DNA from: a virus
Length of the DNA: 64,000 nt
IMG/VR virus record: IMGVR_UViG_3300013126_000014
Span: 1 to 64,000 of that record
Direction: 5' to 3' (one strand)
The notes beneath the pieces were generated by a model, which was not told the DNA's origin, ran no database searches, and worked only from the letters and a program-made list of their open reading frames with translations. A program made the translations under genes and the position numbers. This document shows positions 1-64,000 of the stretch, piece by piece (position 1 is the first letter of the stretch; each line of letters begins with the position of its first letter).

Positions 1-39
1 CAATACGCTAATATCCTGCGCTACTCGATTATACCACAT
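1..39 (-). CDS. 5' end of a probable UvsY-like recombination mediator (truncated by window edge)
   Basis: ATG overlaps the TAA of the upstream gene (TAATG) and reads MWYNRVAQDISVL; position downstream of uvsX. Only 13 codons visible. Confidence 0.4.
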   Translation of the reverse strand, partial: MWYNRVAQDISVL

Positions 40-275
40 TAATAGTCGTCGTCTTCGTCAGCATGATCATCAACTTCTTCTTCGCCGATGTACTCAACTA
101 GCGCACGTTTCAAGTAACTGTCAGTTGACCCAAATGCTTTAAGATCACGTTCGGTAATACTATGATCAGCTACTACTGCTAACACATGATCAGCCACGGC
201 TTGACGATCTTTACTAGGTATGTATTCTTTACAGGTCAACCAAACTTCACTTAAAATGTCAGTTTCAATACTCAT
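39..275 (-). CDS. small acidic hypothetical protein
   Basis: 78 aa ORF coupled to uvsX (ATGA overlap) and to the next gene (TAATG). Confidence 0.75.
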   Translation of the reverse strand: MSIETDILSEVWLTCKEYIPSKDRQAVADHVLAVVADHSITERDLKAFGSTDSYLKRALVEYIGEEEVDDHADEDDDY

Positions 276-1342
276 TCTTCTGCGTCCTCTTCAACTGTAG
301 CAGATTTAACATCTTCTTTGTGTGGATTTTTTGTAAAATCTTCCATAACTCGATCTAAGCTATTATCTTCATTACGTTCCCATGCCTTGCGGAACTGTTT
401 GATAACTGTACCATCTACTAGTGTGTATTTAAGACTGTTTCCATCTTTGGATAATAATCCTTTAGACTCAAACATATCCACTAGACCACTGTAAGGATTC
501 ATACCTGTTTCGTATGGAATTTTAACTTGAACTGATTCAAATGGTTTAGCATAGCGTGTTTTCATAATCTTACATGCAGCACGAATACCTTTAACTTCAC
601 TAATCTTGTTACCATCTTCATCTTCTTTTAGTTTTAATTTACGCATAGCAACTACGATAGAACTTGCGTAGATAAAGCCCTGACCACCCGAAATCTTATC
701 ATCTGGGTCAAACATGTCTTGACTTGCGTATGTGTGGTTGGTAGCAACCAGACCAATATTTAAATCACCAAACATATTTACACAGTTACGTACCAACGCT
801 GTAAGAGCTTTAGGCTTACGACCCATATCGCCCTTTAAATCACCTGCTTCAAATTGATTAACATCTGTAGGAGTTAGCAACATACCAAGTGAGTCTAAAA
901 TAAACAAGACTTTTGGACGTTCATCTTCCGGTAGTGTTTTGTACTCTTTAACAAACTCGCTAATCATCTTGGCTACATCATCGATCATAGCCATGTTTAG
1001 TTTGAGTAATTTATCTTCGCTAGTATCTACACCAAGTGCATGTAGCCATGCTTCATCTAGTGCGTTCTCTGTATCAATTAAGATAACATAAATGCCTTGT
1101 GCTTGAGCATTTTTAACCAGGTTACCCGAACAGATAAAACTTTTACCTGCACCAGATTCACCTGCAAATACTGTAACTTTACCCATTGGAATACCTTTGT
1201 TAAAGTCGCCGCTGATAAGATAGTTCAATGCGTAGTTGTTTGTTGACACCCAATCTGTTGGGTCATTAAAGCCGATAGAAATGCCATCGATGCTTTTTGT
1301 AATACCTTTTCTGAATTTACTCAGATCAAATGGTTTAGCCAT
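272..1342 (-). CDS. uvsX: RecA/UvsX-family recombinase
   Basis: Walker A GESGAGKS, IDTENALD, Walker B region LFILDSLG, SGGQG; next to the ssDNA-binding gene. Confidence 0.95.
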   Translation of the reverse strand: MAKPFDLSKFRKGITKSIDGISIGFNDPTDWVSTNNYALNYLISGDFNKGIPMGKVTVFAGESGAGKSFICSGNLVKNAQAQGIYVILIDTENALDEAWLHALGVDTSEDKLLKLNMAMIDDVAKMISEFVKEYKTLPEDERPKVLFILDSLGMLLTPTDVNQFEAGDLKGDMGRKPKALTALVRNCVNMFGDLNIGLVATNHTYASQDMFDPDDKISGGQGFIYASSIVVAMRKLKLKEDEDGNKISEVKGIRAACKIMKTRYAKPFESVQVKIPYETGMNPYSGLVDMFESKGLLSKDGNSLKYTLVDGTVIKQFRKAWERNEDNSLDRVMEDFTKNPHKEDVKSATVEEDAEE

Positions 1343-1364
1343 GTATATACTCCAATAGTTGAAA

Positions 1365-1384
1365 TGGGGGCATATCGCCCCCCA
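1365..1384 (-). terminator. GC-rich hairpin between gp32 and uvsX (weak terminator or stabiliser)
   Basis: G-run/C-run stem around ATATC, followed by only TTTC on the minus strand. Confidence 0.5.
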
Positions 1385-1392
1385 ATGCCCAG

Positions 1393-2442
1393 TTAAGCCT
1401 TGTTTTGACGGTTGCGAATCATCGCAAGAATGTCTTCGGCACGTTGTCCGCTACCTGCTGGTGTAGCCACAGGCGCTGTAGGAGCCGCTGGTGCTTCTGC
1501 TTCCGCTACTGGATCAGGAGTAAAAGGAAGATTTTCATCTTCTGTTACTGCTGGTGTTGCTGGCACTGTTTGGGGTGCTTGTGCTGGAGCAATATAACCA
1601 GTTGTTGTTTGCGTAGGTGCCGCCTGAGGGGCTGCGCTACCTGCTGGTGCGCTCACACCACGCGGACGATAGTAAGCGCCCCAACGTTCTGTGTCATACG
1701 CTTGACCATCAACTGATGCTTCAAACATTTCTTTGATGACTTTTAGCTCAACATCGCTTGGTTTCTTAGGAAGGAATTCGCTAAGGTTATACAAGCCAAA
1801 TTGCTCAATGGCCGCTGCTTCGTCTTGTGTTAACGCTGACTCTTTGCGTGACCATTTACTTGTACTGTAGTCAGCGTATCCGCCTTTTGATGTTTTGCTA
1901 ATAGTAAAATCTAAGCCACCTTGATAGTCGGTAGGTAGGTTCTCTAGTTCTGGATCCATCAATGCCGCTTTAACTAGGTTAAAGATCTGTGGGCTAATGA
2001 TGAATCTACGGATTGGATTGGTAGGTGGCTGATCGTCTGTTAACGGATTCTCACGTACAAAACCTTGGAACAAGTATGATTTTTTCTTCCAGTACTTACG
2101 ACCCATTTCTTCTAAACTTGGATCTTTAAACCAAGTACGCACTTCAGCAAGGACTGGACATGCTTCGCCATACATTTCCACACATGGAACTTGTACAGTT
2201 ACTGGTTTACTATCTGGTTGTCCTTTGATGCCCGCAAAACTTAGGTTAATCATCAAACGTTCGGCCCAAAAGAAATCATTCTTTGTGTTGCCGTCTGGTA
2301 AAAATCTTACTCTTGCGTTGGTGCCCTCTGCAATATTCCAGTGAGCGTAGATAGCGTTGTCGCCTTGTGATTGACCGCCGCCTTGACCGCGTGTCTCTTG
2401 TGCTTGTAATTTTGCACGGATTTCTGCTAATGATGTTGCCAT
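1393..2442 (-). CDS. gp32: single-stranded DNA-binding protein, T4 gp32-like
   Basis: RVRFLPDGN, CPV, YWKKKSY, GYADYSTSKW motifs; Ala/Pro-rich linker; next to uvsX. Confidence 0.9.
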   Translation of the reverse strand: MATSLAEIRAKLQAQETRGQGGGQSQGDNAIYAHWNIAEGTNARVRFLPDGNTKNDFFWAERLMINLSFAGIKGQPDSKPVTVQVPCVEMYGEACPVLAEVRTWFKDPSLEEMGRKYWKKKSYLFQGFVRENPLTDDQPPTNPIRRFIISPQIFNLVKAALMDPELENLPTDYQGGLDFTISKTSKGGYADYSTSKWSRKESALTQDEAAAIEQFGLYNLSEFLPKKPSDVELKVIKEMFEASVDGQAYDTERWGAYYRPRGVSAPAGSAAPQAAPTQTTTGYIAPAQAPQTVPATPAVTEDENLPFTPDPVAEAEAPAAPTAPVATPAGSGQRAEDILAMIRNRQNKA

Positions 2443-2530
2443 AATGTTTTTCCTTTATTTAAGTTGGTCTTTAATATGCCTATAATGTATAGCATATATA
2501 TACTATACATATTATATTTAGCCTTTACAA

Positions 2531-3142
2531 TCATTTTGGTAATTTTTTATTTCGATGTGCCAACGACATACTATTTCTATGTTCGCTACTTTTTGGTTTT
2601 CCTTGCGCAGATTCTGACATCCTTTGTCGTGTTTCAACCGACCGTACTTTCCCTTTATTCGCTTCTGCGATTTTTTTCTTTATTTCATCAGACATTGGTC
2701 CTCGCTTTTTACGTGGTTTAGATAATTTTTCACGTGTTTCATCTGTTATTACTCGGGTTTTCCTTGCTGCTGACATGCGTTGCCGAGTTTGATCTGATAC
2801 TATGCGACCTTGAAGTAGAACATTGCACACTACACGATTCTTTTCAAACACACGACTTGTAATTTTAGTTTCATATCGGTGTGTATGCTTGTTTGTTTTG
2901 CGCATCATTCTCAGCGCATATCTCATACTTTTTTGATGCTCACCTGTTACCATTTTAGTGAGTAGCCAATGACAAATAAAGTGTTCCCTAGCAGATAATT
3001 TAACTATATTATCGTCAGTGTTTCTACCACCGAGTGATTTTGGAATAATATGATGCTGTTCAGTGTACTCTGTGTATATCTTCTTTTTAGAGTCGCTAAT
3101 AATCTTAAAATACCATGTTGTATATTTATTTTCTTTAAACAT
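2531..3142 (-). CDS. free-standing HNH homing endonuclease with NUMOD3-like repeats
   Basis: EQHHIIPKSLGG..N..DNIVKLSAREHFICHWLL HNH core; repeated S.ETRQRMS basic motifs at the C-terminus. Confidence 0.9.
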   Translation of the reverse strand: MFKENKYTTWYFKIISDSKKKIYTEYTEQHHIIPKSLGGRNTDDNIVKLSAREHFICHWLLTKMVTGEHQKSMRYALRMMRKTNKHTHRYETKITSRVFEKNRVVCNVLLQGRIVSDQTRQRMSAARKTRVITDETREKLSKPRKKRGPMSDEIKKKIAEANKGKVRSVETRQRMSESAQGKPKSSEHRNSMSLAHRNKKLPK

Positions 3143-3208
3143 AGTTTTGTTTGCCTATATACGTTAATATTATTTATCTCACAAGAGTAATTATTAATTA
3201 TTTTAACC

Positions 3209-3241
3209 AAAAAGAAAGGCACTTAAAAAGTGCCTGTTCTT
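3209..3241 (-). terminator. rho-independent terminator
   Basis: Minus strand AGGCACT-TTTTA-AGTGCCT followed by TTCTTTTT. Confidence 0.8.
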
Positions 3242-3262
3242 AATTGATTTATTATTGTTACT

Positions 3263-5170
3263 TTACTTTAAGCCTGCTATTCTACGCATTTGTTCAAGAT
3301 CTTCTTTGAATTGTTTGTTATATAATACTAACTCATCTTCACTGTCACCTTTGGTCATTGCTTTCATGCCGCGAGGAATATTTTTAAGTTTGTCCATCAT
3401 ACCCAATTCTTTTGCACCCATACGTTTGAGTTTTTCTGATTTGTTTACGTAGTCCTGTCCCTGCGTCTCTGACAGTGCTTGTTTCATTTCTTCTTTAGTT
3501 TTACCATATTTTGCCTTGAATTCTTCGTCTGTCAGTTCTTCAAGATCTGTGGCTACTTCTTTTACTCTACCTTCATTCATTTCTGGATACTCTACGCCAA
3601 CTTCAAGATATACTTCACGAACCATGTTGCTGATGTCACTTGATCCCAGTTCTTCTATTGGTGCGTGAAAACTTGCCACATCACGTGCGGCATTTAATAT
3701 ACCATCTGGGCCTGCTTTTCTTAATAATGCTGTGTGTTCGCCAATGTTGTTTAGGATTCTACGAACGATTGCTGAGGTAATACTTTCAACTTGTTCGTCA
3801 TTGTAGTCCATTTCATGTACTTCACCATCCATGCTGCCCATTGGGTCAGCATAGGCTCCTTCCATTTGCTCTGGTGGGTAGTTAGAATCGTCGCCCAATT
3901 CGTTTAACAGTTGTTGATAGAGCATTGGTTGATTATTTTCCAACCAAGACATAACTGTAGGGCGGGCATCTTGATTTGGATCTTCTTCTGCCAGAGCTTG
4001 TAGTTCATCAAATAGGTCGTCGGCACCTACGAGATTATATAAGGCAGACGTAGCATTAGCTGCATCAACCCCTAGGGGCACTTCTTCACCCAATAAATCA
4101 AGAAGTTCGTTAATTTCTTCGTCTGTTTGTGCCACAGCCCATGTACCTTCCGATACTGTGTCTGCCCACTGTTCGAACATTTCAGCAAATTTATTTTCTT
4201 TTTTCATTTTATATGCCTTTTGAACGATAGGCAATGCTTCGTCCATGCTGTCTTTGTATACCCGTTTAACAAACCGCTCACGCATTTCGCCTAGATCAAA
4301 CTCGTCTAGTAACACGCTTTCGTTTGCTTGGAAATTTTCTTTACACTTAGTATAGCCTTTACGGCCTCCCATGCGTTTTAATGTGTTGCTTAGTAAACCA
4401 TGATATTCAAATGCGGCTTCTACCATAGCCTGTGTGTCAGCGTCTTCAAATGTTCTACTACGTACACTACTTTTAAAAGGACGAAGTTTACTACATTCTT
4501 CTGCAATACTAGTAATGTACTGTCCAAAATCGTCAGCCAATGAGCCGCCTTCGCTAACATGTCGTGCCATAGCACGACCATAACGCAAACTATTGTAAGG
4601 GAGTTTTAAGCGTTCACCTTCTACAGTTTCTAAATACATAGCTCGAATCTTACGGCTACGGGATCCTCGTTGTTCAGGATCTACACGATCACTATGACGA
4701 ACAATTAACCTAACATCACCATCATTTTCGTAACTACTACGACTCGTTCCATACATACGTCCTTCACCAATGACTTCATCTTTGCTGTAGGTGCTGTCCG
4801 CTTTACTTTGTTGTTCAATGTCCCGATGTTTAAGCGTACCACGTGTAATATCACGAGGTTCAAAACTTAAAAGATTACGTTTAGCAAACTCGCGCAGTTC
4901 ACGTAAAAATGCATACCACTTCTTCTGTTCTTCGTCGCTTAACGAGTGACTGATATTTTTACTAAAATAAACTTTAAGACTAAGTTCATCAATGACACTT
5001 AAGGTAATATTACCGTAGTTTTTGCCATCTACTACATAGTCAAAGTTAAAAAACCGTGCAAGCTCAGGATTTTGTGTGGCTTTAGCGTTTTCGTCGCCTA
5101 AGCTGACATCTTCAAATCTGTCACGAATTTTTTCAAATAAAGCTTCTGATATTTTGTTAATTTCACGCAT
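3263..5170 (-). CDS. large acidic protein, probable virion head/internal protein
   Basis: 635 aa; TAAATA box 7 nt before the ATG; ends RRIAGLK like the scaffold (RRLAGLK). Confidence 0.6.
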   Translation of the reverse strand: MREINKISEALFEKIRDRFEDVSLGDENAKATQNPELARFFNFDYVVDGKNYGNITLSVIDELSLKVYFSKNISHSLSDEEQKKWYAFLRELREFAKRNLLSFEPRDITRGTLKHRDIEQQSKADSTYSKDEVIGEGRMYGTSRSSYENDGDVRLIVRHSDRVDPEQRGSRSRKIRAMYLETVEGERLKLPYNSLRYGRAMARHVSEGGSLADDFGQYITSIAEECSKLRPFKSSVRSRTFEDADTQAMVEAAFEYHGLLSNTLKRMGGRKGYTKCKENFQANESVLLDEFDLGEMRERFVKRVYKDSMDEALPIVQKAYKMKKENKFAEMFEQWADTVSEGTWAVAQTDEEINELLDLLGEEVPLGVDAANATSALYNLVGADDLFDELQALAEEDPNQDARPTVMSWLENNQPMLYQQLLNELGDDSNYPPEQMEGAYADPMGSMDGEVHEMDYNDEQVESITSAIVRRILNNIGEHTALLRKAGPDGILNAARDVASFHAPIEELGSSDISNMVREVYLEVGVEYPEMNEGRVKEVATDLEELTDEEFKAKYGKTKEEMKQALSETQGQDYVNKSEKLKRMGAKELGMMDKLKNIPRGMKAMTKGDSEDELVLYNKQFKEDLEQMRRIAGLK

Positions 5171-5183
5171 GATACATTATTTA

Positions 5184-6752
5184 TCAAAAAACTATGAATG
5201 GCATGGGCTCAATGAAATCGTCCACGCTGTCTCGCATTGCCGAATCCAATCCACTATCGTAAGTTTGTAATAGCTGCGCCATGCGAATAATTAACACCAA
5301 ACTCATAACTAAGTCGTCAGTTTCACCCGGTTTAGCTGCATAGCTATTTCCGTTAGCTACGAATGTTTTAAGTTCTGAGATTAAATTTCTACTACTAATC
5401 TTCATACGTTTGCTTTCTATTAAATTTTTAAGTTTAGCACATGCACTTAGTTTACTTGAGTTAGTGGTATTAAACCCTCGACGATATCTTCTGCCAGATC
5501 CTGCTTTAGCCGGCTCACTTAAAAATGTACCTTTGATATTTTCCTCTCCAAGCTCGGCAATAGATACTAACGCTGCCTCGCCCAAAGTATTGTTTTCTAA
5601 ACTGTAATAAAGATTATTAACCGGAACAGTTTCGGCAAGATACTTCATAATCTCACTGAGTATGCCCACTTGCTTCTGCACAGGAGTTTTATTATGTTGC
5701 CACTCGCCCACTTGTGAAAATGTAGGTAGTTCAAATATCTGTATTGCAGCTGGATCACCACCTGTGCCCAAACTTGGATCTAACGCCACAAGGTATGTTT
5801 TTGCCGGATCAGGTCGGCTGTACCATCGAACTTGTCCCTGGCGTTCAATAGGGTCTTCACCTTGTAGTTCTACTAAGTAGCTAGGATTAATTAATGTCTC
5901 GTCCCAGATGATAAATTCGCAGTCCATTTCTCGTCGGAAGCGTTCATCTCCTAACTGTGCTCGCTGTTGTGCGGCCCATGCCTCATCTCGATCAGGATGT
6001 TCGTTCCAATAGCTACGATATGCTTTAAATCCGTTGACACCTATTTCTGTAGGATTACCAAATTCATCAATACATTTGTTCGCACCTTTCCATAGGGTAG
6101 CAAACTGATCTTCATCACTATTTGGTGTACTTGTGATAATACATTTACCACCAGTTGCTAGTGTGGGACTGATTGAAGTCCAAAATTCTCGTCCTATGGT
6201 AGGGCGGACGAACGCAAACTCGTCACAATACAGTAGTGATATTGACATACCACGACCTGTATTTTCTGTCGTTGTGGCACTTACAATTCGACTTCCGTTG
6301 TCAAAGTCAATGCTACCTTTGTTGTAACTTACAGCACCTGCACGTATAAAGTCTGGCACACTTTCATAAGCGTACCGAATACGTTGCATAATTTCCTGTG
6401 AGCCTGTAAATTTGTGAGCGGCAATTAAGATAGTACTATCTGGTACAAACATAGCATACCACAATAAGTATCCTGCCGCACTTGTTGACTTACCTGTTTG
6501 CCGAGGCATTAGCGATATACTATATCGATAATTATGATACGTATCAATTAAACGTACTTGATAATCAAACGGAACGTATAGCATACGCCCTTTAGTGGGG
6601 TGCTGTATGTAAAAGTAGTTGCTCATAAAGTACTCAGGGCCTGTTATAGGGTCTGAACACTTTACAAACTCTTGTAGTTGCTCTTGTGTAAAGGCCGTAG
6701 CTTGGTGCGGCTTTTTAACAAGTACGTTATCTGTACCTTTTGCGGTTGCCAT
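5184..6752 (-). CDS. terL: terminase large subunit (T4 gp17-like)
   Basis: PRQTGKS Walker A, LLYCDEFAF Walker B, ITSTPN motif III, LDPSLGTGGD nuclease motif, DDLVMS. Confidence 0.97.
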   Translation of the reverse strand: MATAKGTDNVLVKKPHQATAFTQEQLQEFVKCSDPITGPEYFMSNYFYIQHPTKGRMLYVPFDYQVRLIDTYHNYRYSISLMPRQTGKSTSAAGYLLWYAMFVPDSTILIAAHKFTGSQEIMQRIRYAYESVPDFIRAGAVSYNKGSIDFDNGSRIVSATTTENTGRGMSISLLYCDEFAFVRPTIGREFWTSISPTLATGGKCIITSTPNSDEDQFATLWKGANKCIDEFGNPTEIGVNGFKAYRSYWNEHPDRDEAWAAQQRAQLGDERFRREMDCEFIIWDETLINPSYLVELQGEDPIERQGQVRWYSRPDPAKTYLVALDPSLGTGGDPAAIQIFELPTFSQVGEWQHNKTPVQKQVGILSEIMKYLAETVPVNNLYYSLENNTLGEAALVSIAELGEENIKGTFLSEPAKAGSGRRYRRGFNTTNSSKLSACAKLKNLIESKRMKISSRNLISELKTFVANGNSYAAKPGETDDLVMSLVLIIRMAQLLQTYDSGLDSAMRDSVDDFIEPMPFIVF

Positions 6753-6765
6753 ACAAATACTTATG

Positions 6766-7077
6766 TTAGAATGGTTTCTCGCCGGTCATATATGGCAAGC
6801 TGAACCACAGCCTAAACCATTCCGGACTCCCTGGTTGGATATTGTTATTATTTTGATATTGGATTTTTTCGTTAGCAGTATGACTTACGTTACTAACTTC
6901 TGTTTTAGATACGCTGTTATATCCGGTGTACTCGTTTAACTTTCCCGCATTAGCGTCACTCAACCCAGCAAGGCGTTGGATATCGTGTATTGGGTCAGCA
7001 TCATCTAGTACTGCTTCTGGAATCAGGTCCTCTGCTTTATAGAAGTCTGCTGAGGTTAATTTATTTTGTTTAGACAC
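6766..7077 (-). CDS. hypothetical protein (possible head-associated)
   Basis: 103 aa coupled ORF containing IQRLAGL. Confidence 0.7.
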   Translation of the reverse strand: MSKQNKLTSADFYKAEDLIPEAVLDDADPIHDIQRLAGLSDANAGKLNEYTGYNSVSKTEVSNVSHTANEKIQYQNNNNIQPGSPEWFRLWFSLPYMTGEKPF

Positions 7078-7426
7078 CGTATTTGTTCTTCTTAGGTTTG
7101 GCAGTAGGACTATTTTTGTTTACATTATCTAGTTCAGCCGATCCACGACTACTGTGTTTTCGTGCTTTAATTCCAAATTCTTTTCGAGCATGATTAATAA
7201 TTTCATTGTCTGCATCACTGTAGCCCACCGTAATAAACTCACTGCCTATAGGGCCTTCTTGATGATCTACTTCGTTTGGACTTTTTGCTAGTGCTACGCC
7301 AAATCTGTAGGCCAAATAGGGATGGTTGTTATTGTCTAAATAAGGATAGCTATCAAGGTTAGAAAGGCTTTGTGTGGTTCCCTTTCTAACCTTGCTGCGC
7401 GATTCAACAATCTCAGTTATTTTCAT
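7070..7426 (-). CDS. hypothetical protein (possible internal head protein)
   Basis: 118 aa; N-terminus MKITEIVE resembles a cleavable capsid-targeting leader. Confidence 0.7.
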   Translation of the reverse strand: MKITEIVESRSKVRKGTTQSLSNLDSYPYLDNNNHPYLAYRFGVALAKSPNEVDHQEGPIGSEFITVGYSDADNEIINHARKEFGIKARKHSSRGSAELDNVNKNSPTAKPKKNKYGV

Positions 7427-9273
7427 TATTTTTTAACTTCGCCTAACATATCTTCATATGCTTTCCAAAGTGTTTCTTCCTTAACTGCTAATGGATTAGC
7501 TGCTTTGTTAGCTGTAGCAGGATCTTGTTTTTTGCTACGATTGAGATCTGTACCGCTCGGAACAACTGCATCTACTCCTGCTACTTTTTCTCGCGGCGTG
7601 TTTAAATGTTCAATATCTCGTTCTTCTTCTAATTCTGCTTGTGGCTGTTCTTGCGGAACGGTATTGTCAGTAGGTTGAACTGTCTCTTCTTGTCTATGTT
7701 GAATTCCTGCCAATAGTTGCATCAATGTCACTGCGTCTAAATCATCAGCAGTAAAACTGATGTTAGCATTGATCATTTCGTCTAATTTTTCTTGTGCTTC
7801 TTTAACCGTATATTTCTTACCGTCTACTTCAAATTCTTTAGCACCACTTGCACGTGCCTGTGCTAGTGCTCCTGAGAATTCGTTACCTTCACCCATTTCT
7901 TCTTCTTCAAGATCCATAGTGTCGGGACTTTCTTCTACATTTATTTCGTTGTATACTTCTGTTTCTTCTACTGGTATTCCTGCTAGGCGGGCAATTTCAT
8001 CCAATTCTTGATCTATTCCGCCAACAAATGAATTTTCTGGTGCGTTACACTCTGCGATTTCTTGACAGTAGTGACTGTATGATGTAGCCACATCGCCAAT
8101 AAAGTCCTCGTCAGTCATAATAATATTGCGAGCACGATTTGGTTCAATACCTTGTGCTACCATTTCTTGACGCACTGCTGTCACAAAACTTGAATCAGCT
8201 GTGTTTAGTGTAGGATTCTTTTCAGCTAGAGCTTTACCTACTTTTTCGTAGAAGTAATCTGTTTCTTCCATAACACGGCTTTCTTTAACCATTGCTGGTT
8301 TAGCTTTCTTCATGTTAGGAGCAGAGTTTTTAATTTTACCAGCGTCTTTAAATTCAACGCCTTCTTCTACTTGGCCTTTGTTGTGTGCTTTCCATGCTGT
8401 AGCATAAGCAATACCTTTTTCACGTTTAGTCAGAGCGCCGTCTTTAGCATAGCCTTTCTTAATATGTTTAACCATACGTTCAGCTTTAGCGCCTGGAGGT
8501 GCTACTTCGGCAACTTTCTTATCTAGCATTGGGTGATTAGGATCTGTTTTAGCAAGATGTGCTTGGAAGCTGTCATAGTCTTTACCGGCTTTCTTTGATG
8601 CAGCCACACTTTTTGCTTTTGCTGAATGCTTTTTAAGATCTATTTGTGATTTAGCGATATTGCCCTCATCCAAGTCATCTACTTCTGGACTATCTTTCTG
8701 TGCAGCGCCACCGTAGGCTTTACCAGCAACTTTACGGATTGGCGTGTTACGCTCATCGCGATAACCTTGTTCGTCTTCTTGACGATCTTTAATAGCCTGT
8801 AGACGTTTACGTTTAGCAATAGCATCAGCATCTGGTGCAGCTGGCTCATCGTATTTGCCTTCATCTACTTCGTCATCGCCTTCATCGTTAAAAGCAATCA
8901 TTTCAGCATCATCAGGATCCATGCCTTGTTTAATAAGTTCATGATAGCGATCTAACTTGGCCTCATCACTCATACCCTCGCCTAGTTTCTTGCCTGCGGC
9001 AGCGGCTTTTTGGAATTCGGCTTTACCGTATTTTTTACGGCCAATGGCAGCGGCTACAGCTTCTGGATCTTCAGCACTACCACCTTTCTTAACTGCGGCT
9101 ACTGTTTTCTTAAAGCCCATGTATTTTTCTTCTAAACTTTTTACAGCTTCAGTAATACTACCGCGTGATTCTACGCTTTCGTATACTGGTTCAGTAGTTG
9201 CATTTTCGGTTGGTTTTGTAACTCCTAAAACAGAGCCAATCTTGCCCAAAATATCATAAATGTTGTTGCTCAT
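7426..9273 (-). CDS. Glu/Lys/Ala-rich protein, probable prohead-processed internal protein
   Basis: 615 aa, low-complexity modules separated by LGE/VDE/LDE/VAE/VEE sites; contains IARLAGI. Confidence 0.6.
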   Translation of the reverse strand: MSNNIYDILGKIGSVLGVTKPTENATTEPVYESVESRGSITEAVKSLEEKYMGFKKTVAAVKKGGSAEDPEAVAAAIGRKKYGKAEFQKAAAAGKKLGEGMSDEAKLDRYHELIKQGMDPDDAEMIAFNDEGDDEVDEGKYDEPAAPDADAIAKRKRLQAIKDRQEDEQGYRDERNTPIRKVAGKAYGGAAQKDSPEVDDLDEGNIAKSQIDLKKHSAKAKSVAASKKAGKDYDSFQAHLAKTDPNHPMLDKKVAEVAPPGAKAERMVKHIKKGYAKDGALTKREKGIAYATAWKAHNKGQVEEGVEFKDAGKIKNSAPNMKKAKPAMVKESRVMEETDYFYEKVGKALAEKNPTLNTADSSFVTAVRQEMVAQGIEPNRARNIIMTDEDFIGDVATSYSHYCQEIAECNAPENSFVGGIDQELDEIARLAGIPVEETEVYNEINVEESPDTMDLEEEEMGEGNEFSGALAQARASGAKEFEVDGKKYTVKEAQEKLDEMINANISFTADDLDAVTLMQLLAGIQHRQEETVQPTDNTVPQEQPQAELEEERDIEHLNTPREKVAGVDAVVPSGTDLNRSKKQDPATANKAANPLAVKEETLWKAYEDMLGEVKK

Positions 9274-9278
9274 TTTTA

Positions 9279-9908
9279 TTATCCTTTAACTGGTGATGGT
9301 ATAGTGTTTTGTTTGCTACCCACTGGACTTGCTTCACCAGTTGGCAAATCGTTAGTTGTTTTACCGGTGGCTGGGTTTTTTTCACCGCCAACAGTTCTGT
9401 CAGTTCCTTCAACTTTAACTTCAACTTCGTTCAATTCCTTAAGGAAACTACCTGCTTCGCTGTAGAATTTGCTAGCAGATTTTTGTTCAGCTGTAGCTTC
9501 GGGCAATGGTTTAACCAGTTCAGCGTCGCCTTGCGTGTACTCTTTGATTTCGCTTGATCCGTCTTCGTTCCAGCGCCACGTTTCTTCCGGATGTCCTTTT
9601 GGAACTACTACAATTTTGCCCATAGGAATGCCAGCACGTTCACTGACAATGGCTCGCAACTGTGCATCATTTACTGGATACTTGAGTACCGCATCCATTA
9701 AGAACAATTGGAAATTGCTCATGCTTGGGAAGTCAATATCGTTAGATTTAATCGGCAAACGTTTTGCTTCACTTAGGCTTTCTAACCCGTAAGCGTCAAG
9801 AGCCGATTTTAATTTTTCATTTAAATCCGACGGATCTACATCTGCCAATTTAATACGAAATTCATATGTTTTTTGTACTTCAGTTAAATGTTCTAAAAAG
9901 TTTTTCAT
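9279..9908 (-). CDS. hypothetical virion protein
   Basis: 209 aa; N-terminus MKNFLEHLTE resembles the T4 internal-protein targeting sequence; TAAATA at 9931-9936. Confidence 0.65.
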   Translation of the reverse strand: MKNFLEHLTEVQKTYEFRIKLADVDPSDLNEKLKSALDAYGLESLSEAKRLPIKSNDIDFPSMSNFQLFLMDAVLKYPVNDAQLRAIVSERAGIPMGKIVVVPKGHPEETWRWNEDGSSEIKEYTQGDAELVKPLPEATAEQKSASKFYSEAGSFLKELNEVEVKVEGTDRTVGGEKNPATGKTTNDLPTGEASPVGSKQNTIPSPVKG

Positions 9909-9952
9909 ACCTATAGGTCCTGTATAGTGTTATTTATGCTGTTTTGACAGAA

Positions 9953-10447
9953 TTACTTCTTGGCCAATATTTGTTTTAGTAATTCATTGCGATCTAAAAC
10001 CACACCTTGCCCATCTTCAGCGTCTAACAATTTTTCACCATCGTTTTTTTGTTCAGATTGTTTAATCTGCAGATCCAATCGTGCTTTTTTAAGTTGTAAA
10101 TCTACCATTTTTAATTTTTTGTCTAATTTTGCCTGTTTAGCGGTTATAGCGTGTCCGAGTAATGTGCCAGCTGTAGCTAAGATATGTCCGCTAAACCGTG
10201 CTTCGACGTTCATACCTAGATCAATTAGGTCTTGAAATTTTTCTTTAGCGAGATCGCTTAGTTCGTCAAGTTCTTTATCGCTAGTGTCTAAGTCAGCAAC
10301 CATCGGTAGTGCAGCATCAATTTTGTCGATGGCATTGTCAACCGCTTCAATCATTTCTCGATTTTCTTCAATCGTAGTTTCTGCTTCTTCCACTGTGGTA
10401 TCTTCCAACGGCGGCAAATTAAATAGTTCTGATAGTTTTTGAGTCAT
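9953..10447 (-). CDS. probable terminase small subunit
   Basis: 164 aa helical/coiled-coil protein ending GVVLDRNELLKQI; late box upstream; in the packaging cluster. Assignment is by inference. Confidence 0.5.
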   Translation of the reverse strand: MTQKLSELFNLPPLEDTTVEEAETTIEENREMIEAVDNAIDKIDAALPMVADLDTSDKELDELSDLAKEKFQDLIDLGMNVEARFSGHILATAGTLLGHAITAKQAKLDKKLKMVDLQLKKARLDLQIKQSEQKNDGEKLLDAEDGQGVVLDRNELLKQILAKK

Positions 10448-10457
10448 AGTATAGTAT

Positions 10458-10889
10458 TTAACGTTTTACGTTTTTGAAGATATCAAACTCGGTTACTACA
10501 CGAAAACGAATGTTATTAGCCCTAGCCCACGAATCCGCAGCAGCCCATTTAGCCATATTAATAGCCACCATAAGTTTATCACGATAACTCTTAGCTGTTT
10601 CCAATGTCACTTCTTTACTAGGCTTAATTTCTACCAATTCGGTGTGCTTTCGTTGATGTTTGTCTACATAAACAATAAGAAAATCTGGCACGTAGATAGT
10701 GTTTTTGCCACTAACTGGGTTATAATAGGGAATTTGTATGGCTTCGCTTGCCCAGTTAACTACTGCTGGGTTATTATCGCAAAAACTACAAAAAGTAAAT
10801 TCCCAGCTACTACGGTACGTAGGTGTTTTTTTACCTATATACTTTTCTGGATTTTTAATTTGATATTTGCCCTGGGCATATTTGCTCAT
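10458..10889 (-). CDS. gp4: head completion nuclease (T4 gp4 / TnsA-like PD-(D/E)xK)
   Basis: YRSSWE, WASE, YVPDF, EIKP, N.AKW.AA, FRVVTE motifs. Confidence 0.9.
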   Translation of the reverse strand: MSKYAQGKYQIKNPEKYIGKKTPTYRSSWEFTFCSFCDNNPAVVNWASEAIQIPYYNPVSGKNTIYVPDFLIVYVDKHQRKHTELVEIKPSKEVTLETAKSYRDKLMVAINMAKWAAADSWARANNIRFRVVTEFDIFKNVKR

Positions 10890-11251
10890 TACGGAAGTAT
10901 CGCTCGTTGGATGTATTTGTTAGTTTCAGGCTGATTGGTAATACCAAGCAAGCTAGTGTTAGCTCTATTTAAATTTAAAAATACTGTAAGATAAACATTA
11001 AGTTCGTTTTTGCCAAGACTACGCATTTCGTCGATGATAGTCATAGGATCAATTCCTTGACTCAATGCAGTATATAGTACTGTATTTGCTAGGGTTTCAC
11101 CAGAACTTTTACTTCCAGTAATAGATTGAAAATATCCTATAACCGCATCATTAATGTTTGAACTAGTATTTAACGGTTGATTAAAATAATTATTAAAAAA
11201 TGCAGTAGTCTTATTTTTCGTAGATGCTGGTAGATTACCTGGAGAACTCAT
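10889..11251 (-). CDS. hypothetical structural-module protein
   Basis: 120 aa ORF coupled between the tube-like gene and gp4. Confidence 0.7.
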   Translation of the reverse strand: MSSPGNLPASTKNKTTAFFNNYFNQPLNTSSNINDAVIGYFQSITGSKSSGETLANTVLYTALSQGIDPMTIIDEMRSLGKNELNVYLTVFLNLNRANTSLLGITNQPETNKYIQRAILP

Positions 11252-11252
11252 A

Positions 11253-12227
11253 TTAATTACCTATTAACTTTTTGATTGCTGCTGAAGTCGGTGCAGATAC
11301 AGTTGACCCAACTCCTTGCCCTCTAATAACATTCATTGCCACTTGTTTTAATTCAGATCCAGCAGCTGCTTTAAGATCTATATTCTTAGCATTACGCGAT
11401 ACTTGAAAAGCACCAAACGCAGCGCCAAGCAGATTACCATTTTGCAAGTTTGTAACTACACCCGATACACCCTCAACTAACCCGCCAGGACCAAGAATAC
11501 TCTGTGTCCCACCACCTAGTGTGCTTAAAGGACTAGGGCTTTTATCGTAATGTAAATCCCCAAACCCTTGAACTGTTTCACTAGACACTGCGCCAGATTC
11601 GTAATTTATGGCTTCGTAGCTTATGGTCATAGTGTGTTCCATCAAATCATAACTTCCTGCTGTATGCACTCCATGCTGAAAATTTGTAATTGTTGGTTTA
11701 AACAACGTATAACTACTAAAAGATTTTTGATGGAGACTGTAAATTTTTATCGAATTGATGTAATTTTCGGTACTAAGAGGACTATATCCCCAGGCCTGTG
11801 CCTGACGTGTTGCATATTTATGATCCATTTTATACATTTCCGGTGTATAATCTGAATCTCTGTAATAGTGGCTGTAGTAATTATACCAAAAATTTCTAAC
11901 TACATCAGCACTGTCGTCATGGAATGTAATAGTTATTGGATCGTAGTTAATACGCTCTTGTACTACATTCTTTCTGTTATACGCATTGTATACTTTATTT
12001 TGTATTGAATATTTTGGCAACTGTACTGCCTTAGCCAACATACCAATTTCGGTAGGATCTTGCGGACTAACAGACGGATTAAGCTCAATAAACACATGAA
12101 ATAATGTACTAGCTTTTGGACCTAATCTATATAGACTGTCAACAAAGAGCTTCGAGGCATGACGATAATCTTTAATTTCGTCGCCATTTGCTAACTGATT
12201 TAAAAACTGATTTCCAAAACTGGCCAT
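11253..12227 (-). CDS. tail tube-like protein (gp19/gp54-like tube initiator)
   Basis: AKAVQLPK, YDPITITFHDD and TMTISYE resemble the tube fold; directly after the tube gene. Confidence 0.7.
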   Translation of the reverse strand: MASFGNQFLNQLANGDEIKDYRHASKLFVDSLYRLGPKASTLFHVFIELNPSVSPQDPTEIGMLAKAVQLPKYSIQNKVYNAYNRKNVVQERINYDPITITFHDDSADVVRNFWYNYYSHYYRDSDYTPEMYKMDHKYATRQAQAWGYSPLSTENYINSIKIYSLHQKSFSSYTLFKPTITNFQHGVHTAGSYDLMEHTMTISYEAINYESGAVSSETVQGFGDLHYDKSPSPLSTLGGGTQSILGPGGLVEGVSGVVTNLQNGNLLGAAFGAFQVSRNAKNIDLKAAAGSELKQVAMNVIRGQGVGSTVSAPTSAAIKKLIGN

Positions 12228-12257
12228 ATACTATTCCATTTTATATATTTAGCCCAT

Positions 12258-12282
12258 AAAAAAGCCCGGAATAATCCGGGCT
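12258..12282 (-). terminator. rho-independent terminator after the tail tube gene
   Basis: Minus strand AGCCCGGA-TTA-TTCCGGGCT followed by a T run. Confidence 0.85.
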
Positions 12283-12308
12283 CATAGTTTGTAAATTTTT
12301 CGTCTGGT

Positions 12309-12926
12309 TTAACCAGTAATTACTGTACCCAATGTACGTGCTACTGCGGCACCTACACCAGATTCTGATGGTACTTGGATTGCGTTATCAAATCGAATCG
12401 TTAAACTAACTGTCATAGGATCGTTTGAACCGTAATCTGCGTCACCGTAATCAGCATTAGTTAAGAAACAACCATACATTTCCCAAGTTTCAAGTACTGT
12501 TGGTTCGTTTGCACCGTTGCCACCATCCAACACTTCAAACCGTGTCAAGAATTTATAGTCGATACCAGAACTTGCAGAACTTTGTTCCATAAAATCAAAT
12601 TGTTTTTGTAACTGTTCGCCAACACGTTTAAGTACTTCACCGCCTGCATCATCACGTAACATGCAAGTAACAGTTTCCCAAGTCGGTCGACCTGCATAGT
12701 AAACTTTACTGTTATACACAGGAACTTCAATTGGATCAAAACCCAATTTAGGACGAGTAAAACTCATTACTTGTTTAGTCAACTCAGTTGTTGGTTGGCT
12801 AACTCCAAAGTTTTCAAATCCCACCCGGAAGCGGAATTTTAGTTTTGGCATTAATAAACCCTGAGCACTTGCGCTTTGGTTTGTACTTAAAGGTACTGTA
12901 AATTTGTTTAATGACGCTGTAGCCAT
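12309..12926 (-). CDS. gp19: tail tube protein (gp19-like)
   Basis: PKLKFRFRV, YAGRPTWETVT, WEMYGCF, LTIRFDNA; immediately downstream of the sheath gene. Confidence 0.88.
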   Translation of the reverse strand: MATASLNKFTVPLSTNQSASAQGLLMPKLKFRFRVGFENFGVSQPTTELTKQVMSFTRPKLGFDPIEVPVYNSKVYYAGRPTWETVTCMLRDDAGGEVLKRVGEQLQKQFDFMEQSSASSGIDYKFLTRFEVLDGGNGANEPTVLETWEMYGCFLTNADYGDADYGSNDPMTVSLTIRFDNAIQVPSESGVGAAVARTLGTVITG

Positions 12927-13017
12927 TTTGTTATTCCTTTGTTCTTAATAGTATTTACCTATTTTTCACTACGCATCAGGAGGGATAAATCCCTCCATTA
13001 TCTGCGTATATTATTGA

Positions 13018-16000
13018 TTATAATCCAGCAGCAATATCACCGGTATTTTTCAAACGTACTGGGATGTAAATAAACTCAATGGCTTTAACTGGCTCAATTG
13101 CTATATCAACCCACAATTCGTTTCTATCAATACGATCTGGGGTATTGTTTGTTGTGTCACAAACTACCAAGTAATCGTAAATACCTCGTTTAGCAACTAG
13201 ATCGTTTAAAACAGCTTCAAAACTAGCTTTAACTTGATTACGGGTAATAGTATCGTTTGGTTCAAAAATGAACGGACGAGCTACCTGATCAAGAACTAAA
13301 CGTAAGTAACATACCAACCGTGCCACGTTAATGCGATCCATCGCTGAGTTCATTGCAGCACGTGTTTTTTGACCATATGCTACTAAGCCAACGCCCGGTA
13401 ATACGGTTAACGGATTAACATCGTTTTCGTATAAAACATCACGCAGACCTGCTGTTACACCAATGCTACGGAACAAGTTGTTATCAGTAACATCAACATA
13501 ACCAATGCTTGATACATTGTCGATTAACCCGCGACGTACACCTGCTGGTGCAAACCATGGATAGCTTTGATTGTCGCTACGAATGATTGTACGCAACATC
13601 ATATGCGATGCCGGAACTACAACACTTTCTCCGCCTAAATCTGTACCCAACCCAGCTGGATAATAAACCCCTAAGTATTCACTACGACTTACTAATCCAT
13701 CTTCGCCGTTATTAGCAGCTAAGTTAGAGTTACTTGCCCATGTTGTGATATTAGTAGAACTACTATTCAATGTTAGTGGGCTATCACCAATGATAAACGC
13801 TGTGTTCTTGCGATCATTATTCAACGTAATCATGTTTTGAATTAGTTCCGGATAACCTGGGCAGCAAATTAAGTTAAATTGAACTTGTTCTTCACGCAGT
13901 GCTGTAGAACTTTCAACTGCTGCTTTAAGCGCCTCAACCACAACATTACGTTGTGCTTTGTGACCAAAATAAGGAACACCGGTATCATCAACTCCGCTTT
14001 GGCTTACCCAGGTAGCGATTACTGTTGGTGTTACTGTTCCGGTAAATGTATCCGGATCAGCAAACCATTCAGATTCAAAACGTTTTACACCATAACCACT
14101 ACGTCTTGTGTTAAACAGTAATGTGCCGCGTGCATATAAACGATAATCCGGACAGTCATCATCAATATAGTCGCTCGATGCTAAGTCTGCAATCGCCGGT
14201 AAAGCATCTACAATAGGATCTGTAGTACCATTATAACCCCAGCGAGCATCAGCAAACACAATGCCATCAACTGTTACTTGATCGGTGTTGTCAATTAAAT
14301 CCCATGTTCCGGTGTCGTTATAGCGACGAATCACAGGATAATTTTCTAAATCACCAGTGTCAATCCACAAATCGCCTGCAGCCAATGATGTAGTACCATC
14401 GCTTTGTGTAGTGGGCTGACTTGCTGATAAGATTGGACCTGCTGGGTCTGTTGAACTTAGATCATAACCGCGAGCGTCATTGACTACATTTAGGTAACCT
14501 TTCCATCCGCTACCATCATTGATCATAATGTCAACTTCTAACGGATTATTGTAATACCATAATGTACCGTCAGCTGGGTTACTGTATGGTGCAGTTGTAC
14601 TATATGTGTATGTTAATGCAGTAAATGGGCTGGCCAAGTACACTGAACCTGCTGTGACCACTTGAACGTTACTATCATTGATCAATCCTGCATCTGCAAG
14701 TGGTGTTCCGCTTGTTTGCGTAAATTTGATAGTACCACCAGCTAAATGACTAATACTAATTGCACCGCTCGATTCAACCACTGCTGTAATATTTGGCAAG
14801 TTTGCCGCTAAAATATCAGCTACAAAACTAGCCGCAGTAGTTCCGCTTAGGCTAATTGTTGCTGATTGTGTCGTTGACTGTCCTGGAACACTAACTTCCA
14901 TAACAAATTCGTCCGTGTTGTCAAACACTATTGGACTTGATGGCGTAGTACCTGTGATTTTTACAAGCCCTGCAACGTTTTTAATGTAAGGTCTAAATGT
15001 TGCAGTAGTTGTAGCTAGCGTGTCATATTTTACGTATATAGAACCAGCAGCAATTTGTCCACCGCCGCCAATTGGATCTAATCCATAAATTGCAGCAGTG
15101 TCTGAGCTGTACAATGGTGCAGCTTGTAACACCCATGAATCTAAATTAGCATTGTATTCTTTGATGCCCCAATTCGCACCGTTACCTGTAGCACTAGTTT
15201 TTAACCATATAGACCCATAAGGGCGTGGTGTGACGTCTGATGTTCTCCAAGCCGGAGCATCACGATAACCTGCAAAACTTACTGTAGGACCAAACAATGT
15301 TTTAGTGTTTGCTGTGCCGTCAATTGCGCTATCAAACAAGCCTAGTTTTATTGCTGCATCAGTGCCGCCAATTGTAGTACCTTTGCCAATGGTTAGTTTA
15401 CCGTCTTCAACTGAGACATTACCTGTGCTTGCTGCTTGACTATTAATGCGAATTTCAAGTTGCCCTGCAACGTTAACTGTTGCAGTTACGCCTTGGATGC
15501 CTGCACCAGCAATATCACTAGCCGCACTAGAAACGGTTGCTCCAGTTAATGTAACGTTTGTACCATTAATTACTAATTTATCACCAATTGATAAGTTAGC
15601 TGGATTTGCAATAGCACCTGTAATTGTTGGAACTCCTGTCATCCAATCATCGCTACCTACTAGTACCCAAGTGTTGTCATATCGTTTGAAATAAATTGGG
15701 TTGCTTGAACTTGTAGCTACCACAGCGTAACTTCCAATGCTACCGATCGAGCTTAGTGGAACACCTGATGATAATTGATCTGTGTCTGTAATAACTAACG
15801 GATCATTTAATACAAATGATGTATTGTCTTCAGTCCATTCGTATACACCCCAGTTAGTATTTTCTAAATCTAACCAATATGTTCCATCTGCTGGTGTCCC
15901 TGTAGGACGAATGCTTGTGCCCTCAAGTTGAGCTAGATCAACATTAGCACGTTGTACGTAAAGTCTATTAGATACACCAAGTGCTGAATACGCCGCTAAC

Positions 16001-16278
16001 AATCCGTATTCATTGCGCTCGTCTGCATGTAAGGGATTGTCACTAGCATCAACTTGGAATGTTGGTGTGCCAAATAAACTAACTAGTTCACGTTGACTTG
16101 TAATTGTAACTAGTTTTTCTGCATTAGCTGCTGTTGTAGCTGAAGCTACTGTGCCGCTAGGATTTAATTTGTCTTGAGCTGTAGCAAGTAACACATAAGC
16201 AACGGTACCGGCAGCAGTTGGCTGATATTGGCTTTCGTCGATTACGGTAACTTGGACTCCTGGGGAAATTAGTGCCAT
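13018..16278 (-). CDS. gp18: contractile tail sheath protein (gp18-like) with large insertion domains
   Basis: N-terminal LISPGVQV..IDES; C-terminal PWFAPAG..RG, GQKT, DRINVARL, FEPND..TR, P.KAIEFIYIP. Confidence 0.95.
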   Translation of the reverse strand: MALISPGVQVTVIDESQYQPTAAGTVAYVLLATAQDKLNPSGTVASATTAANAEKLVTITSQRELVSLFGTPTFQVDASDNPLHADERNEYGLLAAYSALGVSNRLYVQRANVDLAQLEGTSIRPTGTPADGTYWLDLENTNWGVYEWTEDNTSFVLNDPLVITDTDQLSSGVPLSSIGSIGSYAVVATSSSNPIYFKRYDNTWVLVGSDDWMTGVPTITGAIANPANLSIGDKLVINGTNVTLTGATVSSAASDIAGAGIQGVTATVNVAGQLEIRINSQAASTGNVSVEDGKLTIGKGTTIGGTDAAIKLGLFDSAIDGTANTKTLFGPTVSFAGYRDAPAWRTSDVTPRPYGSIWLKTSATGNGANWGIKEYNANLDSWVLQAAPLYSSDTAAIYGLDPIGGGGQIAAGSIYVKYDTLATTTATFRPYIKNVAGLVKITGTTPSSPIVFDNTDEFVMEVSVPGQSTTQSATISLSGTTAASFVADILAANLPNITAVVESSGAISISHLAGGTIKFTQTSGTPLADAGLINDSNVQVVTAGSVYLASPFTALTYTYSTTAPYSNPADGTLWYYNNPLEVDIMINDGSGWKGYLNVVNDARGYDLSSTDPAGPILSASQPTTQSDGTTSLAAGDLWIDTGDLENYPVIRRYNDTGTWDLIDNTDQVTVDGIVFADARWGYNGTTDPIVDALPAIADLASSDYIDDDCPDYRLYARGTLLFNTRRSGYGVKRFESEWFADPDTFTGTVTPTVIATWVSQSGVDDTGVPYFGHKAQRNVVVEALKAAVESSTALREEQVQFNLICCPGYPELIQNMITLNNDRKNTAFIIGDSPLTLNSSSTNITTWASNSNLAANNGEDGLVSRSEYLGVYYPAGLGTDLGGESVVVPASHMMLRTIIRSDNQSYPWFAPAGVRRGLIDNVSSIGYVDVTDNNLFRSIGVTAGLRDVLYENDVNPLTVLPGVGLVAYGQKTRAAMNSAMDRINVARLVCYLRLVLDQVARPFIFEPNDTITRNQVKASFEAVLNDLVAKRGIYDYLVVCDTTNNTPDRIDRNELWVDIAIEPVKAIEFIYIPVRLKNTGDIAAGL

Positions 16279-16391
16279 AGTATAGTATTCCTTTGTTAAT
16301 AATACTTTATGTTATTTATCGGTATATTAAAATTTTGGTTGTTTTAGGTGCCTTTGCCAAGGTTTGCAGTGCTAGGCGTCATAAATACAGA

Positions 16392-16742
16392 ATGTTATAC
16401 CGTCCTTTATGTAAATCTTGTGGTAGAATGCCAGCGGCAATCAATTATCGAAATGGTGATACTACACATTTTAGAAGCCTATGCTCGGCCTGCATTCGTA
16501 AGGGTAAAAAAGCCAAACCCCAGACCCCCAATTGGGCACTACATGGATATAAAAGAAAACCGCACTGCGAAAAGTGCGGCTTTAAGGCAAAGTATAAAGA
16601 ACAGCTATTTGTTTACCATATTGACGGAAACCTAAATAATAGCAATCACTCTAATTTAAGAACTATCTGCGCTAACTGCCAGTATGAAGTAGCTCGGGAA
16701 GGGCTAGGGTGGAGTCAAGGGGATCTAGTCCCAGATTTTTAG
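16392..16742 (+). CDS. zinc-binding HNH-type endonuclease
   Basis: Several CxxC pairs plus HIDGNLNN..NLRTICANC. Start re-called at ATG 16392, 4 nt after TAAATA (16382-16387). Confidence 0.75.
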   Translation: MLYRPLCKSCGRMPAAINYRNGDTTHFRSLCSACIRKGKKAKPQTPNWALHGYKRKPHCEKCGFKAKYKEQLFVYHIDGNLNNSNHSNLRTICANCQYEVAREGLGWSQGDLVPDF

Positions 16743-17373
16743 GTGTTAAAAATTCTTCTACTTGTTTAAACAAGTCATCAATAGTGCCGTCGTTAATTAG
16801 TACAGTGTCAAACTTACTGCCTACCCAACTATATTCACTAGCGTGAACACCTGCTTTTTCTAAGATATCCTTCCCAAGCGCCCACCCGATGCGTTTCATG
16901 CCTTTATTATAATCTTTAGCAGAGTTATACCAATCAGGTTCGGGACCACGTTTAATACGTATAACTTTGCCGCCAACTGCTTTAATTGCTTTAATTTCAT
17001 TGGGAAAACGACAATCTGTGATAACAATGTCATCTTTTGTAGTACGTAGACGATTTTCTAAGCTAGCGACCCATATATCGTCATGGAACCCCTTACGACA
17101 AACTTCTGTACCCCAGTACTGCAGGACCCATCGTGGTGTAATATCTTGCTTTAGGCGCTTACTCCACCATTCATCTTTAGTTTCGCGCCACTCTCGACTT
17201 TCTTTGGTACGCCCTTCAAGTAGTTCCCTGTCCCATCCAAATACCCGACTTACTGCGTCTTTTAAACTATTAGCAAAACTCTCTCTACGAAAGCCATGAA
17301 AATTAACCAAGTAGTCTGCAACTGTATCTTTGCCAGACCCAATAAAACCACAGATGCCGATAATGCGACTCAT
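16672..17373 (-). CDS. gp1: deoxynucleoside monophosphate kinase (T4 gp1-like)
   Basis: IIGICGFIGSGKDT P-loop, TPRWVLQYWGTE, VITDCRFPNE, HASE. Confidence 0.93.
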   Translation of the reverse strand: MSRIIGICGFIGSGKDTVADYLVNFHGFRRESFANSLKDAVSRVFGWDRELLEGRTKESREWRETKDEWWSKRLKQDITPRWVLQYWGTEVCRKGFHDDIWVASLENRLRTTKDDIVITDCRFPNEIKAIKAVGGKVIRIKRGPEPDWYNSAKDYNKGMKRIGWALGKDILEKAGVHASEYSWVGSKFDTVLINDGTIDDLFKQVEEFLTPKNLGLDPLDSTLALPELLHTGS

Positions 17374-17396
17374 TGAAGCTCTCCTTTGATACTACT

Positions 17397-17425
17397 AGTT
17401 TACTAGATTAATAAAAGATTGTCTA
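17397..17425 (-). promoter_or_regulatory. sigma70-like promoter for the dNMP kinase gene
   Basis: Minus strand TAGACA-N17-TAAACT. Confidence 0.55.
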
Positions 17426-17434
17426 ACGTTTTGG

Positions 17435-18325
17435 CTAGCCAATTACAAATGTATAAGGAGTGCCGCCATCAACAAAGTTTTTGATATCTTCGTCCAATCT
17501 TTCTAACAATTCTTGACCTTCTTGTTTAAGAGAAGCACCATTCAAACTTGTACCACCTTGTGGGCCAGCAATAGTAGCAAACTTTTCACGTGCATTGCCG
17601 ATAGCAATCATCACAAATGCTAGCGCATAATCTTGTAACCAAGGTAGTGCGGTGTTGTCATTTAATAGCATTTGATCTGGTTTGTAGTTATCAATATGCA
17701 ATAATACACTTTCGCTAATTTGATTGTTATAGTCTTGTCCAAAGAACGGAATTTTTCGAGTTAAGGTGAGTTTTTTAGTTACTTTATTAAAAGTAAACTG
17801 TATCCAACCACCAAACATGCGCATAGCCAATTCTTGGTATCCTGTAAATAGTTCATAGTTTACAAGTCCCCCAACCCGCCCGGCCACTAACATGTAAGTG
17901 TTTAGATATCCGCTAGCAAATGGTTCAAACTGACTAGCAGTTGTACCAGTAACACTGCCAATGCCTCTGCGATACATAGCACGCACATTCATAATTTCCT
18001 GTGGAAGAATATACTCTTGCGTTTCGGGATAAATGTCTAAGAATGCATAGCTTTCTTCTACACTATTGGCTGATTTTTGTCGATAGCGCAACAATGCCTG
18101 TCTAATACCCATTTCATAGTGTTCACGATCGGCTTCAACATCAACCATACCGTCGCCGAGTCTGAATCGAATGTAATCAATTATATCGTTTTTTTGTGCC
18201 GGAGTTGCCGTTAGTGGTGTAGGATCAAAGGCGATGTGCCCCGCACCGGTACCAGTGTTTGCATTAAATAGACTGTCTGTTGTTAGACTTAAGTTAGGTG
18301 TTAAATTACCTGTAGCTGTGGCCAT
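17435..18325 (-). CDS. gp13: neck/head-tail adaptor protein (gp13-like)
   Basis: DYIRFRLGDGMVDVE, KF..IAGPQGG..LNG..LK.EG; late box at 18347-18352; ends in TAG. Confidence 0.85.
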   Translation of the reverse strand: MATATGNLTPNLSLTTDSLFNANTGTGAGHIAFDPTPLTATPAQKNDIIDYIRFRLGDGMVDVEADREHYEMGIRQALLRYRQKSANSVEESYAFLDIYPETQEYILPQEIMNVRAMYRRGIGSVTGTTASQFEPFASGYLNTYMLVAGRVGGLVNYELFTGYQELAMRMFGGWIQFTFNKVTKKLTLTRKIPFFGQDYNNQISESVLLHIDNYKPDQMLLNDNTALPWLQDYALAFVMIAIGNAREKFATIAGPQGGTSLNGASLKQEGQELLERLDEDIKNFVDGGTPYTFVIG

Positions 18326-18382
18326 ATAAAATATCCCGTTATACTATATTTATTATGTATGTAGTATAACGAGATATAACAA

Positions 18383-19594
18383 TTACTGAACTTTGAGTAA
18401 GATGGTATCTTGATTGATACGTCCGTTGAGTTTAACCTCAGTAGCTTTGATATTTTCCAAAAATTTGCGCAGTTCAATCTTACCTGCGGCTAAAAATTCT
18501 TTAATTTGTACCTCAGGTTTACGTAAAGTTTTACTTACGCTCTTACTTTCATTGTAGCCCGTAATAGTTGTGCCCTTAACATTAAGTGCTCCGCCCATGT
18601 CCTCAGCAACATATTTGCCTAGTTTACGAGTTCTAACATTATAGACAAATAACACCTGTGCGCCAATAATGTCTACAGGATTAATACTCACTGCTTTAGT
18701 TGTAGCATCATTCTTCAAGTATTTGAGTTTAGCAACAAGTTTTTCTTTAGCTGGCGGCTTACGTACACTTGCTTTCTTAGTTGCCTTTTTAACCTGTCCA
18801 TATTGAGTAAAGCCGTCAAATAATGCTGTATAGAACGCTTCATACCGCTTGTAGTCTGCGGCTTTTAAATGTGCATAGGCATCTTTAAGATCTTCATCTT
18901 TAGTAGTTTTGGCTTCGTTGAATTCAGCACGACTACGTTCAAAAGGCGCAAGTATGCGAGCGATAGTAGCAGGTGCTATGTTTTTAGCTATCAGATAATC
19001 ATAGGCTTTAGGGTCAACTGTTTTGCCGTCAAACAGTTGATCTTCTAACTCTAAAAAGTGCAGTTGATGCTTGTCTGCTATTGCATTCATACGATCTTGT
19101 ATTGTAGGTACCTTTACGTTTGTTTTAGACGCCGTTTGTTTAGTATCCGTCGGAGTATCATCTTCTTCTGCAAGTTGCTCGGCCATATAAATTACTTCTT
19201 TAACCGTTTTAAGTAAGTATTCTACATGGCGATCACGCAACGGCATGCCTTTAGTGTGCGCTTTCACAATAGCACAAGCAGTTAAGGGAGTTAGGCCATC
19301 TTTAGTTTTAGCATAGTAATCAACTGTGGCTTTATCCAACTTATGATATTGGCTATCTTTACCAGTATGTTCACGCAACCAGGCTACAAAATATTTTTTT
19401 AGATCTTTTGCACTATAGTAATAGTTGTAATAGCGCATACTCTTACGGAAATTATGGTCAAACTCTTCATCTGTAAACTGTAAAGCTCGCTCAGTGTCCC
19501 ATACAGGCTCTGTACCGGTGTACTTTTCATCCACAAATAACGGGTCGCGCTGTGCTTTTTTGGGTGCTTTACCCTCAACTTTAATTTTAGCCAT
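18383..19594 (-). CDS. basic hypothetical protein (early/middle)
   Basis: 403 aa Lys-rich ORF with a good RBS (AAGGAAA); function not recognised. Confidence 0.8.
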   Translation of the reverse strand: MAKIKVEGKAPKKAQRDPLFVDEKYTGTEPVWDTERALQFTDEEFDHNFRKSMRYYNYYYSAKDLKKYFVAWLREHTGKDSQYHKLDKATVDYYAKTKDGLTPLTACAIVKAHTKGMPLRDRHVEYLLKTVKEVIYMAEQLAEEDDTPTDTKQTASKTNVKVPTIQDRMNAIADKHQLHFLELEDQLFDGKTVDPKAYDYLIAKNIAPATIARILAPFERSRAEFNEAKTTKDEDLKDAYAHLKAADYKRYEAFYTALFDGFTQYGQVKKATKKASVRKPPAKEKLVAKLKYLKNDATTKAVSINPVDIIGAQVLFVYNVRTRKLGKYVAEDMGGALNVKGTTITGYNESKSVSKTLRKPEVQIKEFLAAGKIELRKFLENIKATEVKLNGRINQDTILLKVQ

Positions 19595-19748
19595 TTGTCA
19601 TTTCCTTTTCTAGTTCTCGTTTAACCATTTTATATGCTGTACGATCATATATATCCAAATAGTCCCATTCACTATTCATTTGTGCCAATGCACGCCAAAG
19701 ATTTTTATTGTAGAAACTAACTGCTACATAGGCTTCTTCTATAGTCAT
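19587..19748 (-). CDS. small hypothetical protein (not in the ORF track)
   Basis: MTIEEAYVAVSFYNKNLWRALAQMNSEWDYLDIYDRTAYKMVKRELEKEMTNG*, filling the gap and overlapping the next start. Confidence 0.6.
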   Translation of the reverse strand: MTIEEAYVAVSFYNKNLWRALAQMNSEWDYLDIYDRTAYKMVKRELEKEMTNG

Positions 19749-19758
19749 TATTAACATA

Positions 19759-20028
19759 TCACCCCGCTAATAGTACAGCAAACGTTATCATACGTTCATA
19801 GTTTGCTATCTCTTCGTTAATCTTGTCAACCTGTTCTTTATGTAGTCTAGTTTGGCGACCTTGTCTACGACAATTGATTTCTTCTTTACTTAGATCTTTA
19901 ACCATTAATCCAATATTATGGCTAATGTTCCACATTTCATGACTATACTTCTTCATTTTATGCACAGGTGCTTCTAAACGGGTTTGCACACTTGCCCAAT
20001 CCATGCTAGTTTGTATTTGGTTTGTCAT
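19759..20028 (-). CDS. hypothetical protein
   Basis: 89 aa ORF directly behind a sigma70-like promoter. Confidence 0.7.
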   Translation of the reverse strand: MTNQIQTSMDWASVQTRLEAPVHKMKKYSHEMWNISHNIGLMVKDLSKEEINCRRQGRQTRLHKEQVDKINEEIANYERMITFAVLLAG

Positions 20029-20037
20029 AGTTTCAGT

Positions 20038-20066
20038 AGTGTAACATCATTTTCCGCTGTTGTCAA
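20038..20066 (-). promoter_or_regulatory. sigma70-type early promoter
   Basis: Minus strand TTGACA-N17-TACACT; back to back with a plus-strand TAAATA late box at 20072-20077. Confidence 0.75.
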
Positions 20067-20100
20067 TCAGCTAAATACTATGATAAAATAGGATATCGTA

Positions 20101-21543
20101 ATGCCACGTTTAAGCCTTTGGCGTCCTAATAAGGGCAATGATTACAAGTTTTTTGACCGCCGAATCAGTGAGATGTTTACCGTGGGCGGTGTTGACATTC
20201 ACATTCATAAGTATCTTGGACCTCAAGAACAAGAAGGAAATGGTACTTCAGAACCAACAATTTCTCAAACTAGTATCACTGCTATACAAGATTTATTATT
20301 TTTAGAGAATCGCGATAGAAAATACGATACTAGCGTTTACACACTTCGTGGAGTATATAACGTTAGCGACAATGACTTTGATCTAACCCAATTTGGTCTT
20401 TTCTTAACTGGCGACACTATGTTTATGACGTTCCATTTAAATGACATGGTTGAAACTTTGGGTCGCAAACTTATGATTGGCGATGTTTTTGAGTTGCCCA
20501 ATTTAAAAGATTACTATCCGTTAGACGATGGTGTTCCTGTAGCCCTTAAGAGATTTTATGTAGTTCAAGATGCCACTCGTTCAGCTGAAGGATTTAGTGC
20601 CACATGGTATCCCCATTTGTGGCGGGTAAAAGTAGCTCCGCTAGTTGATAGCCAAGAGTACAAAGATATCCTTAATAATATACCTGCAGGTGATACCAAC
20701 GGTGACGGTATAGAGGACAGCAATGATAGTTCGCTAGGAGATTTGCTAAGTACCTACAACAAATACCTTGAAGTTAATGATGCTGTGGTTGCTCGTGCTG
20801 AATCTGATGTTCCTGCTAGTGGATATGATACTAGTTTTATCTATCATGCACCTGTTGCAGACAACGGATACCCAGGCGACATAAACAATATTGATGCCAG
20901 TGATTCTACAGAAACTGATGCAAGTGACGGCGATGGCAATCCAGATGCTAGCACTATTGCAACTACTAGTTCTAGTAAAGTTCAAGGATACTTAACAGGT
21001 GATGGTGCATTACCTAATGGTGGCAATGTTGCTGCTGGTATTGCATTTCCTTCTAATCCACAATCTGGTGATTATTACTTGCGATTAGATTATGTGCCCA
21101 ATCGCCTATTTCGGTGGGACAGCAAACGTTGGGTCAAAATTGAGGATGCTGTGAGAACTAATTTAACCCCCGGAGCATCAAATCGCACACAATTAAGTAG
21201 TTTTATGAACGATTCTGATGCAAACTATAAAAATGCATTAGCCTGGGATGCCATAAGAGTTGCGGCAAATTATGTTCCGGCAGCAAATGCTCATACACAA
21301 TCGTTTACATTAAGTTCACGAACTGTTGTTACTAAAACACCGTATGTAAGTTCTTATGGTGTTAAAACAACTATCAATAGTTTAATAGTAACTAACACTT
21401 TGAGCAATTCATCTGGTAACCTAGCCATTACTGTGTCAAACACCTTGTATACCAACGACGTGTTAGAATATACCATTTATGCTAACGTTACTGTACAGCG
21501 TCAAGGACTCAGCGATATCCTTAGACCATTAGCGGATAATTAA
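20101..21543 (+). CDS. gp14: neck protein (gp14-like) with C-terminal extension
   Basis: MPRLSLWR, QDLLFLENRDRKYD, DLTQFGLFL, GDVFELP; upstream of the gp15-like gene. Confidence 0.75.
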   Translation: MPRLSLWRPNKGNDYKFFDRRISEMFTVGGVDIHIHKYLGPQEQEGNGTSEPTISQTSITAIQDLLFLENRDRKYDTSVYTLRGVYNVSDNDFDLTQFGLFLTGDTMFMTFHLNDMVETLGRKLMIGDVFELPNLKDYYPLDDGVPVALKRFYVVQDATRSAEGFSATWYPHLWRVKVAPLVDSQEYKDILNNIPAGDTNGDGIEDSNDSSLGDLLSTYNKYLEVNDAVVARAESDVPASGYDTSFIYHAPVADNGYPGDINNIDASDSTETDASDGDGNPDASTIATTSSSKVQGYLTGDGALPNGGNVAAGIAFPSNPQSGDYYLRLDYVPNRLFRWDSKRWVKIEDAVRTNLTPGASNRTQLSSFMNDSDANYKNALAWDAIRVAANYVPAANAHTQSFTLSSRTVVTKTPYVSSYGVKTTINSLIVTNTLSNSSGNLAITVSNTLYTNDVLEYTIYANVTVQRQGLSDILRPLADN

Positions 21544-21546
21544 TAT

Positions 21547-22956
21547 ATGCCAGCATTACAACAATTCAATTATGATGCGCAAATTGAGAGATTTTTAGCT
21601 CAGTTTATTCGCATGATTAGTGGGTTCCAAGTTGAGTTTGGAGCAGATCGAAATGGTAGTACAACTTTACAGAGAGTGCCAGTGTACTACGGTGACGGAA
21701 GTCGTCAAGTAGCAAACATTCTTTCCAACAATAGCGCAGGTAGTGCAATGCCTACTATTCCGGCAATGGCCGTATATATTAGTGCGTTAACATACGATCG
21801 AGAAAGAATTCAAGATCCTACGTTTGTGGGCAAATTACACGTTAGACAACGAGCCTACAACGACATAACACAAGAATACGAAGCAAGACAGGGCAACGCA
21901 TTTACTGTTGAGCGCCCCATGCCTGTTCCGTACATGCTAGAACTTAAAGTTGATATATTAACTAGCAATACTAAACAAAAATTGCAATTATTTGAACAGC
22001 TAGGGGTATTATTTAATCCTAGTTTAGAAATACAGTCTACTGATAATTATATCGACTGGACTAGTTTAAGCACAGTTTATCTAGATAGTCAAGCATGGAC
22101 TAGTCGCAGTATCCCTATAGGTACCGACAATCCGATTGATGTGTTAACCTTAACTTTCAAATTACCAATTTGGATTAGTCCCCCGGCCAAAGTTAAAAAA
22201 CTTGGTGTTATTCAAAAAATTATTGCAAGCATACACGAGAGTTCTGGTGATCTAACCAGTGCTGTGTTCAATGAGACCAATTTACTAGGTGCTAGACAAT
22301 ACTTTACTCCCTTAGACTATGGCGTATTACTCATCGGCAATACACTAACTCTTCTCAAAGTTCAGGAAATTGAGGATCCGCGAGAACCAACGTTAGATAC
22401 TCCAGTGAAAGTGGGCACTAAAGATGTTTGGGCAAACTTAATTAATATTTACGGTGTATTAGAAAATGGCATTAGTCAAATAAGATTATTAAGCGGAGAT
22501 GGCGAAACTGAGATTGTGGGCACTGTGAGTTATCATCCCACAGACGATAGTCTGTTAATTTTTAATGCAGACGTTGACACCTATCCCGCAAATACGTTAG
22601 ACCCCATTGATGCAATAGTTGATCCAAGAAAATCAAATGCAGTTAATCTAGCATCAACGGCCACCGCCGGTACGAGATATTTAATACTTAATGATATCGG
22701 AAGTTGGGAAAATTTACCAGGAACTGGCCCAAGTGCCTGGCAGGGCACAAACGGGCAAGATTTAATTGCCAGTGCCAACGATATTATTGAATACAATGGT
22801 GTAAATTGGGAAGTTAAGTTTGACAGCCAATCTATTACTAGTGTACAATATGTAAGTAATTTAAATACCGGAACTCAATATAAATGGGATAACAATCAAT
22901 GGGTAAAAAGTTGGGAAGGGGAGTACAAAAATGGAGAATGGACTCTAGTACTGTAG
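21547..22956 (+). CDS. gp15: tail sheath stabiliser/terminator (gp15-like)
   Basis: YDAQIERF, VPVYYGD, PVPY.L, QLFEQL..LFNPSLEIQ; ends in TAG. Confidence 0.85.
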   Translation: MPALQQFNYDAQIERFLAQFIRMISGFQVEFGADRNGSTTLQRVPVYYGDGSRQVANILSNNSAGSAMPTIPAMAVYISALTYDRERIQDPTFVGKLHVRQRAYNDITQEYEARQGNAFTVERPMPVPYMLELKVDILTSNTKQKLQLFEQLGVLFNPSLEIQSTDNYIDWTSLSTVYLDSQAWTSRSIPIGTDNPIDVLTLTFKLPIWISPPAKVKKLGVIQKIIASIHESSGDLTSAVFNETNLLGARQYFTPLDYGVLLIGNTLTLLKVQEIEDPREPTLDTPVKVGTKDVWANLINIYGVLENGISQIRLLSGDGETEIVGTVSYHPTDDSLLIFNADVDTYPANTLDPIDAIVDPRKSNAVNLASTATAGTRYLILNDIGSWENLPGTGPSAWQGTNGQDLIASANDIIEYNGVNWEVKFDSQSITSVQYVSNLNTGTQYKWDNNQWVKSWEGEYKNGEWTLVL

Positions 22957-23366
22957 AAGGTGCTGGTGCTTTTATCTATTGCACTTCAACTAATCGTTAT
23001 CTTTTTTTACTTAGAAATAATTCCAAATATTCAGGATCTTGGGGGTTAGCTGGCGGAAAAATTGAAGTTGGTGAAAACCTACTAGATAGTTTACATCGAG
23101 AGCTAGAAGAAGAACTTAAATTCAATGTTGGATTTTCAAAAGTTATCCCCATTGAGAAATTTACCAGCGAAAATAACAAGTTTAGTTACCATACTTTTTT
23201 AATACCTATTCAAGAAGAATTCGTTCCTATTTTAAATAACGAACATAGGGGTTTTTGTTGGGTCAATTTAGACGATTATCCAAAACCGTTGCATCCTGGT
23301 GTTTGGAGAACTATTAATTTTAAAGAAGTAGTAGATAAGATTAAAACGTTAGAATCAATTTTATAA
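22938..23366 (+). CDS. NUDIX hydrolase
   Basis: Nudix box GGKIEVGENLLDSLHRELEEE. Start uncertain (22899 or 22938). Confidence 0.88.
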   Translation: MDSSTVEGAGAFIYCTSTNRYLFLLRNNSKYSGSWGLAGGKIEVGENLLDSLHRELEEELKFNVGFSKVIPIEKFTSENNKFSYHTFLIPIQEEFVPILNNEHRGFCWVNLDDYPKPLHPGVWRTINFKEVVDKIKTLESIL

Positions 23367-24098
23367 ATCGGCTTCTCTTGCAAATTGATTCCAATTTATA
23401 ACTCTAAAGTTTAAACACCCTCTCCATTCTTCAGGAATAGGTTCAGTTCCTTTCTTAGTTACACGTATAAATTCGGTTTCTGTATAGGTATTAAACAATG
23501 TTCGTTGATCTCGGATCCATTTAAAATCTTCTACAGTGTCTCTTAGTGATTGATAACCGCGTGTCCCTGCATAAACATTATAGTTATAGTTTAGAGAATC
23601 TTGGCCATCAAATCCTAGCATAAAAATCTTTTTATGTCCGTCAAATGCTGCAATATAAAGTGCCGTGGTTCCTGCATCTGTATATGGATCGTGCGGGATT
23701 AAGTAAAATTTGTTTGGGTACTCCAACAGGTGCATATTGTGGGTGTATACTATGTGTTCATTGGTATATCCACTACGTACTATTTCTTTAACTATTTCAT
23801 CACCTGTAGCTATTAAGAAGTCAGGAGAGAAATCTCTATGCAGTGCATTACATCCATAACTTTGGAGGCGCCCTGATCCAAGTAGACCCCCTTTGTGATT
23901 TTTAATCAAATTTAAATTAAATTCTGATCTACTTGGCCCATTACCTAGCACTATTGCTTGATTTGATATTTGGCTGTTAATAACTGCATTGGGCACATTT
24001 TCTGTAGTATCGTGCCACACTCCGTTAGAGTAGTTACGTTCAACTACAATATCTTCGCCGCGATAATATCTTCTATACAGTTTATTAAGTTTTAGCAT
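23361..24098 (-). CDS. Maf/DUF115-like (sialyltransferase-fold) putative glycosyltransferase
   Basis: AIVLGNGPSR, YGCNA..RDF.PDFL, AGTTAL..A...GHKKIFMLGFD pattern. Confidence 0.55.
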   Translation of the reverse strand: MLKLNKLYRRYYRGEDIVVERNYSNGVWHDTTENVPNAVINSQISNQAIVLGNGPSRSEFNLNLIKNHKGGLLGSGRLQSYGCNALHRDFSPDFLIATGDEIVKEIVRSGYTNEHIVYTHNMHLLEYPNKFYLIPHDPYTDAGTTALYIAAFDGHKKIFMLGFDGQDSLNYNYNVYAGTRGYQSLRDTVEDFKWIRDQRTLFNTYTETEFIRVTKKGTEPIPEEWRGCLNFRVINWNQFAREADL

Positions 24099-24106
24099 TT
24101 TTAACC

Positions 24107-27100
24107 TTAGACAATATAGGTAGTGTACACTTTAACATTACTGTTAGTTAATGTTGAACTAGTGTAATATAATCTTACGTTACTACTTACAATATTTGCA
24201 CTCAATGTACCCATTTCGCCGTTTGTATCAACTATGCCGTATGTTGTTATATACGCATTTGCACCGTCATGGGCCAACAGTGCTTCCATAACTTGTACAT
24301 TGCCGCTACTTTGTTTAATTTGAACTACGTATTTGGCTGTAGTATAATCACTTGCCACAAAAGAATCTACCACAACCGGGCTGCTTGCACTAGCCACAGA
24401 GGTTGCTGTTTGGTCATACGTAGTTTTAGTACCATTCACATATGCCCAAGTACCGTCTGGTTTTGCAGTTGCCCGTATAGCTTGGTCACTTGTAGTTGTA
24501 CCGCTGTAGATCGCTGCGCCATTTGAGTTATCTGGTGTAAAGGTATTTAGACCATTTGGACTAGTTACATCACCAACAGTTTGTGTAGTTGCAAGCGTTC
24601 TAACATCAATGATGTCCCCATCGGCTGGATTTTCAGTAAACTGTAGTGTAGTTCCGGAAATACTATATGCTAACGTAGGAATTTGTAGGATACCGTTAAT
24701 GCTTACTACTGTGCCGTTTGTTGTAGTGTTACTACTCAACACATAGGTATTAGCCAATCCGTTACCTGTAAATGTTTCGCTGGTAATGATCGTAAATGTT
24801 GTGTCACTGCCTGCAGCAGTCCATGATGTTCCAGTGTAGAATTCTAAAGTTGATGTTGATGTGTTAAAACGCAACATACCTTGTACATCAACATTACCAC
24901 TGTTACCCGGACGTTCTGATGTTGATCCCACCGGAACCATAAACGAATCAGTGCTATTGACTTTTAAAGTTGCACCTAGTTGCGGGCTTGCATTACTTCC
25001 GCCAATTATCACCGCACCATTATTACTGTCTGCAACAATCAGGCTTGATGCTAACTTACCTTTAACTATAAAGTTATCCGAAGTTTGGCTGTCATTGATA
25101 ACAGCACCGTTAGCTACCCAAATATTACCAGCGATACCTGTACCGCCTGCTACTGTTAATGCACCTGTTGTTGGACTAGTAGCCTGTGTAGTTCTTACAA
25201 CATTAAAGCCATTGGTAATAGAGCTAGCTCTTGCTACCACTGCATTAGCAAATGGGCTACCTGCGTTAAGTACAACTTCTTTGCCCATTGTTTGAGCACT
25301 AATGATAGTATTACCGCCTTCACAGAATGCATACGCATCGTAGGCTTTAGGTAATGTGCCTTCATCGAATTGGCTGTTAGCTATACCAACTGCAAAATAG
25401 TGTTCAAATCCTGGACCGTTAAGGTCAGCAACGCTAACAAAATTACTAGATGCACTTGGCCCACTGCTTAAATTTCGAACAGCGAATACCGAAGCTACGT
25501 TTGCGTTACTAATAAATTCACCAACAGAGTTATTAGATTTTGTACCTACTAATTCTGCACCTACAGAAATGTACTTGCCATCAGGCACATGAATGTTTCC
25601 GTCAACTCCCACTCCACCTGCTACTACTAATGCGCCGTTGTTATATGATGTTGAAGTTGCTGTACTATTTGCATATACTATACCAGATGCAGCTAATCGA
25701 GTAAAATCACCGCTTGCTGGTGTAGTATTACCAATAACTGTACTATTAATACTTGCGGCACTAACTGCACCAAGCGTAGTGGTGCCTTGTGATGTTAGTG
25801 TTGTAAATGTTGCACTCACAGGATCTACGTTACCAATTACAGTACCATTAATGCTTGCGGCTGTTAACGCACCCACATTTGCTGTACTAGTTGTTGTGAG
25901 CGTTGTAAATGCACCAGTACTTGGTGTTGCATTACCAATTGGTGTATTATTAATTGCTGTAGCTGTAGTCAAGCTCAGTGTAGTTGTACTTGATGTTTCT
26001 AACGTTGTAAATTCTGCCGTGCTTGGCGTATTTGCGCCAATCGCTACATTGTCGATTGCACCTAACGTCCCTGGATTAACTGTTACAGTTCCAGTAGGCG
26101 ATAAGTTAGCCGATGTTGTAACATAGACATCATCACCAGTTAAAGTAGTAAACACGCCGGTACTTGGTGTTGCATTACCAATTGGTGTAGTATTAATTGC
26201 AGTTGCACTAGTTAAACTTAACTGAGTTGTACCTTGTGATGTTAATGTTGTAAATGTAGCTTCTGCCGGTGTTACATTACCAATCACAGTAGATTGTAAA
26301 TCACGAGCATTTAAACTTAAATCTACATCTAAATTATTTTTAACTGTAGTGGTTCCAGACGTTGCCCCCAAATTAAGTGCAGTAGCTGCACCAGCAAAAT
26401 TTAAGGTTGTAGCGTTGGTGTTAAGTAAATTAAACGTACTAGCTGATGTAGTTATGTCACCACCGTTAACAGCCAAATCATCAGTTAAGGTAGTTGCTCC
26501 AGTGACCGCAAGAGTTCCGCTAAACGTTGCATCAATACCACTAATGGTTTTATTAAAGTCCCAACTTGTAGTAGCATGTGTGTATAATATTGTTGCAGAT
26601 GCACCGTCAACAGTGATCCCTGCGCCGTCTGCAGCTGCGCTACTTGCAGCACCTTTTGCAATAGTAATGTTTAAATCTTCAACATCTAATGTAGAAGTGT
26701 TTAATGAAACTACATTACCTTGCACAGTGAGGTCACCACCAACTACTAAATTAGCGCCTACCCATAAATTTCCACCTATACCAGCACCGCCGGCTACGGT
26801 TAACGCCCCAGTTGCTGTACTTGTACTTGGATTGTCTGATGATATTACTACATTGCCAGTGTTTAAATTATTGGCATTTACATTGCCTGTAATACCGACA
26901 CCACCAGCAACTGTCAGGGCTCCTGTAGTTTTACTCGAGCTAACTGTTTCTGGGTTCGAAAATACCGCTGTAATATTTGATGCTGTGTTGCCACCAACAA
27001 TAACACTAACTTTCTTAGTTCCAGGGGTACTTGCACCTACTACTAAGTTACCACCTTGTCCTGTAGAAACATTACCTTGAACGTATATGTAGCCGTCATT

Positions 27101-28891
27101 GTCGCCTAATGAATTAGTTAAACTGTTATCTTGGGTACCATCCCAGCCACTAGTGGTGATACCCATGTTGATGTAGTGATCGTAATCGGCACCGTTACCT
27201 GCTGTAGCTACCCAATCTGTTGAAGCTTTAGCTCCAGTACTCAGATTTTGGAAGTTATTCTGTACGTAGCCGTTAAAGCTACCAGTAGTCTGTACTACTG
27301 TGGCAGGCAATTGGGTGTACCCTGTTACCCCTGCGTATAGTGCACCAAATCCGTTAGCATCGCCATAGAAAACACCAGCATTAGATGTCAATACATAACT
27401 ACTACCAGTAATATTAATATTTCCACCAACATATAAATTGCCCGAAACACTTGTGCCGCCAGCAACTCTGAATGCGCCAGTTCCGACACTAGTTGCATCA
27501 GTAGTGTCTGTTACCTCAGTTACACCGCTAGCAGTTAGGGTAGTAAATGCCCCCGACGAAGCAGTTGCATTACCAATTGGTGTGTTATTAATTGCAGTTG
27601 CACTAGTTAAACTTAGCTGAGTCGTACCTTGTGATGTTAATGTTGTAAATGTAGCAGAACTTGGTGTTGCATTACCAATTGGTGTAGTATTAATTGCAGT
27701 TGCACTAGTTAAACTTAGCTGAGTCGTACCTTGTGATGTTAATGTTGTAAATGTGGCTGCTGACGGTGTTACATTACCAATCACAGTAGATTGTATGTCG
27801 CGAGCATTTAAACTTAGATCTACATCTAAATTATTTCGCACATTTGTAGTGCCAGATGTTGCAGCCAATGTTAATGTCGTTGCAGAATTAAATGCATTTG
27901 CAGTAGTTGGTATAGCAAGTAAATCAATTGACGCTTGTGCGCTATCTAGTGTTGTGGCATTAGGTAACCATATGTTAGCATTTCTTAGATTTAAAGTTCC
28001 AGATGTTGCACCCACTGTTAGTGTCGTTGCAGCACCAAATGCGTTAACTGTAGTAGCTGTAGTATTAAATACATCCTGTGTAGTACTACTACCAACAACT
28101 ACATCGTTGTTTAATGTTAAGGTACCGGCGGTTCCTGCAGCACCAAATTCAATATCTGTCGCATTTTTAAATGCATCTATTGTGGCAGCATTATTAAACA
28201 AACTCACTGTGGTTTGTGCGCCATCTAATGTCGTAGCATTGGGTAGCCACACATTTGCATTACGTAAACTCAATGTGCCTGACGTAGCACCTACTGTTAG
28301 CGTTGTTGCAGCGCCGGCAAAATTTAAGGTTGTAGCTGTAGCATTTAATAAATTAAATGTACTAGCTGAGGTAGTTAAGTCGCCGCCGTTGATGGCAAAA
28401 TCGCCAGATACTGTACCTGCAGCCATGTCAACATTACCGGATGATGTAAGATTGCGCAGTGAAGCATCATATGCAACTGCTAAATTACCTAAGCGTACAT
28501 TACCATAACCACTGTTGTCAATTGCACCATAACTATTACCGTCGTCTGTAGTATAATGAAATCTAAATTCATCGTTGGCTTCGTTCCATACTAATGCTAT
28601 TGATGTTTGATTACCACGATTGAATAATAGTCCAATGTCGTAAGTATTAGTTCCGCTAAAAGCGTTATTTAGAATAATTAAGGGATCGTTAACGTAGGTA
28701 TTAGTTGACGCTACTGTTAGGTATGTACTAGAACCCTGTACTGTTAAGTTACCTGTGATAGTAACATCTGAAGTCATTGTAAGGTTACTATTAAATAGAC
28801 TACCTACAATGGAACCCGGATAGATCTTGGTATTCGCAAATATAGTCGAATCCGTAATCTGATTATTCTTAATTCTGGTTAAGTTTGACAT
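24107..28891 (-). CDS. long tail fibre / baseplate-attached fibre protein
   Basis: 1594 aa, Thr/Gly/Ala/Asn-rich, repeated TGALTVAGG.GI.GN and IGN.TP...TFTTLT motifs, G.LRFNT.T..LEFY.G..W module. Confidence 0.85.
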   Translation of the reverse strand: MSNLTRIKNNQITDSTIFANTKIYPGSIVGSLFNSNLTMTSDVTITGNLTVQGSSTYLTVASTNTYVNDPLIILNNAFSGTNTYDIGLLFNRGNQTSIALVWNEANDEFRFHYTTDDGNSYGAIDNSGYGNVRLGNLAVAYDASLRNLTSSGNVDMAAGTVSGDFAINGGDLTTSASTFNLLNATATTLNFAGAATTLTVGATSGTLSLRNANVWLPNATTLDGAQTTVSLFNNAATIDAFKNATDIEFGAAGTAGTLTLNNDVVVGSSTTQDVFNTTATTVNAFGAATTLTVGATSGTLNLRNANIWLPNATTLDSAQASIDLLAIPTTANAFNSATTLTLAATSGTTNVRNNLDVDLSLNARDIQSTVIGNVTPSAATFTTLTSQGTTQLSLTSATAINTTPIGNATPSSATFTTLTSQGTTQLSLTSATAINNTPIGNATASSGAFTTLTASGVTEVTDTTDATSVGTGAFRVAGGTSVSGNLYVGGNINITGSSYVLTSNAGVFYGDANGFGALYAGVTGYTQLPATVVQTTGSFNGYVQNNFQNLSTGAKASTDWVATAGNGADYDHYINMGITTSGWDGTQDNSLTNSLGDNDGYIYVQGNVSTGQGGNLVVGASTPGTKKVSVIVGGNTASNITAVFSNPETVSSSKTTGALTVAGGVGITGNVNANNLNTGNVVISSDNPSTSTATGALTVAGGAGIGGNLWVGANLVVGGDLTVQGNVVSLNTSTLDVEDLNITIAKGAASSAAADGAGITVDGASATILYTHATTSWDFNKTISGIDATFSGTLAVTGATTLTDDLAVNGGDITTSASTFNLLNTNATTLNFAGAATALNLGATSGTTTVKNNLDVDLSLNARDLQSTVIGNVTPAEATFTTLTSQGTTQLSLTSATAINTTPIGNATPSTGVFTTLTGDDVYVTTSANLSPTGTVTVNPGTLGAIDNVAIGANTPSTAEFTTLETSSTTTLSLTTATAINNTPIGNATPSTGAFTTLTTTSTANVGALTAASINGTVIGNVDPVSATFTTLTSQGTTTLGAVSAASINSTVIGNTTPASGDFTRLAASGIVYANSTATSTSYNNGALVVAGGVGVDGNIHVPDGKYISVGAELVGTKSNNSVGEFISNANVASVFAVRNLSSGPSASSNFVSVADLNGPGFEHYFAVGIANSQFDEGTLPKAYDAYAFCEGGNTIISAQTMGKEVVLNAGSPFANAVVARASSITNGFNVVRTTQATSPTTGALTVAGGTGIAGNIWVANGAVINDSQTSDNFIVKGKLASSLIVADSNNGAVIIGGSNASPQLGATLKVNSTDSFMVPVGSTSERPGNSGNVDVQGMLRFNTSTSTLEFYTGTSWTAAGSDTTFTIITSETFTGNGLANTYVLSSNTTTNGTVVSINGILQIPTLAYSISGTTLQFTENPADGDIIDVRTLATTQTVGDVTSPNGLNTFTPDNSNGAAIYSGTTTSDQAIRATAKPDGTWAYVNGTKTTYDQTATSVASASSPVVVDSFVASDYTTAKYVVQIKQSSGNVQVMEALLAHDGANAYITTYGIVDTNGEMGTLSANIVSSNVRLYYTSSTLTNSNVKVYTTYIV
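27564..27757. repeat. 102-bp near-identical tandem repeat in the fibre gene, with further copies near 26169 and 25926
   Basis: GTTGCATTACCAATTGGTGT starts at 27564 and 27666; encodes ATFTTLTSQGTTQLSLTSATAIN.TPIGNAT. Confidence 0.9.
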
Positions 28892-28997
28892 CTCAGTGAA
28901 ATACTCCGCAAATATTTTTCTAGCACACTGTCGCTTGCGGTTCCATATATCCCCTGAGCTGGAACAGTTGAATGCCTATAGTTTAGTAGTATTTATA
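28892..28997 (-). promoter_or_regulatory. late promoter (TATAAATA) plus structured 5' leader of the long fibre gene
   Basis: TATAAATA at 28990-28997; GTTCCA/TGGAAC and CTGT/ACAG pairings; an AAATATTT-GCG-GAGTATTT hairpin covers the GGAG RBS. Confidence 0.55.
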
Positions 28998-29017
28998 CGA
29001 GATTTGAGATTTTGGTT

Positions 29018-29518
29018 TTAGCTGATATCAAATGCAACAACAACTTTGGGCGATTCGCACGGCGTTGTCCAGTGCTCTAGCGATGAGTCCCAAAGAAACA
29101 TATCACCCTGCGTCATTGCAAATTCTTGGTCTTCAAATACTAAATGCCCACCTTGACCTGCTAATAAACACACTAATCCTGTGTAACTAGCAGGTTGGTG
29201 ATTATTTTCTGGCGACTTAACACTGTGGTTGTGAGGTTTTTGATACCCACCGCAATCGTAACTAACAAAATGACTTCTGAAGATTTTACCCAAAATACCT
29301 AGTTCTAAAAGTTTAGTATCTATTGCTTCTCTGAGCGGATTTGTGTATATAGAATCTATACCCAGTGGACGAATGTTTAAAGGTTGATATCCATTGACTG
29401 TTGCTACTCTACCCATGTTGACTTTATTAACAGCAGCGCCAGTAATTTTAAGAGTTTCTATATAAATTAGAGCAGGTATACAAGCCCAGGGATCTATAGA
29501 AGTTTTAATAAAGTTCAT
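29018..29518 (-). CDS. 2OG-Fe(II) oxygenase-like protein
   Basis: Y..GGYQKPHNH, GG.LVF, GDMFLWDSSLEHWT.P, VVAFDI double-stranded beta-helix pattern. Confidence 0.75.
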   Translation of the reverse strand: MNFIKTSIDPWACIPALIYIETLKITGAAVNKVNMGRVATVNGYQPLNIRPLGIDSIYTNPLREAIDTKLLELGILGKIFRSHFVSYDCGGYQKPHNHSVKSPENNHQPASYTGLVCLLAGQGGHLVFEDQEFAMTQGDMFLWDSSLEHWTTPCESPKVVVAFDIS

Positions 29519-29541
29519 AGCAGTATTTACTGCGGTATACT

Positions 29542-30138
29542 TTAAGAGGTTCTCATTATGAAAGCAAGTGCATAGTACGGTGGCAAGTTGGCGTTTGTTC
29601 CGTTGGATCCTGTTGTGCTAATTGCTACCGTAATTCCTGTTGTTTCTGTAGTTGAATAAACTTCACCTTGTGCTGTTGATTGAACAATACCACCACCGCC
29701 TGGAGTTCCGCCATAAGCTCCACCTACTGTATGTCTATGCCCTGGGTCTGTTACTGTAGCTGTATGACTATGGCTTACAACTATAGCGTTTGCCGATCCA
29801 CCAGTTTTAGTTGTAGATCCTGTTACTGTAGTATTTGCCTGGCCGCCACTGTCGGCTGATGCGCCAATGATAAATGTATTACGCAGATCTGGAGTACCGT
29901 TTGTGCCGTCACAAAATGCCCAGCCTGTCGGTAAGTCGGCAATAGCACCACTCCACATAACGATCGCACCAACAGGCACTATTCCACCAGTTATTCCGTT
30001 TTGTACCATTGTTCCAGTGGCACTTAGATTTCCTGTAGCAGTGTTGCCACTAACTGTAAGGCTTTCTAGTGTGCCCACTACCGTGATGTTACTTTGATTA
30101 CTATGTAGTACTTCTTTAGTTACTTGTGTTAGTGCCAT
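29542..30138 (-). CDS. short tail-collar domain fibre protein
   Basis: VPVGAIVMWSG, PTGWAFCDGTNGTPDLRN.FIIGA, HSH/HRH motifs, NLPPYYALAFIM. Confidence 0.88.
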   Translation of the reverse strand: MALTQVTKEVLHSNQSNITVVGTLESLTVSGNTATGNLSATGTMVQNGITGGIVPVGAIVMWSGAIADLPTGWAFCDGTNGTPDLRNTFIIGASADSGGQANTTVTGSTTKTGGSANAIVVSHSHTATVTDPGHRHTVGGAYGGTPGGGGIVQSTAQGEVYSTTETTGITVAISTTGSNGTNANLPPYYALAFIMRTS

Positions 30139-30150
30139 AGATTTTCTCTA

Positions 30151-30381
30151 TTATTGTATTGCATTAATTTTATCTGCAAGTGTTTGTAACTGTTGCAATA
30201 ATTCAGCTTTAGTTGGTTCTGCTACTGGTTGCGGTTCTGGCTCAGATTCGGGTAATGGCCAGGAACCTGTAATTTCTTCTAAACCAGCATCAATTTTTGC
30301 TTGCATATAAGGAAGTTGGGTGTTATCTGTCTCTTCAAAACCAAACACTTCCCCTGTGTTATTATCTTTAAAATATTTCAT
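30151..30381 (-). CDS. small tail fibre assembly-like protein
   Basis: 76 aa between fibre genes; MKYFKD..GEVFGFE, PTKAELLQQLQ.L. Confidence 0.55.
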   Translation of the reverse strand: MKYFKDNNTGEVFGFEETDNTQLPYMQAKIDAGLEEITGSWPLPESEPEPQPVAEPTKAELLQQLQTLADKINAIQ

Positions 30382-30390
30382 GTTTAGTCC

Positions 30391-30798
30391 TTATCTAAGT
30401 TCAAACCAGTACAAGATAGAACCGGATCCATTACTTAATGCAGCTGAAGGTACATAATATGTACTGCCGTTTGGAACTATGACTTGAGTTGAACCAGTAG
30501 AATATGTAGATGCAGTTTGAGAGTTTCCGCTTGCAGCCATCACAATCCCATCAACATAAAATCTCATATTAAATCCAGCCGCAGACGATGAACCAACCGT
30601 CACGCTTACCATTATGGGTTTACCAGTTGAATTAGTATATGTTGTATTAAATGCCCTGCTTAATTTAACATCTTGCCAAGTTTGCCCAACTCCCAATTGA
30701 GAAAAATCAGATGCAGGTATGCCACCTAAATAGCTTGTATTATTTGCTGTTAGGTTAGTGGAATCTGAAACTGTGTTGTTAATCTGTGTTAATGCCAT
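30391..30798 (-). CDS. short tail fibre tip domain protein
   Basis: LGVGQTWQDV..SRAFNTTYTNSTGKPIMVSV, IVPNGSTY, WFELR; typical fibre C-terminal domain. Confidence 0.8.
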   Translation of the reverse strand: MALTQINNTVSDSTNLTANNTSYLGGIPASDFSQLGVGQTWQDVKLSRAFNTTYTNSTGKPIMVSVTVGSSSAAGFNMRFYVDGIVMAASGNSQTASTYSTGSTQVIVPNGSTYYVPSAALSNGSGSILYWFELR

Positions 30799-30822
30799 AG
30801 TTTATTCTCTGTTATAGTGTAT

Positions 30823-31227
30823 TTACTCTTTAGACAGTACTGTTTCTTGTTCTAAATGTTGTACTTTAGTCCAGTAATCAGCTGGTACCCCAGTGGCTAT
30901 AGTAGGATCGTGTTTTTCTGGGTCAAAAATTTCTTCTACAGGGTTCCCATCTAAATCTCTAATAGCAAAAACACAGTACCACATTGTGTTATCTTCTAAT
31001 GCTTTAAACTTATGTATATGTTCTTTCCTAATAACAATAAAGGTAGGTGCTGTAAATTGTTTAGGAGCATATCCTTCTATAGTGACTTCAACCTTTCCAG
31101 ATGCCAGTAAACTTACATGATCAAACTTATGATAATGCTCATCTATTTCGTCACCTATTTTTTCTAATAGATTTTGACGTACCCAGATGTTACCAAAATA
31201 TCCTAATTCGTGCGTAGCTAAACTCAT
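30823..31227 (-). CDS. cupin-fold protein
   Basis: H.HKFDHVSLLASGKVEV, FTAPTFIVI....H.FKALED. Confidence 0.7.
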   Translation of the reverse strand: MSLATHELGYFGNIWVRQNLLEKIGDEIDEHYHKFDHVSLLASGKVEVTIEGYAPKQFTAPTFIVIRKEHIHKFKALEDNTMWYCVFAIRDLDGNPVEEIFDPEKHDPTIATGVPADYWTKVQHLEQETVLSKE

Positions 31228-31520
31228 GGCAGGGTCTCCACTGGTGTAGGATTAGTCAATGGTTTAATTTTCCTATTAGCTTCAATAAGCAACGCCATCT
31301 CAGAAAAAGTTTTTGGTTTTTCTATTACCTCAGCGTCAATATTTTTCCACACTTCACTGCCGTCTTCATTTTGTTCTACCAACATATATGGTGTATTATG
31401 AAAAAATGGTAAAGCCATTTGAATCATATAACCCCAAAATAATTCAGTAGCATGTTCTTCTGTATCAACTAAAATACTTTCTCCATTTGTTGGATTATAA
31501 ACTGCATATTTTATTGTCAT
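31224..31520 (-). CDS. hypothetical protein
   Basis: 98 aa ORF coupled by ATGA overlaps on both sides. Confidence 0.7.
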   Translation of the reverse strand: MTIKYAVYNPTNGESILVDTEEHATELFWGYMIQMALPFFHNTPYMLVEQNEDGSEVWKNIDAEVIEKPKTFSEMALLIEANRKIKPLTNPTPVETLP

Positions 31521-32449
31521 GATATTGCTCCGTATCTAGTTCCTGTAGCTAACCAGGTAACTGTATTGCCATTTAAGTTCACTGCTTTACCACCAGCTCC
31601 GTTGTTAGCATACGCATAACTACCAGAACCACCAGCAGCGCCCCAACCACCGCCACCACCAGGGAAGTTTATCCAATATGTTCCACCAGCCAAAATGTAT
31701 CCTCCATTCTGTCCTGGATTATTTGCACTACCACCGGCTTTACCATTTGTATTATACCAACCCGGTGCTCCACCACCAGAACCTCCACCACGACCAAATT
31801 GAGTAGTATAGGAATTTCCTGTTCCGCCAGCACCGCCAACTCCAGGTAAAATACGTCCGCCACCGCCGCCACTATACCAATAATAACCAGCAAAGTGTTC
31901 CCAACTCACACCATCGCCGCCCGTTGAACCTGGTTCTCCACCAGTGCCGCTAGGTTCGTAACCAGTAACGTCGCCGCCCCGGCCGCCGCCGGCTCCGCCA
32001 CCGCCACTCATCCAAGCATTTGAAAGATGTTCCCCTAGAGCACCACCACCGCCACCGCCGGCGATGTAGCTATTATTGGTTATACTAACTGGGTAACTAA
32101 GACTTACAGCTGGACCCCCAGCTTCACCGCCTATACCTGTGCCGTCACCGCGATTGCCGCCACCTTTGCCACCCATACCTATAATATATCCATTATTGAT
32201 AATACTAACTGTATCTCCGCTAGCAAAACTAGTTACTGTAAGAGCTGGTGTAGCAGTTGATGTTGAGTAGACATATACTCCGCTGTTAATTACCAAGGTA
32301 ACGTCAGTGCTACCGGTGATGTATCCAGGTATTTGATTTGGGGTAAAAGAATAATTTGTGGTATTTGCGCTTAAGGTAACTGTGATACCACCAATTTTAC
32401 GTCTACTGCTATGAGCACCAGCAGCCATCATTGCGGTAACGCCGGTCAT
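31517..32449 (-). CDS. glycine-rich receptor-binding adhesin (T2/S16 gp38-like)
   Basis: VTLVINSGV, IINNGYIIGMGGKGG, N.SYIAGGGGGG, polyglycine runs alternating with aromatic-rich loops, G.RYGAI end. Confidence 0.8.
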   Translation of the reverse strand: MTGVTAMMAAGAHSSRRKIGGITVTLSANTTNYSFTPNQIPGYITGSTDVTLVINSGVYVYSTSTATPALTVTSFASGDTVSIINNGYIIGMGGKGGGNRGDGTGIGGEAGGPAVSLSYPVSITNNSYIAGGGGGGALGEHLSNAWMSGGGGAGGGRGGDVTGYEPSGTGGEPGSTGGDGVSWEHFAGYYWYSGGGGGRILPGVGGAGGTGNSYTTQFGRGGGSGGGAPGWYNTNGKAGGSANNPGQNGGYILAGGTYWINFPGGGGGWGAAGGSGSYAYANNGAGGKAVNLNGNTVTWLATGTRYGAIS

Positions 32450-35400
32450 TATACTACCCCTGTACCGTTAATGAACCACTCGTTTGTAGCTGTTTTAATT
32501 AAGGTGGCCATCCCGTAGGCTGTGATAGTTCTATTGCTGGCGGTAACATTACCTGCTAGGTACATAGACACTTCTGCTTGAGTATTTGCTGTGATATTTC
32601 CTGTAGTTTTGTTTACAATAACAATAGTAGTTCCTACTGGAAACGCTACGTTAGCATTACTTGGTACTTGATACCAATATGTACCTGCTGAGCTAAGATA
32701 AAAATGTTTACCGCTGTCTGTTAATGCTAGGGTAACATTAGAAGTTGTTAACTGTGGTAATTCTTTAAAGCCAATACTTACACCATCTATACTTGGTGTA
32801 CCAGTAAATACCGGACTAGCCAGGGGTGCTTTGTTGTTTTCTAAATTCTCTATCGCTGACTGAACTGTTAATCCTACAGCGTTAACATTACCTACGTTAC
32901 TTGCGTAGGTTAAATTGGCATAGTTATTGAATGAACTAAATGCATCGATTTCTGTGAACACTGTGTCGCCTGTGGTTACATTAGCACTCAATGTGTAACT
33001 TACATTACTTGTTTCTGTGTAGGCACTCGGAAACTGTCTAACACCGTTGACAAAAACACGTAGTTGTCCTGTACCAGGTGTATATTCAATACCGTCTAAG
33101 GTAATAACTGTAGTATTACCAGATATAACATTTGCCTGGCGCAAAGTAGTTAACTCTTGGCCTACTGTTGCTCCACCGCCACCGCTTTCGCTAGCCCAGT
33201 AATATGTTCCAGGGCCTGACGTTTTTAATACATAACCACTCTGTTCACCGCTAGGTAATAGGTTATTAAGTGCATCTGCATTTGTAGTGGCTCCAGTACC
33301 ACCTTCTGTAATTTCAAGAGGGTTTTGTATTTTAACATAACCAGAAAATACTGGACTAGCTAGAGGTGCTTTAGTTGTTTCTAATGTATCGATCGCCGAC
33401 TGAACTGTTAAGCCGCTAGCTGAAATATTACCAATATTACTTGCATAGGTCAAGTTGGCATAATTGTTAAAAGAACTAAATGCGTCAATTTCAGCAAATA
33501 CTGCTGTACCTTCATTGACGCCTTGACTCAACGTATAACTTGTGCTATCGGTTTCTGTGTAAGCATCCGGATGTTGGCGCACACCATTTATATAAACTCT
33601 TAATTGTCCGGTTCCCGGTGTGTAACTAATATCTGCTAACCCAAATACTGTTTGTCCTGCAGTAGCAGTGTTAGATTGACGTAAAGTAGTTAGCTGTTGC
33701 CCAACAGTGGCTCCACCGCCGCCACTACCTGCTGCCCAATAATACGTACCTGCGCCACCTGTAGTTAGTACATAGCCGGTTTGCTCACCGCTAGGTAATA
33801 GGTTATTAAGTGCATCTGCATTTGTAGTGGCTCCAGTACCGCCTTGGTTTATTTCCAATGTTCCAGTTAAATTAGTTACGGCAAGATTTCCGTTTAATAT
33901 TCCAGTGGTTGTAATGTTACCATCGATGACTAATCCAGTTGCGCTAAATGATGCTACATTGGTTCCTGCGATAGCAACATTTATATGGTTACTTGATACC
34001 TTAACATTGTTCCCATTGTCAAATAATATTGACGGGTCTACGTCACTGCTTAAACTTATCGGACTGCCGCCACTAGGGGTAAAATTTAGCTCTCCGTTGA
34101 TTGCGCTAATAGTTGCGCCACCAAGATTAATAGTGTTACCACTTAGATACAGATCTCTCCACCTTAACGAATCACTACCGATGTCATATATGACGTTTGC
34201 GCTCGGCAGTAGATTTCCTGTTATGTTAACATTGGCTAGATCTAATCCAACATAAGTTGCACCGTAGGCTAAAGATGCTACGGTAACTGTACTTGATCCT
34301 ATGTGGCGAACTTCAATTACATCTGTCGCAGACGGAATTTCTGTAAATGCGATTTGGTTGCCAACAACACTATATGCTGTCAACGGTTGTTGCATAGTAC
34401 CATTGATACTTACCAACACACCATCAGTCGTTGCATTAGATGTTAGTGTAAAGACGTTACTTGATCCGTCTGGAGAAATGATCTCAGATGTTACTGTAGC
34501 TGCACCTGGGACTACCCAGGTATTTCCATCATATACTTCAATTACATTACTGTCTGTGTTAAATCGGAAGTATCCGGGTTCTGCTATAGTTGGGCGAGAT
34601 GCTACATTACCTGCCGGGATGCCTAGTGCATCCGATCCTGCAATTTGAACTATTCCTGCATTCTGAGCATCTATTACAATATTGCCATCTGAGGATATAG
34701 TTCTATCAGCGATAGTTAAATTTCCAATGACAACTGACGTATTAAAACTTGTTGTTGAACCAGTGATGTTAGCAACAATATTACCGTCAACGGTTATGTC
34801 AATTTGCCCCAAAGATCCAGTATCTACTATCTCAATCTTGCTGTCGCCTGCTGTCAAAACATTAGCTGCTGATGTTAACTGTGTAGTTAGGTAGCTAAGA
34901 GTTACAACGTCTTGATTACTTACAGGGTCTGCAACATCAGAGATAACACTATTATTAGCAAGTATATACCCCGAATCAGGTGCTATTGTTATGTTACCTA
35001 CCGTTGAAATTGTAGTATCCATTACGCTAACATTGCCAATTTGGGTTAAGGCTACGTTGCTAATATTAATAATACGCCCTTTACTGTCTACAGTAATTTT
35101 TGGCACTCGATCAACATATTCGTCGTCGGCAGCACCATATATACCTGCAACCACCCCAGTATCTGCTAGCGTAATTGCTATATTAGCATATGTTCCACTA
35201 CCGGTGGCATCACCGGTTACTACTAAATTAGTGTTCGAAGTTAGTACTCGATACCCGCCATCGTAAATTTCATCGGCGTATATAACACCACCAGTGGTGT
35301 TACCGGTGATAGTTATATTTCCGCCAATGGTAATACTATCTACAGTGATATTACCAAGATTGCTGATATACGGTTGATCAGTAGTTTGAATGGTCCCGTA

Positions 35401-35979
35401 CACGTCAGTTGATTCGATTACATCGGTAACCACTGCACTAGCAGATACGTTACCTAAAGTTGTTAGACTATCTACTTGGATATTTGCCAAATTAGCAATA
35501 TAAGGCTGATCTGCAGTTACAATAGTTGCCGATACTGTATTTGCTATAATATCATCAACAGTTAAATTTCCTGTGATTCCTATCGTGCCGCTAGTGGTAA
35601 TGTTTCCTGCTACAATATTACCAAGAACAGTTAAAGAAGTTAAATCACCAACCGAGGTGATATTTGGCTGTGCTGTAGTTTGTAAAGTACCGTATAAGTA
35701 AGAACTCTGCAGAGTGTTTGCATATACTGTTCTATACCAATTAGTAGTATCACCTATATCAGAACTAACATTTGCCCAGGAAAGTACGCTGCCATTGGCA
35801 ACTAATACATTGCCGTTTACTTCTAATGATTGATTTGGAGTATTTGTGTTGATACCAAACCGGAAATTAGCAAAGTCCATATAGACCAATGCATTTCCCA
35901 AAGTGGTGAATTGGAGATCTACGCCTTCACGATCAAGGTTTGAAACTAACGATGCTCCAAGGATACGACTAATTGCCAT
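32449..35979 (-). CDS. tail fibre protein with internal duplication
   Basis: 1176 aa; QPNITSVG.L, G.FRFNTD...EVYDG..W, two ~180 aa repeats; coupled to the adhesin gene. Confidence 0.85.
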   Translation of the reverse strand: MAISRILGASLVSNLDREGVDLQFTTLGNALVYMDFANFRFGINTNTPNQSLEVNGNVLVANGSVLSWANVSSDIGDTTNWYRTVYANTLQSSYLYGTLQTTAQPNITSVGDLTSLTVLGNIVAGNITTSGTIGITGNLTVDDIIANTVSATIVTADQPYIANLANIQVDSLTTLGNVSASAVVTDVIESTDVYGTIQTTDQPYISNLGNITVDSITIGGNITITGNTTGGVIYADEIYDGGYRVLTSNTNLVVTGDATGSGTYANIAITLADTGVVAGIYGAADDEYVDRVPKITVDSKGRIINISNVALTQIGNVSVMDTTISTVGNITIAPDSGYILANNSVISDVADPVSNQDVVTLSYLTTQLTSAANVLTAGDSKIEIVDTGSLGQIDITVDGNIVANITGSTTSFNTSVVIGNLTIADRTISSDGNIVIDAQNAGIVQIAGSDALGIPAGNVASRPTIAEPGYFRFNTDSNVIEVYDGNTWVVPGAATVTSEIISPDGSSNVFTLTSNATTDGVLVSINGTMQQPLTAYSVVGNQIAFTEIPSATDVIEVRHIGSSTVTVASLAYGATYVGLDLANVNITGNLLPSANVIYDIGSDSLRWRDLYLSGNTINLGGATISAINGELNFTPSGGSPISLSSDVDPSILFDNGNNVKVSSNHINVAIAGTNVASFSATGLVIDGNITTTGILNGNLAVTNLTGTLEINQGGTGATTNADALNNLLPSGEQTGYVLTTGGAGTYYWAAGSGGGGATVGQQLTTLRQSNTATAGQTVFGLADISYTPGTGQLRVYINGVRQHPDAYTETDSTSYTLSQGVNEGTAVFAEIDAFSSFNNYANLTYASNIGNISASGLTVQSAIDTLETTKAPLASPVFSGYVKIQNPLEITEGGTGATTNADALNNLLPSGEQSGYVLKTSGPGTYYWASESGGGGATVGQELTTLRQANVISGNTTVITLDGIEYTPGTGQLRVFVNGVRQFPSAYTETSNVSYTLSANVTTGDTVFTEIDAFSSFNNYANLTYASNVGNVNAVGLTVQSAIENLENNKAPLASPVFTGTPSIDGVSIGFKELPQLTTSNVTLALTDSGKHFYLSSAGTYWYQVPSNANVAFPVGTTIVIVNKTTGNITANTQAEVSMYLAGNVTASNRTITAYGMATLIKTATNEWFINGTGVV
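32800..33843. repeat. 540-bp tandem duplication inside the fibre gene
   Basis: TCACCGCTAGGTAATAGGTTATTAAGTGCATCTGCATTTGTAGTGGCTCCAGTACC is identical near 33245 and 33785; protein repeat GGTGATTNADALNNLLPSGEQ...KAPLASPVF. Boundaries approximate. Confidence 0.88.
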
Positions 35980-36015
35980 CTAAAAACTCCTATTGTAGTA
36001 TTTAGCTGGATTAAA

Positions 36016-36438
36016 TTAAGCTGCCGAAGTGCTTGGATAATTATGTAATATATAAATTGGCGCAGAAGATGTTGGCGTACTAGTAAATCTAATACTAGTA
36101 TTCCCAAAAAACTCAAAGCCAACACCTGGGTTTTGTATAACGTTGTTAACTACTGCAATGACCTGTGCTTCATCACCGGCGCCATAACTATACGTCATTG
36201 GACCAAACATTTGATTTGTGTTGTCGCCAGTAAAACTATCTTTAACAATAGTAACATTGCCTTTATGCGCTACTTGTTTCCAATTTGATCCGTTATAAAA
36301 TTCTAAGGCTGTTGTAGTGGTATTCCATCGAGTTTGTCCAACAACTGGACTATCAGGACCCACAGAGCTCGACCCCACCGGAACTCCTAATGCATAACTG
36401 CCTGTTTTAAATTCAGTATTCTTAAGCATTCGGCCCAT
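36016..36438 (-). CDS. small fibre/baseplate-associated structural protein
   Basis: GQTRWNTTT.ALEFYNGSNW and FTGD..VV.NVIQNP modules shared with the large fibres. Confidence 0.75.
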   Translation of the reverse strand: MGRMLKNTEFKTGSYALGVPVGSSSVGPDSPVVGQTRWNTTTTALEFYNGSNWKQVAHKGNVTIVKDSFTGDNTNQMFGPMTYSYGAGDEAQVIAVVNNVIQNPGVGFEFFGNTSIRFTSTPTSSAPIYILHNYPSTSAA

Positions 36439-36439
36439 G

Positions 36440-36742
36440 TTAAATTCCTACGTAGCTCACTGTTGCTGTGATGTTTCCTGTTGCGTTAGCCTGAAGAGTT
36501 TCTTCGTTAGCTAACACAATTTTTTCCATGTCAACTACAAAGGTATCACTACCTGCAATTTTAACATTTTTATATATTTGATTTGTTGCGCCCGCAGTTC
36601 CACCTGCTTGCACTGCCCATAAATTTAAATCAACCGCAGTACCATCTGTATTACAAAAATATATAACACTAACTACCGAATTACCAGAGCTAGCATATAC
36701 ATTAGAGATTGTAGATGTAAGAGAAGTGTTAAGTAATGCCAT
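36440..36742 (-). CDS. small beta-rich structural protein
   Basis: 100 aa in the fibre operon. Confidence 0.7.
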   Translation of the reverse strand: MALLNTSLTSTISNVYASSGNSVVSVIYFCNTDGTAVDLNLWAVQAGGTAGATNQIYKNVKIAGSDTFVVDMEKIVLANEETLQANATGNITATVSYVGI

Positions 36743-36750
36743 ACTTATTC

Positions 36751-37359
36751 CTATAATATTAATGAAAACCCAAATGATCGAGTTTTTGTAACTAATTCTT
36801 GATTGGCTGCTAGGCCGTTTACAACATAAACTCCGCTAGTGCCAGCGGCTGGGCTGCTTGCATATACTACTGTAGCGTTTGCAACCGCAGTTGGAATCGC
36901 CGGAGTTTCATTCAATTGTATATTGCCATCAAATTTTACATTACCAACATTTGAATATATAGTATACTGATTGGTATTTAAATTTGCGCCTAATGTAGGG
37001 TTCGCATCGTCTATTAGAGCAATAGTACCAGTACTCGATGTTAGTAAATTTCCAAATGTTGTACCATCTGTGGTTACTTGCCACAAGTCTAATTCTTCAT
37101 TCCAAATAAATGAAACTGCTGCAAGATTTCCTCTATCTATTGCAATGCCTGCAAATCCTAAAGTAACACCCGAACCGGTTTCGCCCACATTTAATCTGAG
37201 TAGATTGTCTTCAATCTCAGTATTAGTAGTTGATATAGTTGTAGTTGCACCTTGTACTACAAGATTACCTGTGACAAAAACTTCGCTACTGTCAAGCGTA
37301 ATATCATTACTTGCAGCCTGTATAGTGTAATTAGAATTTAGTCGTTTAACTATTGCCAT
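36751..37359 (-). CDS. fibre-related structural protein
   Basis: VTGNLVVQG.TTT..T.N..IEDN...LN..GI.IDRG....F.WNE module also found in the 1594 aa fibre; ends in TAG. Confidence 0.75.
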   Translation of the reverse strand: MAIVKRLNSNYTIQAASNDITLDSSEVFVTGNLVVQGATTTISTTNTEIEDNLLRLNVGETGSGVTLGFAGIAIDRGNLAAVSFIWNEELDLWQVTTDGTTFGNLLTSSTGTIALIDDANPTLGANLNTNQYTIYSNVGNVKFDGNIQLNETPAIPTAVANATVVYASSPAAGTSGVYVVNGLAANQELVTKTRSFGFSLIL

Positions 37360-37401
37360 TATTTGATCCAGTTTACATTATTTATCATCAACGCTACAGA
37401 T

Positions 37402-37431
37402 AAAAAAATAGCACCCGCAGGTGCTATTTTT
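37402..37431. terminator. rho-independent terminator (bidirectional form)
   Basis: AAAAAAATAGCACC-CGCA-GGTGCTATTTTT. Confidence 0.88.
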
Positions 37432-37442
37432 ATGAGAGTAAA

Positions 37443-38099
37443 TTAGTTGTTACTAATAACTACACTTACATCTTCTTCAGCAGTATCTAATGTCCAAACA
37501 ACGTGTTGGTCTTCAACGAATTGAGTACCCGTTGCAGGCAATAGGCATGCTGTACGGCTTTCTAGTTTCTTAACATAGTAAGTACCGCCATCACTATCTG
37601 TTGCTGTCATACGGCACTCACCTGCTGCGGGCGAACTAGTTACTAATTTAACTTTACCTGTGCCTTGTGCATTTTGAACTTTGTAACGACGTGCACCTAC
37701 TTGTTTAACAATATCACTAGCTACTGCACTTGAACCACCGTCATCAGCTGACAAGTATGCTGAAACTGTAATAGCGTCTTGTACGCTTGATGTTAGTGTA
37801 ATGTTTGCCACGATAGCCGGACTTGCGTTGGCACCAGTAACTGTCGCTGTAGGTGCAGACGTATAGCCAGAACCCGCAGATGTAATTACTACTGCTGTTA
37901 CATTACCACTACCATCTAATGTTAATGTACCCGTTGCTGTTGAACCACCTGTAATTTGTGGTGCAGTAAATGTAACAGCAGCATTAGCTGAATAGTACCC
38001 TTCACCCGCAACGTAAACGTTAGCAGTTGATACACCTTCACCGCCTACACCGTCGGTGTTACGATTACCAAAATAAACTGATTTAATTGGACGTCCCAT
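37443..38099 (-). CDS. probable abundant virion structural/decoration protein
   Basis: 218 aa; strong RBS AAGGAG, own late box and terminator; V.ITSAGSGYTSAPT.T repeat motif. Confidence 0.65.
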   Translation of the reverse strand: MGRPIKSVYFGNRNTDGVGGEGVSTANVYVAGEGYYSANAAVTFTAPQITGGSTATGTLTLDGSGNVTAVVITSAGSGYTSAPTATVTGANASPAIVANITLTSSVQDAITVSAYLSADDGGSSAVASDIVKQVGARRYKVQNAQGTGKVKLVTSSPAAGECRMTATDSDGGTYYVKKLESRTACLLPATGTQFVEDQHVVWTLDTAEEDVSVVISNN

Positions 38100-38124
38100 T
38101 TGTTTTCTCCTTATATAATTGTTC

Positions 38125-38170
38125 TACAATCTACGCGGTGGGTGCCGCATAAACCCTTGCGGGCATTGTA
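38125..38170 (-). promoter_or_regulatory. three-way-junction RNA leader
   Basis: TACAAT/ATTGTA closing stem enclosing CCC-GCAA-GGG and TATGCGG-CACCCA-CCGCGTA hairpins. Confidence 0.55.
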
Positions 38171-38183
38171 TATACATGTTTAT

Positions 38184-38675
38184 TTATCTTAATTTGTTAG
38201 GTTTACCTTTATGTGTTTCTGCATGTCTTTTGTACCACAAGGCTGATTTTGGTTTACACATACTGTCAAACGTTTTTCCTTTTAACTTTTTTCTAATTTT
38301 TTCTTTAGTTTCTTCGCTTGTGGTTCTACCTTTACGTGCTTGTGCAATTTTTTGTCTTGTTTCGGCAGAGCGTGTTATCCCTGCTACTCCTCCGCTATTA
38401 ATTCCATTTTCAATTACTAAATTTGTCCATTCTGCAGATTCTACTATATTGTATTCTTTTGAAAATTTAATAGCATATTCAGATAGTAGTTTCTCATCTT
38501 CAAATACTTGAAACCACTCAGTGGTAACATCATTACCGTGTTGTTTTAAATGGTTAAGCCAATATCGACCAGAACCTTTATATTTTAAAGGATCGCGTAT
38601 TGTTTTACCAAAGTATTTTAGCCCTGTTATATTATGTTTTTTAATGTACAGATATGTAGGTTTATAAATAGACAT
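38184..38675 (-). CDS. free-standing GIY-YIG (Seg-like) homing endonuclease with NUMOD3-like tail
   Basis: YLYIKKH..TGLKYFGKT, YKGSG.YW, W.NL..ENG..GG, S.ETRQKI repeats. Confidence 0.85.
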   Translation of the reverse strand: MSIYKPTYLYIKKHNITGLKYFGKTIRDPLKYKGSGRYWLNHLKQHGNDVTTEWFQVFEDEKLLSEYAIKFSKEYNIVESAEWTNLVIENGINSGGVAGITRSAETRQKIAQARKGRTTSEETKEKIRKKLKGKTFDSMCKPKSALWYKRHAETHKGKPNKLR

Positions 38676-38751
38676 GCTGACATAGTTCCTTTATGTTAGA
38701 GTAGTTGGATGTTGACGCATCGCGAACTACACTTATATTTATCAAAAATCA

Positions 38752-38780
38752 TTGACAATGTATATATAATGCTGTATATT
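38752..38780 (+). promoter_or_regulatory. sigma70-type promoter directly upstream of the tRNA pair
   Basis: TTGACA (38752-38757)-N17-TATATT (38775-38780); tRNA begins 9 nt later. Confidence 0.75.
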
Positions 38781-38788
38781 ATAATCAT

Positions 38789-38862
38789 GCGCTTATAGTT
38801 TAATGGCAAAACAAGAGGCTCTAACCCTCTACTTCTGAGTTCAATCCTCAGTAAGCGCACCA
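38789..38862 (+). tRNA. amber suppressor tRNA, anticodon CUA
   Basis: Acceptor GCGCTTA/TAAGCGC, discriminator A, encoded CCA; D arm GTTT-AATGGCA-AAAC; anticodon arm AGAGG-CTCTAAC-CCTCT (CTA at 38821-38823); T arm CTGAG-TTCAATC-CTCAG. Confidence 0.92.
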
Positions 38863-38865
38863 AGT

Positions 38866-38941
38866 GAGCGTGTAGCAGAGTGTCACATGCGTTAGGCCGC
38901 AAGCCTAAAGAGGAAGGGTTAAAATCCATCTGCGCTCTCCA
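38866..38941 (+). tRNA. degenerate tRNA-Cys(GCA)-like gene
   Basis: Acceptor GAGCGTG/TGCGCTC with U73 and CCA; anticodon arm TTAGG-CCGCAAG-CCTAA; but C33, no GG in the D loop, TTAAAAT T loop and a mismatched T stem. Confidence 0.55.
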
Positions 38942-38958
38942 CTTACAAAGAGATTAAC

Positions 38959-39762
38959 ATGGCGGCTACCTTAGGCAGAAAACAGTTATCCTATAAAGAC
39001 AGAAAAGAAATTTATAGGACTACTCCTAATGTAATAGGATCATATAATCACGGAGTTGAGTCCAAATACAAAGATTTAATCAATTCGTTATCTAGAGCAG
39101 AGTATATAGAATACGAAGCATTACTACATACCTACGGTACACAGGGCCGTAAGAGACAAGTTATGTTAGACGTTTTTATAAAAAAAGGCATCACCGGATC
39201 CTTACTTGCACTAGCAAAAATCAGAGTGGACGACTTATACCTACATCAAAAATTAGTAGCTATGTTAAGACATCGATGGACTAGTATAGCTAAGATTAGA
39301 AAAGATAAAACTAATGCCAATCCTGACCAATTATGGATGAATATAGCTCGTGCTATTCAATCTCGCTGTTTATCCCACGGGCACGAATTATGGCATGAAT
39401 GGGTAGGTGCAGACGGAAGAATTCAATTAGTTAACTATTTAAAAACACTATATGATACTCAAAACGGGCTATGTGCTATATCTCGCGAAGAATTAAAATT
39501 ACAGTCTGGAAACAAAAAAACTAATCCCAATAAATGTTCACCTGACAGAAAAAATAGCAATAAAGGATATGTTCCTGGCAATATCTGGTTAGTTACTTGG
39601 TGGGTAAATTCAATGAAAATGGATGTACCGTTAATTACGTTCTGGAAAAGAATCGATCAGTTAGCTAATGTTAGAGAACTAAACAAGCAAGGAAAAAGGT
39701 ATAAGACTTATACACTACCACTAAATACTATTTTAAAGGACAAACAAAATGTTATAGATTGA
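38959..39762 (+). CDS. His-Me finger / HNH-like endonuclease with long N-terminal region
   Basis: C-terminal LY..QNGLCAIS...SPDR.NSNKGYVPGNIWLV..WVN.MK pattern. Confidence 0.75.
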   Translation: MAATLGRKQLSYKDRKEIYRTTPNVIGSYNHGVESKYKDLINSLSRAEYIEYEALLHTYGTQGRKRQVMLDVFIKKGITGSLLALAKIRVDDLYLHQKLVAMLRHRWTSIAKIRKDKTNANPDQLWMNIARAIQSRCLSHGHELWHEWVGADGRIQLVNYLKTLYDTQNGLCAISREELKLQSGNKKTNPNKCSPDRKNSNKGYVPGNIWLVTWWVNSMKMDVPLITFWKRIDQLANVRELNKQGKRYKTYTLPLNTILKDKQNVID

Positions 39763-40315
39763 ATATCGTTGTAAAGATGTAGTTTTTCATTTCAACAAAA
39801 AGCACTTAGAAGATTCCTCTGTACCTATGTGGGTACTCAAAAGCCATGGTGTTACATTTTACGTTAATCATGTAGACGCTAACATACCGTGGACAACAAA
39901 AGAAACTCCAGATAATCCAAGCACTAAAGGCAGTTTAAAGTTTAAAGACTGTAAGCTCGGTATTGACCGAGACAATAACGCTACACTTAGTAAGTTGGGC
40001 ATATTAGATAAACGTTTACCGCATCCGTTTATTGCTAATCGCGTCATTGCTAGTCGTAACAGTCAGTTCTACGTAGCACTTAAGACCGACGAATTCCAGC
40101 ACAGCGAAATCAAGTATGTTAGCGGCGGCTGTGGTAGCAGTTTCGTTATCTGTGATCTATTAGATAAGAATGAAGCCCTACTTGCGGCACTAAAGTACGC
40201 TGGACAGTTCAGGATGTTAACTCCAAATGAAAAGTATTACTTTGATTATGATACCGCTGAGATCATTTATGAGTATGATGACGAGGATCTAAACAATGAT
40301 GACGATTTGTATTAA
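39749..40315 (+). CDS. hypothetical protein with in-frame TAG at codon 3 (amber readthrough candidate)
   Basis: TAAATA (39722-39727), RBS AAAGGA, then ATG TTA TAG ATT GAA TAT CGT TGT AAA GAT... open and in frame with the tracked ORF 39827-40315. Confidence 0.7.
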
Positions 40316-40472
40316 GCATAACGAACTACGTGAGTTTCAGCATATAGTCAAGGAGCATAATATTAAGCATGGCCCGTTTCGTAAAGACTACAAGGGATAT
40401 ACTATAGACATATTAGAAGCGGGTCCGACTGAAACTTACTTTAGATTAAAATATGCTGAATTGACAAATTGA
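40296..40472 (+). CDS. small hypothetical protein (not in the ORF track)
   Basis: RBS GAGGA then MMTICIKHNELREFQHIVKEHNIKHGPFRKDYKGYTIDILEAGPTETYFRLKYAELTN*. Confidence 0.6.
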   Translation: MMTICIKHNELREFQHIVKEHNIKHGPFRKDYKGYTIDILEAGPTETYFRLKYAELTN

Positions 40473-40489
40473 TTATTTGATAGTATAAT
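40461..40489 (+). promoter_or_regulatory. consensus sigma70 early promoter
   Basis: TTGACA-N17-TATAAT exact match. Confidence 0.88.
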
Positions 40490-40518
40490 TGCGTTTCATT
40501 ATCTATAAGGAGTTAACT

Positions 40519-40833
40519 ATGACTTGGTATGTTGCAAAATACAAAAGTGTTAAACCTGCTTTTAGAGGTGGAGAAACTAACTACAATAAAATTAACGCTA
40601 CAAAGAAATATGTAGAATACTTTTTAGACATACAAGAAATGAATGCACTGCTTGTTGTTACTAAAAGTTTTGACGTTAAAATGGATTTACTTTATTGTTT
40701 AGATCGGGCAGAAAGTAAGAAACAATGGCACTTTAGACATCCTAACTTTGACAGAGATGATGCTAATACAATTTTGCAGTTAGTTAGAAACATTCCGTTT
40801 AAAAGTACTGTGGATTATACTGAAAAATACTAG
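40519..40833 (+). CDS. early hypothetical protein
   Basis: RBS TAAGGAG 7 nt before ATG 40519 (MTWYVAKYK...); ends in TAG just before a terminator. Confidence 0.8.
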   Translation: MTWYVAKYKSVKPAFRGGETNYNKINATKKYVEYFLDIQEMNALLVVTKSFDVKMDLLYCLDRAESKKQWHFRHPNFDRDDANTILQLVRNIPFKSTVDYTEKY

Positions 40834-40838
40834 CCTAC

Positions 40839-40864
40839 AAAAAAGCCCCGCAAGGGGCTTTTTT
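40839..40864. terminator. bidirectional terminator between the early gene and the major capsid gene
   Basis: AAAAAAGCCCC-GCAA-GGGGCTTTTTT. Confidence 0.92.
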
Positions 40865-40889
40865 GTTTTCATATCCTTTAAGATAAATC

Positions 40890-42062
40890 TTATTGGAATG
40901 ATAGGTTAGATACAGCGATTTCTTCTAAGTAGTCAGCTGCGTTACCTAGAGATGAAGCAGTGTTGCTTAACTCTACATAACCGTAACGTGTCATAAAGCC
41001 TACTACTGGTTCGAAAGTAGCTGGATCAAGAACAACACCACTGCTCATTAATGGTACGTATGGGCAGTAGAATGCTGCAGCGTCAGCTTCGCTAGAACCT
41101 TTGTAACCTACTAATACTGGTTTGTCGTCGGCAGCATAGCCGTCAACATAAACACGCATAGCACCGTTTAAAGTACCAACGAATTTAGTATTTGTAGGAG
41201 CTTCGAAAGTACCTTCTGTGCTACGAGCAAAAGCTGAAGTAGTTGCAGATTGAAGTACTGTTAAAGCAGCTGGACTTACAACTGCCCAGTTACCTGCGCC
41301 ACGACGTGTACGTTGAGCGATTAAGTTAGCTGCGCGGTTAATTAAAACAGCAAGAGCAGCGTGCTCGTCACCAACGAATGTAGCAGTACCAGATACTGTA
41401 GCTTGGTTGTATGTGTATGTTTGACCTGCTAAAGCACGTAATGATGAAAGGATCTCTTGATCGATTTCAACAGTAATTTCTTGTGCTAAAGCTGCCATGA
41501 TTTCAGCTTCAACATCTAAACCGTGCATAGATTGAGCATCTTGAGCTGCCTCAAATGTCCAACGTGCGCTTAGTTTACGTGTTTTAGCTTCAACAACTTG
41601 TTTCAAGATTTGAACGTTGATACGGTTGCCTGGAACACCTTCTAGTGTGCTAGTTGAACTAGCTTTACCAGCTGAAGTACCAGAGTAAGCAGTAGCAATC
41701 TTGAATGGGCTTAGTGCTTCATCACCAGCATATACTTGGTCGCCATCAGTAACAGCACCGCTGTTGTCTGCGTAACGTACACGTAATGTGTGGATTTGAG
41801 CCACTGGGCCAGTCATTGGTTGTACGCCAACGATTTCGTTAGCGATAACTGTTGGCATTACACGACGAATCACTGGAAGGATTACGCGGTTTAATGTTGC
41901 TACGTTACCTACTGCTGTAGCACCACTAGTTGCAGTTTCCATCAAATGCTTCTTAGTGTTTTCTAAAATTACAGCCATTGTTGTGCGTTTAGCACCTTGT
42001 AGACCTTCTAACAGGGCGTCTTTGGTCTCATTCCAACGGCCTTCTAATAGTTGGGTTGTCAT
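40890..42062 (-). CDS. gp23: major capsid protein (T4 gp23-like)
   Basis: IVGVQPMTGP, VEAKTRKL.ARWT.E.AQD....HGLD.EAE, EIDQEI, FYCPYVPL, P.VGFMTRYG. Confidence 0.97.
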   Translation of the reverse strand: MTTQLLEGRWNETKDALLEGLQGAKRTTMAVILENTKKHLMETATSGATAVGNVATLNRVILPVIRRVMPTVIANEIVGVQPMTGPVAQIHTLRVRYADNSGAVTDGDQVYAGDEALSPFKIATAYSGTSAGKASSTSTLEGVPGNRINVQILKQVVEAKTRKLSARWTFEAAQDAQSMHGLDVEAEIMAALAQEITVEIDQEILSSLRALAGQTYTYNQATVSGTATFVGDEHAALAVLINRAANLIAQRTRRGAGNWAVVSPAALTVLQSATTSAFARSTEGTFEAPTNTKFVGTLNGAMRVYVDGYAADDKPVLVGYKGSSEADAAAFYCPYVPLMSSGVVLDPATFEPVVGFMTRYGYVELSNTASSLGNAADYLEEIAVSNLSFQ

Positions 42063-42096
42063 TTTATATTTCTTCCTTTTATAAAAGTTTTTACTA

Positions 42097-43191
42097 CTAT
42101 TTTAGCCCTGCTAAACGTCTTAGTTCGATAACGTTGCTATCGGATTCGACGTCAGTTTTAGCAGATTTATCACCAGTTACTTCTTTACGGCTTTCAGCAA
42201 TCATCACTTTTTCAGCTTTGGCTGCCGGAGCATTGTTTAGAACAGCTGGTAGATACTTGTCGTATGCAGTTTGTAGTCTTTCTGTCTGCACACCCTCGAG
42301 TAAGCTAGCCATTACAGTTGCTTTCTCTTTATTTAATGTACTTAGCAATCCATTAAGTGTCTCTTTACGAGTAGCACTTTCTGTAATTACTCGAACTTCA
42401 CGTTCTTTAGACTCAACAAGAGCCTCTTTTTCAGCAATTACTTTTTTACTTTCAGCCAATGCTTGGTCTTTATCAGCAATAGTAGCTTGAAGTTTAGCAA
42501 TTTCTTTGTTCTCATTTAAGTGAGTAACAGCAAATTCGCTAGCAAATGCTTCAAATAGGCGACGACCAAACATGTTCTCGCGAGCAGTTTGGATATCTTC
42601 TTTAAGTTGAGCTAGTTCTGTGCCTAGATTCGTTGCTACTGATTCTTTAACAAGTTTAGCACTGCGAGTAATAAAGTCTTGTTGTAATTGAGCTAATTTA
42701 TCTTTAGCTTCAGCTACAAGTTTAACTTTAGTTTCGACTACAGCACGTTTATCTTGTTCAAACTCTTTGATTTCCTCAGCTAGCGCATGGATAACAAATT
42801 TCTCAAGTTTAGCAGTTGCTTCTTGTTGAACTTTGCGATCTACACGTAGTTCTTGGATTTCTTCGGCAAGTTTTTTAACCATAAAGTTATTAAACTTACC
42901 AGCAGATTCGACCATGTGTTGTTTAAACTTCACACGATCTTCTGCTAGAGCTTGTTTCTCTTCGGCGAACTCTTTAAGTTCGGCGGTAAGACTTTCAGTA
43001 ACCATCTTGTCTAGAGCTTCAACCATATTTTGTTTGTCATATTCGTAGCGACGAGCAAACTCTTCACGCAATTCAGCGCGAACAGATTCACGTGCTTCAT
43101 TAACTTGAGTTTCCCATGCTTCTGTAATAGCAGCTTGAGTCTCTTCGTTAATAATGCCACTTTCTAACAATGGTTTGATAGCATCTAACAT
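42097..43191 (-). CDS. gp22: prohead core scaffold protein (gp22-like)
   Basis: Coiled-coil Glu/Lys-rich, between protease and capsid genes; GRRLFEAF; ends RRLAGLK then TAG TAG TAA. Confidence 0.85.
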   Translation of the reverse strand: MLDAIKPLLESGIINEETQAAITEAWETQVNEARESVRAELREEFARRYEYDKQNMVEALDKMVTESLTAELKEFAEEKQALAEDRVKFKQHMVESAGKFNNFMVKKLAEEIQELRVDRKVQQEATAKLEKFVIHALAEEIKEFEQDKRAVVETKVKLVAEAKDKLAQLQQDFITRSAKLVKESVATNLGTELAQLKEDIQTARENMFGRRLFEAFASEFAVTHLNENKEIAKLQATIADKDQALAESKKVIAEKEALVESKEREVRVITESATRKETLNGLLSTLNKEKATVMASLLEGVQTERLQTAYDKYLPAVLNNAPAAKAEKVMIAESRKEVTGDKSAKTDVESDSNVIELRRLAGLK

Positions 43192-43200
43192 TGTGATCTC

Positions 43201-43839
43201 CTATTTAATTTTTAGATCTTTGATCAAGCGTGTTACTTGCTCTTTCAAATACTTCTGTACTCTTTGATCTGCGCCGGCCTCTTTGGCCATTTCGAATACC
43301 TTGGCACCGCCCTTCATATTCATCAGTCCTTCGTAAATCGCTGTTGGATACGCATTTGGTGCGCTAGGTTGCGCAACTACATCAACTGTGACAATTTCAA
43401 AATCGCTCACGCGACCATCACCTTCAACGTTACCACTGCCACGACTGCTAACGCCTAGTTTTACACCTGACTCTAACATAGTCTGTACTAATTGACCCAT
43501 CGGAGTAGGTAAAATCTTTAATTTACCAAAGCCATTAGGACCATCCATCCACATATCAGTAATCATGTGACTTACACGGTCTAGGTTAATTTTCAAATCA
43601 TCAGGGTGATCCACTTCGCCTAAAACGCTGTAGCCACCTTTAATTTGTTCATTAATTTGACTAACAGCTTTAGTGATCTCGTTTACCGGATACACACGTT
43701 CATTGTGATTTTTAACACCACCTTGAATGAATATACCTTTCATGTAACATGACTTGCTTTTGCCATCAGTTGAATCTTCTGTAAGAATCTCCATTCTGGC
43801 AGCATCGTATGTCAAGTTTTCTTTAAGATATAAAGCCAT
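43201..43839 (-). CDS. gp21: prohead protease (gp21-like)
   Basis: GIFIQG..KN.N.RVYP, GEVDHP, VSH.I, GVSSRGSG, DVVAQPSAPNAY. Confidence 0.95.
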   Translation of the reverse strand: MALYLKENLTYDAARMEILTEDSTDGKSKSCYMKGIFIQGGVKNHNERVYPVNEITKAVSQINEQIKGGYSVLGEVDHPDDLKINLDRVSHMITDMWMDGPNGFGKLKILPTPMGQLVQTMLESGVKLGVSSRGSGNVEGDGRVSDFEIVTVDVVAQPSAPNAYPTAIYEGLMNMKGGAKVFEMAKEAGADQRVQKYLKEQVTRLIKDLKIK

Positions 43840-43851
43840 TGCCTTTTCCTA

Positions 43852-44607
43852 TTATTCAGCTGTTTTAGCTTTTGGTGCAGCACTTAGTGATTTAGAACCA
43901 CCTGCTGTGTTTTGTACTTTACCAATTAGGTCGCCTTTTTTGCTAGCTGGAGCAACATCAGCACCTGCTTGACCTTGATTTAAGTTTTTCGCTGAGCCGC
44001 CCATGTCATTTTTACCAGCTACAGTTGATTTAGCATTAACGCTAGCATTTTTACCAGCACCTACTTCACCACCTTCACTTTTTTGGCCTTGGTCAGCAAC
44101 TTTTTCTACATATTCACGAACAATAGTTTCATCTAACTCTTCTTCGTCTTCTTCAGCTTCAAAAACTTCTTCTTCGGCGCCAACTTCTTCAGCACCTTCA
44201 TCGCCGTGGATACCTGGATAAACTTCTTCTTCGTGTTCTTCACCTGCCATTAAAGCATCAAATTCAGCTTTAAGTTCGTCAAGTGCATCTTCTAAAGAAT
44301 CTACACGTTCTTCAACATCACCGTGATGTTCTTCGTGCTCGTCTTCGTCACCACTATTATCAAAGTCCATATCAGAATCAGCTTCAACTTCCTCTGCTTC
44401 TTCCTCACTTAGACCTTCTTCGTCGCAGGTAACTTCGTCTACTAGTTCTTCAACTTCGTTGCCGCCAACTTCGTTTAAATCTTCTTCGTCGATAAGGCTT
44501 TCATAAATGTCGCGTGATTTTTCAACAACAATGTTGTGGAACAAGTCACGAGCCTTGTCTGTTTCATCATTAATGATGTGTTCAATTAACTGTTCGTATT
44601 TGTTCAT
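43852..44607 (-). CDS. highly acidic prohead core protein
   Basis: 251 aa, very Glu/Asp-rich, between portal and protease as T4 gp67/gp68 are. Confidence 0.7.
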   Translation of the reverse strand: MNKYEQLIEHIINDETDKARDLFHNIVVEKSRDIYESLIDEEDLNEVGGNEVEELVDEVTCDEEGLSEEEAEEVEADSDMDFDNSGDEDEHEEHHGDVEERVDSLEDALDELKAEFDALMAGEEHEEEVYPGIHGDEGAEEVGAEEEVFEAEEDEEELDETIVREYVEKVADQGQKSEGGEVGAGKNASVNAKSTVAGKNDMGGSAKNLNQGQAGADVAPASKKGDLIGKVQNTAGGSKSLSAAPKAKTAE

Positions 44608-44734
44608 GTGAACTCCTTAATATTAAGTTGTATAATTGATATACAAGTTATAGATATATCTTTGTAATGTTATTTACAATTTAGTTATAAAAATTAGGTT
44701 AAATGCGCTGTTTTTGATTCAAAATGGGAGATAA

Positions 44735-44956
44735 TTACGGGCCTTCGGTAGGTTCTGTAGGGGGTGCATATTGTTTTTGTACTTGTTCAAGTTCTTGTTC
44801 GTATTCAAGTTTACGTACATCATTCATAATACGCAAACGATTTAATTGTGCTAATGTTAATTTTGTTTTGCGGACATCGCCAAGTTTCACAGTAGTATTA
44901 TCATCTGTTTCTGTACGGTACCCAGGCAAATCTTCAAAGAATTCTAATAGTTTCAT
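44735..44956 (-). CDS. small head-module protein
   Basis: Start re-called at MKLLEFFE (ATG 5 nt after TAAATA); RKTKLTL.QLNRLR.M.DVR. Confidence 0.7.
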   Translation of the reverse strand: MKLLEFFEDLPGYRTETDDNTTVKLGDVRKTKLTLAQLNRLRIMNDVRKLEYEQELEQVQKQYAPPTEPTEGP

Positions 44957-44976
44957 ACGAGTATTTACCAAAATGT

Positions 44977-46728
44977 TTAAATTTCGCCTGCGGGTGCAGT
45001 ACTACCAACCGGACTAGGTGTTGCTTTAGGGGCCGTACCTGCTGAGCCTGCAGCGCCTGCGGCAATTGACCCTAATTGTCCTTCACCTTCTCCGGCGCCA
45101 CCTTTTGGTGTCGTTGGTTCAGGTGTTGCTACATTTTCTAAATCTGATTCAATTGCACCCGGTGTTACTCCAACTGCACGTAACCCAGTGTCTGGCGATT
45201 TAGCACTAGACTGCTCTGCATGTTCTTGATTCCACAATTCTGTATTGCGTGCCATTTCCTCTTCGCTCAGATCTAAATATCGTTCCATCAAGAAACGTTT
45301 ACTAAAATAAGGTAACTGCTCAAGTGCGCCGAACGAATTGATTCTCGATGTGTCAATTTCTGCCTGACGATACTTGGCAAAGTTCTGCGGTTCGTTAAAT
45401 CGCAATTCAAACAAGTTACCATCAATATTAATACCTCTCCAACGCATAAACATTTTAAATTCAGAATCTAATTTTTCAACAATTAAGTTCTGTAACCGTT
45501 TACAATATTGGTTAAATCGCCATTCTTGAATTAACGCAGTTGTGGTACGCCCGTCATTGTAAGCATGACTCCCGTCTTCTTCTCCTGTGGGCAAATAACT
45601 AGTTGGTATTTGCAATCCGCGGAATAATTTGTTTGTGAAATAGCGAAGGTCGGTTATCTCGCCTAAATTAGTACCGCCGGGCAATGTATCAACTTTCGAA
45701 CCGCGCCCGTCTGCTGTAACTGGAAAGAAATAATCTTCGTTAGTCGAAAGTGGATTGTAAGTAGCGTCCATCATATTTTGGCCGCCGCCTGTTTGCGTAG
45801 GTATGCGTCGTTGGTGGATTTCGTTCTTAATACGTTCAACAAATGCCATAGCCATGTGTGTTGGCATATTACCCACATCGATAGTAAATACTCGGCGCTC
45901 CGGTGCACGCTGTATACGATAAATGATAATAGCATCTTCAAGTAATTCTTTCTGTTTAAAAACTTTAAATACACTTTCTAAGATACTGTTACCAAAAGGC
46001 CAATTGATATCCAACCCTTCTGTCAGGCTAATATGTACAATATGTTCCGCATTAATCACGGCTTCGTTTTGCGCATGGCTAAATCTTGATCCACCGTTAA
46101 ATGGTGCGTTAGGTTGTATATAGGCGCCGCTTGGACCCCCTACCTGAGGATGATTTGCATATGTATCTGTGGCGCTGACCGCTGTAGCGGTTAAATTTTG
46201 AAAGTTAATGTTAAGATCTTTAATTAAATATTGCTCGGGTTCTTTGCCTTTTGCTTCATTAACGATAACTTTAGTAACTTTGTGCATCTCAGTCCAGTAC
46301 ATTTCAAACGTTTCGGGGTCTCGTAAAAACACTTGATCGCCGTACTTCAATACGTTGCGCACCAACTTAAACAATCGTTTGTTAAATTTGTTCAATGTTA
46401 CCCATTGTAACAATTGATCTTTAAGTATTTTAATTTCGTTGTCTGTGGGGTCATCTCTAAAATAAAGATCAAATCCTGTACCGTTTTCTACATTTGATTG
46501 AGTCATAAACTCAGCAATAATGTCTAGTGCAGCGTTAATTTCACTATCCATATCCATTTGTTCGTATTGGTTGTATCGCTCAACACGATTTGGATGGCCA
46601 ATATACACTTCAGGTAACTGGCTAGCAAAATTGCGATAGCCCATGTCAGTAGAGCTGTTATTTGCGCCGCTAATAGGACTCATTTGTCCGCTAGTATTTG
46701 CTGTCTTAAAGTACTTTTTCCATGCCAT
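44977..46728 (-). CDS. gp20: portal protein (gp20-like)
   Basis: LLEDAIIIYRIQRAPERRVF.IDVGNMP, EDYFFP, GSKVDTLPGG.NLGEI.D..YF..KL.RGL.IP. Confidence 0.96.
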   Translation of the reverse strand: MAWKKYFKTANTSGQMSPISGANNSSTDMGYRNFASQLPEVYIGHPNRVERYNQYEQMDMDSEINAALDIIAEFMTQSNVENGTGFDLYFRDDPTDNEIKILKDQLLQWVTLNKFNKRLFKLVRNVLKYGDQVFLRDPETFEMYWTEMHKVTKVIVNEAKGKEPEQYLIKDLNINFQNLTATAVSATDTYANHPQVGGPSGAYIQPNAPFNGGSRFSHAQNEAVINAEHIVHISLTEGLDINWPFGNSILESVFKVFKQKELLEDAIIIYRIQRAPERRVFTIDVGNMPTHMAMAFVERIKNEIHQRRIPTQTGGGQNMMDATYNPLSTNEDYFFPVTADGRGSKVDTLPGGTNLGEITDLRYFTNKLFRGLQIPTSYLPTGEEDGSHAYNDGRTTTALIQEWRFNQYCKRLQNLIVEKLDSEFKMFMRWRGINIDGNLFELRFNEPQNFAKYRQAEIDTSRINSFGALEQLPYFSKRFLMERYLDLSEEEMARNTELWNQEHAEQSSAKSPDTGLRAVGVTPGAIESDLENVATPEPTTPKGGAGEGEGQLGSIAAGAAGSAGTAPKATPSPVGSTAPAGEI

Positions 46729-46762
46729 ATTATGAGATCTCTTAGATAGTGTATTTAACCTT

Positions 46763-48868
46763 TTACATCGTGTGTTTTAATATTCCTGAGCTAATAGTAT
46801 TAGACTCTTTCATAGCCGATAGTATATTCTGTAACAGAGAATTATTTCTTTCTATTGAGTTTGTTAAAGCACTACTATCTAGCGAAACTGGTATTGTTCG
46901 ATTATCCGGTAGTGGCACTACTGCTTCGGTTCCGTGCAGTACTTCACCATACCCGCTGATAGGTCCGCTACTAATTCCGCCTTTTGCTTTACCTGTTGGT
47001 ATACCTACTGTAGGTGATGCAGCAGCTCCGAGCGTATTAAAATATTGTTCCCAAAATCCAACTTTGTTGCCTTCAACTGTCTTTCCGGTTAATGCTTTAG
47101 CATACATCTCCTTTGAAGGTCCTGTAAGCGATGAAACAATTTTTTGATCTTCGGATGTTTGCCCATTTATTAATCCCAATTCAATCAATTTGTCTCGAAA
47201 TCCAGCGAGTATTTCCGGTACATCGCTTGCAAATTTCTTCATTGGTCCAGTTAACATGTCTTGGATTCCAATTTTCATTTGTTGTAGAGCAACTACGCTT
47301 TCATTAATTGCACCAGTAAAATCATCATTGGTGTTAGTAGCATCTTCAGTATTTTTAATGCCTTTGCGCAGAGTATCAGAATTTAATTTCATTGTTTGCA
47401 TTAGCGTTTCGCTTGAAATACGTTGTATATCTGCAAATTCATCAGTTGCAGCGTTAGCTTGGCCAATAGCCATTAGTGATCTGTTCCCACCTCGTTGGAA
47501 CTCGTCTCCAAATCTAGCAAACGGTGTTACTATACCTTCTATGGTTTTTCCGCCCTGTTTGATTGCAGCAGCCGTAGCAATAGCAGGCTCTGCTAGCCCA
47601 GTGATATTAGCCGCAACATCCGGAACAACTCCATTAAGTACGTATGCTTGTTTGACAAATCTCTGCTGGTCGGCAGTCATTAATGACAGTGCAGCCTGTA
47701 CACGTTTAACAAGACCTGGATCATTTTGATCTTTAGCCTGTTGCATCAGCATACTCATAAAGTTATAGTCTTCAGTGGCGGCTTTAGCCTGTGCTATACG
47801 TTTACGTGCATCTTCACCGGTTATATTGCTAATCAATTTTAAGTTTTTTGCATATTCTGCTGTTGCTGATGCAATTTCTGCATTAGTTGCCCTAGCCCCA
47901 GTTCGTTTTAGATCAGAGATAATATCAATAGTCAATGCTGTTTGTTCTTCTATGCTATAACCCAACGAAAGCATTTCGTCTCTGAGAGTTTTTCCGCTAG
48001 TGCCCACTTGTTTAGTAAACAGCCCAGTGACACTACCCAACTTAGACGCTGCAGAAGTCATGGTTAACCCAGACTGGGCTAATATATCTGCATTGTCTGC
48101 AATAACCTTAGTGAATTGCTCTTGCGTTAATCCTGCCATACTCGATGTAGCTCGTAACTCTGTCAACCCATTGGCAAATAAAACTCCTGCACTAGTTGCC
48201 TGTTTAAAGCTATCGTAGGACTTTTCTACTTCTTTGCTTAATATTTCAGTTTTAAATTTTAAAAGCTCAGTACTTTTACTTGATACAAAATCAAGTATAC
48301 CCCCAGATAACATCAACAACGCACCCGCAACTTTGCTCGCAGGTGTAGGAATGGCCATTAGTGCTGCGCCAGTTGATTCCATACCACTGGCGGCTTTTTT
48401 ACTAGTCTGCGCTATACTATCATACATAGCGATTTGTAAATCTGCTGCAACTTTAAATGGACTATCACTGCCCAATGCGCTTTGTACACCTATTTTTAAT
48501 TGATTTATATAATAATTGGCAAATCCCTGCAATAAAGTAGTACCAAGTTTGCGTGCGCCGTCACTAATATTTGCCACGTATGCTTCTCTTGCCTGTGCTT
48601 CAATTCGATCAAGTGCGGCTTTCTTTTTAACTGAATCCTGTTGAAATTCTACAGAATCTTCTATCGCATCTTTGAGATTTTCTAACTCAGGTCCTATATC
48701 TTTGAGCTTTCGACTACCTCTATTGAGAGATTTATCAAGATTGGCAAATTGCTCAACTATACTTTTGATACTCCGACTAGCGAATTTGTCAAGTTGCAGG
48801 CCAGATTGCTTAAGCAGTTCGTTAAATTTGGCGAGTTCGTCGTTTGAATCATTAATAATATCAGACAT
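46763..48868 (-). CDS. probable tail tape measure protein
   Basis: 701 aa helical Ala/Gln-rich protein; C-terminal A.GGI.SGP..GY...LHGTEAVVPL; divergent from hub/chaperone genes. Confidence 0.65.
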   Translation of the reverse strand: MSDIINDSNDELAKFNELLKQSGLQLDKFASRSIKSIVEQFANLDKSLNRGSRKLKDIGPELENLKDAIEDSVEFQQDSVKKKAALDRIEAQAREAYVANISDGARKLGTTLLQGFANYYINQLKIGVQSALGSDSPFKVAADLQIAMYDSIAQTSKKAASGMESTGAALMAIPTPASKVAGALLMLSGGILDFVSSKSTELLKFKTEILSKEVEKSYDSFKQATSAGVLFANGLTELRATSSMAGLTQEQFTKVIADNADILAQSGLTMTSAASKLGSVTGLFTKQVGTSGKTLRDEMLSLGYSIEEQTALTIDIISDLKRTGARATNAEIASATAEYAKNLKLISNITGEDARKRIAQAKAATEDYNFMSMLMQQAKDQNDPGLVKRVQAALSLMTADQQRFVKQAYVLNGVVPDVAANITGLAEPAIATAAAIKQGGKTIEGIVTPFARFGDEFQRGGNRSLMAIGQANAATDEFADIQRISSETLMQTMKLNSDTLRKGIKNTEDATNTNDDFTGAINESVVALQQMKIGIQDMLTGPMKKFASDVPEILAGFRDKLIELGLINGQTSEDQKIVSSLTGPSKEMYAKALTGKTVEGNKVGFWEQYFNTLGAAASPTVGIPTGKAKGGISSGPISGYGEVLHGTEAVVPLPDNRTIPVSLDSSALTNSIERNNSLLQNILSAMKESNTISSGILKHTM

Positions 48869-48924
48869 GGTTTTAGCTCAATAAATAATAAGGTATATCA
48901 ATTATATTTATAGGATTCAAATCC

Positions 48925-49773
48925 ATGTCTGTAAACAATATTAACCCATTGGTTAAACATTTCCGCCAACCAGCAATTTATTTTAGCTTACCTAGCCAGG
49001 GAAATTTTTGGCCCGAAGGATCGCTGGAACTTCCAGTCACCGGTGAAATTCCAATTTATCCAATGACTGCCAAAGATGAAATTATATTACGCACCCCAGA
49101 TGCACTATTAAATGGGCAAGGGGTAGTTGATGTTATACATAGCTGTTGTCCAAACATTAAAGATGCATGGTCTATGCCTAGCATCGATGTTGACCCTGTG
49201 TTAATAGCGATTCGTATTGCCAGTTATGGTCCCGATATGGATTTTGATATAGAATGTCCTCATTGTAATCATACCCATAGTGTTTCAGTTACATTAAGTT
49301 CAGTGTTGGAGAAATTTGTACCTGGTGATTATACTAAAAAGATTAACACACACGAAATTACTATTAAATTAAAACCACATGCATATTTTAGCGTTAACAA
49401 AAGAAATCAAATATCGTTTGAAGAGCAGCGTATCCTTGATGCTATTGCAAACAGCGACTTAACTGACGAGCAAAAAACCGATGAATACAATAAACACTTG
49501 GCTAGAATCGTAGACCTTAATGTTGACATGTTAGTAAACAGTACTGACTACATCGAAACTACAGATGGTGCTGTGGTTAATCGGGCAGATTTTATTAAGG
49601 AATTTTATATCAATTGCACTAGCGAAATTGTTCATACTGTGCAAAAATCTATTGACAATATTTTAGAATCTTCGGGCCTAGCATCACAAGTAGGGGTTTG
49701 TCCTGGTTGCAAAAAAGAATACACTGTCCCAATTACTTTTGACTACGCAAATTTTTTCGGCAAAGGCTCTTGA
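48925..49773 (+). CDS. baseplate hub / tail assembly chaperone (gp26-like)
   Basis: LPSQG.FWP, PMTAKDEI....PDALLNG, D..LIAIRIASYG, two CxxC pairs, ends FDYANFF. Confidence 0.8.
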   Translation: MSVNNINPLVKHFRQPAIYFSLPSQGNFWPEGSLELPVTGEIPIYPMTAKDEIILRTPDALLNGQGVVDVIHSCCPNIKDAWSMPSIDVDPVLIAIRIASYGPDMDFDIECPHCNHTHSVSVTLSSVLEKFVPGDYTKKINTHEITIKLKPHAYFSVNKRNQISFEEQRILDAIANSDLTDEQKTDEYNKHLARIVDLNVDMLVNSTDYIETTDGAVVNRADFIKEFYINCTSEIVHTVQKSIDNILESSGLASQVGVCPGCKKEYTVPITFDYANFFGKGS

Positions 49774-49988
49774 AGCTTAGTGCAGCAGAGATCGAAAAAG
49801 TTTTAAACGATCTCGAAAAAGACACAAGGGCCTTAAAAGAAGAAGCACTGCATATTTCATGGTATATGAGGGGTGGTATCAGCTACGACGATGCTATGTT
49901 ACTGTGTGTTGCAGAAAGAGAAATTATTAATAAAATTATCAAAGAGAATCTAGAAACAACTAAAAAATCTGGATTACCATTCTTCTAA
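49770..49988 (+). CDS. baseplate/tail assembly catalyst-like protein, probably the -1 frameshift extension of the upstream gene
   Basis: WYMRGGISYDDAM.L...ERE.I..IIKEN; only a TTG start; its frame is open back to T TTT TTC at 49752-49758. Confidence 0.7.
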   Translation: MKLSAAEIEKVLNDLEKDTRALKEEALHISWYMRGGISYDDAMLLCVAEREIINKIIKENLETTKKSGLPFF

Positions 49989-50076
49989 TTATCGTGTGTT
50001 ATTAATCAGATCCCTTAGACTCTAAATAACTAACCCACTGTAGCAATACAGCGTTGGTAATATAGGAGTCCTATTA

Positions 50077-50310
50077 ATGGAAATCTTAACAAAAGTGAAA
50101 AGTTGGGCAAATGCCCTTGCAGATGCGTTAGTTAGCGTTTTGGCCCTAGCTATCGTTCTAGAAGTATTGTTCAAGGGAGCAGCTGTCCCATTTCTACCAG
50201 CAACAGATGTAATTGGTTCAGTTACAGCAATCATTAAAACACTAGGTGGTGAAGGTGTTGTTGGGTTAGTAGCTTTATGGGTACTATATTCAATTTGGAA
50301 GAACAAATAA
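50077..50310 (+). CDS. small membrane protein (two hydrophobic segments)
   Basis: 77 aa; late box 50023-50028, RBS TAGGAG and own terminator. Confidence 0.8.
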   Translation: MEILTKVKSWANALADALVSVLALAIVLEVLFKGAAVPFLPATDVIGSVTAIIKTLGGEGVVGLVALWVLYSIWKNK

Positions 50311-50334
50311 TTTAATTGTTTTTTGATTTCAAGA

Positions 50335-50365
50335 AAGGGCATAGTTAACTCTATGCTCTTTTTTA
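50335..50365 (+). terminator. rho-independent terminator
   Basis: AAGGGCATAG-TTAACT-CTATGCTCTT followed by a T run. Confidence 0.8.
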
Positions 50366-50379
50366 TTCTCTACTGCTTT

Positions 50380-50830
50380 AAGATGTCTACGACATCTGCG
50401 TTATCGCTATCGCTCAACGCTTTTTTTCTAATTTAAGATTACTCTAAATTATTTTGATTTATTGTAAGTCTTTAAGTGCTTCATCTAGATTTGGTCATAC
50501 TTCACCTATCCGCAGGCAAAGTATGAGACAGGACTTCATCTGAGTCGACAGTCATACTAACTAAAGGAGATTGTTTCACAACACGGAGGCGGTCATCCGG
50601 TACCCCCTACTCCAGCTTCAAAATGACGGGTGCTGTATAGCCGTAGTTAGCCAACTATACGAGTCACGTAGGTTGTATCTTTTTCACAGAGCCTACATCT
50701 TTCGGCTTTTATGCCTAATTGATTTTACGTCAATGCCATTCAGTGTGTAGTCTACTCTACACGTTCCATGTGCGGCCATTACGCGAGCACAATCACCTCT
50801 GAATACAGTTTAAACTGCGATTGCGGCTGT
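50380..50830 (-). ncRNA. putative large structured non-coding RNA (or structured DNA element)
   Basis: About 450 nt without a credible ORF, containing at least nine inverted repeats. Strand inferred from G-U pairs and the upstream gene. Confidence 0.55.
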
Positions 50831-50831
50831 T

Positions 50832-51269
50832 TTACTTCTTTATTACTAAATCTTTTACGGAATTTTTGCCTAGTTTGATTTGAATGATGCCATTATAGTT
50901 GTTTTCACGTAGTAGCACATCTTCTTTAAATTGATAATATGCTTCTAAATAATTTGTTTCACCACGTGAGCTACACAAATGTATGATTTCGCGAGTAAAC
51001 TTGTCTTTGCCATGAGTGTCGATATCAGCCTGTAGTCTTGGACTAGATCCCCAGTAGGTCTTCCAATCTGTTTCTACCGTTTCACGACGTTTGTTTTTCT
51101 TGCCTTTTAGAGGTGGTCTCTTTTTGATCGTGGTAAAATATTTGCGGCCAATATAGTCATGACCATTTAGTGTGTTTGTAATTCTATAGATGAAACCATA
51201 ATAAGTGCCGATATCCTCAGACTCAAATGCTACACCGTTATAAGTCCAAGGATGATCGTATGATGCCAT
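50832..51269 (-). CDS. stand-alone GIY-YIG nuclease domain protein
   Basis: GFIYRITN..NG..YIGRK, DWKTYWGSS, F.REII.LC, YLE, YNG.I; no DNA-binding tail. Confidence 0.85.
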   Translation of the reverse strand: MASYDHPWTYNGVAFESEDIGTYYGFIYRITNTLNGHDYIGRKYFTTIKKRPPLKGKKNKRRETVETDWKTYWGSSPRLQADIDTHGKDKFTREIIHLCSSRGETNYLEAYYQFKEDVLLRENNYNGIIQIKLGKNSVKDLVIKK

Positions 51270-51277
51270 AATGCTAT

Positions 51278-51469
51278 TTATTTTGCTGCCTTAGCTGCAT
51301 TCTTCTTTTCTTGAATTTCTGCACGTCTTGCTTTAGTTAGTTTACCTAAGTCACCTAGCGCACCGCGAGCACGTGTACCTGCTGCGCCTACACCTTTGCC
51401 TTCAAATTTTTCATTTTCTGCTAGGTATGCTTCATATGCTGCTACAATTTGTTCATGTGTTGTTGCCAT
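51278..51469 (-). CDS. small basic histone H1-like (Hc1-type) DNA-binding protein
   Basis: KF..KG..AAGTRAR.AL..L.KL.KARRAEIQE.KN pattern. Confidence 0.7.
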   Translation of the reverse strand: MATTHEQIVAAYEAYLAENEKFEGKGVGAAGTRARGALGDLGKLTKARRAEIQEKKNAAKAAK

Positions 51470-51480
51470 TTTACTTCTCC

Positions 51481-51648
51481 TTAGTGTTTAATCATTGCTT
51501 GTTTACGAGCAATCTCGTTACGAATCTTTGCTTTGTTCTTTTTTTGTGCTGTCTTTTCAAACAAAGTTTCTAATTGGTTAATGTTTAGCGGACCTAGTCT
51601 AGGTTTACCGGTACGAGTCTGCATGGGGTTTGCTTTTTTAATTGCCAT
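51481..51648 (-). CDS. small basic hypothetical protein (not in the ORF track)
   Basis: RBS AAAGGAG then MAIKKANPMQTRTGKPRLGPLNINQLETLFEKTAQKKNKAKIRNEIARKQAMIKH*. Confidence 0.7.
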   Translation of the reverse strand: MAIKKANPMQTRTGKPRLGPLNINQLETLFEKTAQKKNKAKIRNEIARKQAMIKH

Positions 51649-51663
51649 AACTACTCCTTTGTG

Positions 51664-52245
51664 TTATTTACTGCTAAAGTTCACGTATAAAATAATTTCT
51701 TCTACACAGGTATTTGTTTGTATTGTGGTAGAATATCTGATAAAATTTGCTAGGTCTCCACAATCTACGCCGTTTCCAGTCCAGGTTGTTCGAGATCTAG
51801 ATAGTTCAGTATCTAATCTATCTGGCGTAATTAAGGTAGTTTTAAATTTTACCAAATCATTTTTAAATGCCATTGTACATTGTCGACTAGCATGTGCCAG
51901 CGCAGATTTTGCCACGCGATATGTTTCAAATCTTGGTTCAGGAGCCACAATGTGGTCAGCCCCAACGCTGCCTATGTTAAAAATCCAACCTTGTTTATTA
52001 TGTTCCTTCCAAAGATTATAAACTTCTAATAATACCTGTACTTGTCCAAAATTTGCCCATTCTTCTTGTGGCGGCCCATCAAAGGCATTATTTACAAATA
52101 CGTCATAATCTAAACTTTTCTCAGCAACGGCTTTGGGATTTATAGCAATATCATATCCGTCGTTACGGCTAATACTGTCTCCGTGAAACCTTGCGACTAG
52201 CTCTTGACCTAATCCTCTGTTACCGCCTGTTATTAAAAATCTCAT
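51664..52245 (-). CDS. short-chain dehydrogenase/reductase
   Basis: LITGGNRGLG, DVFVNNA, IFNIGS, YRVAK (YxxxK); start re-called at MRFLITGG (ATGA overlap). Confidence 0.88.
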   Translation of the reverse strand: MRFLITGGNRGLGQELVARFHGDSISRNDGYDIAINPKAVAEKSLDYDVFVNNAFDGPPQEEWANFGQVQVLLEVYNLWKEHNKQGWIFNIGSVGADHIVAPEPRFETYRVAKSALAHASRQCTMAFKNDLVKFKTTLITPDRLDTELSRSRTTWTGNGVDCGDLANFIRYSTTIQTNTCVEEIILYVNFSSK

Positions 52246-53342
52246 AAATTCTGATCCCACACTTTAGTTAATTTTGTGCCGCATGTCATAGCACACTCAA
52301 ATATACGTCCTTCTGCTAAACTCTTAGACCAACTATCTGTTACGTGTTGCCAAAATGGATTATTAAAAATTTCTTCTAAAGTTCTGTTATTGATGTTTAA
52401 ATTTTCTTTTCCGTAAAAGTCTACAATACTTTGTATTTGATTGCGACCATTAGATAAACTCAATCGATTGGCTCCAGGTAAACTACCGTCGTGGAATCTA
52501 GCATCATAAAGATTGTGTGTAAAGAAATTACAAGGCAATACTAACCCTTCTGCGCTGATAATTACTTTACGACCTAATAGAGCATCGCAACGTATTTTGG
52601 TAGCGTTAAAATACTCCTCTACGTCTGTGTATTCTTTCTTAAGCTCTACTAACTTTAACATACTACGGTTTCGAAATGCTAGATTTTTTGGAGGTCTTAG
52701 TTCGTATCCCGGCGCAGGCCAGCTGGGCATCTCTTCAACGGCAGTGTGATTAAAAAATCTACCTGTACTTCTTGGTAAGAAACTTTCAAAGCCCATGTCA
52801 ACACTTAGTTGTCGTGCTTCTTCAACTTGATGTTCATTATGCTCGAATACAATAAAATTCCACTGTGCTTTACCTCCGGCACGTATAAATGCCTGTGCAT
52901 TTTCTATCACACGATCAAAATTTACATTTCTGCGATACAGATGATTGGTGTCAGATAGACCATCGATGCCAAAATCTATCTTACCGTAACCATTTAAAAC
53001 TTGTGCTAATTCTGTCCACCATTCTGTGTTTCTGATTCCGCCATTGGTATGTATGTACAGCCAAACAGTGGGGGATTTTTTTCGAAAATCTTTGAGGATA
53101 TCTAAGAATTTGTGATGTGCAATTGGATCACCATAACTACCACAAAAGAATATCTGTCTTAGTCGACATACTAGCTCCTTAGGAAATGCGCGATCTATAA
53201 TACTTTGATCAATGCTAGTTAAGGGCATGTAAGGATTTACCCCCTTGCCAAGATTGTTACGGGGGCATTGAGGACAAGCAGCGTTACATAAACTTGTAAT
53301 CTCAATTTGATACTCGTCTATGATATTATAATCAAACAACAT
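52242..53342 (-). CDS. radical SAM protein with C-terminal Cys-rich (SPASM/twitch-like) region
   Basis: CNAACPQC (CxxxCxxC), CGSYGDP, HTNGG, FGIDG, LPC, CAMTCG. Confidence 0.9.
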   Translation of the reverse strand: MLFDYNIIDEYQIEITSLCNAACPQCPRNNLGKGVNPYMPLTSIDQSIIDRAFPKELVCRLRQIFFCGSYGDPIAHHKFLDILKDFRKKSPTVWLYIHTNGGIRNTEWWTELAQVLNGYGKIDFGIDGLSDTNHLYRRNVNFDRVIENAQAFIRAGGKAQWNFIVFEHNEHQVEEARQLSVDMGFESFLPRSTGRFFNHTAVEEMPSWPAPGYELRPPKNLAFRNRSMLKLVELKKEYTDVEEYFNATKIRCDALLGRKVIISAEGLVLPCNFFTHNLYDARFHDGSLPGANRLSLSNGRNQIQSIVDFYGKENLNINNRTLEEIFNNPFWQHVTDSWSKSLAEGRIFECAMTCGTKLTKVWDQNL

Positions 53343-55107
53343 CTACGTCCGTGTTATAGGTAGTGAACCCGTTTTCTTTAACTACCGTAAGGATATTATT
53401 TACACGCCCTGCTAGTTCATCTTTGTGGCTAACTAACCATACACTCTTGTTGTTGTCACGGGTCATTTTCTTAAGAATAGCCAGTGCGTTTTCTACCCCG
53501 CTGCTATCCATGCCACTATCAACTAATTCGTCAATGAATAACAAATTAATAGGTTGATATAAACTTTCCCACACATCACGGAATGCCCACGACAGTGAAA
53601 GAATAAGTCGATTGCGCTCACCACGCGATAGATTATCAAAATCTAGTTCGCGTCCTAGTTCTTGTATTTCTACATTTAGGTCATTTAAGAATTTAACTTC
53701 ATGCGGTAATCCAATTTTTTCTAAGTAATAGCTTAGTCGAGCATTTAAGTAACTTAAATTTTGGTCAATGATACGTTTACGTATATAACTGTCTTTATTC
53801 GTAAGCAACTTGTATAAGAATTCTTGGTGTTCGCGTACACGCACTAACTCGTTCATAGTAGTGTAGTCAATTTCAGCAAGGGCTGTGTCTTTCATTTCTT
53901 CAATCTGTTCAGTATAAGGATCTGTTTCGATACGCTTTGCTTCTAGTTGTGTTTGCAAACTAGCTACAGTTGAGCGATGATGAATGGCGTCTTCTTCTTG
54001 GTCGTAAAACACCTTAGGTTGTTGGCCTAGCTCACCTAATTCTTTAAGAGCGTCGTTGTTCTGTATTAATTGAGTTTGTGTGCTCATGTACTGTAACGCG
54101 GCTTCTTTTAATGCTTCTTCTTTGGACTGTAAAACTTCTTCGTGTTTAGTGTCGTGCATAGTTTGACCACAGGCGTAACACTTGTGTTCTTTAAGATCGG
54201 CAAGTTCTGTCTCTAATTTAGTAATTGCTTTTTCTTCTTTAATCATATCCTGTTCGCAGCGCAAGATATATTTCTTTAACTCGTCAATGTCTTTGCGCTT
54301 TTGGTTATATGTAGTTAATGCTTTGTGCGCAGAAATTTCACTATCAATATCAATATGCGATAATTCGTTTATAGCTGTTTCTAGTCTAGCAACATCTTCG
54401 GTATGTTTATTGCGCCACATGGTCTGTCTACGTTCTAAACTAACAATTTGCTCTTTGATACGCTCGTTAGCTTCCTGAATTGCTTTAATTTTGTATTCTT
54501 CAGCGGTAATAGCATCACGACTTGCTTTTTGTTGTTCTTTTAATGCTTCTGCTTTTTCACTTAGTAATGTAATACCAAGTAACTGCTCAATGATAGCACG
54601 CTGGTCACCTGATTTTAAACTTAAGAACGGTTCAGTATAGGTGTTAAGTGCCACAATGTGTTTAAACATATCATGCGTCATGCCCAACAAACGTTCAATT
54701 TCGGCTTGTGTTTCGCGACTGTCGCCCTGACTATTGTCGTCTTTTGATTCTTGTTCGATATCGCCAATATAAAACTTCATTACATTTGACTTGCGACCGC
54801 GCTCAATTTTATAGTCAATACCATTAACTTCAAATTCAATAGTAACTAACATATTTTTGCCGTTAGTTTTATTAATCAAATTATCTTTGCGTATGTTGGT
54901 TAATGCATTACCGTACAAGGCATATGATAGTGCATTAATGATAGTAGTTTTGCCAGTACCATTGCGTGCACCGCTATCATCTCCACCTAGATCGATGTTC
55001 TCACCCAAAACTAATGTTAGATCTTTACGATCAAAGTTAACGGCCTGTGTAGCATTACCTACACTCATAAAATTGCGAACTGTAAGATGTTTTATTTTAA
55101 AACTCAT
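53332..55107 (-). CDS. gp46: recombination exonuclease ATPase subunit (gp46/SbcC/Rad50-like)
   Basis: NGTGKTT Walker A, coiled coil with CYAC zinc hook, LSRGE signature, LFIDE Walker B, VSH. Confidence 0.95.
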   Translation of the reverse strand: MSFKIKHLTVRNFMSVGNATQAVNFDRKDLTLVLGENIDLGGDDSGARNGTGKTTIINALSYALYGNALTNIRKDNLINKTNGKNMLVTIEFEVNGIDYKIERGRKSNVMKFYIGDIEQESKDDNSQGDSRETQAEIERLLGMTHDMFKHIVALNTYTEPFLSLKSGDQRAIIEQLLGITLLSEKAEALKEQQKASRDAITAEEYKIKAIQEANERIKEQIVSLERRQTMWRNKHTEDVARLETAINELSHIDIDSEISAHKALTTYNQKRKDIDELKKYILRCEQDMIKEEKAITKLETELADLKEHKCYACGQTMHDTKHEEVLQSKEEALKEAALQYMSTQTQLIQNNDALKELGELGQQPKVFYDQEEDAIHHRSTVASLQTQLEAKRIETDPYTEQIEEMKDTALAEIDYTTMNELVRVREHQEFLYKLLTNKDSYIRKRIIDQNLSYLNARLSYYLEKIGLPHEVKFLNDLNVEIQELGRELDFDNLSRGERNRLILSLSWAFRDVWESLYQPINLLFIDELVDSGMDSSGVENALAILKKMTRDNNKSVWLVSHKDELAGRVNNILTVVKENGFTTYNTDVDVV

Positions 55108-56120
55108 AGGTGTCTATAGATATCCAATAATAATTTAGGTTCGTAGTGATCTGAGTTAATATTTGTAAGATTATTAGTAACGATAGTGTCAATACTTTCA
55201 AATTGCACGTTACCTAAAACAATATCTTGACCAATATCTGTGTGTTTAACAGGAATCAATGTTAACTCCCGTAAGTTGTATGTACCAACAAAAGTTTCTT
55301 TAATAAATGTTGCTTCTTCGTAAGTAATATCAATGTCTATATTAACACGGGTGTGCATGTCTTTTAATAATAACGCTTCTGGAGTGCGCAGAACATCACT
55401 TAGATTGTATACACGATATTTGGGCTGATCGGGCCAACTATAGAATTCTGCTTCTTTGCCCCACTCTAAGACCATCATACCTCGCTCGTCGTCGCCTGCG
55501 TCGGCATAATTGTGCGGGAAACAATTACCAATGTAAGTAATATTTTTAGCTGTCTGACGTTTATGAAAGTGTCCGCTGAACACATGATCGATATGGCCAA
55601 AGTTTTCACTACGCAATTCACCATGCTCTGGCATCTGTACCATAGCATTCATGTAGAAATGCGGCAGTTCGAAGTGCCCAAACATATACTTGGCATTTAG
55701 TTTGCCAATGCGCTTATGATCATCACCCACAAGCCAAGGAGCGATGACAACATCGCTATCAACAAACCAATCATTAACAATTCTGACATTAGGTAAGTGC
55801 CTTGCCCATTCCACGCTTTGAATATCTCTTTTGTCGCGATAATAAAGATCGTGATTACCAGGAATGAAATAAACAACATCAAAAGCATCATTTAATAACT
55901 CCAGTGCTCGTAAGCTGTAGTTGAGTGTGACTATGTTAATTGCCGCACGGTTGTTGTGCCAGTCACCTAAGAAGAAACAGGTCTCGCAACCTTCTTCTTT
56001 TGCTTTCAAAATAAACCAACGAACAAAATTTAAACAGTCGTCGTTGTGTGTTTGACTGTTGGACTTTAACCCAAAATGGATATCGGTAAGAACCGCTGCT
56101 TTTTTAAATAAATTTGCCAT
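55104..56120 (-). CDS. gp47: recombination nuclease subunit (gp47/SbcD/Mre11-like)
   Basis: TDIHFG, LGDWH, GNHD, GHF, SGHFH metallophosphoesterase motifs; start re-called at MANLFKK. Confidence 0.95.
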   Translation of the reverse strand: MANLFKKAAVLTDIHFGLKSNSQTHNDDCLNFVRWFILKAKEEGCETCFFLGDWHNNRAAINIVTLNYSLRALELLNDAFDVVYFIPGNHDLYYRDKRDIQSVEWARHLPNVRIVNDWFVDSDVVIAPWLVGDDHKRIGKLNAKYMFGHFELPHFYMNAMVQMPEHGELRSENFGHIDHVFSGHFHKRQTAKNITYIGNCFPHNYADAGDDERGMMVLEWGKEAEFYSWPDQPKYRVYNLSDVLRTPEALLLKDMHTRVNIDIDITYEEATFIKETFVGTYNLRELTLIPVKHTDIGQDIVLGNVQFESIDTIVTNNLTNINSDHYEPKLLLDIYRHL

Positions 56121-56142
56121 AACAATAGTATAACAGTTCCTA

Positions 56143-57693
56143 TTAATTAATTCCAATGATTTTGAGTAATCTTGCTCTGCAGGTTTCTGTTTTAATCCCG
56201 TTTTCCCAAAGCAATCCTCGATAGTGATCGCCGTGTTCGCATATATCTAAAATTTCCTCGTGGGTCATTCCTAGTGCCCTCATATCTGCGTATCTTGTAA
56301 AAAACACATTAACTTTACTAAGATTTGCTTTTTTTACAAAGTCGGCAGCCTCACTAAATGTTAATCCTACGTTAGACACCCATTCTTTTATGTTAATAAA
56401 TTTATAACCGTACTTGGCATTATTCGTACTGATAGCACTTGCCCGCTCTAATTTTTTAAGCATAGGAGCGTCGTCTTTAGCAACTTCGAGGTAGTGCCAA
56501 ATTACTGCGTGCATAAGGTCTGTGCTTTCTAACCAAGCATCGGTCTCTAGTAGACTTTCTAATGGTTCATGAGGTAATCCAGCAATAAAAAAACCGTGTA
56601 TGAGGATTTGATTATCCCATATTTTTTTAAGCATTTCTAACGTTTCAATGATACGTTTTTTACCTACTCCTTTGCCTACACTCTGACCTGCCTTGTCATG
56701 CAACGTCTCAACTCCAAAACTAGCTGCACGCCATCCGCTATCTAATAGCATCTGCGCCTGATCGGGTCTATTCCAAATTAAATCCAATCGTAAATAGCCA
56801 GCAAGTTGCGGTTTGAACGGTAGTCGATTCCAGCATTTCTCGTAGAGCTCTTTAACCTTTGTTCGATCGTCGTTGTACAAATCATCCATGATAACAAAAT
56901 TAGTAGTGCCATATTTGTTATACATTTTAGTAATTTCTTCTCGTAGGTAGCTGGGGTTAACATAATTATCAGTAACCCCTTTCATGTCGTAATTACAAAA
57001 CGCACATTTAAATGCGCATCCTCGACTGACTTCAATAGGTAGCCATTCGTGTGATTCAATATAGTCAGTGTCAGTGTATTCTATAAAACTAAATTTAAAA
57101 TCAGTTAAATCGTAATCGTCATTTGATGGCAAATCCGTTGTATTAAAATCCCCTCGATCTAATCTTCGAGTGTATTCTAACAGCGCCAGTTCAGCATTAT
57201 GTTTGATATATGTTGCTTCGGGTACTAAGTGTTTGGAAGTAAAAAACGGGTTTCTGCTAAGAATACTACCACCAAACACCAACTGGCACTGCGGGTTGTA
57301 TTCTTTAGCGATTGACCAAATATCTCTGAATGTCTCAGTGTCATATATACATCCTAGATATTTCTTTTTATCAATATGGTCAGTATAAAACCAACTCCAA
57401 ATTGGATCGTCAATTAGTAACTTATCCTCAGTCCATTGATCATAATATGGTTGATCTTTAATACCTGGAAGCCAGTTTGTACTGAACCCTACCCACAACA
57501 AATTTTCGCTAGCATACCTGCGCATGACCTGTTCGTAACCTTTGCGAGTCAATGCAGTACAGTTAGGAATTACCTGTACATTGTATCCGTGGTGCCTTAG
57601 GTACGATGCTAGTTTATAAGGCCCGCACGGTCTATTGTACCAATAGATATCATGCGACATTCCTACAAATAGGATAGCCTGCGGCTTAGTCAT
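56143..57693 (-). CDS. radical SAM protein with N-terminal cobalamin-binding-like domain
   Basis: GPYKLASYLR..GY.V, VFGG, EVSRGCAFKCAFC, MDD, SFGVET, FIAGLPHE; start re-called at MTKPQ. Confidence 0.85.
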   Translation of the reverse strand: MTKPQAILFVGMSHDIYWYNRPCGPYKLASYLRHHGYNVQVIPNCTALTRKGYEQVMRRYASENLLWVGFSTNWLPGIKDQPYYDQWTEDKLLIDDPIWSWFYTDHIDKKKYLGCIYDTETFRDIWSIAKEYNPQCQLVFGGSILSRNPFFTSKHLVPEATYIKHNAELALLEYTRRLDRGDFNTTDLPSNDDYDLTDFKFSFIEYTDTDYIESHEWLPIEVSRGCAFKCAFCNYDMKGVTDNYVNPSYLREEITKMYNKYGTTNFVIMDDLYNDDRTKVKELYEKCWNRLPFKPQLAGYLRLDLIWNRPDQAQMLLDSGWRAASFGVETLHDKAGQSVGKGVGKKRIIETLEMLKKIWDNQILIHGFFIAGLPHEPLESLLETDAWLESTDLMHAVIWHYLEVAKDDAPMLKKLERASAISTNNAKYGYKFINIKEWVSNVGLTFSEAADFVKKANLSKVNVFFTRYADMRALGMTHEEILDICEHGDHYRGLLWENGIKTETCRARLLKIIGIN

Positions 57694-58570
57694 CAGCACC
57701 CCAGCCACCACCGCCCCATTCACCTTGGCGTGTATAACTTGGTGTGTAGTTATTCATTTCTAAAATATCATCACGAATGTTTTGATTACGCTTTTCAATA
57801 TTTAAAACACGGGTAAATGAATTGGTGATTGCCGCTGTGTAATAAGCAAACGGATTTTGTGATTTACTTTCATCAAACTGTAGACCAATTTGACTTAGCT
57901 GTAGTAATGCTTGACTACGCATTTCGTCGTTGTAAGTGTAACCTCGCCAGTTGCTTCGAGTGGCATATCTCTCACATAACTTGATGAACATGTGTGCTAG
58001 TTTTGGAGTCATTTGTCCATGGTCTTTACTAAATTGACCCGGATCTAACCCGTCTGTCCAATGACTTTTACCTACGCAGTATGCATTGCCGTCTTCATTG
58101 ACTTTAAAGTGTTGGAACGGAGGAAAATTAACTTTAATGTATTTGGCAGGTGCTTTGATACTTACAGACGGGTCATCGTATTCAGTTTCAAAAATGTCGT
58201 CATCTTCTAATTCTTCTTGAAGTTTTGCATTGGCCTTCTTTTGTTTAACTTCGTCGATTGGTATGTGATCCCATGTCATAACACGAAATACAACATCTGT
58301 TATGGGAATTTTGCTAGCAGGTAGTAAAAACTCATCAAGTTTGCGCTTGTTTCCTGCTAATAGCTCTGCTTCTTGTTGTTCTTTAGCTAACCGTTCTGCA
58401 CGCAGTTTGCGTGCTTCATCTAATTTAGATTTCTTTGTAATTTTTTCAATATTATCTACAATGATATCGTAACTAGTGACAGTTAGGTCACTAAAGGTGC
58501 AGTAAGTTAGTTTACTTTTGTGAATCTCTTTAAGAATATCTTTGTTATTTAAATAGTTAACCTTTCGCAT
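57686..58570 (-). CDS. gp55: late-transcription sigma factor (gp55-like)
   Basis: NYLNNKD.L, NWRGYTY.DEM, FDE.KS.NPFAYYT....NSF...L..EKRNQ; upstream of gp47/gp46 as in T4. Confidence 0.85.
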   Translation of the reverse strand: MRKVNYLNNKDILKEIHKSKLTYCTFSDLTVTSYDIIVDNIEKITKKSKLDEARKLRAERLAKEQQEAELLAGNKRKLDEFLLPASKIPITDVVFRVMTWDHIPIDEVKQKKANAKLQEELEDDDIFETEYDDPSVSIKAPAKYIKVNFPPFQHFKVNEDGNAYCVGKSHWTDGLDPGQFSKDHGQMTPKLAHMFIKLCERYATRSNWRGYTYNDEMRSQALLQLSQIGLQFDESKSQNPFAYYTAAITNSFTRVLNIEKRNQNIRDDILEMNNYTPSYTRQGEWGGGGWGADD

Positions 58571-58642
58571 TCAGTTAGTTTCCTTTTATATACTACTATA
58601 TTACAGTCAATAAATACAATAAAGCAAGAGGTAAGGTTAAAA

Positions 58643-59599
58643 ATGGCATTATTTGATTCTATCAAAGGTGGAATTTCGGGCGGGGTTGGACGACTAGCAG
58701 GAAATGTAAAAGATCTATTAGATCCTGCAAATGCTCGACGTGCCATTTCTGGTCTGTTTCCGGGGGGTTCTGTTGGACAAGGGAAACAGTCTGCTAGAAT
58801 AGGATTCCAACAGGGTGGCGGCAGTCCAGTTGATCCATCGGATGATTGGCGAGTACGTATAAGCCTAAGTCCTTCAAATAAGATTTTTTATAACGACACT
58901 AATAATGATCTACTTACTCCGTTGAGCGTAACTGACGGGGTAGTTTTTCCTTATACTCCGAGTATTTCTGTGACACATCAGGCAATTTATAATCCTGCAC
59001 AGCTTACACATAGTAATTATGCAGCGCAGTTTTACCAAGGTAGCGAAGTGAGTGACATAACCATCAATGGTGATTTTACTGTACAGAATGTTGACGAGGG
59101 TAGATATTTACTAGCAGCAATATACTTTTTTAGAAGTGCTACTAAAATGTTTTTTGGTTACGATTCTGCAGGGCAACCTAGCGGTAATCCGCCACCGATA
59201 GTTTATTTAGACGGCTACGGTGAACACTATTTCCCCCATGTTCCTTGTGTGATTACTAATTTTACACATGTGTTACCAAACGAAGTCGACTATATTGAAA
59301 TACCGTTTACTACACAGAAAGTTGTAGATGTCGAATCTTCGCTGCCAACAGAAAGCAATCGAAGTGTGCAGTTGTCGGGCGAAGAGCAGCAATACGTTCC
59401 TAGTTTATTAAAATCAAACAATCCTTCTAGAAAACAACAGGGATTTCAGGTCACAACAAAATTAACAAGATTGCCTACGAATAGTTCGGTCAGCATCACC
59501 CTACGACCAGTATATAGCCGTAAGAGTCTGCATGAAAAATTTAATCTGCATGATTTCGCCTCAGGAAAACTAATTAAAGGCAGCGGAGGGTTCCTATAA
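58643..59599 (+). CDS. baseplate/tail tube cap-like protein
   Basis: DWRVR.SL, GVVFPYTP.I, G.PPP...L.GYG...F..VP.VI..F; first gene of the baseplate operon after TAAATA 58611-58616. Confidence 0.7.
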   Translation: MALFDSIKGGISGGVGRLAGNVKDLLDPANARRAISGLFPGGSVGQGKQSARIGFQQGGGSPVDPSDDWRVRISLSPSNKIFYNDTNNDLLTPLSVTDGVVFPYTPSISVTHQAIYNPAQLTHSNYAAQFYQGSEVSDITINGDFTVQNVDEGRYLLAAIYFFRSATKMFFGYDSAGQPSGNPPPIVYLDGYGEHYFPHVPCVITNFTHVLPNEVDYIEIPFTTQKVVDVESSLPTESNRSVQLSGEEQQYVPSLLKSNNPSRKQQGFQVTTKLTRLPTNSSVSITLRPVYSRKSLHEKFNLHDFASGKLIKGSGGFL

Positions 59600-59904
59600 T
59601 GGCACAGGTAGAATATAGCAAATTGAGTCCATATTATGGTACTACGGTATACGGCAACTTTTTAGATGTAGCAACTGATAGACAAATACCCAAAGATCCA
59701 AGTGATGTGTTGTATACTATAGATAAGCCATATGACAAGCGTCCCGATCTATTAGCAGACGACATATACGGCGACAGTCGATTGTGGTGGGTATTTGCCG
59801 TCAGAAACCCAAACACCTTACAAGATCCTCTGTTTGATTTTACTGCGGGTACAGTTATATACATTCCAAAAAAAGAAGCTATAGTGTCGGCGTTAGGGCT
59901 TTAA
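59599..59904 (+). CDS. baseplate wedge protein (gp53/LysM-like)
   Basis: RPDLLA.DIYGDSRLWWVFA.RNP..L.DP.FDF..G..IYIP. Confidence 0.85.
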   Translation: MAQVEYSKLSPYYGTTVYGNFLDVATDRQIPKDPSDVLYTIDKPYDKRPDLLADDIYGDSRLWWVFAVRNPNTLQDPLFDFTAGTVIYIPKKEAIVSALGL

Positions 59905-59907
59905 TTA

Positions 59908-62853
59908 ATGGCAATAATATATAAACAACAGACTGTTGCCGGCGGCGAGCTTGGTGGTGATTGGCAGGTACTCGGTGGGTATAATGATGCAACTAGAGTC
60001 ATTACCGTACAAGTAATCACATCATCTGGTAAGGTTTTATACCAAGGAACATCAGTGGGTGCGATCAATGCAGATATCGATGCTGCCATTGATTTTTCTC
60101 GAAACAATCCCATTGACGGTATTGATCCTTCGGTTGAACTTGCGTTCTTTAAATCCACACAAGCCGCAGTATCAACGATATACAATGATCTACAAACACA
60201 ATACAAAACAGAAACTGCGCCTGCCAACACCGCACAGGCGCCTGTACCTGCACAACCGCAGCAAGATGCAGGTGCTGTAACTAGCGCCGAACAGCAACGA
60301 TTGTCAGATGCAAATTCAACATCAGACAGCACGGTAGAAAATGCCGGAACAAACTCAGAAGCTAATAATAGTGAAAAATTAACATTTAAAGATGTTAGTG
60401 TTGAAGGTGCTAGATACAGAGAAAATCCTCTTCATGCGTATCCAAGTTATACCTACAGTTTGAGTCTACATTTATTATCTTCTGAAGAATTTAATAAAAT
60501 GGTCGAAACGCAGGAATATAGACCTAGTAATGTGCTGATATCAAGTGCTGGGAGATATAATAACGTAGAGGGAAAAGGATCATTTAAAAGAAATACATGG
60601 TTCAACGAAGATTTTTATTTTGAGGATCTTTCAATTACTACAGTAATCGGGTTAGGCGAAACTAACCGAAGTACTAACGCAGTGGATATAAAATTTACAA
60701 TAGTTGAACCCTACGGATTAACATTGTTAGATCGAATTGTAGACGCTAGTAATCAACTTGGGATAGAGAACTATCTACAAAATCCCTACATGCTACAAAT
60801 TGATTTTTATGGGTGTGACGACAACGGGAACATTATTAGTCCAATACCTGATATTACTAAAAACATTCCCATGCAAATACGTACCTGCTCTGCCAGTGTT
60901 ACTACAAAAGGTAGCGAGTATAGTATTACAGGTACACCATTCTCTCATCAGGCATTCGATCAGCGGGTACAAGAGTGTCCAATTAATGTTGAAGTAGCAT
61001 CACGCACAGTTGAAGGATTTTTTAAAAGTACAACAGACGGCGCTGAAGAACTATCTAGACGTATATCTAAGGATAGAGAAGAAAGGGAAGAATACAGAAA
61101 ATACCGCCAGGACGTAGAAGAACGTGCGGCAATGAACAATCAAGTATTGCCATTAACATCAGTCACCGAAAGACTGTCAAGAGATCCTGTGTATAGCACA
61201 AGTAGTTTAGCTGATGCAATTAACGCTTACTATATTAGTTTAGAAAATAACCTCAAATTGGTATCTGATCGAATAAATTTTGTGTTCCACCCTGATATAG
61301 CAAAAGCTACAATAGTTGATGCAATGCCTGCACCAAGTGATCGACCAATGAATGCCACAGACCTTATCAGAGCAATTAGGGGAAATGCAGGTATCAATGT
61401 TGGTGCATTCAATGAGAATGAAGTTAAAACACCAGTTAGCTATGGTTCTAGTATTGAAGCCGTAATAGCCAGAGTTATAAGAAACAGCTCATACATACGC
61501 GACCAACTTGCTATACTTGAAGGTGAAAAAGACGTTGAAAAGTATAATAACTTAAAAGAGAAAAATAAAACAGCAAACTTAGAATGGTTTAAAATAGTAC
61601 CAGTGCTAAAATTACGAGGTTACGATCCCTTTACTAATACATTTGGGAGAGAAATTACCTATTATGTGGTCCCCTACACTATAAAAAATATCAGATTAGA
61701 CGATGCACCAAAGGGCAAAGCCACACGAAATGATGCTGTAAAATTTTACAATTACATTTACACTGGCTCTAATATAGATATTTTAGATTTGAAAATAGAT
61801 TTTAATGCAGTGTATTATACCAGCATAACCGCTTTTCGATCAAACTACTTAAGTGCGTCTGGGATATCTGATTATTTTGACACAGGAAACAGTTGTGAAG
61901 TGGCAAAACTGCCGCCACCTGGGACAACTTTGCAACCAACCCAAAGATTTTACAAGCTACCCGATCAACGTGACATAACCTCAGTACGTAGTAAAACAGC
62001 AGCAGAAATAGCTGCTGCAGACCTAGAAAGATCAATCATGACAGAACCTATAGCAGACATGTTAAAAGTAGATCTTTCCATATTAGGTGATCCGGAGTTT
62101 ATTAAACAGGACGATTTGTTTTATCCTCCTACGCTTGACGAAAACGGTAATCCAGTTAGAGAATTTGAAACTCCTATTACTAAAAACGGAAGCATAAAAA
62201 CAGATCAAGGTGAAGTATACGTACTATTGATAATTAAAACCCCAACTGATATTAATGATGAAACAGGTATGATGAGTTTTGGAGAACGGGCATATACTAG
62301 CGGATTTTCTGGATTATACAGAGTGCATGTTGTTGAGAACGAATTCAATCGCGGAACATTTAAACAAAAACTAACATTAGTGCGACAACCCGAACAAGAT
62401 GGCGAACAAAGTGCGCAAAGCGCATTGGAAAGGGTTAAAGATTGGAAAGAATATCCTACAGGATCGGGAGATATTGCACCACCTGCAGGCAACAAACAAG
62501 AAGATGCTGTTGCAGTAGACGACACTACAAATCAACCAGCTGTTGACCCAGCGCCGGCGCTTGATCCCACCCCTGATGCGGCACAAAAAGATTTAGCTAA
62601 TATCAGAAATAGTGCGCCCGAAGTACCTATCAATCAACGTAATGAGCCGCAAGCTGTTCCGCCCGGTCCATTGACTGAAAGGGCGTCTCTTGAAGCACAA
62701 CATAAGGCTATTCAACAAGAAATATATAGCATTGTCACTAAAACCGGTGTTAGCTCTCAGCAACGTGCTGCCGATAACGCACGAATAACAGTTCTTAACC
62801 AACAAGCGGCTGAGGTTGTTAGTAAATTAACAGCAATCGGCGCATGGAAATAA
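59908..62853 (+). CDS. large baseplate hub protein (gp27-like domain)
   Basis: 981 aa; F.IVEPYG..LLD, PY.LQIDF.G, L.ILGDP.FI, SGLYRV..VEN.F..G.FKQ.L.L.R; lies between gp53-like and gp5-like genes. Confidence 0.7.
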   Translation: MAIIYKQQTVAGGELGGDWQVLGGYNDATRVITVQVITSSGKVLYQGTSVGAINADIDAAIDFSRNNPIDGIDPSVELAFFKSTQAAVSTIYNDLQTQYKTETAPANTAQAPVPAQPQQDAGAVTSAEQQRLSDANSTSDSTVENAGTNSEANNSEKLTFKDVSVEGARYRENPLHAYPSYTYSLSLHLLSSEEFNKMVETQEYRPSNVLISSAGRYNNVEGKGSFKRNTWFNEDFYFEDLSITTVIGLGETNRSTNAVDIKFTIVEPYGLTLLDRIVDASNQLGIENYLQNPYMLQIDFYGCDDNGNIISPIPDITKNIPMQIRTCSASVTTKGSEYSITGTPFSHQAFDQRVQECPINVEVASRTVEGFFKSTTDGAEELSRRISKDREEREEYRKYRQDVEERAAMNNQVLPLTSVTERLSRDPVYSTSSLADAINAYYISLENNLKLVSDRINFVFHPDIAKATIVDAMPAPSDRPMNATDLIRAIRGNAGINVGAFNENEVKTPVSYGSSIEAVIARVIRNSSYIRDQLAILEGEKDVEKYNNLKEKNKTANLEWFKIVPVLKLRGYDPFTNTFGREITYYVVPYTIKNIRLDDAPKGKATRNDAVKFYNYIYTGSNIDILDLKIDFNAVYYTSITAFRSNYLSASGISDYFDTGNSCEVAKLPPPGTTLQPTQRFYKLPDQRDITSVRSKTAAEIAAADLERSIMTEPIADMLKVDLSILGDPEFIKQDDLFYPPTLDENGNPVREFETPITKNGSIKTDQGEVYVLLIIKTPTDINDETGMMSFGERAYTSGFSGLYRVHVVENEFNRGTFKQKLTLVRQPEQDGEQSAQSALERVKDWKEYPTGSGDIAPPAGNKQEDAVAVDDTTNQPAVDPAPALDPTPDAAQKDLANIRNSAPEVPINQRNEPQAVPPGPLTERASLEAQHKAIQQEIYSIVTKTGVSSQQRAADNARITVLNQQAAEVVSKLTAIGAWK

Positions 62854-62876
62854 TGCAACTATTGGAATAACAAAAA

Positions 62877-64000
62877 ATGGCAATTGATCATAGAATAGGT
62901 ACAAAAGTTAGTAAATCACTGCGCAGAGAAGACACTCCTGCGATTAGGGTAGATCCGTATCCGTATATAGGGGTAGTAAAGAACAACTATGATAGTATAC
63001 GCAGTGGTCGCCTGCAGGTGTTTATTCCTGATTTTGGCGGCGACGAGAACAATCCAAAAAATTGGCGTACAGTAAATTATGCTAGTCCGTTTATGGGCTA
63101 TACCAATGTCCCTAAGGATTCTGGAACTACTAATTCATTTCAAAACGCAGCACATACCTACGGTATGTGGATGGTACCTCCGGATATTGGTGTAGAAGTT
63201 ATTGTTATCTTTGTTGGCGGAGATCCTCTCAGAGGGTTTTGGATCGCTTGCGTAAACAGTAATCTCAGCCATTACATGGTACCCGGGCTAGCGGCAAGTC
63301 AAAATGTTCAAGCAGATACTGCAGATGCTGGGTTTAAAGCAGGCAAAGTTAAAGATGCTAGTTACCCAGTTGTAGAGTTTAACGAAAACGATCCCAAAGC
63401 TGTACACACTCCGGACTGGACATCAAACCCAAGACCTGTCCATGAGGTCCAAGCTGCTATATTAAGAAAACAAGGTTTAGATAGAGACACTGTACGAGGT
63501 ACTATTACTAGTAGTAGCCAACGCGAGAGCCCAAGTCATGTGTTTGGTATTAGTACTCCAGGTAGACCAATTAACGATCCTGCAGATGATCCAAATTTTG
63601 AAAATAAAGTTAAATCTGGCGATTTAACCGCAGACGATTATGCAGTTAGAGCTAGAGCGGGCGGGCACACACTAGTTATGGATGATGGGAGTATTGGTCG
63701 ACGAGATCAATTGTTTAGATTACGATCTGCTAGAGGTCATCAGATTATGATGCACGACACTAGCAACACCTTCTATATGGCCAACGCAGATGGGACTGTG
63801 TGGATAGAAATGACACAAGATGGCAGATTGGAGGTATATAGCTCTGGCAGTATTAGTTTAAGATCGCAAGGTTCGTTGAATTTACACGCCGATAGTAATA
63901 TCAATATTGATGCAGGCGGCAACTTCAACGTGAGATCCGGTGGCAAGGTTCAGTTTAATAGCCAAAGTTTAAATGTTATCACTGACGGGGCTATTACAGT
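62877..64000 (+). CDS. baseplate central spike (gp5/VgrG OB-fold), truncated by window edge
   Basis: Manual translation MAIDHRIG...YIGVVKNN.D..RSGRLQVFIP, ASPF.G, YGMWMVPPDIGVEV.V.F, GGHTLVMDDG, RLRSA.GHQI.MHD. Confidence 0.85.
   Translation, partial: MAIDHRIGTKVSKSLRREDTPAIRVDPYPYIGVVKNNYDSIRSGRLQVFIPDFGGDENNPKNWRTVNYASPFMGYTNVPKDSGTTNSFQNAAHTYGMWMVPPDIGVEVIVIFVGGDPLRGFWIACVNSNLSHYMVPGLAASQNVQADTADAGFKAGKVKDASYPVVEFNENDPKAVHTPDWTSNPRPVHEVQAAILRKQGLDRDTVRGTITSSSQRESPSHVFGISTPGRPINDPADDPNFENKVKSGDLTADDYAVRARAGGHTLVMDDGSIGRRDQLFRLRSARGHQIMMHDTSNTFYMANADGTVWIEMTQDGRLEVYSSGSISLRSQGSLNLHADSNINIDAGGNFNVRSGGKVQFNSQSLNVITDGAIT

Follow-up and report, generated by a model that had tools for sequence, protein, structure and literature searches.

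An early in-frame UAG codon and a linked tRNA(CUA) in a large freshwater phage and its relatives: evidence for a putative translational gate

Anatomy of the locus

The window analysed here is a 64,000-nucleotide stretch of viral DNA (positions 1 to 64,000 of IMG/VR record IMGVR_UViG_3300013126_000014), and it belongs to a contig of 117,787 bp. It contains a tRNA with the anticodon CUA and, on the same strand, a protein gene whose third codon is TAG (Table 1). At its default threshold ARAGORN reports this tRNA, with anticodon cta, as the only one of the 64 kb, at the same coordinates as in the first-pass annotation of the sequence. That annotation had described a canonical tRNA with an encoded CCA, a description borne out by the Rfam score and by the sequence itself, which has G1-C72, C2-G71, G3-C70, A73 and CCA encoded in the DNA. 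A full match over 71 positions to the general tRNA model indicates normal D, anticodon and T arms, and the CUA is carried in a loop of 7 nt. The best identities to 35 phage tRNAs are 65-73%, to Met, Arg and Gly tRNAs, and blastn found no match to the tRNA in E. coli genomes. Of the 18 predicted pairs, 15 display compensatory changes across 59 aligned family members, and TCTAA in the anticodon region is unchanged in all 59. A register test on the homologue hits assigned 137 to CUA, each with four or more of the five stem pairs, with 46 weak, 1 ambiguous and 12 lacking TCTA; the anticodon UCU was favoured by none. Stem covariation and the invariant anticodon show that the CUA tRNAs are under selection.

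The sequence TTGACA-17-TATATT, earlier noted as the promoter of this tRNA, is present and ends 8 nt before the tRNA 5' end, although it is promoter-like by consensus only. On the + strand after it, no terminator-like site was found before 40837-40866. A second tRNA starts 3 nt after the suppressor tRNA and is restricted to the sublineage to which the window phage belongs; ARAGORN reports it only below the default threshold. Its homologue at L173 2894-2966 carries compensatory changes in the acceptor and anticodon stems.

Table 1. Features at and around the TAG-bearing gene
Feature	Position	Strand	Evidence or remark
GIY-YIG/NUMOD3-like homing endonuclease ORF	38184-38675	-	PHROGs phrog_314 8.2e-14; Pfam NUMOD3 0.0061, under cut-off
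Sigma-70-like promoter TTGACA-17-TATATT	38752-38780	+	11/12 consensus positions; consensus match only
Suppressor tRNA, anticodon CUA (38821-38823)	38789-38862	+	ARAGORN; Rfam RF00005 63.9 bits
Second, atypical Cys-like tRNA (anticodon GCA, U73, C33)	38866-38941	+	Rfam 32.4 bits, cut-off 29
HNH / endonuclease-VII-like homing endonuclease ORF	38959-39762	+	PHROGs phrog_3322 1.1e-12, phrog_1035 1.1e-11
Shine-Dalgarno AAAGGA of the TAG-bearing gene	39735-39740	+	Read from sequence
Leader ATG-TTA and in-frame TAG (39755-39757)	39749-39757	+	Read from sequence
TAG-bearing gene, full length	39749-40315	+	188 codons including leader and TAG; stop TAA 40313-40315
Conserved N-terminal domain, predicted beta-rich (FHFNKKHL...PMWV.K...TKETPDN..TKGS)	39758-40003	+	AlphaFold2, domain alone, pLDDT 94.1
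Predicted C-terminal ferredoxin-like (ACT/RRM-like) domain and acidic tail	40004-40312	+	Full-length model, pLDDT 85.1

The anatomy of the protein gene is established directly from the DNA. As the first-pass annotation had it, the gene starts ATG-TTA-TAG behind AAAGGA, and the frame stays open past the TAG into the ORF 39827-40315 (translated with TAG as X). The TAAATA box described before the gene is found as TAAATAC at 39722, and in 65 of 145 related contexts TAAATA occurs in the 70 nt that precede the TAG. As a late promoter the motif allowed no conclusion (32 TAAATAC in the contig, 37 expected). Between the TAG and M24 the window has no canonical start codon. In another frame, the TAG overlaps the last codons of the upstream HNH-like ORF.

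That ORF sits between the tRNAs and the TAG-bearing gene. Contigs of three lake-water metagenome runs, one of which may be the source sample of the window, span 38700-39820 and do not differ from it at 39755-39757 or 38821-38823, so that TAG and CUA anticodon, the two sites on which the first-pass reading hinged, are unchanged and the TAG at 39755 is no assembly error. In the same three runs, variant contigs join at 39743 to a sequence that ends in a tRNA 3' end (...CACCA), with the HNH-like ORF absent; this ORF is probably a mobile insertion. The GIY-YIG/NUMOD3-like ORF flanks the tRNAs and is outside the putative gate discussed below. A sequencing error or a dead gene could be suspected since gene callers truncate the gene and an isolate record leaves the ORF unannotated. 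This suspicion, to which virtually no weight can be given, is already refuted: contigs of three runs carry the TAG, as do 148 distinct contexts drawn from many samples, and purifying selection acts on an ORF that is unbroken.

Neither Pfam nor PHROGs has a family for the protein. A sequence profile search of the PDB gave nothing below E = 0.15, Foldseek gave no PDB match at E ≤ 0.001, and ESM Atlas offered no usable match. In the AlphaFold2 model of the N-terminal domain, residues 2-12 are predicted as a strand, with pLDDT 93 over the post-TAG stretch, and the first beta-strand is encoded directly 3' of the TAG. The form truncated at M24 reaches a pLDDT of only 0.34 (ESM Atlas). According to these models the post-TAG stretch is structural and the truncated form would fold poorly. 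Compared by VIA with about 48,000 solved chains, the N-terminal domain alone has a best Z of 3.5, while matches of the full model are generic ACT/RRM-like folds (Z ≤ 5.5, residues 91-169 only). The full-length model falls below pLDDT 50 over residues 176-185. The N-terminal domain belongs to a family of 172 representative proteins (E ≤ 0.001) sharing a beta domain of about 75 residues, whose motifs FHFNK, PMW and TKETPDN..TKGS are all present in the window protein. Three architectures are found in this family: a helical N-extension followed by the domain, the domain alone, and the domain followed by a ferredoxin-like domain.

Conservation of the TAG and linkage of the tRNA

Relatives were compared at 237 loci, equivalent to 155 distinct contexts, from IMG/VR, JGI metagenomes and GenBank phages. 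In 148 of the 155, a TAG, never TAA or TGA, lies within 15 codons before the FHFNK motif; in 140 it stands exactly 9 codons ahead and is invariant (140/140), with leader codons varying freely. Among 145 contexts examined, 138 are explained by a Shine-Dalgarno sequence, ATG, one to four codons and TAG, the latter being the third codon in 84 contexts, the fourth in 25, the fifth in 25 and the sixth in 4. An AAGGA/AGGAG-type motif was seen by eye, uncounted, 6-10 nt before the leader ATG in nearly all of 64 distinct contexts, and the base following the TAG is A in 63 of the 64. Selection on the TAG itself is evident from these comparisons, as synonymous sites next to it are near saturation in the 140 contexts.

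Codons +1 to +9 after the TAG vary mainly synonymously in the 140 contexts and are therefore translated. For instance, Tyr+3 is the same in 79, synonymous in 42 and non-synonymous in 19; the corresponding counts are 121, 18 and 1 for Cys+5 and 88, 52 and 0 for Val+9. Translation beyond the TAG might be achieved without any suppression, if M-x-TAG were a tiny upstream ORF and ribosomes reinitiated at AUU, at an internal GTG or at M24. AUU is usable as a rare start codon, and the codon following the TAG is Ile (ATT/ATC/ATA) in 139/140 contexts; GTG at +9, present in 88/140, could start a truncated protein, and public gene calls do begin at M24 or Val+9. Reinitiation leaves the constant TAG and the linked CUA tRNA unexplained, and is further opposed by AAC (L001) and CAC (L018) after the TAG, by GTT at +9 in the window and no SD-like sequence there before M24, and by codons +1 to +8, which are under purifying selection and form a confidently predicted strand. 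It is accordingly regarded as very improbable.

Full-length relatives (63 distinct) have a mean column identity of 60%, and the single TAG is kept at its fixed place down to about 47% protein identity. The first-pass annotation had predicted conservation of IEYRCKDVVFHFNKKHLED upstream of MWVLK, and every relative matches from the first residue past the TAG. Relatives that lack the TAG begin with Met at or beside its position; the residue there is not conserved, is dispensable by this comparison and therefore implies no special amino acid. In a tree, TAG-less forms fall at scattered points within the TAG clade (L129 beside L150, with support 98). Gains and losses are not countable, as the tree has 218 rows on only 85 columns and 116 of 215 inner branches are unresolved. 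Glutamine at the TAG position in four proteins (P0004, P0035, P0006, P0041) was considered as a clue to the inserted amino acid and set aside. The Q-bearing P0155 (187 aa) matches P0154, a member of its 90% cluster that begins at MWVVK, without a difference over 161 residues; the contigs behind the Q forms are short, and the closest loci with DNA at hand carry TAG. Therefore, the Q forms are most likely code-15 calls of TAG-bearing DNA, which was not checked.

The linkage of the tRNA to the gene is likewise established by counting. Among the 119 TAG contexts whose upstream flank measures 1.5 kb or more, a same-strand CUA tRNA homologue lies within 3 kb in 107, and one further linked tRNA was recovered by Rfam. 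Six of the seven remaining negatives searched contig-wide have a CUA tRNA 3.1-8.5 kb away on the gene's strand; L028, a TAG-bearing fragment (22.9 kb, 3% complete), has none, and L126, L183, L218 and L235 are negative only on the search within 3 kb. All 119 tRNA matches are on the gene's strand and 115 are upstream, the median position being -367 nt. The tRNA 3' end lies within 60 nt of the TAG in 25 of 113 contexts, so that tRNA and gene probably form one transcript. On the strength of the 148/155 contexts that keep the TAG and of a same-strand CUA tRNA in almost all that have enough flank, the earlier proposal of a local amber switch, in which one gene depends on a co-encoded suppressor, stands. 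An independent, cultured case of the module of a TAG-gated gene and a linked CUA tRNA was recognised in the sequence of Rhizobium phage RHph_I1_18, which has an unannotated ORF (ATG..ATG TAG NESCREVIFHFNK) and an annotated tRNA(cta) 12 nt after it.

The CUA tRNA does not exist for this gene alone. It is retained in L191 and L193, where the gene itself carries a sense codon in place of the TAG; in Phosso it lies 270 kb from a TAG-less long form of the gene; and in Xanthomonas phage XacN1, tblastn found no homologue of the gene. Readthrough of a protease-scaffold junction (43201-43203) was tried as a conserved role of the tRNA and is rejected, since the fusion is kept only in the closest relative, L268; in four further phages with the module, the junction has TAA and the two frames do not match.

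The TAG might also have no regulatory role, merely making the tRNA, or the tRNA with a homing-endonuclease cassette, indispensable because a useful gene is tied to it. Two homing-endonuclease-like ORFs flank the window tRNAs, the HNH-like ORF is present or absent among co-occurring strains, and the module's neighbourhoods are varied, with no third partner common to most loci. Such a lock would be expected to decay fast, given that 8 of the 9 single-base changes of TAG yield a sense codon and the residue is dispensable; the TAG is nonetheless kept while adjacent synonymous sites are near saturation. Moreover, the endonuclease ORFs are no conserved part of the module, and the tRNA abuts the gene in 25/113. 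A purely selfish lock is therefore considered improbable.

The genetic code of the rest of the genome

The standard code is in use elsewhere in the genome. TAG ends 10 window ORFs in a greedy set, in keeping with the eight or more TAG-ended genes counted at first pass, and 17 of 113 (15%) in the contig. In a complete relative of 354,680 bp it is the rarest terminator (23/379 ORFs). Treating TAG as sense lengthens ORFs no more than treating TGA as sense. A signature of SD, ATG, at most 9 codons, a stop and at least 60 open codons is matched in the window contig by 3 TAG, 0 TAA and 0 TGA, and only the gene at 39749 was judged real; one of the others, (-) 71895 'MSL*', looks like a non-coding frame. 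The same signature in the complete relative gives 1 TAG, which is the homologue, and 4 TAA that look like noise. No mid-gene TAG with coding potential on both sides was found in either the contig or the complete relative, and no further in-frame TAG there needs readthrough. The first-pass statement that TAG is not recoded wholesale thus holds: TAG is still a terminator, and neither genome has another TAG-dependent gene.

An active suppressor should read through the 17 TAG-ended ORFs of the contig too. The 3' extensions of TAG-ended ORFs are not shortened relative to other genes (MWU p = 0.40 in the contig, 0.97 in the relative), and there is therefore no sign of genome adaptation to the suppressor. 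A release-factor gene is absent in three of four records searched, the other having a short RF-1-domain ORF. PylS (TIGR02367) was found in none of the four, two of which are complete.

In stop-recoded phages with suppressor tRNAs (crAss-like, Lak and others), TAG is read as Gln (code 15) and in-frame stops occur in 26-71% of genes, and the authors propose that translation is regulated by recoding (10.1101/2021.08.26.457843). The present phage resembles them in pairing a phage tRNA(CUA) with an in-frame TAG in a host on the standard code. It differs in that one gene is concerned, with one TAG (codon 3-6), and TAG ends 17/113 ORFs; neither mark of code 15 applies, since in-frame TAG is not widespread among the genes and TAG has not been lost as terminator. 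The locus could nevertheless be in transition toward TAG reassignment, with a first in-frame TAG fixed. The same report proposes that phages gain a suppressor tRNA before in-frame stops spread (10.1101/2021.08.26.457843), and in the complete relative fewer ORFs end in TAG than in either of the other stops. Yet the same lone TAG is found at the same place in distant relatives, no second one was found in the two genomes scanned, release-factor genes are lacking as described, and TAG still ends 15% of contig ORFs. A lone TAG kept to such a distance, with no spread, looks like a stable end state rather than a transition. The idea of an early step of code change, raised in the first-pass annotation, is thus less well supported and seems still more improbable than the selfish lock.

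A putative amber gate and its relation to known systems

Taken together, it is likely that the phage tRNA(CUA) and the same-strand gene with UAG as third codon constitute a two-part translational gate, which would be kept, as read from sequence, in about 150 distinct relatives of the large freshwater phage. Very probably the protein is made only when the phage's own tRNA overrides the UAG, for which there are no experimental data. Ribosomes would initiate at ATG 39749, which a good Shine-Dalgarno sequence precedes, and meet UAG 39755 after one sense codon. If host RF1 wins there, only a dipeptide would result; if the charged phage tRNA wins, a 185-residue protein would follow, with its first beta-strand directly past the UAG. 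Output would then require that the suppressor tRNA be expressed, processed and charged, in an amount proportional to that supply, and the logic would be that of a natural mRNA-AND-tRNA gate or of a meter of UAG readthrough. Decoding of UAG 39755 by the tRNA is inferred, without expression, charging or peptide data, and so is the purpose, dose or timing control. RNA structure does not account for readthrough: folding in the window gives z = +0.98, and the alifold energy of -1.19 (shuffles -0.40 +/- 0.57) is reached by 10 of 100 codon-column shuffles. Stimulation by downstream structure would demand a conserved stable 3' structure, and none was detected.

What the protein does may only be guessed from its neighbourhoods. 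The FHFNK family is located among tRNA and tmRNA genes, and in Phosso and Atu_ph07 it occurs in a gene row with PTH2 peptidyl-tRNA hydrolase and a kinase-phosphatase, where the PTH2 gene itself lies behind an early in-frame stop; PTH2 was found in none of the four freshwater records. There are thus weak grounds to infer that the protein acts on tRNA or translation, feeding back on suppressor activity or coping with it. A self-contained readthrough meter, with the gated protein as a translation factor acting on UAG decoding, is conceivable but unlikely, resting on such hints alone. The protein might, for example, antagonise RF1, control the suppressor tRNA, or handle readthrough ribosomes or peptidyl-tRNAs, and its synthesis would act back on suppressor activity, in the manner of RF2 with UGA. 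Prediction of a complex between RF1_ECOLI and the protein's alignment gave no answer (score 0.00), which is evidence neither way.

In bacteria, prfB (RF2) is autoregulated through an early in-frame UGA and a +1 frameshift, its product reading that stop. The phage gene likewise has an early in-frame stop placed to sense the balance of termination against alternative decoding, whereas it would be decoded in frame by a cognate tRNA. The module also recalls selenocysteine and pyrrolysine decoding in dedicating a tRNA to a stop codon in particular genes. tRNA-Pyl has a long anticodon stem and a tiny D loop; the phage tRNA is an ordinary cloverleaf and no PylS was found in the four records, so that neither mark of a pyrrolysine system is met. 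A synthetic AND gate combines the supD amber-suppressor tRNA with a T7 RNA polymerase mRNA that contains amber codons, and there too output needs both components (PMC1964800). That gate is engineered, with two amber codons and separate inducible promoters, in contrast to the natural phage module with a single UAG at the extreme 5' end. Xanthomonas phage XacN1 is a standard-code jumbo phage with two CUA tRNAs, for which 18 terminal amber stops were read through by its authors, who found no target (PMC5852040). The present phages are similar in carrying tRNA(CUA) on a standard code. They differ in that a target is identified, which is no C-terminal extension but a gene behind a leader of 2-5 codons; because of this leader, gene callers either begin the gene too late, at an internal Met, or leave it out, and the target is missed. 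No conserved single-gene amber gate with a linked tRNA was found described in a literature search that did not cover supplementary files.

For annotation, such loci should not be labelled 'tRNA-Pyl', as the ARAGORN label reflects the anticodon only, and ORF calls should run on through the TAG. Annotations of large standard-code phages often list suppressor tRNAs, and what these act on has been an open question, as the XacN1 authors state (PMC5852040), to which the module supplies a conserved and testable target; since it occurs in the cultured RHph_I1_18, which grows on Rhizobium phaseoli, it can be tested at the bench. The module represents a natural counterpart of engineered amber-suppressor AND gates and possibly a stable alternative to genome-wide recoding. 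Should the gated protein indeed act on UAG decoding, the target long sought for the 'orphan' suppressor tRNAs in jumbo phages with the standard code would have a name, and the module would be a minimal natural private codon of one tRNA, one codon and one gene.

Anatomy of the probable amber-gated gene and its tRNA

The window forms the first 64 kb of a record of 117,787 bp, whose major capsid gene is akin to those of ~355-kb jumbo phages, e.g. Yersinia phage fHe-Yen9-04 and Serratia phage BF. Behind its ATG-TTA-TAG start, the gated gene runs through 185 open codons to close at TAA 40313. The earliest canonical start codon 3' of the TAG is ATG 39827, before which no SD-like sequence was found. 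The first-pass annotation had described this gene exactly, and the suppressor tRNA and promoter that it placed upstream were both recovered (see the table of coordinates). On the + strand no terminator-like site follows the promoter-like site until 40837.

A second tRNA starts 3 nt past the suppressor. It is atypical: its anticodon is GCA, its discriminator base U73, and position 33 is C rather than U. It is probably functional, since the acceptor and anticodon stems of its homologue at the related locus L173 show compensatory changes. Another odd second tRNA lies directly behind the CUA tRNA in L007 and L001. Beyond the window, a 'tRNA-SeC (tca)' of 96 nt is returned by ARAGORN at a lowered threshold only and is absent at default. 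In addition, the leader of ORF 37443-38099 (-) matches the freshwater-2 RNA motif, which likewise occurs near the module of CUA tRNA and TAG-gated gene in L004, L087 and L096.

Both tRNAs are bracketed by two endonuclease-like ORFs, of which the HNH ORF separates them from the gated gene. Co-occurring variant contigs from three lake-water metagenome runs join at 39743 to '...CACCA TACAC TAAATAC ATTTTT AGGAGAT'; they are without the HNH ORF, apparently without the Cys-like second tRNA too, and their tRNA 3' end lies ~30 nt before the ATG of the gated gene. Because the tRNA 3' end stands directly upstream at this junction, the homing-endonuclease gene is, judged from these contigs, an insertion polymorphism.

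Coordinates of the module, its surroundings and features of related genomes
Feature	Record	Position	Strand	Support
Suppressor tRNA, anticodon cta	window	38789-38862	+	sole tRNA in the window at default ARAGORN settings; Rfam tRNA model, 63.9 bits
Promoter-like TTGACA-17-TATATT	window	ends 8 nt 5' of suppressor tRNA		11/12 matches
Second tRNA	window	38866-38941	+	weak; Rfam match 38866-38938, 32.4 bits, cut-off 29
Second tRNA, homologue	L173	2894-2966
GIY-YIG/NUMOD3-like homing endonuclease ORF	window	38184-38675	-	phrog_314, 8.2e-14
HNH/endonuclease-VII-like ORF	window	38959-39762	+	phrog_3322, 1.1e-12
Gated gene start	window	AAAGGA 39735; ATG 39749; TTA; TAG 39755-39757	+	direct reading
Freshwater-2 motif (RF02980)	window	38097-38163	-	52.1 bits, cut-off 49.9
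'tRNA-SeC (tca)'	G000:C1 (this contig)	67866-67961	-	ARAGORN
Permuted tmRNA, two-piece, beta-proteobacterial type	L068	3791-4259		Rfam
Permuted tmRNA, same type	L078	3519-3936		Rfam
Permuted tmRNA, same type	L109	1712-2101		Rfam
Permuted tmRNA, same type	G007	328174-328753
PTH2 gene	L002 (Phosso)	384-878		annotated
PTH2 gene	L003 (Atu_ph07)	432-881		annotated
RF-1-domain ORF, 189 aa	G008:C1 (L295)	231273-231590	-	70.9 bits

Selection on the TAG and on the codons beyond it

The first-pass annotation had asked whether the stretch upstream of MWVLK is conserved, and it is: tblastn matches in GenBank phages begin at residue 5-6 of the post-TAG stretch (4 records, 3 phages). From such comparisons the DNA 3' of TAG 39755 is judged to be coding. 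Annotated proteins of Sinorhizobium phage Phosso (176 aa) and Agrobacterium phage Atu_ph07 (173 aa) carry the domain as their C-terminal half. In Rhizobium phage RHph_I1_18, the homologue sits in unannotated DNA that reads SD, ATG AGT GAG TTC ATG TAG AAC GAA TCG TGC..., translating as NESCREVIFHFNKAHLADPSIPMWVVK..., and stops 12 nt 5' of an annotated tRNA-Pyl(cta). Therefore, the same two parts, a TAG-led gene and a cta tRNA, recur in a phage that is cultured and only distantly related.

Searching 1.84 billion representative proteins with a profile (E <=0.001) yielded 172 members of this family, here named after the FHFNK motif of its beta-rich domain. The family comes in three architectures: Rhizobiales phages have a helical N-extension in front of the domain, a second type of 76-90 aa is just the domain (RHph_I1_18), and in the window a C-terminal domain and acidic tail follow it. 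Many gene calls are truncated, beginning at the internal Met of MWVLK (M24) or at the Val preceding FHFNK. One protein has two database entries, P0154 (161 aa, from MWVVK) and P0155 (187 aa, Q in place of the TAG); Q also stands there in P0004, P0035, P0006 and P0041, and this form derives from short contigs. Most likely, the Q forms reflect a gene caller switching to code 15, and they are an annotation trap for the family. TAG-less short forms open M-[IVL]-E-..., with Met at or beside the TAG place, so, by this comparison, function does not depend on the inserted amino acid.

Collection scans gave 237 loci in total, the window and L001-L003 included. They drew on the best 80 of 382 confirmed relatives (IMG/VR, alignment A2), the best 80 of 351 relatives (IMG/VR, alignment A4), 2 relatives of the single protein P0004 (IMG/VR) and the best 80 of at least 522 relatives (JGI metagenomes, alignment A5), and reduce to 155 distinct 120-nt contexts. 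TAG is the first in-frame stop upstream of FHFNK, at most 15 codons off, in 148 of them; TAA or TGA takes this place in none of the 155. One context runs past its contig end and six are TAG-less: the long forms of Phosso and Atu_ph07 (L002, L003), L129 and L222 with Met immediately before the domain, and L191 and L193, whose M-S-A-INY... start puts a sense codon where the TAG would be. The leader consists of an SD, an ATG and a few codons; among 145 contexts the TAG falls at codon 3 in 84, at codons 4 and 5 in 25 each, and at codon 6 in 4.

In 140 contexts the TAG lies exactly 9 codons 5' of FHFNK, and there it is invariant (140/140). The leader codons vary freely, and the pattern at codons +1 to +9 is that of translated codons under purifying selection.

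Codon states relative to the TAG (140 contexts)
Codon	Same	Synonymous	Non-synonymous
-1 (leader)	28	1	111
Ile+1	123	16	1
Tyr+3	79	42	19
Cys+5	121	18	1
Asp+7	71	58	11
Val+9	88	52	0

Adjoining two-fold sites are near 50:50 (TTT/TTC 75:65; CAC/CAT 75:65). Since the TAG is invariant and TAA absent beside such sites, these alignments indicate selection for the TAG codon in particular. An A follows the TAG in 63 of 64 contexts, and amber suppression in E. coli is favoured by a purine right after TAG. A single-base change turns TAG into a sense codon in eight of nine cases and into TAA in the ninth. A pure selfish lock, with the TAG merely tying a useful gene to the tRNA, would be broken by single mutations, yet the TAG is kept.

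Linkage to a CUA tRNA and the standard code elsewhere

Of the 148 TAG contexts, 96 have a cta tRNA by ARAGORN, which misses CUA tRNA variants having unusual T loops. An nhmmer profile made from 90 distinct ARAGORN tRNAs found CUA-type homologues in the fetched ±3 kb for 107 of the 119 TAG contexts with at least 1.5 kb upstream, and for 10/29 with shorter flanks. All 119 matches, two TAG-less contexts included, share the strand of the gene (115 upstream, 4 downstream; median offset -367 nt), and in a register test none favoured an anticodon UCU reading. Among the 12 adequate-flank negatives, Rfam detects a divergent CUA tRNA in L142, and L139, L109, L066, L143, L078 and L072 have one 3.1-8.5 kb off on the same strand. 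None was found in L028, a 22.9-kb fragment with the TAG present, and no homologue lies within the fetched ±3 kb in L126, L183, L218 or L235 (nhmmer). The tRNA 3' end is at most 60 nt from the TAG in 25/113 contexts, so that tRNA and mRNA probably share a transcript there. When 59 diverse CUA tRNAs are aligned, 15 of 18 cloverleaf pairs show compensatory changes; G1-C72 occurs in 59/59 and C2-G71 in 58/59, with an invariant TCTAA and an encoded CCA.

Elsewhere the standard code holds. Reading TAG as sense lengthens ORFs no more than reading TGA as sense. In greedy ORF sets, TAG terminates 17/113 ORFs of the contig and 23/379 of the relative G007 (354,680 bp, CheckV 100% complete). No in-frame TAG with coding potential on both sides was detected in either genome. 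The same scan returned 4 TAA and 2 TGA cases in this contig and 6 TAA and 2 TGA in G007, dismissed as adjoining genes sharing a frame by chance. A scan for 'SD-ATG, at most 9 codons, stop, at least 60 open codons' gave 3 TAG, 0 TAA and 0 TGA matches in this contig, with the gated gene alone credible; of the other two, one belongs to an ordinary gene that has an ATG of its own, and the second resembles a non-coding frame. In G007, the only TAG match is the homologue of the gated gene, and four TAA matches have junk-like translations. Thus, no further credible in-frame TAG emerged in the two genomes, and the earlier exclusion of wholesale TAG recoding stands, the window holding ten TAG-ended ORFs where at least eight had been counted.

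Upstream of the capsid gene (-), the TAG ending the protease-side 212-aa ORF 43201-43839 lies in frame, three codons before the ATG of the 364-aa coiled-coil ORF 42097-43191. Amber readthrough would join the two ORFs, but this was rejected as a conserved role of the tRNA: the closest relative, L268, is alone in sharing the layout, and four other module-bearing phages have TAA at that ORF end and frames that do not match.

Neither PylS nor PTH2 was found in four records (this contig and three relatives, two complete). An RF-1 (peptidyl-tRNA hydrolase) domain occurs in one of the four, G008, where the size of the ORF suggests an ArfB-like rescue factor. No RNA structure was found 3' of the TAG. 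Most simply, the single UAG of the gated gene would be decoded by the linked tRNA, the decoding itself being inferred.

Function, mechanism and meaning of the module

AlphaFold2 models the full protein with pLDDT 85.1 and the N-domain alone with 94.1, residues 2-12, immediately after the TAG, forming the first strand; the ESM Atlas holds the M24-start form only (pLDDT 0.34). The C-domain has a generic ferredoxin-like (ACT/RRM-like) fold (Z <=5.5), the N-domain fold search gave no match above Z 3.5, and Pfam, PHROGs and PDB sequence profiles returned nothing for the gated protein.

No third gene is common to most of the 155 contexts. By sequence reading only, AhpC/peroxiredoxin-like and AhpD-like ORFs lie downstream on the same strand in 43 and 37 contexts, about +870 and +1500 nt from the TAG; a capsid gene lies downstream in 20. 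Rfam scanning of 20 loci put a permuted tmRNA at most about 1.5 kb from the gated gene in three; this hints at a host among the betaproteobacteria and at a translation island. The tmRNA of G007 is about 14 kb from the gated gene, with the tRNA array at the opposite end of the linear record. In Phosso and Atu_ph07, four genes stand in a row: PTH2 peptidyl-tRNA hydrolase, a small ORF, the FHFNK-domain protein and an AAA_33 kinase + metallophosphatase. The Phosso PTH2 is preceded by SD-ATG-AAG-TAT-TAG and 50 open codons without a start codon, that of Atu_ph07 by SD-ATG-5 codons-TGA and 32 such codons; in both, the profile match opens about 10 residues before the annotated ATG. These PTH2 genes look as if they were also stop-gated, in Atu_ph07 by an opal codon. 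Because the family neighbours tRNA/translation functions and another stop-gated gene, we lean towards a translation-related role, weakly and through guilt by association.

The comparisons establish the anatomy of the module, selection for its TAG, translation of the codons that follow, linkage to a structurally conserved CUA tRNA and the standard code elsewhere. In the mechanism inferred from them, without expression or protein data, the tRNA(CUA) would compete with the host release factor RF1 at codon 3, and protein output would track suppressor activity. Lost competition would waste just a di- to pentapeptide, which would explain the placing of the stop at the extreme 5' end. The local amber switch proposed in the first-pass annotation, one gene served by a co-encoded suppressor, is supported by TAG selection and tRNA linkage. 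Its other suggestion, that the TAG is a first step of recoding and starts a code change, fits poorly with a lone TAG unchanged across deep divergence.

The prfB gene carries a stop-codon sensor, and the gate resembles sensors of this type. The nearest known systems are code-15 phages, whose defining many recoded genes are missing here. The inferred gate follows the logic of an engineered supD/T7-polymerase AND gate (PMC1964800). A full-text literature search, without supplements, did not turn up any account of an amber gate that is conserved, acts on one gene and has a linked tRNA.

CUA tRNAs are still present where the TAG of the gene is gone (L191, L193 and Phosso, in the last elsewhere in the genome), and phage XacN1 carries them with no homologue of the gated gene (tblastn). 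Therefore, the tRNA probably has a wider role, which is read out by the gated gene. The XacN1 authors report that they could find no target for its CUA tRNAs (PMC5852040). Our analysis, without expression or protein data, supports the view of the module as phage suppressor-tRNA recoding cut down to one codon of one gene; it offers orphan phage suppressor tRNAs a target and is open to testing in a cultured phage.

What the first reader, a model, noticed from the sequence alone, without database searches (positions are those of the whole stretch)
50380..51280. Stand-alone GIY-YIG domain followed immediately by a ~450-nt highly structured non-coding tract
Seen: the longest ORF-free stretch in the window starts at the stop of a 145 aa GIY-YIG protein lacking a DNA-binding tail, with no terminator between. 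Minus-strand helices include CAGTT/AACTG, GTGC/GCAC, GTGTAG/CTACAC (50745-50762), ATTGA/TCAAT, GTAGG/CCTAC (about 50668-50696), nested GTATAG..TAGTT/AACTA..CTATAC (about 50635-50660), GGAG/CTCC, a 13-bp TCATACTTTGCCT/AGGTGAAGTATGA stem (about 50495-50526), then GCGTT/AACGC and AGATGTC/GACATCT. AGATGAAG occurs twice, on either side of the long stem. Inference: a large ncRNA co-transcribed with, and perhaps bound by, a minimal nuclease (candidate RNP or RNA-guided nuclease). Alternatives are a ribozyme/intron remnant or a replication/packaging element. I do not recognise the family.
Basis: partly seen in the sequence, partly recalled or inferred. Interest (0 to 1): 0.8.

Follow-up and report, generated by a model that had tools for sequence, protein, structure and literature searches.

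The report
Twin-box structured RNA behind phage nuclease
The gene-free stretch behind a small nuclease gene of this uncultured giant lake phage encodes a real, doubly knotted non-coding RNA of about 450-490 bases that carries one 7-letter word twice, always identical, and it looks like an RNA gene in its own right rather than a guide for the nuclease; its job is unknown.

Summary
Observation confirmed. Window 50343-50831 is the longest ORF-free stretch (489 nt). It follows a 145-aa stand-alone GIY-YIG gene.

The minus strand encodes a structured RNA. My 93-pair model is 93.4% paired in 38 relatives, against 84.1% in shuffles and 36-45% when slid; 39 pairs show compensatory change. Two pseudoknots are supported.

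Two 7-letter words (50541-50535 and 50486-50480) flank a 13-bp hairpin. They are identical in 105 of 105 copies, and all 8 letter combinations occur. This is unexplained.

The RNA-guided-nuclease reading is not supported:
- Some relatives carry a PD-(D/E)xK nuclease or an extra gene in front of the RNA.
- A 250-kb relative has the RNA but no such GIY-YIG.
- Cultured phages have the GIY-YIG without the RNA.
- Box letters do not track the protein.

Rfam has no match for the window. The 5' third of relative L095 matches Polynucleobacter-1. A core relative with its own promoter sits in E. coli jumbo phage UB.

This scan has reported the same 'twin-box RNA' before on other DNA. Function unknown; my best guess is a bivalent docking RNA.

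The parts
50832..51269 (-). 145-aa stand-alone GIY-YIG nuclease gene (Pfam SegE_GIY-YIG, PHROG phrog_447). It is a neighbour of the RNA, not shown to be its partner.
   Evidence: homologues in 762 cultured phage records
50381..50828 (-). Structured non-coding RNA ('twin-box RNA'), from helix P1 to helix P16. The transcript probably runs on to the terminator at about 50339.
   Evidence: 93-pair model, 93.4% of cells paired, 39 pairs with changes on both sides. RNAalifold alone gives 75 pairs, 31 compensatory. G.U pairs kept in 34-38 of 38 rows name the minus strand. No codon periodicity.
50735..50827 (-). 5' domain. P1 is 50827-50825 with 50737-50735. P1a is 50818-50815 with 50808-50805. P2 is 50804-50799 with 50743-50738. 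P3 is 50791-50787 with 50773-50769. P4 is 50762-50757 with 50750-50745. This domain differs between subgroups of the family.
   Evidence: P2 has 5 of 6, P3 4 of 5 and P4 5 of 6 pairs compensatory, at 97-100% paired. RF01718 does not match here.
50668..50696 (-). P7 hairpin (GTAGG/CCTAC) with a conserved purine-rich loop.
   Evidence: 89.9% paired, 4 of 5 pairs compensatory
50635..50660 (-). P8, a 9-bp hairpin. Its loop (50650-50644) forms pseudoknot PK2 with 50563-50557.
   Evidence: P8: 95.6% paired, 6 of 9 pairs compensatory. PK2: 93.7% paired against 68.7% in shuffles, 6 of 7 pairs compensatory. Alignment-free check: 64 of 67.
50566..50627 (-). Invariant core. Pseudoknot PK1 pairs 50627-50623 with 50596-50592. 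The three-way junction has P10 (50613-50610 with 50569-50566), P11 (50607-50603 with 50589-50585) and P12 (50582-50580 with 50575-50573, GUGA loop).
   Evidence: PK1 91% paired with CG/UA and AU/GC swaps; P10 and P11 100% paired.
50534..50545 (-). Box 1 (ACTCAGATGAAG); the variable 7-letter word is 50541-50535.
50495..50526 (-). P14, the 13-bp hairpin between the two boxes.
   Evidence: 99.2% paired; 7 of 13 pairs compensatory
50479..50490 (-). Box 2 (ATCTAGATGAAG); the variable 7-letter word is 50486-50480, always the same as in box 1.
   Evidence: identical in 105 of 105 copies, all 8 combinations seen; mutual information 1.0, 1.06 and 0.93 bit between twin positions.
50421..50478 (-). A/U-rich linker, variable in length and sequence.
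   Evidence: alignments
50381..50420 (-). P15 (50420-50416 with 50402-50398), capped by tandem G.A pairs, a GC/GC step and a GNNA loop (GAGCGATAGCGA). It is followed directly by hairpin P16 (50397-50391 with 50387-50381).
   Evidence: P15 99.4% and P16 100% paired, with compensatory pairs in both
50339..50356 (.). Terminator-like hairpin shared by the two converging gene blocks. It has an A-run on one side and a T-run on the other.
   Evidence: (sequence)

Best explanation
Shown here:
- Window 50381-50828 (minus strand) is a gene for a large, independently folding non-coding RNA of the 'twin-box' family of uncultured giant T4-like lake phages.
- It has about 18 helices and two pseudoknots.
- An invariant three-way-junction core is followed by a 13-bp hairpin flanked by two copies of one 7-letter word.

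Inferred:
- In this phage it is made as the tail of the gp46...GIY-YIG transcript and ends at the shared terminator.
- The nuclease gene is only a syntenic neighbour. It probably fills a DNA-branch-cutting (resolvase-type) slot next to the recombination genes.

Most likely mechanism (inferred, not shown): the rigid knotted core holds the two identical words side by side at the foot of the hairpin, so the RNA grips two copies of one partner. The partner could be a dimeric protein or a sequence that occurs twice. Because both words change together in every lineage, the words are read base by base, or a homology-dependent step links them.
For: Structure:
- Full-length model: 93.4% paired against 84.1% in shuffles, 39 of 93 pairs compensatory, 0 of 500 shuffles as good.
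- Core in 67 diverse copies: 84.3% against 72.7%.
- PK1 is 91% paired. PK2 is 93.7% paired against 68.7%.
- Invariant G.U pairs name the strand.
- Not coding.

Twin words:
- Identical in 105 of 105 unique copies, with all 8 combinations seen. Rare variants (GATCAA, GACGAA, GTCGAA) are also the same in both boxes.
- No other strong covarying partner in the RNA.

Independence from the nuclease:
- PDDEXK_15 gene in place of the GIY-YIG gene in 10 of 157 loci; other genes inserted in 22 loci.
- RNA without GIY-YIG in G002 and G001.
- GIY-YIG without RNA in Melnitz and P-HM1.
- Mosaic L001.
- Box letters are not tied to the protein.

Relative in culture:
- E. coli phage UB holds a core relative (29.9 bits, E 1e-4) in an unannotated 570-nt gap with a TGTGATATAAT promoter-like site and a terminator.
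- One of UB's four copies lies between an endonuclease VII gene and the baseplate hub beside gp46, the same neighbourhood as here.
Against: - No transcript was seen. No listed run is surely RNA.
- The partner of the boxes is unknown. No complement of the word lies in the RNA or in 883 kb of flanks of relatives: own word 67 antisense hits against 72 expected.
- Minimum-energy folds do not place the boxes consistently in loops: 34 and 30 of 108.
- Adjacency to a GIY-YIG gene holds in most loci even where the protein is only 33-42% identical. A functional link is therefore not excluded.
- The resolvase role of the nuclease slot is inferred from family names (phrog_244 'RusA-like', 'DNA endonuclease VII' in UB), not tested.
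- UB-type RNAs share only the core, not the boxes, so they may not share the function.
Confidence: 0.6

Rival explanations
1. The RNA is the partner of the adjacent GIY-YIG nuclease. It would be an RNA-protein complex in which the RNA supplies the missing DNA-binding or targeting function, with the boxes perhaps docking a nuclease dimer or acting as guides.
For: - The nuclease lacks a DNA-binding tail.
- A GIY-YIG gene sits directly upstream of the RNA in most of 157 loci, down to 33% protein identity.
- Two identical words would suit a dimer.
Against: - The RNA occurs with a PDDEXK_15 gene instead, and in a 250-kb record without any SegE-type GIY-YIG.
- The 148-aa GIY-YIG family is widespread in cultured phages. 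The two genomes tested lack the RNA.
- Recombination separates the two genes (L001).
- Normalised mutual information of box letters with GIY-YIG columns is 0.27-0.42, against 0.50-0.84 for control RNA sites.
- The UB relative has its own promoter.
Confidence: 0.05
2. The nuclease genes are selfish or exchangeable cassettes that settle next to a very conserved RNA gene, as T4 seg genes sit beside tRNA or core genes. The association would reflect the RNA gene being a landing site or cleavage target, not a partner.
For: - Three unrelated nuclease families occupy the slot beside the RNA: GIY-YIG, PDDEXK_15, and endonuclease VII in UB.
- Extra genes come and go at the same junction.
- Mosaic identity lies across the junction.
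Against: - The GIY-YIG gene is present in 147 of 157 loci and intact, not sporadic.
- It has no DNA-binding domain of the Seg type.
- The same family sits elsewhere in cultured phages without the RNA.
Confidence: 0.12
3. Origin-primer RNA. The transcript folds, stays hybridised to its template as an R-loop and primes DNA replication, as ColE1 RNA II and the T4 oriF/oriG transcripts do (recalled knowledge). Several copies per jumbo genome would then be several origins.
For: - It lies beside the baseplate-hub genes, where T4 has oriF near uvsY/25/26 (recalled).
- UB has four copies, each outside annotated genes.
Against: - Nothing here tests it.
- An R-loop primer does not need two pseudoknots, an invariant junction or twin words.
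- The window's genome record holds one copy.
Confidence: 0.1
4. Self-processing or copy-template RNA. The two identical words would be two equivalent sites for one homology-dependent step. That step could be cleavage and ligation that excises or circularises the roughly 55-nt hairpin unit, or a polymerase jumping from one box to the other to copy the unit repeatedly.
For: - Strict identity of two direct repeats that are otherwise free to vary is what homology-dependent steps require.
- The hairpin brings the boxes together.
Against: - No known ribozyme family matches.
- No reverse transcriptase is seen nearby (not searched genome-wide).
- No variants with 0 or 2 units were seen among 115 copies.
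- The distance between the boxes varies.
Confidence: 0.08
5. A cis-acting 3' untranslated region that merely stabilises or regulates the nuclease operon mRNA.
For: It directly follows the last gene of the operon, with no promoter of its own seen in this phage.
Against: - It is more conserved than the protein upstream: the core is identical where the protein is 33-42% identical.
- It is kept behind four or more different upstream genes.
- It is far larger and more intricate than known 3'-end stabilisers.
- The UB relative is a separate transcription unit.
Confidence: 0.05

Closest known systems
Polynucleobacter-1 RNA motif (Rfam RF01718). Weinberg et al. 2010, PMC2864571: I saw only its table row, 'Burkholderiales, fresh water/estuary'.
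   Same: The 141-position model matches the 5' third of family member L095 above Rfam's threshold (39.2 against 37 bits). L095 shares with the window the exact 31-nt core pattern, and it has twin boxes that agree in their variant GACGAA core. The topology is also alike: a closing helix around two hairpins.
   Different: The window's own 5' domain gives no RF01718 match at E up to 10. The Rfam model covers none of the core, pseudoknots, boxes or 3' hairpins. RF01718 matched 1 of 15 relatives scanned.
GOLLD and ROOL, large ornate RNAs often carried by phages (Rfam; cryo-EM preprint 10.1101/2024.12.08.627333, seen as search listing and start of abstract only).
   Same: A several-hundred-nt, multi-helix, pseudoknotted RNA of unknown function, encoded by phages and found first in lake metagenomes.
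   Different: No sequence or structure match to either Rfam model. It is smaller and not next to tRNA genes here. Oligomer formation was not tested. Twin identical words are not a described feature of those RNAs (recalled).
Unannotated ~450-nt RNA of Asteriusvirus-type jumbo phages (E. coli phages UB, 121Q, PBECO4 and others).
   Same: It shares the PK1 and three-way-junction core: 29.9 bits, E 1e-4 over the whole 353-kb genome. PK1 is kept by compensatory change between two UB copies, GTCAT/ATGAC against GTTGC/GCAAC. One copy lies beside gp46, a nuclease gene and the baseplate hub.
   Different: It has no twin boxes and no 13-bp hairpin. The core sits at the 3' end. It has its own promoter-like site, and UB has four copies. 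Model R1 does not detect the syntenic copy. Homologues occur in 62 cultured records.
Guide RNAs of transposon-encoded nucleases (OMEGA systems: IscB, IsrB and TnpB with their omega/reRNAs). Recalled; review PMC13565253 seen as a listing only.
   Same: A large structured RNA encoded directly beside a small nuclease gene.
   Different: The nuclease here is GIY-YIG, not RuvC/HNH. The RNA also occurs with other nucleases and without this one. No terminal variable guide segment and no transposon ends were seen. No Rfam HEARO-type match.
Free-standing T4 Seg homing endonucleases (SegE and others; recalled).
   Same: The protein matches Pfam SegE_GIY-YIG.
   Different: It has only the catalytic domain (145 aa; phrog_447 profile 148). 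It is present in 147 of 157 loci rather than sporadically.

Membership tests
Polynucleobacter-1 RNA (Rfam RF01718) | Match to the Rfam covariance model at or above 37 bits | tested here: not met
   Window: no match at gathering score or at E up to 10. Relative L095: 39.2 bits.
Twin-box phage RNA (this scan's working name; no public family) | Invariant core pattern GAGTAGGGNGTACNGGNNNACCGCNTCCGTG with three-way junction P10/P11/P12 | tested here: met
   Window 50612-50582. Model R1 scores 135.2 bits. Pairs are 100% kept.
Twin-box phage RNA (this scan's working name; no public family) | Two pseudoknots (PK1: upstream strand with the P11 loop; PK2: P8 loop with the strand after P10) | tested here: met
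PK1 91% paired. PK2 93.7% paired, 6 of 7 pairs compensatory.
Twin-box phage RNA (this scan's working name; no public family) | Two copies of one 7-letter word on either side of a long hairpin, identical within each genome | tested here: met
   Window AGATGAA at 50541-50535 and 50486-50480. Identical in 105 of 105 copies.
GOLLD / ROOL / other Rfam large RNAs, group I and II introns, RNase P, tmRNA | Match to the family's Rfam model; for tmRNA and tRNA also ARAGORN | tested here: not met
   No match in 50380-50831. ARAGORN finds nothing there.
RNA-guided nuclease system (OMEGA/CRISPR-like) | RNA and nuclease strictly co-occur | tested here: not met
RNA-guided nuclease system (OMEGA/CRISPR-like) | A guide segment that varies freely while the scaffold is conserved, matching targets elsewhere | tested here: inconclusive
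   The box words vary freely, but no complement was found in the RNA, in the flanks of relatives or with the extended motif in the window. Complete genomes of relatives were not available.
RNA-guided nuclease system (OMEGA/CRISPR-like) | Physical binding of RNA and nuclease | not testable with these tools
   The complex predictor takes proteins only. No job was sent.
Stand-alone GIY-YIG family phrog_447 / Pfam PF19835 | Full-length profile match and GIY...YIG motifs | tested here: met
   PF19835 E 3.8e-38. phrog_447 E 2.6e-41 over 3-136. YGFIY...DYIG is read.
Seg-type homing endonuclease | C-terminal DNA-binding domain and sporadic occurrence | tested here: not met
   The 145 aa are all catalytic domain. 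The gene is present in 147 of 157 loci.

The most novel reading that the evidence does not exclude
The two identical 7-letter words are programmable recognition words. The knotted RNA would present them as twin seeds that base-pair with a sequence occurring twice (in phage or host nucleic acid), or as homology arms for a jump or excision step. The family would then be a natural, bivalent, sequence-programmable RNA device of giant phages. An effector, possibly the neighbouring branch-cutting nuclease, could be steered by it.
Probability: 0.1. Interest if true: 0.9.

Novelty: new variant of a known kind. Interest (0 to 1): 0.65.

Why it matters
Large, intricately folded RNAs without a known job are rare, and past examples such as ribozymes, riboswitches and RNA cages opened new biology.

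This one is common in giant T4-like lake phages. It is more conserved than the proteins around it.

It shows a feature I know from no described RNA: two words that are free to change but must stay identical to each other.

Public catalogues hold only a 141-nt piece of one subgroup (RF01718). A 2023 survey of IMG/VR reported candidates of 29-151 nt only (PMC10690425, passages seen; supplements closed), so at most pieces of this RNA could be listed there.

A core relative in culturable E. coli jumbo phages (UB, 121Q, PBECO4) makes at least the core open to experiment.

The result also warns against reading 'small nuclease next to big RNA' as an RNA-guided system without co-occurrence tests.

Tried and rejected
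1. Decayed C-terminal half of the nuclease or a hidden ORF. Rejected: stops in all three minus-strand frames, no codon periodicity (p 0.83 and 0.88), and the window's opposite-strand ORF 50571-50750 stays open in only 10 of 67 relatives.

2. blastn of 50300-51300 against cultured phages: no match.

3. Genome-wide meaning of AGATGAAG. It occurs 10 times in the window against 1.5 expected, but the other 8 sites are GAT-GAA codons inside genes. Rejected as a signal.

4. A complement of the box word. None was found at a consistent place in the RNA. In 883 kb of relatives' flanks the own word gave 107 sense and 67 antisense hits, against 93 and 72 per other word.

5. Alternative pairing of GTATGA (50557-50552) with TCATAC, a possible switch. 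Only 60.3% paired, and slid controls reach 55%. Weak.

6. RNAalifold's helix of GGC (50737-50735) with GYC (50627-50625). Set aside in favour of P1 and PK1, which have compensatory changes.

7. Bacterial copies. The core pattern gave 0 hits in 185,579 species genomes. A looser Polynucleobacter-1-type pattern gave 44 hits in unrelated taxa. By my own arithmetic about 200 are expected by chance, and none matched model R1.

8. Pseudomonas phage PA5oct and Agrobacterium phage Atu_ph07: no hit with R1. The Melnitz 15-bit hit lies inside the gp46 gene.

9. Expression. No RNA holder is listed. The three 'RNA?' runs are probably DNA. One contig of X10 covers 50386-50799 only. I draw nothing from this.

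10. Minimum-energy folds of the box region are inconsistent.

11. Papers. Searches found no description of this RNA. PMC9602691 (passages seen) was irrelevant. Supplements of PMC10690425 and of Weinberg 2010 could not be seen and may list pieces of it.

12. I sent no protein fold, homologue-database or complex jobs. The claims do not rest on them.
Full report
**What is there.**
- The window comes from a 117,787-bp virus record, about one third of a giant phage genome by CheckV's estimate.
- Its nearest cultured relatives by the gp46 protein are jumbo phages: PA5oct 52%, Atu_ph07 44%, and E. coli UB/PBECO4-type about 42%.
- On the minus strand a gene run ends with gp46 (53332-55107), a radical-SAM gene, a short-chain dehydrogenase-like gene, two small genes (one Hc1-like) and a 145-aa GIY-YIG gene at 50832-51269.
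- Plus-strand baseplate genes converge on it and end at 50310.
- Between the two blocks lies the longest ORF-free stretch of the window, 50343-50831. Its G+C content is 46-47.5%, against about 30-40% around it.
- The only terminator-like hairpin is at 50356-50339.

**Is it an RNA?**
- The thermodynamic fold of the single sequence is only mildly unusual (z -2.6 on either strand).
- Relatives decide the matter. The GIY-YIG protein found 206 related places in IMG/VR, of which 80 were kept. The non-coding tract is conserved behind nearly all of them at 69-85% identity.
- From 110 unique copies, mutual information picked out many Watson-Crick covarying pairs.
- On tool-made alignments my hand-built model holds up:
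  - In 38 full-length copies, 93 pairs are 93.4% paired. Shuffles give 84.1% (0 of 500 as high) and slid partners 36-45%. Changes on both sides occur in 39 pairs and 325 cells.
  - RNAalifold on its own predicted 75 pairs, 31 of them compensatory.
  - In 67 more diverse copies of the core, 84.3% of cells pair against 72.7%.
- Invariant G.U pairs (38, 38, 36 and 34 of 38 rows at four positions) would be A.C mismatches on the other strand. The RNA is therefore the minus strand, the strand of the nuclease gene.
- Variable columns show no codon phase (p 0.83 and 0.88). The window's opposite-strand ORF survives in 10 of 67 relatives.

**Anatomy (window coordinates, 5' to 3' on the minus strand).**
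- P1 (50827/50735) closes a 5' domain of P1a, P2, P3 and P4.
- Small hairpins P5 and P6 follow.
- P7 (50696/50668) has a conserved purine-rich loop.
- P8 (50660/50635) has a loop that pairs with 50563-50557 (pseudoknot PK2). PK2 is 93.7% paired, with 6 of 7 pairs compensatory. An alignment-free check finds a complement of 6 nt or more in 64 of 67 copies, with more than 20 different sequences.
- The strand 50627-50623 pairs with the loop of P11 (pseudoknot PK1), with swaps GTCAT/ATGAC, GTCAG/CTGAC, GTTGA/TCAAC and GTTGC/GCAAC.
- The invariant three-way junction is P10/P11/P12.
- Box 1 is at 50545-50534, the 13-bp hairpin P14 at 50526/50495, and box 2 at 50490-50479.
- An A/U-rich variable linker comes next.
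- P15 carries a GA/GC/GNNA cap, and P16 follows it directly.

**The twin boxes.**
- The 7-letter word R-G-A-U-R'-A-W varies at three positions.
- In 105 of 105 unique copies that have both boxes, the letters are the same in box 1 and box 2. All 8 combinations occur, 5 to 21 times each.
- Ten of 115 copies did not fit my pattern. The variants I could read by eye are again the same in both boxes.
- Mutual information between twin positions is 1.0, 1.06 and 0.93 bit. No other column comes close.
- Watson-Crick pairing between the boxes does not explain this. The best-pairing mixed combination (A in box 1, G in box 2) never occurs; this is my reading.
- A complement inside the RNA or nearby does not explain it either.
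- An alternative pairing of the GTATGA that precedes both boxes is weak.
- I have no tested explanation. Identity of two otherwise free sequences points to one reader acting on both, or to a homology-dependent step.

**Is the nuclease its partner?**
- I examined 157 loci with at least 1.3 kb upstream. They are not de-duplicated, because fetched some contigs twice.
- A GIY-YIG gene is present in 147 of them. It is usually the last gene before the RNA, and the protein ranges from 33% to 98% identity.
- In 10 loci a 167-184-aa PDDEXK_15 protein (PF24608; phrog_244 'RusA-like Holliday junction resolvase') takes its place.
- In 22 loci another gene lies between the GIY-YIG gene and the RNA. Most often it is a 263-277-aa protein of no PHROG family. 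In 3 further loci only an unassigned gap of about 1 kb lies there.
- Records G002 (250 kb, 71% complete; RNA 133 bits) and G001 give no SegE-type GIY-YIG match, while the own record does.
- Conversely, the protein belongs to a 148-position stand-alone family (phrog_447, misnamed 'NAD synthetase') with homologues in 762 cultured phage records. Whole genomes of Methylophilales phage Melnitz and Prochlorococcus phage P-HM1 have no RNA match. The one 15-bit hit lies inside gp46.
- L001 combines a 98% identical protein with a 72% identical RNA.
- Box letters are less associated with GIY-YIG residues than three control RNA sites are.
- The RNA starts close behind whichever gene is upstream. In this clade it is probably made by read-through and then processed; this is inferred.

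**Leads from earlier notes of this scan.** The same RNA was reported more than ten times on other DNA as a 'twin-box RNA'. I tested the leads.
- Polynucleobacter-1. RF01718 matches the 5' third of relative L095 at 39.2 bits, but it does not match this window's 5' domain.
- Cultured jumbo phages.
  - My 162-position core model finds a 29.9-bit match (E 1e-4) in E. coli phage UB. It lies in an unannotated 570-nt gap that has a promoter-like TGTGATATAAT and a terminator.
  - UB has four copies, and 62 cultured records hold the UB-type RNA.
  - One UB copy lies between an endonuclease VII gene and the baseplate hub, next to gp46. That is the same neighbourhood as here, with a third kind of nuclease.
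  - The UB RNAs share only the PK1/junction core, not the boxes.
- Bacterial islands: not reproduced.
- A third pseudoknot: not found.

**Verdict.**
- The RNA is real, and apart from a partial Rfam motif in one subgroup it is undescribed in print as far as my three searches show. A 2023 survey could list at most pieces of 151 nt or less (supplements closed).
- The RNA-guided-nuclease reading is unlikely (about 5%).
- The nuclease slot is best read as an exchangeable DNA-branch-cutting function beside the recombination genes (inferred).
- What the RNA does is open. I commit, at modest confidence, to a bivalent docking role of the twin boxes on a rigid knotted scaffold.

Noticed in passing
window 38789-38862 (+), 38866-38938 (+), 38097-38163 (-): A tRNA with anticodon CUA, which would read the amber stop (ARAGORN calls it tRNA-Pyl). 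A second, weaker tRNA match (32 bits) follows it. An Rfam freshwater-2 RNA (52 bits) lies just upstream on the other strand.
   Followed up: no
window 51278-51469 (-): A 63-aa protein matching the chlamydial histone-like Hc1 family (PF07432, E 4.5e-10) sits just upstream of the GIY-YIG gene. It is kept in 92 ORFs among the 157 related loci (cluster 3).
   Followed up: no
L011:3446-4258 and 15 other loci: A 263-277-aa protein with no PHROG match is inserted between the GIY-YIG gene and the RNA in some relatives. The RNA still starts right after its stop codon.
   Followed up: partly
L208 (E. coli phage UB, MH383160.1) 7650-8487; L211 2813-3385: Unannotated gaps of about 570-840 nt in a cultured E. 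coli jumbo phage hold paralogous ~450-nt RNA-like elements with promoter-like and terminator-like sites. UB has four copies, and 62 cultured records (Escherichia, Salmonella, Erwinia, Yersinia, Serratia and others) hold homologues, mostly with no annotation.
   Followed up: partly
L001 against the window: Sharp mosaic: the GIY-YIG protein is 98% identical but the RNA directly behind it only 72% identical. A recombination breakpoint therefore lies at the gene/RNA junction.
   Followed up: partly
window 50386-50799: In one wastewater run labelled RNA-Seq (probably DNA), a 413-nt contig of a relative covers just the RNA stretch. Its depth is 23, against 4-13 for neighbouring contigs. This is not usable as evidence of expression.
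   Followed up: no
window 50796-50803 (minus strand GAGGTGAT; GAGGAGAT in most relatives): The invariant single-stranded GAGGWGAT of the 5' domain is complementary to the differing 5' halves of the two boxes (CUC of box 1, AUCU of box 2). One relative (L099) shows a matching double change, but the window and several others show a mismatch. It could be a third long-range contact and is unresolved.
   Followed up: partly
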